DNA of 64,000 bases from Octopus vulgaris (lineage: Eukaryota): the NCBI GenBank assembly GCA_951406725.2, contig OX597816.1:152520001-152584000 (forward strand). Reading direction: 5' to 3'. The notes below the pieces were generated by a model. The model was not told the origin of the DNA. It searched no databases and saw only the letters and a program-made list of their open reading frames with translations. Position numbers and translations under genes: made by a program. Shown in pieces: positions 1-64,000 of this stretch; position 1 is the stretch's first letter, and the number at the start of each line of letters is the position of its first letter.

Positions 1-331
1 ACGTACACAAAAAATGTTTTCTACCCCTACGCCAACACACACGTATATAGAACAGTATACACACACACACGTCTCTAAGTAGATTTTTTCTCGCCCCTTA
101 TAAAACATCCAATATTCCTTAAATAGTCAGAACTTTATTCTCGGTCACAAAGAACATCTACGCCCCCTCACCCACATGATTGACCGATGCCTGACCCGTT
201 GAATTCTTCAGCCACCGGTTCTCAACATACACTGATAAACAGTTTCGCCATGGGCTCTTAGGAGCATAGTTCGATTTGTTTTTGCTCCGCCTCTGTTCTG
301 TTTTTGTTTTTCCAACGGATTTCCTATTTTC

Positions 332-411
332 TTCCTGAAGAGAAAGACACAATATGGTCCCATTATTCCATCGGATTTTGGTAATTTGTGCCTTTAGAAA
401 CACGTGTAGAA
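332..411 (+). ncRNA. Minimal type-I hammerhead ribozyme motif (canonical core) in a Penelope-type terminal repeat fragment
   Basis: ttc-CTGAAGA(335-341)-gaaagacacaa...ttgtgccttta-GAAAC(397-401)-ACGT-GTA-gaa. Stem I ttc/gaa, imperfect stem II, palindromic stem III. Followed by AATAAA and then (TA)n. Confidence 0.7.
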
Positions 412-915
412 TGAAATAAAACGATTTCTGTTCAATCTGCGTTCAGCTCCATTTCTTCAATTCACCAATAATATATATATATATATATATATATAAATGT
501 ATACACACACACACACACACACATACACACGCACACACACACATATATACATACATATATATATATTTGGTTGTGTGTAAGTATGTAAGTATATACATAC
601 TATTTTCCTCTCATTCTGGTCTAACGAACCTCTAAGTTTGTTTTCGTTCGGTTTCCTTGTATGTCTCCACTGTCATGTTTTCGTTCCCACCTCTGACCGT
701 CAAAAAATCCTAAATTCTATTTTAGAATTTATGGGAGCAACTGTCTTTGAAGACTCACATTGTCGCTGAATGCTCGAAATGAGGAGTAGATAGACAGCCA
801 ACAACTGACGAAGGATCCGTTCTTTGTCTTTACTTGTCCTATTATCCATTTTTTTCTCTCGTTGTTTTCGTATTTCATGTTATTTGCACCGTTGGTGATG
901 TCCTGTACCCATATA

Positions 916-974
<59 letters not shown>

Positions 975-1032
975 AAAAAATGAAGTTCGAAAATGCTGCT
1001 ATATTATACAATTTTTAATTTTTTTATATACA

Positions 1033-1074
1033 TTATAACATGTTTCAGTTCCTGAAATGAACCTTATCAAAAAA
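1033..1074 (-). ncRNA. Hammerhead ribozyme motif with U3-A8 variant core
   Basis: Minus strand reads tttt-TTGATAA-ggttc-atttcag-gaact-GAAAC-AT-GTT-ataa. Stem II ggttc/gaact, palindromic stem III ACATGT, weak stem I. Confidence 0.55.
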
Positions 1075-1414
1075 AGTTATATATAAAAAAAGACAGCTCA
1101 TGCCGTCAAACACAAGAAATTCATTTATAATACACAACGGAGTCAGACATCTTAGAGTTCATGTATAGTTGATATATAGTTTGAAGTAAGTTCATTCATG
1201 CTATATGTTCAAAGTGTTCGATGCAGTGGCCCACGGTGGCGATACGTATTCAATACAAAAAACAGATCAAAGTGGTGGAAAGCAGTCAATACAGAAGATT
1301 GATGTTTCCGAAAGAGCGAGGAATTCATTTTTACCTTAAGCAATTGTGATGACCCATGGTGGGTGTTCGCTGGGTGGTTCTAGTGAGTCTTGTGAATTGC
1401 TCGGTTTTATAATG

Positions 1415-1800
1415 CCTGTTAGGTGGTCAGTCCAGCGTAGCGTGACGTCATCAACGTTTTGACCAATCGTTTCGTTAGGTGGCTTTAGTCAAGCAGAACG
1501 GGACGTCATCATCATTTTGACCAATCGCTGTATTATAACTGCCTCTTGTCTGTTTCCTGTTTTGACCAGTCGCTTCGTTAGGTGGCTTAGTCAAGCAGAA
1601 CGGGACGTCATCCAGATTCTGCCCAATCACGACTTATAGCTACATTAGATCTGCCCCCTGTCTGTACTTGTTAGGTGACTAGTCAAGCAGAAAAGGACGT
1701 CATCAATATTCTGACTAATGACTGTCCCCTGTTTGTATCCTGTCCATTCTAGTAGAACTAGACGTCATCAACGTGTTGACCAATCAGAATCGGGTCTGAC
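1415..1800. repeat. Degenerate tandem repeats (~60-100 bp units) in the Penelope 3' region
   Basis: Recurring gttaggtggcttagtcaagcagaacgggacgtcatc...ttgaccaatc units, about 5 copies of the GACGTCATC...CCAAT part. Confidence 0.8.
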
Positions 1801-1954
1801 CCTTAGCTATATCGTATGTATCAGGGTCAGATTTGCACGAAAGAATTTTTTTCCCTTTTTTACTAAGGCATATTTCCGTCAGTGCGAGTGTCTGTTTAAG
1901 GTAGCGGCCGTGGTGGAATTTTGCTTCTCCTTTTCGGAGGACTTATCTTTTGTT

Positions 1955-2329
1955 TTAGTATTCCTGGCCCAGGGTGTTTAAACTTGGTCTAAATTTTTTT
2001 ATGAAATATAGTTCTTTATGTTGGCGTTGTGTGAAGGTTGCGTTGTCACTGAATTTATAGAGCGGGTTAGTTGTAAATTTCGGATTTACATTTCCAGCAC
2101 ATCTATCAATGTGTCCGCTGACCGGTATTTTGCGGTAATCAGGGTTTCTAATTTGTGATTTATGTACCGCCATCCTGTTACGTAAGCTATTTTTTGTATG
2201 GCCTATATACTGCCTATTGCAGCCTGCGCATGTTATGACGTAAATTAGGTTTTCTGATGCGCAGGTGAAGTTTGTTCTAATGGTGAACTGGTGGCCTTGT
2301 TCCAGTATAAATTCTGATCCTTCGTTCAA
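1955..2329 (-). pseudogene. Penelope GIY-YIG endonuclease C-terminal domain (5'-truncated)
   Basis: [25 protein letters not shown]...LRNRMAVH...[13 protein letters not shown] matches the PLE GIY-YIG pattern with CxxC insertion. No true start; runs into (TA)n. Confidence 0.9.
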
Positions 2330-2337
2330 GATGACAC

Positions 2338-2457
<120 letters not shown>

Positions 2458-2489
2458 TATATATATATAAGTCAGTTTCAAATTGAAGT

Positions 2490-2532
2490 CCACCTGAAGA
2501 TTGTCGATCAAGACAAGAAACAATTGTAGTGG
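2490..2532 (+). ncRNA. Minimal type-I hammerhead ribozyme (intact canonical core)
   Basis: ccac-CTGAAGA(2494-2500)-ttgtc-gatcaa-gacaa-GAAAC(2517-2521)-AATT-GTA-gtgg. Stem I 4 bp, stem II 5 bp, palindromic stem III, GUA cleavage triplet. Confidence 0.85.
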
Positions 2533-2714
2533 CGGTTTTTTTTTTACTTTTTATTAAAATTTTATGTATTGATTAAGTCTTTCCTTGTTTGTTTTGCAAA
2601 ATAGTGGTTTTGTCTCTAATAATATTATATAATATTTTACTATAAAATTGGATTTAATCCTAAATCTGATTTTTTCCCTGTAAATTTGGATTTATTCCCT
2701 AATATTTATTACTA

Positions 2715-2751
<37 letters not shown>

Positions 2752-2760
2752 GTATGTATG

Positions 2761-2817
<57 letters not shown>

Positions 2818-2834
2818 GTATGTATGTATGTATG

Positions 2835-2889
<55 letters not shown>

Positions 2890-2894
<5 letters not shown>

Positions 2895-4140
2895 GGAAAT
2901 TAAGAAAATACTGACAAAATAATTTAAGTAAGGGAGAGTGTATTTAATTAGGTGAAAGTTCTTTTTACCGGTTGCGCATTTGTTATGCTTATCAAAAGAT
3001 ATTTTTTAAAGAGAGATAGAGTTCCTTTCTGATAGATTTTTTTCTCTTATCTGACTTTATGTTGGGTTTGCTGTCTCTTATATGTGAAAAAAGAGGCTCC
3101 CGAGTTGTTTAAGATTTGCTTGGTTTCGCGCCTAAAATTTCTTGTGGACAATGGTCAATACAATTTTGATTGGTCATTATAAAGGGGTCACGTGAATGTT
3201 TGAATGGAAGTTGGTGTTGGGGTAAGAAAATAGGTTCCAGAGATGTTAAAATTTGGCTAGTGTCGCGCCTAAAATTTCTTATTGGTCATAATAAAGAGGT
3301 CACGTGGATGTGGTCATAATAGAGAGGTCACGTGAATGTTTAGAATGAATGCTGGTGTGGGTGGTGTATGGAGTTTTCGAAAATAGCGTTGTTGAAAATT
3401 CTTATTGTTCAGGCTGGTCAGTAGACGTCATGTGGATATTTTAAATAGCTTTTTAGCGCGTAGTTAAGGAGTGTATTTTCCGCTTGACTGAATTTGAGCT
3501 GGATAAGTAAATTCGTTTTGGGCAGGAAGAGCTATATGTTTGTATGTGTGCGCGTGTGTGTGTGTGTGTGTGTTTATATGTATGTTTGGGCGCGCGCGCG
3601 TGTATATATGTGTGCGTGTGTGGGTACAATTTTCAATATTTATAGTTCTGCTGGCCTTGTGCCTGTATCGGGAAGCAACGTGTTTGTGTGAAGTCAATAT
3701 TTACAGTCGTTTCCAAAAAATAGTGTTGGATGTTTTGCACCCGTATCAAATTATGTGTATGTGTGGAACCATATATTTGCGTGTGTCATGGTGTTAATAT
3801 CTGGGTAAAAGTGTGTGTAGGGTGTGTGCAGGTGTAAGTGTGTTTGTTGTGGGTTCGTGTTAGGGGGATGTGTTTAGAAGTGGTCTGTATTTATTAATAA
3901 GGTGGGATTCCATGGTTATTCGCTGGGTATGAGTGGCATTGTCTTTAAATTTGTAGAGGGGAAAGATTCTAAAATTGGGATGAAGTTGTGCGGCACAGGT
4001 ATCAATATGTGCACTAAGTGCTATTTTTCTGTATTGCTGTATTTTTATTTGGGATCTGTGGACCGTCATGCGTTGGCGGAGGCTATTTTTAGTTTGGCCT
4101 ATGTAGTGTTCATTACAGCCCGAGCAAGTTAAGACATATA
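2890..4140 (-). mobile_element. Inverted copy of the 3' end of the adjacent Penelope element (end of GIY-YIG + 3' region)
   Basis: 3842-4140 is the reverse complement of ~5260-5558, and ~2890-3265 of ~5558-5935. ORF 3860-4069(-) repeats MTVHRSQIKIQQYRK... and ends KYRPLLNTSP. Confidence 0.9.
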
Positions 4141-5540
4141 CCCTGCTAGTAACATTCGATGTAGTTAATCTTTACTCCAACATCCCCCACAACCTAGGAA
4201 TAGAAGCTATCCAATTCTGGCTGGATAATTACTCCAACGAACTCCACACCGCATCAAAAAGGAATTTATTTTAGAAGGACTCAAATTCATCTTAGAGAAT
4301 AATTTCTTCACCTTCAACAACAAATTCTACAGACAGAAATCAGGGACGGCAATGGGAACGAAAACAGCTCCCACTTACGCCAACCTAGTCATGGGATACC
4401 TGGAAATCACCCTCTATAATAACGTTCTTAACCAATTTGGCACCACTCTCCACACACACATAGAGAAGAACTGGAAGAGATATCTTGATGACTGCTTCAT
4501 CCTTTGGCCCGAAACCATCGAGAAGCTTAAAGAATTTCACACCCTTATAAATGGGCTCAACACAAACATTATTTTCACAATGGAATACAGCCCTCAACAA
4601 ATTCCCTTCCTCGACATCCTCATTAAAATTCACAACAAAAAAGTAGAAACAGACATATACTACAAGCCCACAGACTCCAAGCAATACCTCCCTTTCAATT
4701 CATGCCACCCTAGACACGTTAAAATTAACATTCCCTACAACTTAGCCAAGAGAATTTGCACTATAGTCTCCAATAAAAACACCCGTCTCTTACGTCTACA
4801 AGAACTTAAGGACACATTAACAAGCAGGGATTACCCCACGTCACTAATTGACAATGGGATCCAACGCGCCCTAAAACTCAGCACACAGGAACTTAGACGC
4901 CCTAAACCTGTTACATCGAAACCCCATACTCTACCATACATCTCTACACACAACCCCCTCAACAATGAAGCTTTTGACACCATCCTCCAGAACATTCCTG
5001 TATTAAAAAGGACCATAGAATGAACCAAATCCTCCTAACACACGAAATCATAAAGAGCAAAAGGCAACCCAAATCATTGAAAACAATCCTAACAAATGCC
5101 AAAGTACTGCCAACCACAACAACTAAACCCACAGTAAACAAATGCAATAGACCCAACTGTGGTATATGCATCAACCTAATAGAAGGTCCGGAATTCCTTT
5201 TTAAACAAGGACAACGTTTCACAGTAAAACACAACTTCACATGCGCATTAGAAAACCTAGTATATGTCTTAACTTGTTCGGGCTGTAATGAACACTACAT
5301 AGGCCAAACTAAAAATAGCCTCCGCCAACGCATGACTGTCCACAGATCCCAAATAAAAATACAGCAATACAGAAAAATAGCACTTAGTGCACATATTGAT
5401 ACCTGTGCCGCACAACTTCATCCCAATTTTAGAATCTTTCCCTCTACAAATTTAAAGACAATGCCACTCATACCCAGCGAATAACCATGGAATCCCACCT
5501 TATTAATAAATACAGACCACTTCTAAACACATCCCCCTAA
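4141..5540 (+). pseudogene. Penelope-like reverse transcriptase + GIY-YIG endonuclease, 5'-truncated, with single-base frameshifts
   Basis: LLVTFDVVNLYSNIPH, GTAMGTKTAPTYANLVM, WKRYLDDCF, PFLDILI, TDIYYKPTD..YL.FNSCHP, then CNRPNCGIC and VYVLTCSGCNEHYIGQT. Breaks near 4245, 5005 and 5440. Confidence 0.93.
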
Positions 5541-5822
5541 CACGAACCCACAACAAACGACACTAGCCAAATTTTAACATCTCTGGAACCTATTTTCTTA
5601 CCCCAACACCAACTTCCATTCAAACATTCACGTGACCCCTTTATAATGACCAATCAAAATTGTATTGACCATTGTCCACAAGAAATTTTAGGCGCGAAAC
5701 CAAGCAAATCTTAAACAACTCTGGAGCCTCTTTTTTCACATATAAGAGACAGCAAACCCAACATAAAGTCAGATAAGAGAAAAAATCTATCAGAAAGGAA
5801 CTCTATCTCTCTTAAAAAAATA

Positions 5823-5862
5823 TCTTTTGATAAGCATAACAAATGCGCAACCGGTAAAAAGA
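5823..5862 (+). ncRNA. Hammerhead-like motif with U3-A8 core and GCAA in place of GAAA (inverted twin at ~2960-3000)
   Basis: tctt-TTGATAA(5827-5833)-gcat-aacaa-atgc-GCAAC-CG-GTA-aaaaga. Palindromic stem III ACCGGT. Located at the 3' end of the PLE. Confidence 0.5.
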
Positions 5863-5970
5863 ACTTTCATCTAATTAAATACGCTCTCCCTTACTTAAAT
5901 TATTTTGTCAGCATTTTCTTCATTTCCTTTTTTCATATATCACAACTCGTGTTCCACATCTCCTTTTTTG

Positions 5971-6010
<40 letters not shown>

Positions 6011-6013
6011 GTA

Positions 6014-6044
<31 letters not shown>

Positions 6045-6048
6045 CTTT

Positions 6049-6230
6049 CTCTTTCTCTTTTACTTGTTTCAGTCATTTGACTGTGGCCATGCTGGAGCAC
6101 CCCGGGACTTATTCTCTGTAAGCCTAGTACTTATTCTATCGGTCTCTTTTGCCGAACCGCTAAGTGACGGGGACGTAAACACACCTGCATCGGTTGTCAA
6201 GCAATGCTAGGGGGACAAACACACACACAT

Positions 6231-6292
<62 letters not shown>

Positions 6293-6467
6293 TTATATAT
6301 ATACGACAGGCTTCTTTCAGTTTCTGTTTACCAAATCCACTCACAAGGCATTGGTCGGCCTGGAGCTATAGCAGAAGACACTTGCTCAAGATGCCACGCA
6401 GTGGGACTGAACCCAGAACCATGTGGTTGGTTAGCAAGCTACATACCACACAGCCACTCCTGCGCCT
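6049..6467 (-). mobile_element. tRNA-derived SINE, family 1, full length
   Basis: Minus-strand head AGGCGCAGGAGTGGCTGTGTGG...GGTTCAGTCCC (A/B-box-like), internal (TG)n, tail ...CAGTCAAATGACTGAAACAAGTAAAAGA. Many near-identical copies in the window. Confidence 0.9.
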
Positions 6468-6697
6468 ATATATATATATATATATACTACAAAATTAGAG
6501 AATGGAGAAACATACTTAAATCAATAAAACATCAACTATCCGATGATACTCAATCCATACTTTAATACACCATTACATAGGAGTAAAGGCAATATATAAA
6601 ATGAAATGAGATATACAGTAATAGTAAAAGTAAAAGTAAAAGTAAAAAGATAAAGAGATATAAGTAAAAAATTACAAATACAATATGCAAATAAATC

Positions 6698-6813
6698 AAA
6701 ACTGACAGCTGTTTCGGCAGTGAGGACAGTCATACCTCATTTAACCTATAAGCCATAAAGGCAGGTATAAATGAGGCATTAACAAAGATGCCCCACGGCC
6801 TCTTCAGAGAATT
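6698..6813 (-). ncRNA. Hammerhead ribozyme motif with long stem II (left arm copy)
   Basis: Reverse complement of 9121-9236. Confidence 0.7.
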
Positions 6814-7150
6814 AAATTAAATTTGTTATAATAGTGAAAAATATTATATAATCATATACATATAAATATAAAAATATAAAAAAGTAAAATATAAAAACTT
6901 ATACATCATAATGCTACACTTGTATAATATAATACATATTTGTACAAAAAGGAAGGTAACCAGAACAAAATAAAACAAAATATATAACAGTGTATATATA
7001 ATATTAATAAGTACCGATATCATACATATTTAGCTAATATTTTTTTTATAAAAAAAGGGGCTAACACATATGGAGATGAAAAATAATAATAATTAAATCC
7101 GTGGTACAGTTCATAAAATTCTAAAGCTATAAAAGTTAATAAAAATTACT

Positions 7151-7184
<34 letters not shown>

Positions 7185-8747
7185 GTAATAATAATAAAAA
7201 ATAATAAAAATAGATACAGTTAAGTTATCACCAAGTCCATCCTTCCAAGATCGAAATAACTATGAGTTAAGAAATGCTGACCACTAGGTAAAGAAAATTT
7301 AGATTAATTCGATTGGCTATTGGTTTGAAATTTAAATCACAAAAGAAAATTATACGGTTGGTTAGTCAGGGAACGCCAATATTCACACACGCATCTACAG
7401 ATCAATCGCACATACACACATAGTTATATGTATATACATACACTTGTACATATACATAATCATAAGCAACAACTAACACTTAGATAAACAAATAGGGAAG
7501 CAACCATGCTAACACTAAGTCCTTCAAAATTATAACTGAGCCTCAATAACAAAAAAAGAACCATCCATGCATTCTATAAAATATTTAATTAAGATATAAA
7601 TGTATTTTTAAATATCAGTATGTTACTAATTCAGATAATTATTTCATGGGTAACTTAAAATTTGTAACACCGGTTTGTTGCAGAGTAAACATACGGTTGT
7701 TAGGTTTATCGTAAGTTTGTTATGATTTAAAGTACGCTAAATTATAAAATATAAAATATAAAATATATTAATTTAGATATTATAAATAAGTCACTTATTA
7801 ACTTAATAAATATAGTGCCAAAATATACCAGTTTAGGCAATAAAAAATAGAGGGGGAAGTATTAATGTAAACGCTTATGAGAACATCACAGAAATTTTAA
7901 ATAAATTTTATATTATAAAGACTTAATATGAAAAGAGATAAAATAAATAAAAAGGAATAAATACGAAGGAATAAATACGGTTATACACATAATTATAAGT
8001 ACAAACTAGTATATATGTATTCATATATTATTAAAATAAATAAAAATAAATGATAGATATGTATGTATAAAACTACACCAGTATAAGTAAATAAGTAAAG
8101 AATAAATAGGTAACAAATTAAATGACTTGATATGTATGTAAACATCCACACTTAAATAGGCAAATAAATAAATAAATAGAAGACTAGATGCAAATATTGA
8201 TAATATTACAATAAAATGGGAAATAAATAAAAATAAATAAAGTGAATATATATATTTTATATTGTTGAAAGTAAATATGTATGGAAGGATAGTTTAAAGT
8301 ACAGATCCAGAGGACTATAGATATAAACTAAATATATGAGGCTGGTAACAATTATAAAGCAAAATGCATGTAAATGAGAAAATGAAAAAAATGAAAAAGG
8401 TTTATCAGTGAATAACATAAGATACAAATTAAGGTGAGTACAAAAAGACCAAATATATAATAAAAACCTTCCAAATCAGCACATACAAAAAACCCATAAT
8501 CTCAACCTAAACCCACCAAACTCACAAAAGGCTCTCATATATTACATATTATACAATATCATTACATTATCCAGAGCTAGGTATCTAAATTGTGATTTAA
8601 ATTTCAAACCAATAGCCAATCGAATTAATCTAAATTTTCTTTACCTAGTGGTCAGCATTTCTTAACTCATAGTTATTTCGATCTTGGAAGGATGGACTTG
8701 GTGATAACTTAACTGTATCTATTTTTATTATTTTTTATTATTATTAC

Positions 8748-8781
<34 letters not shown>

Positions 8782-9120
8782 AGTAATTTTTATTAACTTT
8801 TATAGCTTTAGAATTTTATGAACTGTACCACGGATTTAATTATTATTATTTTTCATCTCCATATGTGTTAGCCCCTTTTTTTTATAAAAAAAACTATTAG
8901 CTAAATATGTATGATATCGGTACTTATTAATATTATATATACACTGTTATATATTTTGTTTTATTTTGTTCTGGTTACCTTCCTTTTTGTACAAATATGT
9001 ATTATATTATACAAGTGTAGCATTATGATGTATAAGTTTTTATATTTTACTTTTTTATATTTTTATATTTATATGTATATGATTATATAATATTTTTCAC
9101 TATTATAACAAATTTAATTT

Positions 9121-9236
9121 AATTCTCTGAAGAGGCCGTGGGGCATCTTTGTTAATGCCTCATTTATACCTGCCTTTATGGCTTATAGGTTAAATGAGGT
9201 ATGACTGTCCTCACTGCCGAAACAGCTGTCAGTTTT
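9121..9236 (+). ncRNA. Hammerhead ribozyme motif with 85-nt stem II region
   Basis: ct-CTGAAGA(9127-9133)-GGCcGTGGGGca...gcctcattta...taaatgaggt...tgTCCTCACtGCC-GAAAC(9219-9223)-AGCT-GTC-ag. Stem I is short. Confidence 0.72.
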
Positions 9237-9621
9237 GATTTATTTGCATATTGTATTTGTAATTTTTTACTTATATCTCTTTATCTTTTTACTTTTACTT
9301 TTACTTTTACTATTACTGTATATCTCATTTCATTTTATATATTGCCTTTACTCCTATGTAATGGTGTATTAAAGTATGGATTGAGTATCATCGGATAGTT
9401 GATGTTTTATTGATTTAAGTATGTTTCTCCATTCTCTAATTTTGTAGTATTAATTTACGGTAATATTATTACCCTTACCCATTTAATACAATAGATGAAC
9501 TGATTGCTTGACAATTTCTAACATCTATGTATTAATTTTTGTTGGGTACCTATCTAGCAGTATATTGGATATATATTATCCCATGGTGGGTTGAATTTTC
9601 AACCCCTATCTCATTTTATAA

Positions 9622-9753
<132 letters not shown>

Positions 9754-9788
9754 GTATATATATATATATATATATATGTATTTATTAT

Positions 9789-10430
9789 TCTTTTACTTGT
9801 TTCAGTTATTTGACTGCAACCGTGCTGGAGCACCACTCTCTTTATCTTTTTTTCCTTGTTTCAGTCATTTGACCGCGACCATGCTGGAGCACCGCCTTTA
9901 GTCGAGTAAATCGACCCCAGGACTTATTCTTTGTAAGCCTAGTAATTATTCTAACGGTCTCTTTTGCCGAACGGCTAAGCTACAGGGTCGTAAACACACC
10001 AGGATCGGTTGTCAAGCGATGGGGGGGGGGGAGACAAACACAGACACACACACACTACACACACATACACACACATACATATATATACGACGGGCTTCTT
10101 TCAGTTTCCGTCTACAAAATTCACTTACAAGGCTTTGGTCGACTGAGGCTATAGTAGAAGACACTTGCCCAAATTGCCACGCAGTGAGACTGAACCCGGA
10201 GTCGTGTGGTTGGTAAGCAAGCTACTTACCACACATCCACTCCTGCGCCTTGAAGGTTTTTTTTTTCAGTCGAGCAAATCAACCCTCAGGCTTATTTTTA
10301 AAGCCTAGTACTTATTCTATTGGACCGTTTTGCTGAACCGCCAAGTTACGGGGACGTAAATATACCAGCACCGGTGGTCAAGCAGTAGTGCGGGAGACAA
10401 ATATAGACACAATGACACATACACATGGCC
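9789..10430 (-). mobile_element. SINE family 1: full copy (9789-10250, duplicated tail) plus adjacent partial copy
   Basis: Same head, body and tail as 6049-6467. Confidence 0.88.
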
Positions 10431-11032
10431 ACACACACACAAACACACCTGCACACGCACATATACAGATACGCACAACACCCATATGCATGTTTTCCTC
10501 TACTCTTTATAAAAATGCTAACCGTGAAATATCCAGTTTACGTATGTGATATCGTGTTCTAACTTATTCTTATATATGCGAAACTCACTATATCGATGAT
10601 TCTCATAAATGTCACTCCTACATCATCATTTATTATTGGCTGGGCATAGAAACAGTTTGTTAACCGCTGGTAGGAGTTATGACAACAAGAATAGTTTTCG
10701 TTTCCTATGATATATGCTGTACGATAAACTGTTTTGATAAGCATCGAAAGAGAGTGGTATAAAACGAAATCGCAAAGAGTTACTTCCCTTAGACTAACAG
10801 ACTACAGTTCATGCCGGTAAAAATTTCTGTCCTCCACATTAGAAATAAGATAAGATATATAGAAACATGCGCGCGCGCACACACACAAACAGCAACACAC
10901 ACTATATTAACAAAGTGGTAAAAACAACAAACACATTCACACTTCTATACATAAATACACTTGCACAAACAAGCTAAAAACCTTATATTCATCAGATGTT
11001 CCATGCGTCTGTGAAATGCTTGTTCATAGGCA

Positions 11033-11065
<33 letters not shown>

Positions 11066-11309
11066 AAGAGAGAGATAGAGATAGAGAGAGATAGATAGAT
11101 AAAGAGAGATATAGATAGAGAGAGAGAGAGAAAGAAGGAGGGAGTGAGAGAGAGAGAGAGATTATGCTCCGCCTTAAGATTGTGTTCCTACCGAAGAAGC
11201 GTAACTCTCAACAGCTCAGTCCATATAGCTGTAAATAGGTACCACAGTGCATTTAATTTCTGTGGACAACACATCGTTGTAGTACATTGGATTGCATTTG
11301 CAATGTATA

Positions 11310-11382
<73 letters not shown>

Positions 11383-11819
11383 ACATTATACATACAAACA
11401 TACATACAAATACACACACGCATATGAATATATTTATATGTGTAATTATATATATATATAAATATACGTGTAACTATATATGTATACGCACACAAACACA
11501 CATATATACATGCATGCGTATATGTGAATATGTATGTATACGTACAAGCATTCGCTGACATTTATTTAAAATTTAAGAAACTGGATGTGATGTGTGTGTG
11601 TTTATATATGAACTTATGTCCGCTGTAGCTTCCGGTTCACCAATGTGACACCAAACCGTAAGTAGATCAATGAACCCACGTAATTTCCTATGGAGTTCAG
11701 TTCAGGGTAGACTGCATATCGAATCTGTCAAAAGGGCGGTGACTAGTGAATAGGCGACTTGCTGTGTAAACACCCACTTGAAGTACTGGTGTATTTTGTA
11801 CGTTTTCTTTTCATCTCTT

Positions 11820-12167
<348 letters not shown>

Positions 12168-12483
12168 GTTCTTTCTCTCTATTTATCTGTATTGAAAGAA
12201 ATGAAGTTAGAAATGTACTTGGAGTTTTTAAGAAGTTATATTTACATTAACTTAACTTGTTTCATAATTTCATTATTTTCAAAATTAGCGGGAGGTGAAA
12301 AGACTTGAGAAACTGGTACTATGTAACAGCTGCTTCACTTTTGAAAGGTGTTTAAAAATTCACTCCTTTTGGTGCAGAGATTATATCTCAAATTGCCCTC
12401 CTTTAAGACAAAAAAAAAAAAGAAAATAAAACAAACAAAATCTCACATGTTCCATACGTCAGTGAAATGCTTGTTCATTGGCA

Positions 12484-12540
<57 letters not shown>

Positions 12541-13100
12541 CAGGGAGAGAGATAGGGGATTGTGTTAAAAACAAAACATTAAGCTTGAAAAAAGTTGAGA
12601 AATTGTCAACGTATTCATAAACTCTGAAAGAATATTTAAAAAGATCATGTTTTAGATTCAGCCAACAGAATTCACGACATTTGGTGGTACAAACCGAATA
12701 AGAGAAATAAAAAATATTATCAATCTTTAAGACAGAACTCCATTCAGCCTTCTACGAATTCAAGTCCTCTCAAAAGCCTTAAAATCATCCACTCCAAGTT
12801 CATAATACTCTAATTTCAATGTAATATAGGACGATTCTTAAACGTCTGTTGAAAAATACGTTTATCAGAATTATTTGACAAAGAAAGCAATGATGGATCT
12901 GTTTTACGAAACAAAAGCAGTTACAACTCAAGAAAGGATAAAAACAAAGCATTTAAAGATTTTATGGTTTTATATCCACCTTCCTATGTCAAGAATTACC
13001 AGACTTCAAATCCAAATCGAAAGGAATTGGAAGTTTTCCACCAGCTAAAAAGCACAATAACATCGTAAATGTAAGATGAAATGTTTCGATCATTTCATAT

Positions 13101-13362
13101 ACTCTTACTCTTTACTCTTTTACTTGTTTCAGTCATTTGACTGCGGCCATGCTGGAGCACCGCCTTTAGTCGAGCAAATCGACCCCGGGACTTATTCTTT
13201 GTAAGCCCAGTACTTATTCTATCGGTCTCTCTTACCGAACCGCTAAGTGACGGGGACGTAAACACACCAGCATCGGTTGTCAAGCAATGCTAGGGGGACA
13301 AACACAGACACACAAACACACACACATATATATATATACATGACAGGCTTCTTTCCGTTTCC
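13101..13362 (-). mobile_element. SINE family 1, 5'-truncated
   Basis: Tail and body match the other copies. Confidence 0.88.
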
Positions 13363-13886
13363 GTTGAATATTGCTTTAAATGCCACACTGACATCACCAA
13401 TTATGAAAGGATATGCAAATACCAATGATCAGAAAGGATGAAAAAAATCTTGGCACCTTCATCCACATCGAAAAACTTTAACAAACAAAGCATGTGATTA
13501 CCAAATGAACTTTGAATACAAAACATCAATTTCTACGGACCCCACAAAACCTACAGATACAAAACAATATACGATGCATGTAAAGAATCAACTTCGACTT
13601 ATATAAAGATATCACTTTGAGTATGACAACCGTTTTGCTCTCCTTTTTGGCTCTTTTATCTCTTAAGATGTAATATCTCCCAGTAACGGGTCTCCACCAA
13701 GGCAGAAGCATACAACAGAATGACAAGACCAAGGCTTCGCCTCTCAGACAACGACGACGCTTCCATGGGAGACACAGCCAAATTGTTTCCGGCAATGAAA
13801 TATTGCCATGGAATTGATATTAGTTCACTGGTGGGGAAAATATTCTTGTGCTAAGTAGAGACATATCTTTAATAATATGTTGCAAA

Positions 13887-13938
<52 letters not shown>

Positions 13939-14362
13939 AGAGAGAGAGATATTAATAATTGATATGGTCATTTGTGTAGTTCCTTGCATAAGGCGGTTTC
14001 CTCCGTCGGCGCTGAAAGAAAGAAAGAAGAACCGAATTTGTTTACTGTATTTATATATGTTGGAAAGCTGGATATAGGTCAGAGAACGATGGAAATTAAT
14101 GGGTTTATCTCTTTCAAACTGTTTATAACCCAAGAATGTTAGTTTAAACAATAGAACTTAGTTAAATTCTAAGTGTGACTGGTAATTCTTATAAATATCT
14201 AGGTGCAAAAGCCAAGTGCAATAGGAAGTGAACTTGAAAAATGTATATTCGGTTTCGAATCTTAGTATAGAATCTAGGAAGCTATTCGTGACATATCTAT
14301 CTCCACATCATATCTGTTCCTATAAATGTTTATTGTGTAGGAAAATATGTAATATTGGTTTA

Positions 14363-14930
14363 AAATTTTGACGCAAGACCAGCAGTTTCGGAGGAGGGGG
14401 TTAAGTCGATTACATCAACCCCAGTGTTCAACTGCGACTTATTTTATCGAGTACCCGAAAGGATGAAAGGTAAAAATCGACCTCGGCAGAATTGAACTCA
14501 GAATATAAAGACGGACGGAATACCTATTTCTTTACTACCCACAAGGGGCTAAACATGGAGAGGACAAACAAGGACAGACAAACGGATTAAGTTGATTATA
14601 TCGACCTCAGTGTGTAACTGGTACTTAATTTATCGACCCCGAAAGGATGAAAGGCAAAGTCGACCTCGGTGGAATTTGAACTCAGAACATAAAGACGGAC
14701 GGAATATCGCTAAGCATTTTCCTGGCGTGATAACGGTTCTGCCAGCTCACCGTCCGAGGAAAATATGTAATATTCTTTTCTACTCTAGTCACAAGGCCTG
14801 ACATTTTGGAGGAGGGCGCCAGTCGATTAGATCGACCCCAGTATGCAACTGGTACCTCAAAGGGATGATAGCCAAAATCGATCTCGGCGGAATTTGAACT
14901 CAGTACGTAAAGACAGACGAAATACCGAAA
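14363..14930 (-). mobile_element. SINE family 2, three nested or tandem partial copies
   Basis: Repeated agtcgatta.atcgaccccagt...ggtactta.tttatcgaccccgaaaggatgaaaggcaaagtcgacctcggcggaatttgaactcag. GAGTTCAAATTC on the minus strand is B-box-like. Confidence 0.8.
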
Positions 14931-15464
14931 AATATGTAATATTAAGGAGGACGTGGTACAGAGAACAAGGTGTTGGACTAAGGTGTTTCACGTATCTACT
15001 TTATGGAATCCTTTACACTGGGAGTTGGTTTTAACGCGAGTTTTCTATAATGATAACGACACCCAGGTAAGAAAAAAAACCGGTAAAAATAACAGAGACA
15101 AAAAGTACTATCAGCAATAAAATGTTTGTCGTTGATTGACTTGTATACGTTTTAACCAAGACAACGCATGTGTGTGAACAGAATGTCGCTGTCTTCTGAA
15201 AGATAAACACTACACGTGTTTATGTTTCGGCTATCGTTGTTGTAATACAGTGACTTGAGTGAAAAGCACCCCTACTTTTTTTTTCGATTTCCACCTCTCG
15301 TCCTAAATACCTCCCACTCCAAACCGACTCCCCAACCGTCTTATTCATTAACGTTCACCTTTCACCATTCAGATATCTTTACACTCTCTCTCTAGTTCAA
15401 AGTCGGAAGTAAGGGGCAGGTGTGACACCGGTTGATTTCGTTGTGAAAAAGAGAGGGTAAACAA

Positions 15465-15535
<71 letters not shown>

Positions 15536-15582
15536 TGATAATGATGATGATGATAACGATGATGATAATAATAATAATAATG

Positions 15583-15656
<74 letters not shown>

Positions 15657-15690
15657 AATAATGATGATGATGGTGATGATGATAATGATG

Positions 15691-15740
<50 letters not shown>
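15465..15740. repeat. (TAA)n/(TGA)n microsatellite
   Basis: Directly visible. Confidence 0.98.
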
Positions 15741-15741
<1 letters not shown>

Positions 15742-16491
15742 TAAAACAGCGACGACGATGACAACGACAACAACAATAATATTAATAATAAATCAAAAAC
15801 TACACCCGAGACCACCACAACTCAGCTCATAACAACAACGAAGAAGAAAAACATGAAGAAAACATGGAGAGAACATTAAACGATAAAAAAAATAAGTGAC
15901 AGGAAATAGCTCTGCTCCCCTTCCTCCATTCACATCACCAATCACCTTACAAGATCATTAGGGTGAACAAGGCAGGTAAAAGATTAAAGGAAATTGTGTA
16001 GTTTTCTTTATTAGTTTACCGCCAATCCATGTAACTGTGTCCTGTAACCCTTCTACCTTGTCTGCTGGATTACCTGACTATTCTGATTCCACTGTTACCT
16101 TTGAAAGTACATTGAAAGTTGTTGATGTAATAGTGCTACAATGGTTGTATGATACACACTAATGTATACCTGTGTCAAAGCATTGGTGTATATTTTGGTA
16201 GTGTATAAGAATTTCGTGGAGATGGTCATGTCGGTGGTGATGTTGTAGTTTCGTTTGCTTTCTAGAGCTGTACACGACACGACACTTCGCCGCCGGCACT
16301 CTCACCGAGTTGCTCTTTAGATTTTGCAACAGAACATATGATCACACACACTCACACACACACACACGCATACATACATACATACATACATACATACATA
16401 CATACATACATACATACATACATACATACATACATACATAAACCCTTTTCCCCTCACTTTCCCTCAGTCGCTCGTGCGCGCGCATTCACGA

Positions 16492-16570
<79 letters not shown>

Positions 16571-16700
16571 TATATAAATATATATAAGTTGTATGGGTAG
16601 TACAAAAGTACAAAGAGAGAGGGGAGAGAGAAAGGGAGAGAATGCATTCTAAAGTATTGGAGTGTATGCATACATACGTACGTACGGACATGCATACATT

Positions 16701-16742
<42 letters not shown>

Positions 16743-16862
16743 CGTACATACATATACATATATACATACATATGCAACTGTTAAGGACTTCAATTTCCTG
16801 TACTTCGTAACCCGAAGACCGCGCCTACCAGAATGCTCAAAAAAATTGTACATTTCAGTTAA

Positions 16863-16940
<78 letters not shown>

Positions 16941-17499
16941 ACACATGCACACTCACACACATTTAATTTTATTTATTGTAAGTATACCATTTTTATCTCA
17001 GCTATGATATTGAGAACTCTCAAAAAAAAAAAAACATGCTCTTTAAAACAGCCTGCAAAAATTCTATCATGTAATACGCGGTTGATAAGATATCCCCTAA
17101 AAAAACATATAAAGCATCTGAAATCCACTTAAAAATCCATTTCTGAAAATATCAAAAATAAACGAAGCTATAACAGTGCGCAGCAGGCATTGAAAAACGA
17201 TCTTCCCAAAACACTACATTTTCTGATTCAATGTTTACTACAAGCAATTTTGGGAGTTAACGAGTCCGGGTATTGATACGAAAACTGGCAGGGTAGTATG
17301 TTTCGACATACTACCCTGCCAGATAACGCTATCTTTTAAATTATATCCAAACCCAAATTCGTCGATAGCCCCTTACCGATAGGACAACAGATTATTTATC
17401 ACCTCATTATTTGTCTTCTCGTAATCTATAAAATACTCTCCATACTTATATCCTGCAGGATTGGTGAACATCTATATAAAACAATGAAAATTCTCTAGA

Positions 17500-17880
17500 G
17501 CGTGTGCCCAGTTACTACGAGACAATTGACCAGGTCTTTATTAACAAGATGGTATTGGATTGGGTGATGCTAAGGTATGAAACAAGAAGCCGTCATATGC
17601 CTGGATCAACTATAAGAAAGCTTTTGCTTAGATCCTGCATGATTGGTTTCTCAAGCTACTGGAAATATACAAATTTGATGACACCATGGTGAATTTTATT
17701 AAAATAACAGCGAAAAAATGGCAGATCGTACGGTAGTCAACACGGTGATTGTAAGCTCCACACCACACTGCAATATCTCAGTAGATGGAATATTGCAAGA
17801 AAAAAGTATTTCTGGTCCTCACTTCACCCTACGTTTGTCACCATGAAGTTGGTTAAAAAAACACACAACAATAACAGCAA
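17500..17880 (+). mobile_element. Decayed RT fragment of an RLE-type LINE
   Basis: gcctggatcaactataagaaagcttttg (AWINYKKAF), catgattgg, ctactggaaatatacaaa resemble the RT segment of the LINEs at 34-42 kb. Confidence 0.55.
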
Positions 17881-18063
17881 ATTGGTATACTGTATAGAGT
17901 AGTGGTTCTTAACCATGTTTTACCTATGGACCCCTTTGATTCCTGTTTTACTCTACTAGAACCCCCATAGTCATTCAATGTTTAAAAAATACTATTATAT
18001 TTTTACAGAGATGAACTTGAATAGCAAGTGACCTGATCTGAGATCGTGTGCTGAAGCAAAAAC

Positions 18064-18335
18064 AATTGCTACGTGAAAGGTATTTATAAGCCATCTAAAA
18101 CACACACAAAAACCATTAGATTCACTTCAACATTTAAATTTAATTTGTCAAAATATTTTCGTCGCTTTGAGGCCGTGACCCGTTCACTGACAAAATTCTG
18201 TGCTGCTTGTCAGTGAACAGGTCGCGGTCTCAAAGCGACGAAAATATTTTGACAAATTAAATTTAAATGTTGAAGTGAATCTAACGGGTTTTGTGTGTTT
18301 TTAAATGGCTTATAAACATCTTCCACACTGTAATT
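18064..18335. repeat. Hairpin with ~130-bp arms (18064-18193 / 18207-18335) and 13-nt loop
   Basis: Arms are reverse complements with scattered mismatches. The insertion (~18006-18335) is flanked by a duplicated tattatatttt. Confidence 0.93.
18207..18255 (+). ncRNA. Hammerhead-like motif with G3-C8 variant core (inverted twin at 18145-18193)
   Basis: ttgtca-GTGAACA(18213-18219)-g-gtcgc-ggtctcaaa-gcgac-GAAAATATTT-tgacaa. 6-bp stem I, 5-bp stem II, palindromic stem III AAATATTT, predicted UUU triplet. Confidence 0.6.
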
Positions 18336-19027
18336 ATTATATTTTCGTAATTAAATATTATTAGGAATTAAATATTCCTAATAATATTATTAGGAATTAA
18401 GTATTTTATGCATTGTAGAACCAATTTATTGCACATAAATTTTAACAATAAAATCTTAAATGGACACCCAAGGGTCATATGGACCCCGGTTGAGAACCAC
18501 TGATATAGAGAGAGGGTGAATAACGTTCATAGATAGACCAAGGCTAATAACCCTATATAAAAACACAGTCTGCAAGCAAGCTACATTCTATCACAACAAC
18601 CAACAACCACAACGCTAAGAAGAACAAAAGCAACTAAACCTTCCACCAAACAGCAACGAAAACGCTAAACTGAACATAAAAGCGAAAGACGAATGAAAAA
18701 TGAAAACACAGCCACAATAATTATAGTAATAACATGAATAAATAAAACAGCAAGAACAAGAGCAACAGTAACACTTCCGCAATAATTTATGATCTGCATG
18801 GCCAAGAAAGATATTGGAACTGTTTGGTGTCGCAAACGGTCTGCCATAGGTGTCTTTTCTCATTTCTTCTGTCCGTCTTAGGCTCTCAAGCTTTTTGTTG
18901 TGGAAATTTGAGTTATACACACACACACATACCGTACGCACAGATACACATGCACACATACACACAGACTCTCACATGCACACATAGACATATACATACA
19001 GACATAGGCAAAATACAAATATACTTC

Positions 19028-19081
<54 letters not shown>

Positions 19082-19332
19082 GAGAGATAAAACGAAAGTT
19101 AGAAAGAAAGAAGGTAAGAGGAAAAGAATTGAGTAGAAAATTTAAAAAATGATGGAATACAAAAATAAACGTTTGATATATTGCCGCCATTTTAGTTACT
19201 TTGAGGCCGTCAGCTGCCAATGGACGTGTCTTGCTACATATTTTACACTTGTAGGCAAACAATATGTGCATGTTCACCGTATTGAAGTATATTGTAGACA
19301 CTGCTACCATCACCACTGCGATAATTATCATC

Positions 19333-19377
19333 TCCATCACCACCACCACCACCACCACCACCACCACCACCACCACC

Positions 19378-19430
<53 letters not shown>

Positions 19431-19670
19431 CCATCACTACTATCACCACCATCACCATTTCCCTATCACCACTACCAATTCCATCACCGTTCGACCACTC
19501 ACACAATCATACCACCACTACCAGCACCTTCACCATCACCTCCTACAACACGTTTACCATCGCCATTACCATCATCCCCACCACCATCACCACCACCATC
19601 ATCAGTAGCATCATCATCACCACCATTATCACCATCATCGCTACTTCAACACCACCATTACCACCACCAC
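19333..19670. repeat. (CAC)n/(CAA)n/(CAT)n low-complexity tract
   Basis: Directly visible. Source of the His/Gln/Pro-rich spurious ORFs. Confidence 0.95.
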
Positions 19671-20273
19671 TTCAGGATTTTAAGAGTCTCATAACAAAGA
19701 CTCACAAGACGTGCTCTTCTCCTCCACCTTTACTACAACAACACCAAAGGAAGACTGAATCATACAGACAACGACTTAGGATCGAGCTGAGTACAACCCA
19801 TTTCAATATCCAGTTTCAGGGGTAAATTCCTTTCCCTGGGTAAATCGTTAAAAATAAATCTATCTACCTCCAACACTGTATTAAAATTCTTCAATTGCAT
19901 CAAGCCATTTGTCCTATTAAAATTCATATTACCTTTATCTCCAGTAGGCCGTGTTGTTAAGTGCTTAATGTTTATTTTATACATACTAAATGTTTAATAA
20001 AATCTGTTAAGAGAGTGATTAAAATAGACAAGTGTTAGGATTGGTCACACATAGGGGTGCTCTTCAGTAAGACATTCAGTTAATGCAATATTATGCCTTT
20101 CCATTAATTCTCACTTCTGTAAATTGCTACCAACATATAAACATCCAGCTTTCAATTTGTTCTGCAGTCCACTGTTCAACTGGTGTCAGTCAATTATTTT
20201 GAGGATTTCGTTGTATTGCATAACGCGCTGGATTACACTACAATTAGCCCTATCACCACATTTCTACAGAGAT

Positions 20274-20672
20274 ACTCTTTTACTCTTTACTCTTTTACTT
20301 GTTTCAGTCATTTGACTGCGGCCATGCTGCAGCACCGCCCTTAATCGGGACTTATTCTTTGTAAGCCCAGTACTTATTCTATCGGTCTCTTTTTTGCCGA
20401 ACCGCTAAGTGACGGGGACGTAAACACACCAGCATCGGTTGTCAAGCAATGCTAGGGGGACAAACACAGACACACAAGCACACACATACATATATATACA
20501 TATACATATATACGACATGCTTCTTTCAGTTTCCGTCTACCAAATCCACTCACAAGGCATTGGTGGGCCCGGGGCTATAGCAGAAGACACTTGCCCAAGA
20601 TGCCACGCAGTGGGACTGAACCCGGAACCATGTGGTTGGTTAGCAAGCTACTTACCACACAGCCACTCCTGT
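20274..20672 (-). mobile_element. SINE family 1, near full length
   Basis: Matches 6049-6467. Confidence 0.9.
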
Positions 20673-21536
20673 ATATATCTATTCATTTATAAACTTACCA
20701 TATTTCATTCTCAATTTAAATGGGTGAACCGATTCACCATGGCTGTTTTGCTTTAGGGGCTTTTGGTGTTGTAATTTCTGTATATTTTTAATTTTAATAG
20801 CTTAGGTAAAGGCAAGTTCGACTGGTGGGGGAACGCATACAACAAAGTGGGCTCCGCACCCAAAGGTCATATAGTGCTATTAAAATTTGGGTGACGGATT
20901 AACCAACCGTCCACTCAATCACTTTCTTTATACCAGAACTGATCATCAGATATTTTCTCTGATGTAAGTGGAATTATGAAAACTGTGCTAGAAGCAAGTT
21001 TACTTTTATATGAATCCAAAGAAATGTAAAACTTTTACTGAGTCAAGTTTATGATCGGATCATAATGCCATTTCAAGTTACTTCACTCCATTTTAGATGT
21101 TCTTGGTACTGGGGAAAGTATGGATGTCTAAACTATTCAGATTCTCTCTTCTAAAATTCCACTCGTCATGCTTACTTCAGAAACTATAACTTAGGAGTTA
21201 AAATGTTGGATCTCACTGCTATAAAGCAAAAGTTTTAAACACAATTTTCATGTTACCAAAGCGTTTGTTTGTCTCTCTGTCTGTCTGTCTCTGTTTCTCC
21301 CCCCCCCTTGTAGTTTTACTTACTTTGTTGCTCAACAAGTGGGAAGAAATAGTCAAGATGTAATTCTTTGTTTTGGGATCATCACTGTGCATGCAGAAGG
21401 ATACAAAAGGTAGAACTTGAGTGAATGCAAAGCTATTAGCCCCGATATTAAAATTTTGGCCTTTAGAATTTTGCTGCCAATCTACATGCCCACCGCCGAT
21501 GAATCACCTGGGTTATAAATATTTTGTTAGGTTGCC

Positions 21537-21792
21537 CAATGGTTCTCAACCGGGGTCCTTCTGGCCTTTGAGGGGTCCATACAAGATTTTGTTGTTAAAA
21601 ATTTATGTGCAATAAACTGGTTATATTCCAACAATGCACAAAATAGTTTAACTATTTTATACAATTCCTAATACTTTAATTATAAAAATATAATAGGATT
21701 TCTGAAAAATCGAATGGCTATGAGGATCCACTTGAGAAAAATAGAAATCAAAGGGGTTCTTAGGTAAAAAAAAAAATCGTTGGGAACTACTG
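21537..21792. mobile_element. hAT-type MITE (same family as 17900-18502, opposite orientation)
   Basis: caatggttctcaaccggggtcc ... gttgggaactactg. The interior is the reverse complement of the 17900 copy minus its insertion. Confidence 0.75.
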
Positions 21793-24700
21793 CTGTAGGC
21801 GAACCATTGACGTAGGAACACCTTACTGTCTCTTTACACTCTGCCAGTCTGTATATTAGCGACTAATTCAACTCCTACGCTTATGACTCTGCTTACATTC
21901 CTGCTTCACTATCTGCACAGTAACATCGATCATCTAAGTGCACTCTAGGCTCGCCCTCAATATCATCATATCATTACTCATAAATATTACACACCGAAAA
22001 ACTATTTCATTCTCTATAAATGCTGGGCGTTACAGTCTGTGATTACTATTCATGTCGTTTAAAGAGACAGAGGAGAGACACATGTGAAAGGTGGATCAGC
22101 ATTTTTGATTGACGAGTGACGAGCTGCATATGTGCTGACTGATTTAACTGGCCTAGTCTGTTTGATGAGGCAATATTTTCGAGCATTCTTGGAGAACAAT
22201 ACTGATATGCAAGGCAGATAGATAATTGACACAACAAACTCCATCATAAGCAACTTCGGAAGAACCGCTCCTGTATAGCAATCTCTTAGACCTCATCCAT
22301 CAGGATATAAGATTCTATATGTTACTTCAATCAGTCAGGTAAACGTGACCTATGCCAATTCTACGAATGGGTGTTGTTACTATTGCTGTTGTTTAACCCC
22401 AGGCCGGCTCTGATTGAGCAGACCAACGGTCAAACTATTCTGGTAATGATCATCTTGTCCTTCTTTTCCAAAAACAATGTATCCAATACTTGATTATACA
22501 ATGTAGTAAAACTATAGGCCGTAATTTAAGGGAACTATGGCAGTCCTTTCTAGCACTTGAGTTACCCGTTTGTGTGAATTGGTGCAGTTAATATTAGTGG
22601 TTGTGGGTGCAGTGTAGCATTGAGTTAGATTTATCTACTGCCAACCGACATTATGAGGAAATGAAATACTGTTATCTCAGTGATGTCACATAAAGTTTAC
22701 CTAACTACTCCTATCCGGTGGTTGCACCCCAATCCCCTCGTTGCACCTGTCACAACTCGGGATCGCATTTTAAAATTTGATTAGCTAGATGCATTTGATT
22801 CATAGCTTTTCAACAAAACATTCCATTGCTGTATGTTAAGAACAGGCTAGTTCCTATTATCATAACGACTTAATTTTGATGTTTGCTTACAATAAAATTT
22901 TAATTCTTTTGCGAAATAAAATAATAAAATAAAAAGATACAAGCAAAACAAATTAATACAGTTAATATTAACTTTTGACAATCAAACCTTTTAAGCAACA
23001 TAACTTTATTAAAGTGGTTCCATGAGTCATTCTGCACTTTATTTTTCTGTTCAAATACACGTCAGTAAATATGCAGGCGGTGTCACGCAGTGTCTAGCGT
23101 TCTTCGTGTACATAATGATGTAGACAGGGAGTGTCGGAGTTAGTCGAATCGTTAAAATATATATTTCCTAAGATAAAATATCAACCGTTCGTTAGTGTGT
23201 CTGATATTATGAGTCAATAAAATTAAGACACGTAAGACGTATATTGGAATCGAACGTATCGACTATGTCACCTTCCTTAAGAAATATTGAAGTTGTGTCT
23301 AAGAAATCTCAGTACAAGTGTGAATCAACCATTCCAAGTAATACTATGATGAAACAAGGAAGTTTCTTAAATAGGAACATTACAATCGTTCCAAATTACC
23401 ATCTTAGATCCACTTGATGATTTGAACTCAGTATTGAAAGACACTATACTATTCGTTAGTTTATACAGCTTTATAGCTAGCATCAGTGAGCTACAGTTAT
23501 TACATTTGATGTATGAATCATTGCGTCTCTCAGTCGTGAACACTGAACAACTGTAACAGGACTCCAATTAGCAACTCTTCAATTAGCAGAACACACAACT
23601 TTCATATCTTAAATATGCGTGTTCCTGCTATTCAGCAACTAAACTACTCCCTCCAGAGTAGTCTTATAACTTCCACACAACGCACATCTCATAGGAAAAT
23701 TTTTCATCATATAGCATTGATTACCAAGAGGTGTATGTAGCTGTTCTCGTGTAAATGTATATCCACTACGTCACAAGTTGCAAATTGAAATTTCTACTTT
23801 GAGAATTATCTAACATATCTTTATTTTTGTAGTCTTTATTTCGCTGCAGATTAGCTTTGATTGAGCAGACTTATGATTAAACGTATTCCAAATCTCACCA
23901 TCATGTCTTTTTGTTTTCAGGAATAGCACATCTGGACTAATTATAGAATGTACCCTTACTTTTTTAACGACAATAAGATATAATATAAGGGACATTTCTA
24001 GCAACATGAATAAACACGTAGTGGCGTTCCTGTTTGTTGGGCAGGTATTCTAAATGACTGGATTCGTAGAATGGGAGTTAATTAGTTGATTCTTATCCAC
24101 ATAAGTATTCTATTTTATAAGCATATTGGTAGACAGAAGACAACATTTAATTCCAATACGATCTCCTTACAATTTATTTATTCTCTGATATTATACGATA
24201 AATATGACATGCCATATGTCACGACGGAGCCCCTACAAGTTTGTCAGGAGTTGAAATCCAAAGGATGAAATATATGTACTAACTTGAAATGCAACAGGTT
24301 CACTGATGCGATTACAACTAGATATATTGCTATATTGACCGATTTTCTGAACACACACACACACACACACATTTCTTGTGTATGATTTGAGAAGCTGAAT
24401 TGGTTTTTAGTCGGGAGTTTAATTGTTTGGTAATCAATTTTTCTTTTTTAGCGAGTGCACACAGTGGTGGTCAAAGAATGAGTGGGGCCGCAGTATTCAT
24501 GCTCGTTTCTTGGCTCTTTCAAAACATCGATTTCATCAGAGTGAGTGATGAGAAGAGAAAGAGAGAGAGAGTGATATATATGGTACTTTATATTTCGACC
24601 CCGAAAAAAATGAAACCCAAAGTGGAACTCAGCTTGATTTGAACTTATAGTTTAGACAGTCAGAACATATACCGTCCGTCAGCGCCTCTATTATTATTTT

Positions 24701-25934
24701 CTGTCTTGAATATTTTCTTATAGCGTCTTACAGCATTTAGATTCAAATACTTGTGGTTAATTCATATTTAAATTTTGGGCACTTTTGACTGAACAAATAA
24801 TGATAAAAGTGTTACAGACCGAGTAATTGATCTGAGGCATCAGCCGAACAATACATCCCATTTAACCCGGACTGAAGAGTGGACTTTTGCGAGTAGTACT
24901 TGGCAAGATGTGTACAAGATGCACACTTTCCAGCATAGATTGTTTGGAGTGACGGAGTATACATTTAAATTAAATGACTCACTCAATCGCCACAGTTGCA
25001 CCTACTAGGGACCTGAGAATCTGCATATTACAAAGGAGCATCATATTAATTTACTAGGGGTTACAGTATGATGCAAACCATACTGTATTGAATCAGATTA
25101 TTATTTTTTGACTCTATTGAGACTGGTCCCACTTTTTTGAATTCAGTGCGACAAACTGTCATGCTAAGCATTAAAGAGGCGCTAGTGTTGGTATATTTGT
25201 GAATAAGTCACTAACTGAAATAAGTGGATCTATTACTTAGGAAAATACTATATATTTGTTTAATGGTTGTACGAGATAAATTGTAAAAATAACTCTAACA
25301 GTTCACATACTAAGAAATAAGCATACTCAATTTCATTTTTACCAAATGATTTAGGAAAATGAATGGGTTATTTCCCTTGGTTTTTAAAAAAAAATATATT
25401 AGATATATATAAGGATCCCTTCCAGAGGTTCTATTATCTATTTTTTCAACAATCTGAGTATGCCATGGGGTTTCCAGACATGATTTCTACTCACCTGCCA
25501 AGTTTTATCAAAATCGATAAAACGATGTAGGAGGTATTAGCTAACAACTCTACGAACACATCCACAGATAGAATTTCCCACGTATGTCGTAGATATATGT
25601 ATATATCTACAATATATATCTTGGCGTTTATATGGGCTGGCCACGGCTGGAACAATTTTGATCATAGATCTACTCTATTAAATAAGGAAAATAAATTTTA
25701 TGCAATAGAAAGAAAGAATTAAATCCCTTTTATTTTATGGTGCGAATACATAATTTAAAATTAAGTTTAGCAAATGTGAGATAGGAGATATAACTGAATT
25801 TTCAGACGGTCGAACGACTAAATATCTGCACTGGTACATAACCCGAATACTATTCTCTTCCATTCAGGTATATCTGATGACTGCTAAATTATCTTTCCAC
25901 ACATGGACGGTTCTTTAACACGAAACTATTCGGT

Positions 25935-26034
25935 ATCATAAATTGGCTGTTTGAGAGAGGGGGCAAATACAGATACACTCACAGACACACACACACACAC
26001 GCACACACACGCACACACACATACACACACATGC

Positions 26035-26101
<67 letters not shown>

Positions 26102-26196
26102 CATACGACAGCTTTTCAGTTTTCGTCTCCAACAAATCCACTCAAGGCTGAATTCGGGATCATGTGATTGGGAAGCACACAGCCACACCTGCGCCT
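25935..26196 (-). mobile_element. SINE family 1, internally deleted and diverged
   Basis: cagccacacctgcgcct head and atacgacagcttttcagtt...caaatccactc body. Confidence 0.7.
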
Positions 26197-26228
26197 TATA
26201 TATATTTTAATATATACATATGTACACA

Positions 26229-26274
<46 letters not shown>

Positions 26275-26649
26275 GTTTTGTGCGTGTTCTTTTGTGTATT
26301 TTTATTATGACTGTGACTGAGTGCTTTTCTTTAGGGCATGACCAGAAAGAAACGAACCGCCTTTAGAAATTATGCATTGTAGCGTGTTTGAGAGTTTAAT
26401 TCTCTACCGAATCTTTTTGCTTAATACTTCTTGCAATATCAGGTAAATGTAGCCCAGTACAAATATGTAATCGTTCTCCCAGTTGTAACTACTGTAACTA
26501 TCGTATCACAAGAATATATTCCTATTTGCTAAGCTTATTATTATCTTGTGTACTTATGTTAAATAAGTATATATTTAAAGTTAAATAAGTAAATATTTGC
26601 ATATAGTAATAATATAAGTATATATTTTGCATATAGTAATAATATTTAT

Positions 26650-26830
26650 ACACCATCCAAAGTCAGGGCCAGGTAGCTTGGGGTTCATTGGCCCACACCT
26701 CGTCAAAAGCATGTCAAAAGAATTAAGGAACCTACACAACGAGGAATTAGATGTCATTAAAAAGGAACTAGACATTCTTCTATCCACGATACCAGACGAA
26801 CCAAGGGTCCGGCATGAGGTCCTCAGTGCC
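26650..26830 (+). mobile_element. CR1/L2-like LINE ORF2 C-terminal fragment
   Basis: SLGFIGPHL..SMSKELRNLHNEELDVIKKELDILLSTIPDEP resembles the 'L.N.LP..lr...FK..LD..L..iPD.P' end of CR1/L2-group ORF2. Confidence 0.65.
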
Positions 26831-28437
26831 AAACTCCCTCATACCCCAAAATGGGCTAACAACCAAGAGAAAAACATATGCAGAAACGGTGATATGAAAT
26901 CCCACCATTCTGAAAGAAACAACAAAAAAGAATGTTATACAAAAGTACAAAATCATAGTGGTTTTATTTCCAGCAAGACAGGGCACCTCCACACTACCTA
27001 AGTAATTTAAGGGCCCACTTTAATAAGATTTTTCCAAACAGGTCTATTTGACGAAGAGACAGAATTTCCCACGTATTAAGTAGATATATATATATATACA
27101 ATATATATCTTGGCATTATATCACAAGAATGTTATGCAAAAGTACAAAATCATAGTGGTGCTCCAGCATGGCTGCAGGCGCATTGCTGAAACGAATAAAA
27201 GAGTAGTTTTTATAAGGTTCAATAATAAGGGATCAACCTCGAGCGTGTTGACCTATGATTAAGCTTCTCAACTGTGACCAGCACATGTTGTTAAGGCATA
27301 GTGTATCTAGAACTATATTAGTCAATTTTTTCTTAAAGACACTTCGTCACAGTTTGAGGGAGATTTAGCTGCGACCCTTAGAGAAGTCAGGCGAGCACTT
27401 AGCAGCTCTGTTGTTGGCTTGACAAATGTCGATGCCTTGTTATTGTTTTGACCCATGATCAGAAGATTTTGAACTACAACTACCCTTCTTTATTTAAGAA
27501 ATAGTGTAATTTGAGTAAGATTTGACCGTTATTTCTAGCAGGTAGACCAATCAAGTAGATAGTCAGTCATTGACTCGGGAGCATTATTTTTTCCTTTAGG
27601 AACACGCTCTCTCTATTTTTCAGTCATTATGAGAAATTATCAATGTTATAAGCGGGAAGGGATAAAATGCATACATTTAAAAAATTTGTTTCTGATTTCA
27701 TATATAATATCGACTATTAAAAGCAAATTCTGGATGGAGTTATCTACCTTTGATACTAACTACGATGTCACTCTTTGCACAAAGTTTATTCACGAGCGAC
27801 GCAATACTAAAAGAGTTATATTTGCCCAATAATGTTTGATTTTCTTCTTGCTGGACAGTTCGTGGAGAACTAAATTACCCACCGACATAACATTCGACAT
27901 CTTTTTAAGCACATCTACGCTAAGAGACAAACCTTAACGATAAGCAGAGGCAGCACTATATAATTAGCAACAGTTTCACTGGAAGTACAATTCGGAATAT
28001 AAATGCTACAACGATTGACGTTTTCTGCACGATTGATTTCACCAGTTTAACTTCGTCTAGATAAATACATGAACAAGACATATTTGTGTTTTGTTTTTAG
28101 GGCAGTCACCTGGATTATGAGAGTCACATCTCTTTTTATAAGTATACGTCCCATATGCATTACGCACATATACACACACACATACACATACATACATTCA
28201 CACATTCACAGAAACATACAAAACAATTTGCATAAATCTATCTATATGTCTGTCTGTCTATGTACCTCTGTATATGTATGTGTGTGTGCTTGTATATAGA
28301 GATGTCATCCATATTAACACATAAATCAATATTCATATATTTTGTGTATGTTTGTGTACATGTATATGTGTGTGCATGCTTGTATGTGCATATGTGTGTG
28401 TATTGATATATATATGTATATATGTATGCGCTATATA

Positions 28438-28493
<56 letters not shown>

Positions 28494-28531
28494 AATATAT
28501 ATATATATATGTATATACATGTATATGTATA

Positions 28532-28603
<72 letters not shown>

Positions 28604-29410
28604 ATTTGTATATACTTATGTGGATGTGTACGTGCGGGCTTGTGTTATGAGGCGTGTCATATTGCAAGTGTATAGTAATAGCCCTTGCTTGCTAAGAATA
28701 TAAGAATTTAGGTCAGTAGATATTCTTTCTTTTCTTCGTCTTTTCTTTAATATTTTTACATATTTATTTTTTTGAATAGACTCTCTTTTCTATTACCAGC
28801 TTGTTAAATATATTGTGACGATTTACTATTACGCTTTAACACAGTATAGAATAAACAAAAAAACTTGTACATTGCTTAATGGAGGCACCGTCGATAATCA
28901 TTCAGTCTCACGAGCCAACGAGGGAGCAGCTACACGTCGCGTAATATGCTAGAAATACTACCGAGACGCCCTCAAAATTACACAAAAAGTCAAAGACAAA
29001 AACAAACAAATACAAAAATAATGTGGTCGTGGGTGGACTGTATCCTGGAGAAGTAAGATAGCATAGTTATACGTTTTGTCATTGGTCTACTCGACCACTG
29101 AAATCTTGGGCCAAGCATTTAAAAGTTTTTATCCTTTAAAGAGCAGACTGTGTGATCTAGGGAGGTTTACTTGTGCTTTTTTTTTTCGGTGTGGAGTAGT
29201 ATGACAGGTAGAATGGGAAATTAGGGAAAAAGATAAAAAAGAATATCTCATATGGTTATGAATTTCCTTTCGTAACCAGGTGGTTTCAAGTTCCATCCCG
29301 CTGCGCGGCACCCTGGGCAAGTACACATAAACTCTAAACCTCGTCTTGGCTTCTGTTTTGTAAATAGAATTTTTGTAGACTAACACTACATTAGCCTGTT
29401 GTGTGAGCAC

Positions 29411-29499
<89 letters not shown>

Positions 29500-30390
29500 C
29501 AGTGTGTTTGGGGGTAAATTTGACAACTTCATGTCTCTCCTTTCCAGGAACAGCTTCATGTACTGGTGAACAGTCAACGGCGTTGAAGAAATGATTAAAA
29601 TTGTAGCTCGTTAGCTCACACGGAGGACTAGAAGCCATCTGGATATTGGAAAAGAGTTACTTGTATCATGGCGATTCGCGCCGGATATCAAAATGCCGAC
29701 ATTATGACTGCTGCTCAATGCTCTGTGAACACTGTAGAGGCGGCAAGACATGATATGAACAGCTGCAACGAAGACTATGCAGCCGTGGCTATCAGGAAGG
29801 GACACAGCAGGCGTTCAAACAGCGTCCGCACACTGGAGTTCACTTTTCACCTCTCTGAACAGGGACTTAGGCTAAACTCAGACTGCAATTTGAAGCTGAT
29901 GGAGACTGTCGTCAACACCTGGCTGGAAAGGTTTGCTACTGGAAAGCCATGTGTGGCAGCGGGATTCTTTTCCTTGCCATACCTCCAGGAAGAGTCAGAA
30001 GTAGTTGTCGAAGAATTTCTACGACTTTATCAGATGCCAACTTTTGGTTTCTTAATATCTTCGATTGTAATTGGATGGGTTACTACTATGTGTGGGCTGT
30101 GGTTGAGAAATACACTAACTACTTTGCCTGTATCACCAAAGCCGAGCTGGTGACCAAGATGAAGGAAGTGTTCGAAGCTCGTCTCAGGGATACAGTGAAG
30201 AAAACATGTCAATTTTGGAATCCGTGTTTGAGTCTGTGGTAAAAGCTGAGGGTGGCTAATAAGAGTAAACTGTTATCTCCCGGCCATAAGCTAGTTGATA
30301 TTTTTGGAATACTTTTATTTTTGAATGAGATATTTGTGCTTTCGTATCCTTCTTTGCAAACCGAGCATAAATTATTTCTCTAAATCCTTG
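29500..30390 (+). mobile_element. Decayed, internally deleted Tc1/mariner-superfamily transposon
   Basis: Fragments AIRAG..NADI, W(Q)RDS..CH, and FW.LNIFDCNWMGYYYVWAVVEK (degenerate WPP.SPD.NP.DY.VW) in shifting frames. Confidence 0.65.
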
Positions 30391-30772
30391 TTATAGTATC
30401 CATGTGAATGGATTTAGGACTGACTAGTTTGTATGGATATAGAATCGTATAATTCATAACATATATATATATATATACACACATATATAGTAATAATAAT
30501 AATCCTTGGATTGAATTTATGAACATTTAATGCATCACTACGCGTGTTTCCACAAATCACATGTCTCTTAAGATCAGAGTCCGTATTCCTGGGATAATTG
30601 CAGTGTAGTTCGTAGTATCCCTGGGCATCGGGTAGATCATCTTTATGGATTATTTCTTCAGACGATATAACATTAATAGATGTTTGCCAGAGAGATGTTT
30701 ATCCCTTTTGACCAGTACATATTCAAAACGTTTCCCGTAAACAAATTTAAAAGATATATATATATATATATA

Positions 30773-30815
<43 letters not shown>

Positions 30816-31362
30816 GGGATGCATTCCAGAAGTTTTCAGACATTTTCAAGGGAGACATTTGATAATTTCAAATATCTACAAAATTCCAATCTCCCTCAAA
30901 GTAGGACCCGCTGACTTCAACGCATCTGTTGTAGCGCTCAAGACACTTCGTAAAACAGTACAGAACGGAAATCCAAAGACACTGGGATGAGGTTCTCCAG
31001 CATGGCCCCAGTCTTTGGCTGGAACCAGTAAAAAATGATATACATACATATTAATACACACGCACACACATTTCCCCTTGAACCATATTTTATTATGTAC
31101 TTTCATATATTTCTGATTCTTTGATTTTCAAAATTTAGTCTTTTGTCCTTTGGCTTTATTGTGTTTATCTTCTGTTTCGTTCTCTGGATTTGCATTGATC
31201 TATGGTCATTGCTCCCTTTAAAAAAATCGTAAATGTACTGCTGAGTATATCTATCGCCTATGGATATATTGGATCAGCTTGCTTTCTATATAGAACTGAT
31301 GCTTTGATCTACCATACTTCGTTCTCAAGAGACTGAGATCAAGTATATATATATATATATAC

Positions 31363-31473
31363 ACTACACTACACTACACCATACGACACTACACTACACC
31401 ATACGACATTACACTACACTACACTACACTACACCATACGACACTACACCATACGACATTACACATCACATCA
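31363..31473. repeat. (ACACT)n / ACACCATACG minisatellite
   Basis: Directly visible. Confidence 0.9.
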
Positions 31474-31694
31474 TATATACATACACACGTCCAGACCTTT
31501 CATACGCACATACATACTCTCTTATACACACACGCACCCTTATGTTGGAGCGAGGTCACTTGACCCTGTTATCTCCCCTACTATCCCTCTAGCGTCTAGC
31601 GTCTGATCTCTGACTTCTGGCTGAAATCAGAACGCCATGTTGAATCGTTAGCTCCTGCACGCATTTTTTTCTCTCCTTGTTTCTTTTCTGTGTA

Positions 31695-31732
31695 TCTTTC
31701 TGTCGAAGAGCGTAGGCTCGAAACGTAAAAGA
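31695..31732 (+). ncRNA. Ultra-short hammerhead-like motif (A6U substitution) in a short dispersed repeat
   Basis: tcttt-CTGTCGA-a-gagc-gtag-gctc-GAAAC-GTA-aaaga. 5-bp stem I, 4-bp stem II. Related motif at 63535-63571. Confidence 0.55.
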
Positions 31733-32374
31733 CTTGTCTTATTTCTATTCCTGAGCACCATACTAATGCAATTGTTTGTTTGTACTCCACCTGCCTTCGT
31801 CTTTTGTTTATTTTCGTAAACCTTCCCGTTATGTATGTATGTATGTATGTATGTATGTATGTATGTATGTATGTATGTATGTATGTATGTATGTTGTGCA
31901 TGTGTGCGCATGTTTATGATTACTGGCTCAAGTCTGGATACTGAGTGGCATCTCTTTATATAAAGAAAGCATAACTTAGCGATTCGATTAACGATGATCA
32001 ATGAAATAATTATCACCTTGAAATAGTTACTGCATCGGACCAAATTCCTTGAGAGCGGGGCTCGATCAGCTTTGCTGCCCACTGATTGAAAGCAGTAAAA
32101 GAAGAACTGATACCGAATATTTATGGAATGTTTTGTCGTTTTCCTATTGAGTGTTCGAAAATAGAAGTTATAAAGAGTAAAATGAAGTGATATAAGTAAG
32201 AATAGAACCGGTGTCGTAGTAACAGAAGAGAAGTGGGGTCAACCGCCACCCTGCGATGCTCACATCTTTTTGTCAACTTTAATTCTTACACCATTTGCCA
32301 ATTCTGTTATGTTCGTTGGAAATGAGACCTGGCAAATTATAATAACCAATATGTAGTTTGGAAATCCAAATGCT

Positions 32375-32418
<44 letters not shown>

Positions 32419-32546
32419 TTCTTTCTCTCGCTCCTATGTGAAATGTCACATCATGCGCTCAAATTTCAACATAGTGTCTGGCTTTAGACATCAAGTTGAA
32501 CCTGATGCCTTTTCCCTTTTTACAGCGGTTCGAAATGAAGTTATTT

Positions 32547-32618
<72 letters not shown>

Positions 32619-33477
32619 CAGTAGTTGTTGTTGTGGTAGTGATGGTGGAGGTTTCAGTGGTGATGATGATACTAGTGGGGATGGGAAGGTGTGATGCCCT
32701 GTTCTCAGTGAACCATGCCAGGGAGATGATTTTTAGTCTTATTTATTTTGGTAAGCCTACTTTCCCCTTACTTAACAATCAGGAGTATTGTGTCAGTGTT
32801 AGAAAGATGTACATGCACCACAGGATATAGAGGTAAGCTTAAAAGTCAGAGGCATGTCGAGATTTTGACCTACTTACAATATTTTGTGGTCGCCTTCATT
32901 TCACTATGTAACTAATACTCTTCAAAAAAGCATAAGCATTGCGTAACGACCATGTCGCCTTCCACTTTATACTGTCACTTGTCACTACATAAGGAAACAT
33001 TATTATATCAGATAAATTCCATCGGAATCAACTTTCACTTATATTTCTGCGGTGTCAATAAAATAAGTACCAGACGATCCAACGATAGAGCCTGTTCGAG
33101 GTTGCTCGTCTAACTTGAAAAGACAAATTTCCCTCAAATGATACCTTGTCTTAGAAAAAGATAATTTATTCCCCGCAAAAGATGGTTATGTCCGCGATGT
33201 CATTGTTTATAGGTTTACTTGAAAACTGACGATATGACCAGGGCTAAATAACAGCAAGAACAGCAGCAAAAATAAGAATTAACCTTGTGGTGGAAGTTGA
33301 AAACGACTGAACAATTTCTGGGCTTTTACTGAGGTGAGAAATCAAGGTTATAACAGTCGAATGTGCTGGAATAAAGGTAAACTCGCAACGATTTGAAAGT
33401 GTGAACTAATTTACATTCTCCCAAATGAAATTACTTCCTTTCATTTACAACAAGGCATCAACGGTATAAATGATCAT

Positions 33478-34120
33478 CTCTCTATATAAAATTATTTGTT
33501 TGTCTGCCTGTCTGTCTATTCCTAATGCATTCTCAAACGGCTCAACCAAATCAAATTAAATTTTACATGGTAATAATATCAGATCCTATGAGTGTCAATA
33601 TGTATTTTTTTTTTCATTTTGATTTAAACAATACAACATTGGCACTGATTCAGTATTACATATCAAAAGTGAAAAATAACATCTGTATTGTAATGTGATA
33701 TAACATTGCTTCACTTTTAGTTCTAACGCGATAAGACTGTAATATTATTTCACTTTTATTCTTTCACTTTTAATTCTAATTATATCCTAATGTGAACAAC
33801 ATTACGCATCGGCAGCGGAATGGTGTGTCAATGTATGTGTGTTGACTGACATAACGAACGGTTGCAGGCGAAACTCTTGACAAAAAACAGTGTGGTGGCA
33901 GGTCCAAGGTATATAAAAATAAACATTTACCGTTCAATCATCAGTTAATAATTATCACAGCAGTTGCAAATTTACCGTTAAATTAGCAGTTGATACATGT
34001 GCTTCTATTTGGTTAATTTGCTTATATTTGGTCAATTTATACTGCATACAAAAATAAAGAATACTACATACATACGACTACTTACAATAGAGATTACTGT
34101 ATTATTTCCTCTATGTTCAT
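33478..34120 (+). mobile_element. Possible non-autonomous Helitron/Helentron-like element
   Basis: Starts tctctatataaaa...tgtttgtctgcctgtctgtct...caaacggctcaacc...aaattttacatgg, an opening I associate with such elements. 3' end not identified. Confidence 0.35.
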
Positions 34121-35301
34121 AGAATTTCCTTGTCGTTCTGTCTAAGCTGTTTAGTTCGTCTACTGTCCATGCGATTACCCCTGCTCCATATCTAAGGAGT
34201 GAAACCGCCCGGGTGTTGATAGCTTCGAGCTTATTCCGTCCGTTTAATTTCGTCTTAAGGATCAGTCTCAGTCTGCGCAAGTACTCCACCTTAAATTTTT
34301 CTGTCATTTCTTTCTCCATCAAATTATCCATTTCCAATATCACCAAATACTTATAGCCCGTCTCTTCTATCTGTTTCATAACCTCTCCCGACGGAATCGC
34401 TAGCCCATCCATACATTTGATTTTGCCTCTCTTCAAGACTAAGACACCACACTTTCTCAGTCCGAAATCCATTCTGATATCAGCACTGAAAGTATACACC
34501 GTATCAACGAGGGAAATGTATCATTACCATAAAGTTTGAGGTCAACCATGAATAACAAATGGTTGACGTTTTGTTGGCGGCTTTTGAATACATACCCAGC
34601 TATTGCTTTCCTCAGAATCACTGACAGTGGTATCAAGCACAGTACCTCTTGGAAGATGCCCCTCCTAATTTCTAATGTTCCTAAACTTTTTCCGTATGCT
34701 GTCAGGTCCGTCCTCCAATTTGCCATACTTTTTCCAAGTAATCGCTCAACATTCGATGCAATACCAAATAGGTTCATACACTCCATAATACAAGAATATG
34801 GGATCATATCGTACGTCTTACGATAATCGATCCATGACATGGCTAAGTTACTTTTCCTCCTCTTGCAGTCTCTGAGTACAGTTTTATCTACCAGGAGTTA
34901 ATCCTTGCTACCTCTGCACTTACGTTTGCAACCCTTCTGCTTATGTGGCAGGATTCCATTTTTTTCCAGATGTTCGTACATCGACTCTGCGAGTATTCCA
35001 GTCAATAACTTCCACATAAGTGGCAAACAGGATATCGGCCTGTAATTGTCTACCGTATTGCCTTTTTCAATGTTTTTCAGGTACGAACTGTCCTACTCAA
35101 TGTCAACCACTCTGGTATTACTTGGTCGGCATTTAACAAGGTGTTGAGCTGCGCAGATTTTCGTGCATGGCATTCACCAAATCTTTTGATATAGTAGCTT
35201 TAAGCTCTATCTGGTCCCGGGGCCTTCCAGTTGCTCATTTTTTTTGCTGATTACCTTCACTTCTCTAACTAAAATGAATAGTTCTGCCTGTTTTGGACAT
35301 A

Positions 35302-36593
35302 CGAGGGGCGTTCAATAAGTAATGCCCCTGACCCAATTGCAGTTGTTTGATCTAGCTGAAATTTTGCATGTGCAATTATTTATATCTCTATAGATTAAGT
35401 GGGAAATTACAGCTCTGAACTAATTGTGGTTTCTGATTTACAGGTGTTTGAACTGAGTCAGGTGTGAAATGGAGCCTGTTGAGTGTCGAGCAGGGATCCG
35501 GTTTTTGTATTTGAAAGGACGCACACCACGGGAAACTTTTGATGAAATGAAAGTAACTTATGGTGATGATGCCCCATCCTATGACCTTGTAAAACGCTGG
35601 CATCGTGAATTCAAACTTGGTCGGAATTCTGTGGAAACAGCTCCCAGATCTAGTCGCCCCCCTTCTGCCATTGATGAGGCATCTGTCCGTCAAGTTGAGG
35701 CTGCCATTTTGGAAGATCGACGCATAACTATTCGCCAAATAGTCCATGAAGTCAAGATTAGTACCGGGTCTGTGGAAACTATCATTCATGACCATTTACA
35801 TATGCAAAAGGTGTCTGCCAGATGGATTCCCAGGTTGCTCATACCTTTCCAGAAGCAAGAACGCGTCGAATGCTCGAGGATAAATTTGGAGATGTGCCAA
35901 GAAGATGAGTCAAAATTTTTCAAAAGACTGATTACACAGGATGAAACCTGGGTCCATCACTATGATCCAGAGACCAAAGCCCAGTCAATGCAGTGGAAGC
36001 GCCGTGACTCACCTCCTCCAAAGAAGGCAAGGGTGCAGCCCTCCGCTGGCAAGGTCACGCTCACAGTCTTCTGGGACCAGGACGGAGTAGTGATGACAGA
36101 TTTTCTGGCAAAGGGTACCACAATTACAGGAGCCTATTATGCTTCACTTTTGAGGAAATTAAGAGAAGCTATCAAAATCAAGAGGCGGGGCAAGATCAGC
36201 AAAGGCATCCTCCTCCTGCAGGACAACGCTCCGGTCCACAACTCGCGTGTCGCCAGATCAAAAGCACAGGCGTGCGGCTATGAACTTCTCCCCCATCCCC
36301 CTACTCTCCTGACCTTGCACCCTCTGATTTTCACCTCTTCCCACCCATGAAGTTGTTTTTGAAAGGAAAGCGTTTACCAGATGATGCAGCCTTGATTTCT
36401 AAAGTCACGTCGTGGTTGGAGGACCAAGCTGGGGTCTTCTACAAAAACGGTATCCAGAGCTGCATCAAACGATGGGAGAAATGCGTAACTCTGGGTGGTT
36501 CCTATGTAGAAAAAGACTAATAACTGTGCCGAGTTTTGTTGCTCTACTACTATGGGAAGTGGGTCAGGGGCATTACTTATTGAACGCCCCTCG
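35302..36593 (+). mobile_element. Full-length mariner DNA transposon (1292 bp)
   Basis: Perfect 34-bp TIRs cgaggggcgttcaataagtaatgcccctgaccca (35302-35335 / 36560-36593). TA target duplication on both sides. Confidence 0.97.
35469..36520 (+). CDS. Mariner DD34D transposase; one apparent 1-nt deletion in a C-run at ~36297-36301
   Basis: HTH N-terminus, WIPRLL, ITQDETW, LLQDNAPVH. After the shift the frame reads YSPDLAPSDFHLF...KRWEKCVTLGGSYVEKD-TAA(36520). Confidence 0.93.
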
Positions 36594-36719
36594 TACTACT
36601 GTTTGTTTCAGCTCTTCAACCATTCAGCATTCTTCTTGTGTTCCTTGTCTTTGCCGCAGATGTCACTCCAAAACCTTTGACTTTCAATGTTATCTGGTAT
36701 CAACATGTTATTGGTCGAA

Positions 36720-38340
36720 AGTTCTTTGGATTTTTCGTATCTTCAGTTTTTGATTGAAGGTATGTTGTCCCTTCGGTCATCCAGGCTGGTATTGGCTCTG
36801 GGTTCTGGATGACATCAGTTAGGGATGCAGCAAAATGTTGGTGTATTTTTGTCAAACAATTCTGCCAGAAGTTAGGGATCCGGTCCAGTCCCGGGGTTTT
36901 CCATTTGTGAGACTTTCTAAGAACACGTCTTTGTGAGACTTTCTAAGAACACGTCTTAGGTGGCTCCTTTACTTCTATCTTGCTTTTGCCAATTTCCCTA
37001 TAAAATTTCTATGCATCAGGAATGGAATGAGCCGTCGGTCAATCGGGCTCTACCCGAAGGCCCAGAGCTCTCAGGGGCCTGCATTCTACTTGTTAACTCT
37101 ACTCTGATATCAATTCTAAGGGGCCCGGTAAACAGTTATGCTCTAGAGCCCTTAACACTCTCAATTCACCCCTGCTTTGCATCCGTTTTGAATACCTTGT
37201 TTTGTTGATAAGATTTGATTCTCTTGTCATACATTCTGAGCCATTAGGCTTTCAGTTGTGTTCGTTGTTTCACTATTTCCTTGGTTGATACATCCGCCTG
37301 CAGAGATTCGATATTTTTTTGTATTGCTACTTTCCACTTAGGAGGTCTATTGACATGGTTGGTTCTTTTCCGTGTCCTGGTATCTAGTTGCGCAGTTACA
37401 ATTTTAGCAGCAGAATAGATGAGGTTATTTCAGGTTCTTAGGTAATTTCCTTTATTTCTTAAGATCTGTCTAAGAGCAACATTATATATCATGATTGTGT
37501 TGTTATTTTCATGCTGTTTGAGATCTTTGGTAGCGGTTCTCTATTGATAATGCTAGTAAATTCAATCTTGCTGAGTTCTCTCATATCTTCTTTATTATTC
37601 ACCTCAAATTCTGTGTCATATCTATTCTGATGTTCTTGAGGCAGATCTACTTTCTCCTCTTTTTCCGCATATCTGTTTATCGCTATTCTTTCTTCAGCTC
37701 CCTCGTTGGGATGTACTACTCGTACACTGGGTTCTGTGCATCTGTTATCCATTTCGTCTGCATTGTTGCTGTTTTCATTTGGTCTGCCATGACATATTTG
37801 CGTCCTAATTTGGCTAATTTCAGTGCCAGTTATCCTTTTATTCTCAATGATGTCTCTACGTACATTACTTAATTTAGTTGCGTCTATATATCTGCGTACT
37901 TCGTTACCATGAAGTGTATTTGTACAATGAGGTTATTGTTTGGGCTTAGTTGGGCTGTATAGAAAGCTTTCAAAATATCTCTGTAATCCTCTCTAGTCCA
38001 TTTTATGCGGTTTGCTTTAGGTGGTATTTTTGGTGATGTCACTACAGGTTTAGGGTTAGGGTTGTCTTGGTTCTGGTTACCCGGTAGTTCGTTATTTTGA
38101 GTTTGTTCCAGAAGCAGATTTTTCGACCCCACTCTGGTTCCCCACTGGGTAACGCGGTCCTTGTCCCGGGCGATGACCGATCCGGCACGAGTTTTGGTTT
38201 GTCATTAAAGTATTGACGGTGACAATAGGAAACGGGTCTGTTTGTTCAGGGTTGACTTTTCGACACGACACCGCTTCCTCGTTTTTGAATGGATATATTT
38301 GTCATATCGTAGGCTGATAGAAGGAAAAATCACCGCTATT
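36720..38340 (-). mobile_element. N-terminal portion of another decayed RLE-type LINE
   Basis: NRIKWTREDYRDILKAFY N-terminal motif, NLIYSAAKIV, and KWKTPGLDRIPNFW near 36870-36905. Confidence 0.7.
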
Positions 38341-38872
38341 TTTTTTTTGGTAGCTATGTTTCGGGGCATAACTATTTAGTGATGTTTTAAACTGAGTGAC
38401 TAATTTCCTCCTTTTTATATTCGTTTGTGGGAAGTTGCTTTGCTTTTGTTTGGTTCGGGGGCGCTCGTGATAGTGTTTTTCCCTTATTTTCTGTGTGTAT
38501 ACATGTGTGTGCTATAGACATTATTTATGCTGCTTGTAGATATTAGCAAGTGCGCATGGGTGTATGGCAATTGCATATATAAGTAATTATTTAATCTACG
38601 TACTTACTAATCGGTGTGTTTGGTGTATTTTCTCCAGGGTTCCTGGTGCTGGTTTCAACGTCTTGCGTATATCACATAGAAATATTGCGCATTTCAGAAA
38701 GAAACTACACTGTAACAAAAATCTTTCCGATTTTTTAGTTCCTTCGCTTTAATAACTTTCCCCACAGTTGTATCGCGAAGTTTTCCTTCCATTGCAGCGA
38801 TGTTATTGGATTAAATTTGTTTTGTAGAGAGAGCTTCTTAAAGTACGTCCATGCTGTAATTTAGCCAGGAGC

Positions 38873-38939
<67 letters not shown>

Positions 38940-39980
38940 GATGAAAACTCTCAGCTTATTTTGTTGGGTATGAGAGAAAGTGTTAGCTGTCTATAGCCAG
39001 CAGATTAAGGCGACACTTGGTTACTGGTCATACTTCAAGAATCCCCTGAAAAATTCTTCCAGTTCCAAAGCAATGCTGATTTTTGTAGGTGTTCTATTTT
39101 TACATTTGTACCAATCTTTTTGAGCCATGTTAGTAGTTGAGTACTGATACTTCCAAAGCTGAGTTCTGATACTTCCAAGTATCACGTCTGCTCTCTATCG
39201 GTATCACGTCTACTCTCCTCATAGACCACAACCTTCGTATTGCCCACTTCAAATCATCGCAGTTATTTTGATTTTCTCCTTCTTTCTCTTTGATCCTGTT
39301 GTCACTGTTGTATGCTATGTCGATTATCAAGCAAGTTCTTTCTTTTTTATTCACAACAATAAAGTCCGGTTTCCGATGTCTGGTCATCGCACTGGATCAA
39401 TGCATCCCACAGGATTTTGCTATCTCCATTCTCGGTGACTCCTTTTGTTTATAACATGTCTTTGCTTTTTGTAGGCTGTGATTTCCACAGAGCTCCCAAT
39501 GGATCATACCTTCCACATTATCATGGCGTCTTTTGCAATCGCGCTGTGTCCGTTTTGAACATTCGCTAACGATGTGCCATATCATTTCACCCCTCTCACC
39601 ACACATTCTGTGTTTTTTTCATTCTGCACTTCATATAGTTGGTCCTTAACTCTTGTTCTTGAGCTGCGCATATGAGTGATTCTGTTTCTATCTTCAGATC
39701 ACTCCTCCTCATCCATAACCACCGGTCTTCTGTATCTGTCTTGGCGTTCGTATCTCTTGCAAACTGACCGTACATTTTTTCCATGCTTTTTCCTTTTTTT
39801 GTGTTCTTTTCCTGTTAAGTCTTTCTTTCTTAAAACAATTATCAATTTTAATAAATTAGGCTTTCTCCATACGTTTCAACAATGGTTCCACGGTATTTTT
39901 TTTACATACCAGCCTATGCTGTTTTCATCTGTTTCGATACAATCCCCTGGCAACTGATCAAACCTCTCCCACCCTTCCTT
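38940..39980 (-). mobile_element. RLE-type LINE 3' end (CCHC knuckle + PD-(D/E)xK endonuclease + 3'UTR) ending in (TAA)n
   Basis: LKIETESLICAAQEQ, MCGERGE..WHIVSEC, RRHDNV, RKPDFIVV..K..TCLIIDIA. Confidence 0.88.
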
Positions 39981-39984
39981 TATT

Positions 39985-40524
39985 ATTATTATTATTCAGT
40001 AGTTTTATTTTTATTTTTATAGCGTGCTTTCACTTCACTACCGAGCGCAGCTCTGTGTGCCTTGGGTATGTGCTGTGATTTGTTGTGATGCTCTGATGGT
40101 TATTGTATGGAAAGTGTTCTGCGTAGGATGTGTGCAGTACCTAGTAGTGCAATTTTCTGTATGTTATATGTGTTTGTAAGTCCTGGTGTTTTTGTTATGT
40201 ATTTGTCTGAATATTTTTTTATCATGCCTAATGCACCTACTATGATAGGAATTGTTTCTATTTTCAGATTCCACATTCTAGTTACCTCTATTTCCAGGTC
40301 TTTGTATTTTGAGAGTTTCTCCATTTCTTTTAGAGACACGTTGTCATCAGCCGGTATTGATACATCAATTAGAAAGCATTTTTTTTCTTCATGGTCTCTG
40401 ACAACTATATCTGGTCTGTTGGACTTAATTTCTCCATCTGTGTGTATCGGCATATCCCAGAGTATGGTTGCTTTCTCGTTTTCTGTGACCTTTTCTGGTG
40501 TGTGCCTATACCATCTTTTTTCTG

Positions 40525-40528
<4 letters not shown>
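39985..40528 (-). mobile_element. RLE-type LINE 3' end, young copy with open endonuclease frame (40100-40528)
   Basis: ILWDMPIHTDGEIKSNRPDIVVRDHEEKKCFLIDVSIP...EKLSKYKDL...IPIIVGALG...IQKIALLGTAHILRR. (TAA)n on both sides. Confidence 0.92.
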
Positions 40529-40604
<76 letters not shown>

Positions 40605-40607
40605 ACA

Positions 40608-40683
<76 letters not shown>

Positions 40684-40697
40684 TTATTATTATTATT

Positions 40698-42202
40698 GTC
40701 TTAGCACAGCTTCTAACACTAGAGATGTACTACGGTGTCAACTAAGGTAATACCCCTTATTTTTCGAGCAGAATCCGGAGTATTCGGGCGGCTCCAAGCA
40801 GTGCTGTTTTCTGCAAGAGCTCCACCCTTTTGCACCCCCTATTTGTTCCATGTACTTCTCAAGATTTTTATTCACCGTTTCCAGGGCTCCGACATTTATC
40901 GGTACTATTACCACCTTTTTCAACGACCGCAACTTCTTAACCTCCCAAGCTAAACTGTTATATCGACTTTTCTTTCTTCCATATCACATACCTTGTCAGC
41001 TGGGCATGCTATATCTATGATCCAGGATCGTTGCTTTCTTTCCCAATTAACACTATGTCTGGCTTCCTATTCTCTATCTCATGGTCGCACGGCATCATAA
41101 AATCCCATAGGATTTTGCATTATCCTTTTCGAAGATGCCTTCGAGTTTATGTCCGCACCACCTTTTTGCTCTGTCAAGTTCATATTTATTGCAAAGTGTC
41201 CAATGGACAATCCTTACTATATTGTCATGACGTCTCTTATATTCTTTATGGGCTAGTGGCGTACATTGATTGGTAATATGCCATACGGTTTTGTCCACAA
41301 ATTCTGCACTTATCACTTACCGATGTGTTGTTTATTCTGTATTTGATGTAATTGGTTCTTAAAGCTTGCACTTGGGTTGCACAGATTAGAGCCTGGTTTT
41401 AAAACGCTTTTAGTTATCCACAGACATATTTTTTCTCTGTCTATCTTATCTTCAACGTCCCTATGAAGCTGTCTATGCATTCTTTTCTTTATCCGCCTAT
41501 TTTTAGTTTCATTCATTCTCAAGTGCTTGCACAGTGCCTTATCTTTGCAATCTTCCATTCTACAAAAGCCTGACTTTCTTACTTCAAATGATAGCGGTTC
41601 TGTCGCATTTTTTGCATACCATGCTACGTTGTCTTCTTCTGTTCTAATGCTGTGTTCGTATCCAATCAGTCCTCTTACCCCTCGTTTTCTTAGTACATAC
41701 AGTCTGTCTGTATCACATTTTGGGTGGAGTATCCCATATCTAGTCAGCAACTTTCTTGTCTTTCTGTTTAAGCTGTTTAGTTCATCTACTGTCCATGCGA
41801 TTACCCCTGCTCCATATCTAAGGAGTGAAACTGCCCAGGTGCTGACAGCTTCAATCTTATTCCGTCTGTTTAATTTCGACTTAAGGATCAGTCACAGTCT
41901 GTGCAAGTACTCCACCTTAAATTTTTCTGTAATTTTTTCTCCATTAATTTATCCATTTCCAATATCCCCAAATACTTATAGCCCGTCTCTTCTATCTGCT
42001 TCATTGTCTCCCCGACGGTATCGCTAGTCCGACCATACATTTGATTTTGCTTCTCTTCAAGACTAACACACCATACTGTTTCAGTCCAAACTCCATTCCG
42101 ATATCAGCACTGAAAGTATACACCGTATCAACGAGGAAACTGACTTTGGATTCATCTTTACCACAAAGTTTGAGGTTATCCATAAATAACAAGTGGTTGA
42201 CT
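40698..42202 (-). mobile_element. RLE-type LINE 3' half, decayed, bounded by (TAA)n
   Basis: HLLFMDNLKL, DIGMEFGLKQ, HPKCDTDRLYVLRKRGVRGL, YKRRHDNI, RKPDIV, VVIVPINVGAL. Confidence 0.88.
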
Positions 42203-42227
42203 TATTATTATTAATATATTATTATCA

Positions 42228-42306
<79 letters not shown>

Positions 42307-42465
42307 TCTTTGTTGCTGAAGGACATAAGATCGGCACGACCCAATTAGAGGTTACATTGGAATATTTTTGTTCATGGAATGAGAGCAGGTTTCGCATGCT
42401 GAGGTATGGTAGGAAAACTTTGGGAAGCATGAAGAATGGTATGATCAGCGTAAGAATGGGTGTTG

Positions 42466-42511
<46 letters not shown>

Positions 42512-42854
42512 AAGAGATAGAGAGAGAGAGAGGAGAGAGAGATGGAGAGGGAGCGATGGGGAGAAAGTGAAGAAGAGATGGAAAGATGGACAGTGATAGA
42601 AAGAATGAGAAAGGGTGGAGAATATCATTGTGTCTGTCACCATTACCTATGAGATATTGGAAGTGAATGCAATAAGACGAAAGCTGCCAGAGACAGAGGA
42701 CTGGTTTCTTGGGAATGGGGGTGGGGACACGCATCAAGTTTCCAAAGACCTGAAAGAGGATGAAGAGTTTTTCAATTATCGGTTAAATTTTGGGGGGTTT
42801 GTAAAACTGAAAGTTTTGTGATGCACAGAGACATACTTCGGAGACATACTGTAT

Positions 42855-45514
<2,660 letters not shown>

Positions 45515-45641
45515 TCACGGATCAATTTCTGTGAGTATAATTTCATATCCTTTATCGTCTGCTGTCCGGCATTTTTCAATGATGAACGTCGTTTCATGAG
45601 CATAATGCTGAATAATATTGTTATCCATTTTAATGAGAACT
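45515..45641 (-). CDS. grh: grainyhead terminal coding exon (dimerisation domain end)
   Basis: ctttctttttgtacag|A, phase 2. (G)VLIKMDNNIIQHYAHETTFIIEKCRTADDKGYEIILTEIDP-TGA matches the Grh C-terminus GILV.MDDNII.HY..E..F. Confidence 0.95.
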
Positions 45642-48600
45642 CTGTACAAAAAGAAAGAGAATAAACGAAAATATAAGTTGAAGTTGAAACTGGTGCGAAG
45701 TAAAAAGTTTATTAAATGAATAATCTTTTAAACTTTAGATTGAACGAAAATACATAAAAAGCAAAGAGAATGAATTCAGGTTCAACGAATACTTGAACAA
45801 AATGTTGAGATATAACAAAATTTTAAGTCAATCATAATGAGATTAAGTGTAATCTATAGAAGGGGTAAAACGTATAAACTGGAGTAGTTTGTTCTTTCTA
45901 TTGTCTCGTAGAAAATTGGCAGTCAACATTGGAAACTAAGGAAACACTGGTTAAAGATATAATAACTTCGAGTTTACTGCAAGGATACTGTATTTTACCA
46001 TGGGACACTTTTACAGATGGGTATGATCATGTCTAGCCTTTAATGCAGTTTCTTGTTATCTATTTCAGATCCGCACGAAAAAAATTAAATCAACATTGAA
46101 AGAAAGACTAGTAAATTGTACGGTACTTCCTCTGCTAACAACAGTTTCTACAGTAAAGGCATGTATCTAGACATTTCCAATTTACATCTTAGTGAGATAT
46201 GGCATTAAGAGCTAAGAAAACTTTATAGAGACATGAAGTAGTAATACTGACAGAAACACAAAACATCAATCTTTAGGTAAATAACAGACACCAGCCAGAT
46301 AGCCAGACAACCAGACAGTCAGACAGCCAAGCAACCACCCAGGCAGCCAACCTCAACAGTTGGAATATTTCAAACAAAACATGTACCAATAAACTTTGTG
46401 AACATTGAAGCATTAAATGCACAAATTCACCGAGCAAGTAACTGGCATAAGCGAACTATATAAACACGTATTGGCATGAAAGATTGTATCGAAGTCATTG
46501 GTTTGCTAGAATTAGTATTTTATATAAATTTTATGCTCATTAAAATTTAAAATTTGCTATAAATTTTGATCTCAGTGAAGATAAATACTTTTTATTTTAT
46601 GAATTTGTAGCTTATAATGTGCAATGCTATAATGTGCAATGCTATAATGTTATAATGTGCAATGGTTATAATGTTAATTACCAGTTAAAGGGGCAAGACG
46701 CTAATAAAACCTATGATGTTAATACAGAGGAATTTCCATCATGGATTACTATGGCTGATTGTTTATAAACAATATTATGTTGTATAAAAATAATATTTTA
46801 TTATCATCAAATGATATTGTTATGTTGTATAAAAATGCAATTCTATTATCATCAAATGATATCATAAGCAAAATAGGTAAAATCTGTGTATATACATCAA
46901 TTTTCACCATTAAAAAGGAAAGATTACATATAATCAGTTTACTATTCATTCATGTACTTAATTATTTACTTATTAGGTGGTTTCTATAAAGACTGCTCAG
47001 GGCATTTACTTATGGAATACTGAAAAGATAAACATGCCATCTATATATTAATTATAAACCAAGAATCAGAAAAGATAAAGATGTGCACAGATACACACAC
47101 ATACTTATCCATGTGCACACATGCACACAAACACAAATATTTATACTTTTATAGGGATATAGAATGACCATCTTAAGTAACTAAAACGTATCTATTTACG
47201 AATAAGAAAGATAACAATTAATAAGGGATAAGAGGTTGATAGGTTATGCACATATATGCATATATTCTCATATACAAATATTTATACATTTGTATGGATA
47301 TAGTATGTCCATCTCGCACAGACATAAGTAGCTGAAAAATCTCTATTTAAGAATAGTAACAACTTATGAAGGATAAGCGATTAATAGGCAATGATATCAA
47401 AGTAAGAAAACAAAATAATAAGAATTTATAGAAAATAATAAGAAATATATATAACCTACATTTAAAGGGACAGAGTATTTAAATTTGAGGTAGGTAAGAG
47501 ATAAAGGTAACCCGAAAAGAAGAGGTAGTAGGTATGGGCGTAGTGGGGGCAGTTAGAGGTATTCAGACCGAAGAGATTCTTTAAGTTGCAATGTTACAGG
47601 TGCTATTACATATATGATTTTATAGTTTCTAGCGGGTATATAACTAGGAGACTTACTCACATAAAAGCCATTACAAATATACATAATATGATCAGTAGGG
47701 TAGAACATCATAGAAAGGAAAAAATAATTTAATCACCTAAATCATGATGAAGTCAGACTAACTAGGCAGGGGTTTTCATGGGATAGTAATTACATATAGC
47801 ACACCACATAGCATAACATATATCTTATAACATATGCAATGCAATTTAATTCACCAATTTAACTCAATATCCCATGATTTTATTATATTTAATACTACAG
47901 GGTAAATTTACAGCTGATACGACACCAAAAATTAATTTCTACCATCAAAGTTCAAGTATGGCACCTATAATCGCTAATTTCGATATCCTGTTGATATCCT
48001 GCTGCTTATTTTGATTTTATTCACCTTACTTCGAGCTGTATGGATAATACCGGACTTTTTATTTCTCTTTTGTTTTTTGTTTTTTTTCATCCCCCAAAAG
48101 AAAAGCTCTACCTTGTAACTTGTCCCATCTGTGTGCAGCCCTGTGTGGCCAATAAAGAAACTTATCTATCTATCTATCTATCTATTCTGTAATATCAAAC
48201 TTTATTATTCATGGTTCTTTCTTACCCTTCCTTTTCAGAATGTCAGACACACGCGCGCACACGCACACACGCACACACACACACACACACATACATACAC
48301 ACATACAGTTTGTCAGTACTTTCTTTATCCGTTTTATTTACCCAGGTTCATGGCTGGCTGCGTAATCATTTGCATTTCAATACCAGTAGTCTGTATGTAT
48401 GTATGTATGTATGTATGTATGTATGTATGTATGTATGTATGTATGTATGTATGTATGCATGTATGTATGTATGTATGTATGTATGTATGTATGTATGTAT
48501 GTATGTATGTATGCATGTACGGTTGTATGTGTGTGTGTGTATGTAAACAAACGGGGTATGTATGTATATGTATGCATATGCATGTATGTATTATGTATGT

Positions 48601-48762
48601 ATGTGTATGTATGTGTATGTATGTATATGTATCATGTGTGTATATTTATATGTGTATGTCTACACACATGCATACACACATACACATTGTTCTTTATCAG
48701 TGTTTATGTATTTCTTACTTTGTATATGTAAGTAAAACTGAGCAAACACGCAGCCGTGCGTG

Positions 48763-48805
<43 letters not shown>

Positions 48806-49138
48806 GGGGAATGGGTGTATTTGTATAATATATAAAAGTTTGTATGTGGTATATTCATTTGATAGCCGCGGGTGTGATATCTGAAAACTTTAGCTGTTCA
48901 CTGTATTCTTTGCTGAAGGTATTTTAGCCCTTTTGATTGGAGATCGACCAGTCCATTATTGGTTGTCAGACGATGATACATTCGATTAGCTTAAGCGACG
49001 AAAGAACCGTGAAGCTGACGTATGTTTCGTTAGTATGCAGTGACGAGATCAAAACATCGCATGGGTGTGATCGGGTTAACCAGAGTTAGGTCCCAGTATC
49101 TGTGTCAGTCAACAGAACTAATTATTCCTTCAATATAT

Positions 49139-49352
49139 ACTCTTTTACTCTTTTACTTGTTTCAGTCATTTGACTGCGGCCATGCTGGAGCACCACTCTA
49201 GTGGAGCAAATCGATCCCAGGACTTATTCTTTGCAAGCCTAGTACTTATTCTATCGGTCTCTTTTGCCGAACCGCTAAGTTACAGGGACATAAACACACC
49301 ACCATCGGTTGTCAAGCGATGTTGGGGGGGGGGGGCAAACACAGACACACAA

Positions 49353-49399
<47 letters not shown>

Positions 49400-49552
49400 C
49401 GACAGGCTTCTTTCAGTTTCTGTCTATCAAATCCACTCACAAGGCTTTGGTCGGCCCGAGGCTATAGTAGAAGACACTTACCCAAGGTGCCACGCAATGG
49501 GACTGAATTCGGAACCATGTGGTTGGTAAGCAAGCTACTTACCACATAGCCA
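49139..49552 (-). mobile_element. SINE family 1 in grh intron
   Basis: Matches the other copies. Confidence 0.9.
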
Positions 49553-50121
49553 CAGATACCCCAGTATATATTTACCTTTGCTAATATTTACCTTTTCTAA
49601 AATACTATGGAGAAGGAAACTTTTTGTCGGAATTGAAAGTAACCAGAAATGCAGCATTGATATATACTATGCAAACTGTTCCTTATTCGCTCTGAAGGGA
49701 CGATCTATATTGAAGATTGTGCGAATATATACATAAACCTACAACAGAGATTGGTGTTCTACTCTCAGACAGCATTCAACATTATGTAAAATATCGTTCA
49801 CCTCAGCTAGCTACAGTCAGTCCACTTTAATCACTCATTAAATGTAACTTATCCGATTATTTTAGTTAACGAGTCTCCGTACGGTCTTTCGATCTGTTAA
49901 AAATAGCAGCTGAATCTCCCTGAACTTCTACTATGTTTTCTAAAAAGTAGTTGTATGTTGGTCAGTATACTCTTAGTTACCTTGAAGGGAAAAAGCAATG
50001 TGATGGCCACGTATGGCATGGGTCATCTCGATCAGGCCAGCAGTAAATAGCAGCAAAAATAACAACAACAATGACAATAACATCAATTATAATAACAGCA
50101 ACAACTGCAACAAACACTCAC

Positions 50122-50186
50122 CCCTTTTTAGATCTTTTGTATGTATTTTTAACCTTTGAAGCTGGAATTTCATATTTTTCTTCCAC
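50122..50186 (-). CDS. grh: grainyhead exon (65 nt)
   Basis: ttttcacag|VEEKYEIPASKVKNTYKRSKK-GG|gtgagt. Phase 0 to 2, matching both neighbours. Confidence 0.95.
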
Positions 50187-50713
50187 CTGTGAAAATAAAT
50201 GAAGTGATATTTTAGTGTACTTCATGGTAGACTAATGGAGCAGAGAACTCTAGAAATGTACTGTATTCTACGGTTGATAATTTAGTTTGGATAATACACT
50301 GAGAAATGTAGGTGAGTTCTCCCTTGATGAACCTAGTTAATGAACTGGTTGAAGTCAATTCTTTTGACTTACACACTAATGCTTTGAAAAGAAATATGAT
50401 TGTCACACAGTCTTATCGATAAACTTGAACATAGCAGAGCATGGTTGTAAAATTAAGATATTCGCTTCGCAACCATTTAGTTTCAGGTTTAGTCGTAGTT
50501 TATGTAGTGTCTTCTACCATGGTCTCTGGTAGAAGCTTCTAAAGGAGATGTGGAAGTCGGCCAGGGGTTTTTTTGTGTTTATAGACCTAGTCTGCTGCCT
50601 TGCTTAATGCTACACAGGATCTTAGCGTGCCTTTAGTAAAGTCGATTCTGCGTCAAGCAAACTTGCCAGGTCTTCTATTTGAGGATAACAGCAACAGCAG
50701 CAGCAGCAGCAGC

Positions 50714-50750
<37 letters not shown>

Positions 50751-50869
50751 TCGACGACACTAACAATGATATCGGTCTGACAAAGGGGTGGGTGAGAATG
50801 CATTTTCGTAGATGTGGCTGTAACTGCGAACATGAATATAGTAGGTTAAAGAATACGAGAAAATAGGAA

Positions 50870-51414
50870 AATACCAGGATTTGGCTTGGGAAATACGAAG
50901 ACTTGGGAGTGTTTCTACAAAAATACTCCCAGTTATTAGAGTTAGCCGAGGTACAGCCACCACCAGACTTAACAGCAAAGATTGTAAGAAAGCGCATCGA
51001 TATGCAAGGAAGTTGTTTGTGATCCGGTATCAAGGATAATCAACATAGCATATCCCGGTGGCAACAGGATCAATTGAATGAAGTAAAAATGAACAGCTAT
51101 GACGATTTGAAGTGGGAAATTCGAAGGTTATGGTCAACGAGGAGAGTAGACGTAATACCAATAGTAATTGGGTCACTTGGAAGTATCAGCACTCAACTAC
51201 CAACATGACTGAAAAAAAAAGATGGGTGCAAGTGTGAAGGTTGAACACTTAGAAAAATCAGCATTGCTTGGAACTGCAAGAATTCTTCGCAGAGTTCTTG
51301 AAGCATGACTAGTAAACAAGTGTCACCTTAGTTTGCTGGCTGTAAGCAGCTGACACTTTCCATCATACCCAGCAAAATAAGCTGTGAGTTTTTAACACAT
51401 AATAATGATAATGC

Positions 51415-51457
<43 letters not shown>

Positions 51458-51766
51458 ATTATTGGAGACCTGAGAATTGAAATCACTTAGCTGTGGCAGC
51501 TACGAGAGTCAAACATAAAGGTAGTCCTTATTGTCATCGGAGCATTGGGTTTAATATCACCCAACCTGAAAAAACATCTGGAAACTTTAGAAATACCCTA
51601 CAATCAAGGTGTATTGCAAACATCGGCATTAGTTGGAACTGCAAGCATATTGCGTAAAGTACTGTCTGTCTGAGGTCCTTGTTGTAACTTGACAACCTGT
51701 ACAAATCCCTGGTAGACACAATATATTCAATCAACATCACGATATTGAAGACTGTGCGACGTCTTA

Positions 51767-51768
<2 letters not shown>
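50870..51768 (+). mobile_element. Two RLE-type LINE 3'-end fragments separated and followed by (TAA/TTA)n
   Basis: YDDLKWEIRRLWSTRRVDVIPIVIGSLG...KSALLGTARILRRVL with the same 3'UTR as 38940-39040. A second fragment 51463-51768 has TSALVGTASILRKVL. Confidence 0.8.
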
Positions 51769-51819
<51 letters not shown>

Positions 51820-51873
51820 TAATAATGATGATGATGATGATGATGATGATACTAATAATAATCGTATACTTAC

Positions 51874-51959
51874 TGCTCTTAATAGCCCTTCAACTGTGGG
51901 AGTCCTAAGAAGTAACGCTGTGAATGTACTTTCCGTCTGTTCTCGAACGTATAACATAA
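51874..51959 (-). CDS. grh: grainyhead exon (86 nt), start of dimerisation domain
   Basis: ttttttaaag|TT-MLYVREQTESTFTALLLRTPTVEGLLRA|gtaagt matches Grh V(L/M)LYVR.E.EE.F.AL.L..PT..GL..A. Phase 1 to 0. Confidence 0.95.
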
Positions 51960-52563
51960 CTTTAAAAAAAAGAGAATTAGTTGTCTTAAGGGCACCGGGT
52001 GAGGATGGTACAACATAGATAGACGAGAAAAGAAAATGAATAAATAACACGGGGAATCCTGTGAGAAAAAGAAAATGCAAATGGAAGTAAACGCATAATA
52101 CATTTTTTGTAATATCCCCCAGATGGTAACTGTAATCTAGATTCGATCAAAGGCACGTACAAATTCTGGACTATTCTGACTACTAAGCGTATTGCTCTCT
52201 TCTGGATGAGATTCTCCGTCCTACAATAGCGTTCACTATGACCATAATTACCATTCTCATCCTTTCTACAGCTAATTTAGTTGGAGGAAGCACCTTCCTC
52301 TCCGATTGAAAAATCGACAAGAGCGTGGTTGAAGGCGGGAATATCTCTTCAATCCTTTCTGTCACATTCATCATCCAACCCCTTTCGCAATAGCAGCGAC
52401 AAATCCTTTCTTGTCACAGATAGACAGGGAAACTATAGATACTATTAATAGCCAGATCTATACGAGACAACGGTTCTTCGACAAAACTCCGTTAGTCAGC
52501 AATACCTGCATACTTAGCATACATACATACATACATACATACATACATACATACATACATACA

Positions 52564-52594
<31 letters not shown>

Positions 52595-52737
52595 TTATAT
52601 ATAAGAGTTACAGAATGGAGTATAGGAAATCCGGGCTACATATGTTTCATAGCGAGTGGAACCTCAGAAGAGGTAAAACCCAGGTGAGATGCATACCACC
52701 GCTACTCTTCAGGCCAAGGACATATAAATATATATAT

Positions 52738-53095
52738 TCTTTTATACTTTTATTTGTTTCAGTCATTTGACTGCGGTTATGCTGGAGCACCGCCTTTAGT
52801 CGAGCAAAGCAAGCCCAGGACTTATTCTTTATAAGCCTAGTACTTATTCGATCTGTTCTGCTGTTTGTGTAGCTTTCACTGCCAGTTTGGTACGAGGCAT
52901 TCCAGGATTTTCCAGATGTATACTACTGCATATATTTCCTCCTTCGTTGTAGGGAGAAGAGTTTTAATTCTTTCAGCCTTTCTTAGTAGCTGAGACGTTG
53001 CATTGAGACGATTTTCGATGGACTTCTTCGAGTTCTGCCGTTAATTTTATATTGTGTGGTGACCACAGTTGAGAGCAGTAGTCCAAGTGGCCGAG
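52738..53095 (-). mobile_element. SINE family 1 tail (52738-52849) abutting a CR1/L2-like LINE fragment (52850-53095)
   Basis: SINE tail match. The LINE part reads RLKELKLFSLQRRR..YAVVYIWKILECLVPN across shifts. Confidence 0.75.
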
Positions 53096-53098
53096 GAC

Positions 53099-53167
<69 letters not shown>

Positions 53168-53192
53168 ATTTAGGAATGGTCATTTATATATG

Positions 53193-53251
<59 letters not shown>

Positions 53252-54024
53252 GCAGGTAGGTAGATTCCCGAGATGGAATGGGTATGTGCATACGTGAGAT
53301 GCCAAGGAATTGCGTAATCATGTTGTGTACTTAAGAGTATATAAATGTGTGTGTGTGTGTGCGTGCGTGCGTGCGTGTATGTAAGTATGTAAGTATGTGT
53401 GTATGTGTATGTGTGCATTTATATAAATGCACTCATAGGCGCTTATATTTATGCGCGTATGCATGTCCAGTCACACATTCATATTCATACACATTCAACG
53501 TGCTTACAAAAGCATATTAATTAAGCATTCAGAACATATTTTGGATGTAAAGTTCAGGGTTTAGAGAGCAGTACAAAAGGTAAAGTATAAAAAAAACAAC
53601 CCCACTTGCCTGCTGATAAGTTCGTACAAACCGTGTGAACAATCTCGCTTGTGAATGTACATGCACAAGCGCTGAGTGGAGCATTGTTCCAGTTCTAGTG
53701 GAGGCGTCTTATTGAATTTTGGTATATTGAATCTATTATATTGTACTCTATCACTTAGTGTCAAGATAGATTTTTTGCAAGGTTTAAAATTTTCACTAGA
53801 TATTTAAAGCCCCGTGCGTACTGAAGAAGACTGATCCCGATTTTGATTTCAAAGCGGTCCCAATGTGTTGGTTTGTGTTTGAGCATAATGGATTTAGAGA
53901 AAAATAACGAGAATGGAAAGACTGATATATGTAGCTAGTAGTAACAGAGGATTAAAATGCAATAACCTTAGAAAATCTCTTATTTTTTTTTACACGGCAT
54001 TATAGTATAGCGTTTAATAAATAC

Positions 54025-54140
54025 CTTTTTGATACGTCATACAGTAAAGGAAATTATTTCGTCGTGGAACTTTGGCAGGCGGGTAACCATCTCTGTTCTC
54101 GTCTAAGTTGGTGTTGTTTTTGTTATTGCTTATAGAATTT
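54025..54140 (-). CDS. grh: grainyhead exon (116 nt), linker
   Basis: ttcttttgttctttaacag|A-NSISNNKNNTNLDENRDGYPPAKVPRRNNFLYCMTYQK-G|gtattt. Phase 2 to 1. Joins to give YQKVMLYVRE. Confidence 0.85.
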
Positions 54141-54449
54141 CTGTTAAAGAACAAAAGAAATCGTATTATTTTCATATTTCTTCGTATCACTGCATGTTTT
54201 GAGTTTTTTTTGTTTATTTTCTGTTTTGTACATTAAAAAAAAAATTTTGTAGATGGCAATCATTTATCTCCTTTATAAGTTTTGCTATTCCTTTCAAAAA
54301 CATCCTGAGAGTCATCACACACACACACACTCACACACACACACACACACACACACACGTACGCACACGCACATACACACACACACACACGCACACACAC
54401 GCACACGCACGCATACGCACATACACACACACACACGCACACACACACA

Positions 54450-54554
<105 letters not shown>

Positions 54555-55094
54555 AAAACTTTCAGGATGCCTCTGAAAGAAATAGCAGAACACTCGTTCA
54601 CATGAAGAGCTGGTGGTTCAGGGAATGACTGAAATGGCGGACGTAAGGCACATTATTGAATTGGTGAATATTGATGATGATGATGATGATGACGACGATG
54701 ATGTTGTTGTTGTTGATGATGATGATGATGACGACGACGACGACGATGATGGTGATGATGTTGATGATGATGATGAGAATAATGATGACGGAAATTGTTG
54801 TGAAATATTCTATTTGTACATGTTTTCCTTGAAGCTGCTGACTTCCGGTTGTTCACGAGTAAAGTTAACCGCGTCGTTCTAAGGTCTTCAAGGGCCCGGG
54901 AAGGACATGAAAACAGCCTCATCATCTACACTGAACATATAAAAATGACATTTTAACCGTGACCACTCCGTTTTTATTTGAGACACATTGTACCTAGAAC
55001 TGCATTACCCAATGTTTCCTCCTGGTTTTAAGACAGTTGCTGCTATTTCTGGTGGCTTGTCCGACCGCATACAGGCACCTTCGTTGATCGATAC

Positions 55095-55127
<33 letters not shown>

Positions 55128-55215
55128 CGATGATGATGATGATGATGATGATGAGGAGGAGGAGGAGGACGATGATGATGATGATGACGACGATGATGAT
55201 AAAACATAAACCTAC

Positions 55216-55259
55216 CCGACTCGTTCTTCCTCATTTAATGAGTAGTGCACAACCCCATG
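55216..55259 (-). CDS. grh: grainyhead small exon (44 nt), linker
   Basis: tttctttatatttcag|HGVVHYSLNEEERV-GG|gtaggt. Phase 0 to 2, exactly what is needed to connect the flanking exons. Confidence 0.75.
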
Positions 55260-56305
55260 CTGAAATATAAAGAAATGTTCAATATAGTTTTCCCCGGAGT
55301 ATGTTTGTAGTTGCAACATTATTAGGTAGTAGTATATGGTGTTGTTGAGAGAAGAACATAACGTTTATACCAATAACGACTAGTGAACTGGACAACTCGA
55401 GGAACTGAATTGACACGAAACGACAGAATTTTGTCTAGATTCATAATTTTAATTATTTAATCACATATAAACATCTGTGACTATATTTTATGAAAGTTGA
55501 CCACGGGCCTTAAACTTATGATCGCATTTCTATCATAGACTGTTAAATTTCAAATTTAGTGAAATTTATTGGTCAAAAGAATTATTTTAGCAACTTTAAA
55601 ATACAATCGTATTTTGGTGGAGTCATGTTTGTCAGTTTGCTAATCAATAAACATATGCATTGTTAATTAATTATTTTTCTCGATGAAATAATTTATTCAT
55701 CAGGGAAATAACTGATGATAGCAAAAATAAAATTTTAAAAAAAATTTAAAAAATTAATTATGCATATATTTGCCAATTATTAATTTGACAGTTACAACTT
55801 TAGCAAGATACATGTTTCAACGCAAGAAAATTTATATATGAAAAGAATATTTAAAACGCATGTTACGTTATATCTAAGCCAATCACAATATGTTACAATT
55901 GGTTGATAAATGATAGCTATAAAGCCTCAAGCACATTTTCTACCTATGATTTTACTCAGCAAGGTGTAGATCATTAAGCGAATATCCGGTTGGTTATATC
56001 CTAACGTATGTCTATAGGCCAGGCGGTTAAGTCTTAATTGGTCCTGTCTACCTAACGGTAAATATGTGCATTGCTTCTGTAAACAGCAGAGGAAGGATTG
56101 TATAGCAAATGCATACTTCTGTTTCACTAGCTTACAGTGTTGATTTCAAATATGCTTCACACACGATAAAGAATAGAGTTCGTTACTTGTCCTAGAAACA
56201 ATATGAAGATCGAAATATTCAGATGTATACAACTACACACACACGCGTATATGCTGGAATTTCATTGATTAAGATATTGTTCTATATGCAATCATACAAA
56301 CTCGG

Positions 56306-56336
<31 letters not shown>

Positions 56337-56389
56337 TGTATGTATGTATGTATGTATGTATGTATGTATGTATGTATGTATGTATGCAT

Positions 56390-56466
<77 letters not shown>

Positions 56467-56493
56467 TGTGTATCCGCACATGGTTGTGTATGT

Positions 56494-56574
<81 letters not shown>

Positions 56575-56599
56575 TGTGTGTGTGTGTGTGATTGTGTGT

Positions 56600-56802
56600 G
56601 TATGCATTTGTGTGCGTGTTTGTCTCCCTACCATCGCTTGATAACCGATGATGGTGTGTTTACGTCCCCGTATCTAGCGGTTCGGCAAAAGAGACCGATA
56701 GAATAAGTACTAGGCTTACAAAAATTAAATCCTGGGGCCGATTCATTCGACTAAACACGCTGCTCAAGCATGGCCGTAGTCAAATGACTGAAACAAGTAA
56801 AA

Positions 56803-56804
<2 letters not shown>
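56600..56804 (+). mobile_element. SINE family 1, 3' half, opposite orientation to most copies
   Basis: catcgcttgataaccgatg...ggttcggcaaaagagaccgatagaataagtactaggcttac...gtcaaatgactgaaacaagtaaaaga. Confidence 0.88.
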
Positions 56805-56850
<46 letters not shown>

Positions 56851-57656
56851 CAGATGAACAGATGGACACACTAGTATAATCATACCTAAGGTTATTCAGA
56901 GGATTATTAAGAAGAATATTATAAGAAAAGGATAGAAATTTATGAATAATTTTGAGTAATATACCCTAAACTTTAACTGTATATAATATAACAACATTGT
57001 TCAAAATATTTAACTACAGTACTACATGATAAGACTTCCCCTGTTTCATTATCAATGGTCTGCTAGTGGGCGAGTCCCTTAATTGTCAGCTAACATCTTG
57101 TTTTAAGATTTCCTTTACCAAACCTCATGATATTGCTTCTAGTAAATCTTGATTTTTATGACTATATCAACTATGATGTCTGTCTATTCCCTCAGCCTTA
57201 CCCCTAACAGATACTGCTCTCTGTTCTCTCAGCCTTAGATGTACAAGGGTTTTGATACACTAGTCTATAAATTAAAACTCACCCCATAAAAACAAAAAAA
57301 AACAAAAAAATCAGTGACAAGCAGAGTCTGTAACAATGCATATGTTCTTGAAAAGCTTAGTAACTTCTATGCTGGAGTAAGAACAGCATGTTCTTTGTCT
57401 ATCTCCTTAACTTCTTGGAGATTTTAGGTATAATTATACTAATGTGTCCATCTGTTCTAATTTAACTAAATTCTATGTCTTTGTGCTCTGCATTTTAGAT
57501 TCATGTAATGATTGCATTATTCAATTAAATGGAGTTGCATGAAACGATCGTACTGCATTACCTCTGGATATCCTTGTTGCTTATTTTGATTGTAATCACC
57601 TTACTTTGAAATTGTATGGATAACACCTTATTAAATTCTGGTACCATATTCATCTG

Positions 57657-57740
<84 letters not shown>

Positions 57741-57754
57741 TGTATATATATATA

Positions 57755-57795
<41 letters not shown>

Positions 57796-57970
57796 TGTGT
57801 GTATATGTAGGCATATAAATGTATATGTAGGAATAAAAGTGATTGTTAGGTAACATTTCTCTATCGATTAAGGATTGTGATTGTTCCTTTTGTTTCCCTC
57901 ATAATTGCGTAGACACTGTTCGTTAATGATTTCACAAGTTGCTCTTCTGCTGTTAATTTACCTTCCTTAC

Positions 57971-58092
57971 CCGATAGTCATCGATGTCGCCTAAAGGGTT
58001 AAACAGTTGCGGTTCAGTGGTGAGATCTTGCATAGAATAGAATTCGGATCGTTCACAAGTCTGGTGGTAAATCTCTTCCGATCGCTTTCGTC
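57971..58092 (-). CDS. grh: grainyhead exon (122 nt)
   Basis: gtactttcag|GA-RKRSEEIYHQTCERSEFYSMQDLTTEPQLFNPLGDIDDYR|gtaagg. Matches the invertebrate Grh EE.YH...RSEFY.M.DL...P.LF.P motif. Phase 1 to 0. Confidence 0.93.
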
Positions 58093-58123
58093 CTGAAAGT
58101 ACACAAACGATTTTATATGTATA

Positions 58124-58185
<62 letters not shown>

Positions 58186-58192
<7 letters not shown>

Positions 58193-59403
58193 AATATAAG
58201 AGAGTGGTCACTATATGGCTCACTCTAGCACTAGTTAATCCAAAAGGTTTCAACCACAAAAATACATGTTTCCCATGAAAGTCAGTACGATTGTTAGCTC
58301 ACACGGACAGGGCAAATAAAAAATAACAAAATACAGATTATTTTGGGACAATTGTTTCGCTATTAATGAATTAAATGTAATTTTACTTACAAAAAAATCC
58401 ACTTGTAGCTCGTCAGCTAAAACTATCTGGATGAAATCCACTCAATCACACGCCAGATTTTACCATAACGATAAATACACGTGTGGTTCAATTGATTACA
58501 TCCGACGTTATAATTCAAATGCCCCAACTAACAGCGCGCCAAACTTTCACGGAAAACAAATACTGCATTTAGAAATAAATGTAGCATAATTATAATTAAT
58601 TAATAAGGGTGGGAGAATTTAGATACTGGATTATTATAATATTTTATAATATATTATAATATTTTTATATAGTATATATATGGCTCACTCTAGCACTAGT
58701 TAATCCAAAGGTTTCAACCACAAAATACATGCCATGAAAGTCGAGCACACGGACAGGGCAAATAAAAATATTTTGTTATTTTTATTTGCCCTGTATTTCA
58801 TATTTGTGGTTGAAACCTTTTGGATACTATTATACCACTCTCTTATATTTTAAAATATAATATATTATAAAATATTATAATAATCCAGGTTTTCGAGCAA
58901 GCCACTTGGTGTTGAATAGATATACTATTAAATTAGTATCTAATTCTCTCACCCTTATTAATTAATTATAATTATGCTACATTTATTTCAAATGCAGGTT
59001 TCAACCACATTAAAATGTAATCATTGTTATCGTTATGGTAAATCTGGCATTGAGTGGAATCCAGATAGTACAAGTGGATTTTTTGTAAGTAAAATTACAT
59101 TTAATTCATTAATAGGAAACAATTGTCCCAAAAAATATTTTGTTATTTTTTATTTGCCCTGTCCGTGTGAGCTAACAATCGTACTGACTTTCATGGGAAA
59201 CATGTATTTTTGTGGTTGAAACCTTTTGGATTAACTAGTGCTAGAGTGAGCCATATAGTGACCACTCTCTTATATTTATTTTGTAAAAATATTATAATAT
59301 ATTATAAAATATTATAATAATCCAGGTTTCTCGGAGCACTAGGCCACTTGGTGTTGAATAGATATACTATTAAATTAGTATCTAATTCTCTCACCCTTAT
59401 TAA

Positions 59404-59410
<7 letters not shown>
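58186..59410. repeat. Complex inverted + tandem repeat (fold-back element) between (TA)n tracts in a grh intron
   Basis: 58186-58650 is mirrored by ~58930-59290 with many short deletions. Partial extra units at 58670-58890 and 59290-59410. Confidence 0.9.
58341..58422 (-). ncRNA. Hammerhead ribozyme motif (canonical core), sense to the grh pre-mRNA
   Basis: Minus strand: ttttag-CTGACGA-GCTA...(~45-nt loop)...TAGC-GAAAC-AATT-GTC-ccaaaa. Stem I has one mismatch. Confidence 0.72.
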
Positions 59411-59451
<41 letters not shown>

Positions 59452-60284
59452 TTATATATATATATATATATAATTATATATATATATATACATATATATT
59501 TAACATAGTGTTGTGTGTATGTGTGTGAGTGTATGTGTGGGTGTGTGTGCGTGTGTGTGTGCATCTGGTAATACGAAAAAGGAAAATAGAACTCAAAACA
59601 TGAGTATATATATTTTATTTAATCGGCAGTAGCTACAAAGTGACTCAAAGGCCGAGACTTTCATGCCTTGACACTTATTTAATTTACCAATGGACGAAAC
59701 TCTCGGTCCGTGAGCCACTTTGTAACTTCTGTTAATAAAAATAAAATACATAAACACACAAGCATACACACACATATACACACACACTCTCACTCACGTA
59801 CACACACATATAAACACACACGCACACATACACATACGTACTCTCACTCACACTCACGTACACACACACACATACACACTCTTACTCACACTCACGTACA
59901 CATACACATGCACACACAACACACACACACACACACGTACTTTTCCTCCTTTGGAACCACGCCGCAGCTGAATTTCGCAGATAGAATAACACAGGGTATT
60001 TTCATACCATTTCAAACATTGCATTATGTATGATTCTAAAAATGTTGCCCCACCCCCCCAAAAAAATAAACCCTCAGTAATTGATTTACTTTTATAATTT
60101 AAAGCTTATCTTGATTTAAATATTAATTTAAAATTTTTTATGTTATCTAAAGGCGGTGCTCCAGCATGGTCGTACCCCAATGGCTGAAACACGTGAAAGG
60201 TAAATGGTATGCAAAATTATTTCATAAAACGTAAAGAAGAAAGTGTCAAACCTAATAAATTTGGAACAAACAACTCATTCTCAC

Positions 60285-60381
60285 CCTCTAACGGTGGCGA
60301 ATGAGTTGGAGAATTTGAGTTTTCAGTCTTTACTTTTGCCGTCCTTCGTCGTTCCTCATCTCGTGTTTTCCGTTCAGCACC
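60285..60381 (-). CDS. grh: grainyhead exon (97 nt), end of DNA-binding domain
   Basis: cttctag|GAERKTRDEERRRTAKVKTENSNSPTHSPPLE-G|gtgaga. KGAERK.RDEE is the Grh hallmark. Phase 0 to 1. Confidence 0.96.
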
Positions 60382-61134
60382 CTAGAAGTATGAAAGGAAA
60401 AATTCCCATAATAAAACAAACGTGGATTTCGTAATTCTCTTAAACATTAAACTTTATTCTTATGGTTAATGGCATACATTATTTTATTTTTATACAGTTT
60501 CTCCGTATTTCATGAGGATACGAACTGATGAACTGTGTGTGAATTAATCTGCATATTTAACTATCTCTATTTTGCTTTTCAAGAACAATAAGATCTACCA
60601 AATCGATGATACTTTTAAAATTTAAACGTTGAAAAGAGAGTTTATAGCTGATGCATCGCTGATGTTCATTTTATTGACCTAGAAAAACGAAAGATAAAGT
60701 GACACTGGTGTGTTTTAAATAAACATAGAAACTTCTCCATTAAGATCCATCAAAGAGAGCCACAATATCTCAGATTAACTAGAGATGGGAAATGGCATGC
60801 ATGACACTCATGCTATTTTTGCAAAAATATTAGCAATGAATTGGTTCCAGTGAAACCTGAGAACCAAATCGTGTGTATCGGCTTGTTGAGATAAATTTTG
60901 GTAAATTCCCTACTAAATGATTTCTGACAATGCAACAAGGATACGAAATGATGAGGGTTGCACATATCAGGCTTGTATTTTGATCGGCTCTAAACCGATG
61001 AAAGCCAAACTCGGACACGACAAGATTTGATCTCAAAACGTATAATCCAAAAGGAAATATCAGAAGGTACTCTACCATTTGTGCCTCTCTAGTACCTGGT
61101 TTATTAGTATAATAGAAACAACTTCTAACAAGAA

Positions 61135-61745
61135 CAAGGCTACAAAATTAATGAAGGGAGCGGATGATTAAATCGATCCCAGCATTTAACTAACATTTAT
61201 TTCATTGACTCCAGAAGACTGAAAGCGCAAGTCGAACTCAGCGAAATATGAACTCAGAGCATAAAGAGAAAGAAATCTAACTAAATTATCATTAGGTATT
61301 TTGCTCACCACTAAACTAATTTTGTAAACCCAACACCTTCCTAAATATAATCACTTCTATCTTTGGGCACAGGATCTGGTATTTTGAGTGGGAGGGAACT
61401 TGTCGATTAAATTATGCTCAGTGTTGAAATGGAACTTCAAACCTCCATCCCCACCCGAAAGGATGAGATGCAAAGTCGACCTCGGCAGAATTTGAACTCA
61501 GTACGTAAAAACGGGCGAAATGTCGCTAATTATTTTGTCCGACGTGCTAACGATTCTACTAGTTCATCGTAATGATAGAAACATTTGCTTCTATCATAAG
61601 CACAAGTAAATTGATTGAATCGATCTCTGTGCTTGTTTTAAAGGTCTCGCAGAAATAAATAAGATAAAGTACCAGTTAAGTATTGAAAGCGATTTAATCG
61701 AGTTACATCCCTCTGCCGAAAAAGTTTCTGGCTTTGTGCCTATAT
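61135..61745. mobile_element. Cluster of diverged SINE family 2 copies
   Basis: cccgaaaggatgagatgcaaagtcgacctcggcagaatttgaactcag and related segments, as at 14363-14930. Confidence 0.7.
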
Positions 61746-61882
61746 TAGAAACAATTATCACTTTTTATCATTAATAACACAGTAGTAGTAGTAGTAGTAG
61801 TAGTAGGAGTAGTGGATGGTGTAGTGGTGGTGATGGTGTTTATGATAGGACAAATTAATTTTGCAGAATATTGTATACTTAC

Positions 61883-61978
61883 TTTGTCGCAAAATATTTT
61901 CACTTGACAGTAACCTCTGTGTACCGGGTATCTGTCTTCGCCTTCGTATGTATCTACTTGAATGTGCAAAGGTATACC
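61883..61978 (-). CDS. grh: grainyhead exon (96 nt), CP2/Grh DNA-binding domain
   Basis: ccttgcag|GIPLHIQVDTYEGEDRYPVHRGYCQVKIFCDK|gtaagt matches Grh G.PL..QIDTY...P.HR.YCQ.K.FCDK. Phase 0 to 0. Confidence 0.97.
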
Positions 61979-62476
61979 CTGCAAGGTAATGATAAGGAAC
62001 GCATAAGGAAATGTATAAAATAAAAGAGGAAGTGTGTCTCAGGATACTGGTTACATAATATGAGAAGATTTAACTTAATGATCAACGACATGAAGTCAAC
62101 AAGGAATCAAGAATTCCGACGGCATAATGCTTTTCATAAATGGATATTATCTTCTTTCGTTTCTTCATACATACGCGCACAAGCATGCACGCACGCACAT
62201 ACGCACACGCATACACACACACTCACACACACTGATACATATATGTTGACGCCATATAAAGTTTTATAAACTTTCGAAAGAACGCCAAATAATTCTTTTT
62301 TACAAAAGTGGATCTAGATGAACGCATTAAAACTATAAAAAATAACCTGTTTATTGGGGTTAGCCTTCAACTTTTCTATTCAAAAGGGTTTGTAACCCAA
62401 TACTTGCATCATACTCTATGTATTCTTCGAGATCCACTGTTCCCCAAAAGAATACATGCATACATACATACATACA

Positions 62477-62585
<109 letters not shown>

Positions 62586-62696
62586 ATATAAAATGTTTCA
62601 AATATTTTAATAATTATATACATAATTATAAGGGATTGGCTATAAGCCTCTTCCTATCTCTCTCTCTTTCTCTCTCTTTCTCTCTCTCTCTCTTTC

Positions 62697-62775
<79 letters not shown>

Positions 62776-62838
62776 AAACAAACCAGAAATGCTTTGTAAG
62801 TTACGGAGAGAAAGCTACTTTGGAAGACTCAGTTTAAT

Positions 62839-62896
<58 letters not shown>

Positions 62897-63534
62897 TCAA
62901 TAACGAATTAAAAGCAGAGTTAGTGTTGCAAAAAATTATCGACCGCAGATACTCAATCTATGTGTTTTGTTTCTTCGCCGGCTGGCTGCGCCTCCATCAC
63001 TTATGAATTTGATTGGAGGCGAGTTGTGTCGCCTGTCTAATGACTTTCAGGTGTTTAAGTACCCAGCGTAATGAGGGAATCGTCCCCTAGGCTCTATATC
63101 GTAGTGAACCGGTGAACAAACAAAACATGCATTTGACTATGTGCGTTGACAATATATATGTATACATACACACATACGCATATGTATATATTTATACACA
63201 CACATATACATACATACATACATACATACATACATACATACATACATACATACATACATACACACACATACATACATACATACATACATACATACATACA
63301 TACATACATACATACATACATACATACATACATACACATATATATACACACATACACATACTGACCATCTTCACACACACATACACGCACACATACTGAC
63401 CATCTTCACACTTTCGTGTCCCAGAAACCACTTCCTCTCTTTTACTTCCACTTTCGGTCACTCCAGAAATGTAACCGCACGTGGATTGTTAGTGATTTTT
63501 TCCTTATTTCACCTCCTTTCTCTTTGGACTTTTC

Positions 63535-63571
63535 TCTTTCCGACGAAGAGCTTTGCTCGAAAAGCTAAAGA
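63535..63571 (+). ncRNA. Degenerate ultra-short hammerhead-like motif
   Basis: tcttt-CCGACGA-a-gagc-ttt-gctc-GAAA-agct-aaaga. Same layout as 31695-31732. Confidence 0.4.
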
Positions 63572-63691
63572 CACTTTCCTTTCACCGAGCGTGAAATTAA
63601 TATATTTCTTGTGCACGTTCTCATGTTCGTCTTTTACTTTTTTTCTCTGATTTTTAGTTATTTGTTCTTTGAATTGACTACATCCATCCAT

Positions 63692-63753
<62 letters not shown>

Positions 63754-63835
63754 GATTGTCAAACAGGACAACAAGCGTTAAGGCAAGGCAAACATCTCAA
63801 GTCATATACACTATTATTATTAGAAAAACATTCAA

Positions 63836-63892
63836 AGTCATACAGCTGTTTCTTGGATATCTCAGAGTATGGGATATTTCCTTATCGGAGAA
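63836..63892 (-). ncRNA. Degenerate hammerhead-like motif in a Penelope-type terminal repeat next to (TA)n
   Basis: Minus strand: CCGATAA-ggaaatatccca...gagatatccaa-GAAAC-AGCT-GTA. Core and stem I imperfect. Confidence 0.4.
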
Positions 63893-64000
63893 AATAGGGA
63901 AAATGCGCAGGGTATAAATTAATGAAATGACGACATAGAGGATAGGAGTAAAGGAATAAGGAAGAGAATAAAAGAGAAGTATTAAAGTTCACGGTTCAAT

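What the first reader, a model, noticed from the sequence alone, without database searches (positions are those of the whole stretch)
18006..18335. Miniature fold-back insertion carrying a G3-C8 hammerhead variant, nested in a hAT MITE
Seen: a 272-bp hairpin whose innermost ~49 bp per arm form ttgtca-GTGAACA-g-gtcgc-loop-gcgac-GAAAATATTT-tgacaa. GUGAACA is CUGANGA with positions 3 and 8 swapped. The insertion is flanked by a tattatatttt duplication and is absent from the sister MITE at 21537. With the C3-G8 and U3-A8 motifs, three of the four possible Watson-Crick 3-8 pairs occur in one 64-kb window. Inference: a separate PLE-related family with a natural G3-C8 ribozyme. The long hairpin is also a plausible ADAR or Dicer substrate.
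Basis: partly seen in the sequence, partly recalled or inferred. Interest (0 to 1): 0.75.

Follow-up and report, generated by a model that had tools for sequence, protein, structure and literature searches.

The report
Swapped-core hammerhead at Penelope element end
The hairpin is two short copies of the tail end of a Penelope-type jumping gene lying head to head, and that end carries a predicted self-cutting RNA motif with two paired core letters swapped, a natural form not found in the papers searched, whose cutting is untested.

Summary
This is not a fold-back family. It is two 5'-truncated copies of a ~205-nt unit joined head to head inside an 11-bp duplication. The unit is the 3' end of a young RT/GIY-YIG Penelope-like element found here and has thousands of copies (6,746 exact 17-mers). 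Of 47 pairs, 40 join one tailed and one tailless arm, and 4 of 12 young pairs join two subfamilies, pointing to two RNA templates per insertion. G3-C8 is the family state (79 and 74 of 84 arms) and appears in four other organisms. An older homologous family has the same stems with C3-G8, U3-G8, U3-A8 or C3-A8. Against a needed ribozyme: mismatched cores also amplified, no copy ends mark the cut, and the hairpin buries the motif. I found G3-C8 in print only as a lab mutant; Lünse 2017 was unreadable. The scan already noted G3-C8 hammerheads elsewhere in this genome. Verdict: new variant of a known kind; cleavage untested.

The parts
17900..18502 (.). Host hAT-type MITE (8-bp flank duplication 17892-17899 / 18503-18510); only the landing site
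17993..18003 (+). Left copy of the 11-bp AT-rich target-site duplication
   Evidence: family TSDs 10-15 nt
18003..18206 (-). Arm 1: unit positions 4-207, ending in the optional tail; 90% identical to reference copy L148
18003..18063 (-). About 60-nt optional tail between the two fixed 3' ends (inferred reverse-transcription start sites)
   Evidence: bimodal 3' ends; tail concept from PMC11167929 and PMC8557442
18145..18193 (-). Damaged hammerhead motif of arm 1 (G3 18187, C8 18182, A9G, one stem II mismatch)
18207..18334 (+). Arm 2: unit positions 17 to about 144, 5'-truncated at stem I, no tail; 95% identical to L148
18207..18255 (+). Intact minimal type I hammerhead motif with G3 (18213) and C8 (18218); predicted cut after 18249
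   Evidence: features compared with PMC4209133
18335..18345 (+). Right copy of the target-site duplication

Best explanation
The 330-bp insertion is two 5'-truncated copies of the 3' end of an RT-endonuclease Penelope-like retroelement, joined head to head inside an 11-bp duplication and likely made in one event by priming on both cut DNA strands from two RNA molecules; that 3' end carries a minimal hammerhead fold with a family-wide G3-C8 core, which is predicted to cleave only weakly and is probably not needed for each jump. Shown: unit boundaries, two fixed 3' ends, ragged 5' ends, TSDs, (TA)n targets, attachment to a PLE reading frame, mixed-subfamily pairs, the G3-C8 state and its C3-G8 relatives. 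Inferred: the element's protein nicks both strands of an AT-rich site about 10-15 nt apart; one strand primes at the tail end of one RNA, the other at the inner site of a second RNA; both cDNAs stop early and their 5' ends are joined, which gives the hairpin as a by-product. Inferred for the ribozyme: long-term selection keeps the fold (pairs are restored over time), cleavage is slow and needs a dimer or the protein, and uncut RNA is the template for insertion. The architecture alone I put at about 0.95; the confidence given covers the whole statement.
For: [quoted passage not shown] In 10 of 20 further loci the unit lies about 1 kb behind that frame in the same sense, at 98-99.5% identity to young short copies. 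Architecture in 86 insertions picked by a 22-mer outside the ribozyme: 47 head-to-head pairs, 39 singles, no tail-to-tail and no full tandem; 3' ends at 141-150 or 196-205, 5' ends ragged; 40 of 47 pairs have one tailed and one tailless arm; TSDs of 10-15 nt at 15 of 27 non-TA sites versus 22 of 702 mismatched flanks; 58 of 85 at (TA)n. A second autonomous PLE here shows the same one-tail layout. Two templates: 4 of 12 young pairs carry different three-change loop II haplotypes, two with each arrangement (about 5 expected from random draws). PMC11167929 reports both strands cut and extended, two internal start sites, a predicted dimer, and insertion unaffected by ribozyme mutants. Fold kept: 10 subfamily-level variable columns, 5 in loop II, 1 in stem I keeping a U-G pair, 4 downstream, none in core or stems II/III; family B is homologous outside the motif (score 70, 0 of 300 shuffles) and differs by G3-C8 versus C3-G8 and A15.2-U16.2 versus G15.2-C16.2. 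Dispensable: C3-A8 in 15 of 19 copies of one B sub-lineage; G3-G8 in 35 of 100 listed of 401 non-C8 copies, a transversion excess (p 0.0016), present in both arms of 4 of 8 pairs.
Against: No full-length parent with its 5' end was found (0 of the 29 long loci), so the unit is not shown to recur in front of the frame as a pseudo-LTR. The parent protein itself has no Pfam hit. Mixed pairs could come from gene conversion of one arm; the count is small (4 of 12), and arms share rare variants more than unrelated copies should (22 shared, 313 one-sided), so some pairs come from one source or were homogenised. 65 of the arms reach unit positions 1-10 and most stop there, so many short copies may come from a short RNA of their own, that is a semi-independent non-autonomous form. 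Family B was first found with a pattern that fixed the stems, so stem identity is partly circular. No cleavage assay exists; 'weak' rests on engineered mutants in other ribozymes.
Confidence: 0.6

Rival explanations
1. Same PLE origin, but the G3-C8 hammerhead is an efficient ribozyme needed to process the element's RNA, and the double swap is strict compensation.
For: Both partners changed together between families A and B with the rest of the core kept; G3-C8 held in four other organisms and in 27 of 30 long copies; C3G/G8C partly restores cleavage in a PLE ribozyme (PMC11167929) and in general (PMC8495972).
Against: Sub-lineages with C3-A8 and U3-G8 amplified and G3-G8 was template-borne. 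Of 39 arms whose match begins at unit positions 30-115, only 2 begin at the predicted cut and both are internal junctions. No pile-up of RNA ends in three raw RNA runs (fragmented libraries, weak test). Full arms keep the sequence upstream of the cut, so templates were uncut.
Confidence: 0.17
2. Same PLE origin, but the motif is a catalytically dead relic or a structural protein-binding element; positions 3 and 8 drift and G3-C8 is a chance end point.
For: Six different 3/8 states occur in the lineage, two of them mismatches; G8C alone lowers rates about 1e5-fold (PMC8495972), so every path between C3-G8 and G3-C8 passes through a near-dead step that must have been mobile; among copies the core is no better conserved than neutral parts of the unit.
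Against: The dominant, youngest and ORF-linked state is a Watson-Crick pair; the other core letters, the extra base before G10.1, G10.1-C11.1 and the palindromic stem III persist while the rest of the unit diverged to the edge of detection.
Confidence: 0.2
3. A separate miniature fold-back or TIR (MITE-like) element whose long inverted arms are copied as one piece.
For: Near-perfect hairpin; the 30 best DNA matches are all hairpins; a few copies are full palindromes.
Against: Best matches are biased to hairpins; 39 of 86 unbiased insertions are single arms; centre junctions differ in every pair; ends are asymmetric; TSD length varies (10-15 nt); the unit is joined to an RT frame.
Confidence: 0.03

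Closest known systems
Minimal type I hammerheads of metazoan Penelope-like elements (Cervera and de la Pena 2014, PMC4209133; read: main text parts 1-2 of 4, supplement file 2 parts 1-2 of 3)
   Same: Type I order, extra base between 9 and 10.1, G10.1-C11.1, short palindromic stem III, U17 common, thousands of scattered truncated copies, pairs on opposite strands, place near the 3' end of a PLE.
   Different: Core pair is G3-C8. Their 56 listed motifs show C3-G8, U3-A8 and one U3-G8, none G3-C8, and a CUGANGA descriptor would miss this family.
Poseidon element of Anolis carolinensis, PAc (Frangieh et al. 2024, PMC11167929; read: parts 1-2 of 4)
   Same: AT-rich targets, two reverse-transcription start sites defining an optional tail, both strands cut and extended in vitro, ribozyme upstream of the start sites and dispensable for insertion in vitro.
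   Different: PAc has C3-G8 (G3-C8 only engineered); here the tail is about 60 nt, the protein has a CX3CX2C linker, and genomic pairs give evidence for two RNA templates, which the parts I read do not address.
Neptune/Nematis-type EN+ PLEs (Craig et al. 2021, PMC8557442; read: passages)
   Same: C-terminal GIY-YIG, CX2-5CxxC linker, (TA)n bias, inverted 5'-truncated copy at the 5' end, tail often at one end only.
   Different: Tail about 60 nt rather than 30-40; no partial tandem with the ORF start seen; clade not assigned by a tree.
Non-LTR retrozymes (Li, Clavereau, Pollet, bioRxiv 10.64898/2026.07.22.740005; read: abstract, results part 1 of 2)
   Same: Short hammerhead-bearing units related to PLE ends, high copy number.
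   Different: Retrozymes are head-to-tail tandem arrays; this family is single or head-to-head, and is attached to its own coding parent.

Membership tests
EN+ Penelope-like element | RT plus C-terminal GIY-YIG endonuclease in one frame | tested here: met
   671-aa open frame upstream of the unit; profile match to a PLE protein 99.5%, E 9e-23 across RT and EN; Pfam hits only in homologues
EN+ Penelope-like element | Fixed 3' ends with optional tail, ragged 5' truncation | tested here: met
EN+ Penelope-like element | Inverted 5'-truncated copy at the 5' end | tested here: met
   47 of 86 insertions; long pairs 1.7-5 kb
EN+ Penelope-like element | Partial tandem giving a pseudo-LTR in front of the ORF | tested here: inconclusive
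   partial UTR tandems seen (L344, L349) but no copy with the ORF start among 29 long loci
EN+ Penelope-like element | AT-rich or (TA)n targets with variable TSD | tested here: met
Neptune or Nematis clade | Placement in the RT tree | not tested
   only the CX3CX2C linker was seen; no reference set on hand
PLE minimal type I hammerhead | Stems I and II around the core, extra base before G10.1-C11.1, palindromic stem III, NUH site | tested here: met
   against PMC4209133
PLE minimal type I hammerhead | Core CUGANGA (C3-G8) or the known U3-A8 variant | tested here: not met
   G3 in 79 and C8 in 74 of 84 arms; the Watson-Crick pair is kept in swapped form
PLE minimal type I hammerhead | Covariation supporting the fold | tested here: met
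   3-8 and 15.2-16.2 change together between families A and B; subfamily changes avoid core and stems; caveat: mismatched 3/8 sub-lineages
PLE minimal type I hammerhead | Self-cleavage after position 17 | not testable with these tools
   indirect signs absent: copy 5' ends, RNA ends
TIR MITE / fold-back DNA transposon | Symmetric terminal inverted repeats and fixed-length TSD in all copies | tested here: not met
   39 of 86 single arms, asymmetric ends, TSD 10-15 nt
Non-LTR retrozyme | Head-to-tail tandem units | tested here: not met
   0 of 86 insertions with two full units in tandem
Non-LTR retrozyme | Circular RNA of unit length | not tested
   no suitable library; one search lists no go-back joint among the joints shown (19 not shown)

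The most novel reading that the evidence does not exclude
An active Penelope-like lineage uses a natural G3-C8 hammerhead that really cleaves (as a dimer or with its own protein), the genome preserves the steps by which a catalytic-core pair was inverted (C-G, U-G, U-A, C-A, G-G, G-C), and its thousands of head-to-head inserts are a genomic record of a two-RNA, both-strand insertion by a dimeric PLE complex in which the two halves are forced to use different start sites.
Probability: 0.35. Interest if true: 0.65.

Novelty: new variant of a known kind. Interest (0 to 1): 0.45.

Why it matters
Standard hammerhead searches demand C3-G8 or U3-A8, so a family with thousands of copies and a coding parent is invisible to them (no Rfam hit here); PLE ribozyme counts are probably too low. 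The lineage offers natural alleles for the open question of what PLE hammerheads do: matched, wobble and mismatched 3/8 cores in nearly the same stems, with copy numbers as a fitness read-out. The pairs also give a cheap genomic test of how PLE inverted ends arise: strict one-tail asymmetry (40 of 42 classifiable pairs, p 4e-10) and mixed-subfamily arms fit two RNAs on one nicked site. Each pair adds a long RNA duplex to host transcripts and is a likely editing substrate. None of this is a new class of element or ribozyme.

Tried and rejected
Rfam scan of the window at E up to 1: no hammerhead family, only microsatellite noise. G3-G8 as one basal subfamily: rejected, the 27 copies are spread over several backgrounds, so no order of steps is claimed. 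The two other autonomous PLEs (window family and a second young family) as parent: rejected, no 3' similarity above shuffles. 5' ends at the predicted cut: none convincing. tRNA-SINE on the opposite strand: a B-box-like word occurs only in the young subfamily and the truncation polarity points the other way. Extra G at the preferred 5' stop as a cap trace, or an intron end there (branch-point, pyrimidine tract, AG): seen but confounded by flanks and inverted arms; not claimed. Dimer co-fold gave swapped stems I/II but not the stem III duplex: no support either way. No holder of the stretch is on record as RNA in the index. Literature: searches for natural G3-C8 found it only as an engineered variant (PMC11167929, PMC8495972, PMC3884650 passage); searches for the element type found no description; PMC13282606 has no mention of ribozymes in its main text. 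Lünse et al. 2017, the most relevant paper on PLE hammerhead variants, is not held, supplement file 1 of PMC4209133 was not searched and bioRxiv supplements were not seen; any of these may list a G3-C8 variant. PMC5785220 was a wrongly recalled id (unrelated paper, outline only). Small-RNA mapping was not done.

Full report
1. Observation. The motif, hairpin, duplication and empty sister MITE are all in the sequence. The intact motif is on the plus strand at 18207-18255 with G3 at 18213 and C8 at 18218. Its mirror on the minus strand is damaged (A9G and one stem II mismatch). Folded as one RNA, the insertion forms a -177 kcal/mol hairpin in which the ribozyme stems have pairing probability 0; in the right arm alone stem II reaches 0.85 and stem I about 0.12. 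Rfam has no hammerhead hit in the window. The genome is a 2.8-Gb animal assembly.

2. The repeat unit is a monomer. A 17-mer across the core has 6,746 exact matches against 1 for the reversed control. To avoid choosing copies by the core I used a 22-mer downstream of it (6,310 matches) and fetched 98 of the first 100 listed sites, all from the first 49 Mb of contig C1, giving 86 insertions after dropping 4 duplicate loci. Of these 47 are head-to-head pairs and 39 single arms; none is tail to tail or a full tandem. 3' ends fall in two groups, unit positions 141-150 and 196-205; 5' ends are ragged, with a preferred stop at positions 1-10. In 40 of 47 pairs one arm has the ~60-nt tail and the other lacks it, 1 pair has two tails, 1 none, 5 are unclassified (40 of 42, p 4e-10). 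58 of 85 sites touch (TA)n; 15 of the other 27 have a 10-15-nt duplication, against 22 of 702 mismatched flank pairs. This is the layout described for endonuclease-bearing PLEs (PMC8557442 passages), and the polarity puts the hammerhead on the template strand.

3. The coding parent. Some copies share sequence upstream of the preferred stop; that extension has 734 exact matches. [quoted passage not shown] The protein has no Pfam hit itself, 201 database relatives at E 1e-10 or better, weak RVT_1 and GIY-YIG hits in 7 and 5 of 41 aligned members, and a profile match to another PLE of this genome at 99.5%, E 9e-23, 585 columns. In 10 of 20 further loci chosen for the young extension, the unit follows this frame at about 1 kb in the same sense, 98-99.5% identical to young short copies; the other 10 show no part of the frame. 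Long copies also lie head to head with one tail. No copy with the ORF start was found in these 29 loci, so a pseudo-LTR in front of the ORF is not shown. Two other autonomous PLE families were excluded as parent.

4. How the hairpin arises (inferred). Among 78 pairs, age markers agree between arms, but 4 of 12 young pairs carry different loop II haplotypes (two substitutions and an indel), twice with the older type on the tailed arm and twice on the tailless arm; about 5 are expected from random draws within the young pool. A fixed fold-back donor cannot give this. It fits the in vitro behaviour of PAc: both strands cut and extended, two internal start sites, predicted dimer (PMC11167929). Against: small numbers, possible gene conversion, and 22 rare variants shared between arms versus 313 one-sided. 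A search for twin priming in Penelope elements found no paper on it.

5. G3-C8 is the family state. In 84 arms G3 is found 79 times and C8 74 times; 27 of 30 long copies have both. Contigs of four other organisms hold the family with C8 at 97-99% of depth and no other letter listed at G3 above 3%. The motif has the extra base before G10.1, G10.1-C11.1 and the palindromic stem III typical of PLE minimal hammerheads, and U17 is common among those (PMC4209133). Subfamily-level changes avoid the core and keep the stems (10 columns: 5 loop II, 1 wobble-keeping in stem I, 4 downstream).

6. Relatives. A pattern freeing positions 3, 7 and 8 found older families with the same stems and G8. Family B (1,703 first-look candidates, about 78% identity) is homologous outside the motif (0 of 300 shuffles; 7.6 bits versus -0.7 for the best of 500 shuffles), has two 3' ends at a like spacing, a majority core CUGAAGA and G15.2-C16.2 where family A has A-U. 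In 29 B copies position 3 is never G. This supports a natural inversion of the core pair, with C3-G8 as the likely older state. Stem identity is partly circular because the first pattern fixed it.

7. Evidence against a strictly needed ribozyme. One B sub-lineage has C3-A8 in 15 of 19 matches; another has U3-G8 in 18, U3-A8 in 7, C3-G8 in 5 and C3-A8 in 3 of 36 (tallied by hand). In family A, G8 makes up 35 of the first 100 of 401 non-C8 copies, more than the mirror transversion at position 3 (p 0.0016; tallied by hand), and sits in both arms of 4 of 8 readable pairs, so mismatched RNAs probably served as templates. Of 39 truncated arms only 2 begin at the predicted cut, both at internal junctions. 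Three raw RNA runs show no pile-up of ends (fragmented libraries). PAc ribozyme mutants insert normally in vitro and the double mutant is only partly active.

8. Expression and editing. 1,852, 1,422 and 1,320 reads from three RNA runs of one study lie on the unit, on both strands; 92% carry C8. Nine listed A-to-G or T-to-C sites reach 7-25% in RNA but 0-2% in G000 copies; 7 of 9 have a 5' U and none a 5' G or C, against 24 of 126 5' U overall, which fits the recalled ADAR preference. But several other change types are also in excess, only 40 of 95 sites were shown, and no DNA of the same individual was available, so this is a hint at family level, not proof, and says nothing on this copy.

9. 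Comparison and novelty. It works like, and by tested features is, the 3' end of an EN+ PLE; the motif is built like a PLE minimal hammerhead but fails the core-sequence test. Natural U3-A8 is in print (PMC3088659 passage; PMC4209133); G3-C8 I found only as an engineered variant in searches, with Lünse 2017 unseen. Earlier notes of this scan, seen only after I had reached this reading, report G3-C8 hammerheads elsewhere in this genome; they are not independent support. Verdict: new variant of a known kind, interest 0.45.

Noticed in passing
window 4229-5975 (+) and 2890-3260 (-): A PLE (RT, GIY-YIG) with an inverted copy of its own 3' end. Its hammerhead-like motif has U3-A8 and GCAA in place of GAAA in 34 of 35 genomic matches; the family is young with 784-aa open frames. 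A family-wide change at position 13 is odd for a working hammerhead.
   Followed up: partly
L290-L293, L296: A second young autonomous PLE family with a 446-aa and a 784-aa frame, 4.4-kb tandems, a U3-A8 GAAA hammerhead and an optional ~40-nt tail that runs on into the first frame.
   Followed up: partly
window 2486-2536 (+): Canonical C3-G8 minimal hammerhead with palindromic stem III, on the strand opposite a GIY-YIG fragment (1955-2572, -); its element was not traced.
   Followed up: no
L341 minus strand, just upstream of the unit; 734 genomic matches: The preferred 5' stop of short copies coincides with a branch-point-like word, pyrimidine tract and AG; could be an intron end or a transcription start giving a short RNA.
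   Followed up: partly
L151, L155, L156, L158-L160, L167: A third related family with C3-G8, a different loop II and a wobble-palindromic stem III, also lying head to head.
   Followed up: partly
L337: Three diverged units (80%) at a 3.4-kb period inside a tandem duplication with no similarity to the parent frame.
   Followed up: partly
window 17400-17880: The host MITE appears to sit in a decayed non-LTR reverse-transcriptase remnant (resemblance recalled from memory, not tested); similar remnants at 34032-34897 and 40100-41891.
   Followed up: no
window 35457-36350 (+): Mariner-type transposase frame of 297 aa (Transposase_1, HTH_48).
   Followed up: no
window 52640-52720 (-): Loose C3-G8 hammerhead candidate with a long stem II region.
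   Followed up: no
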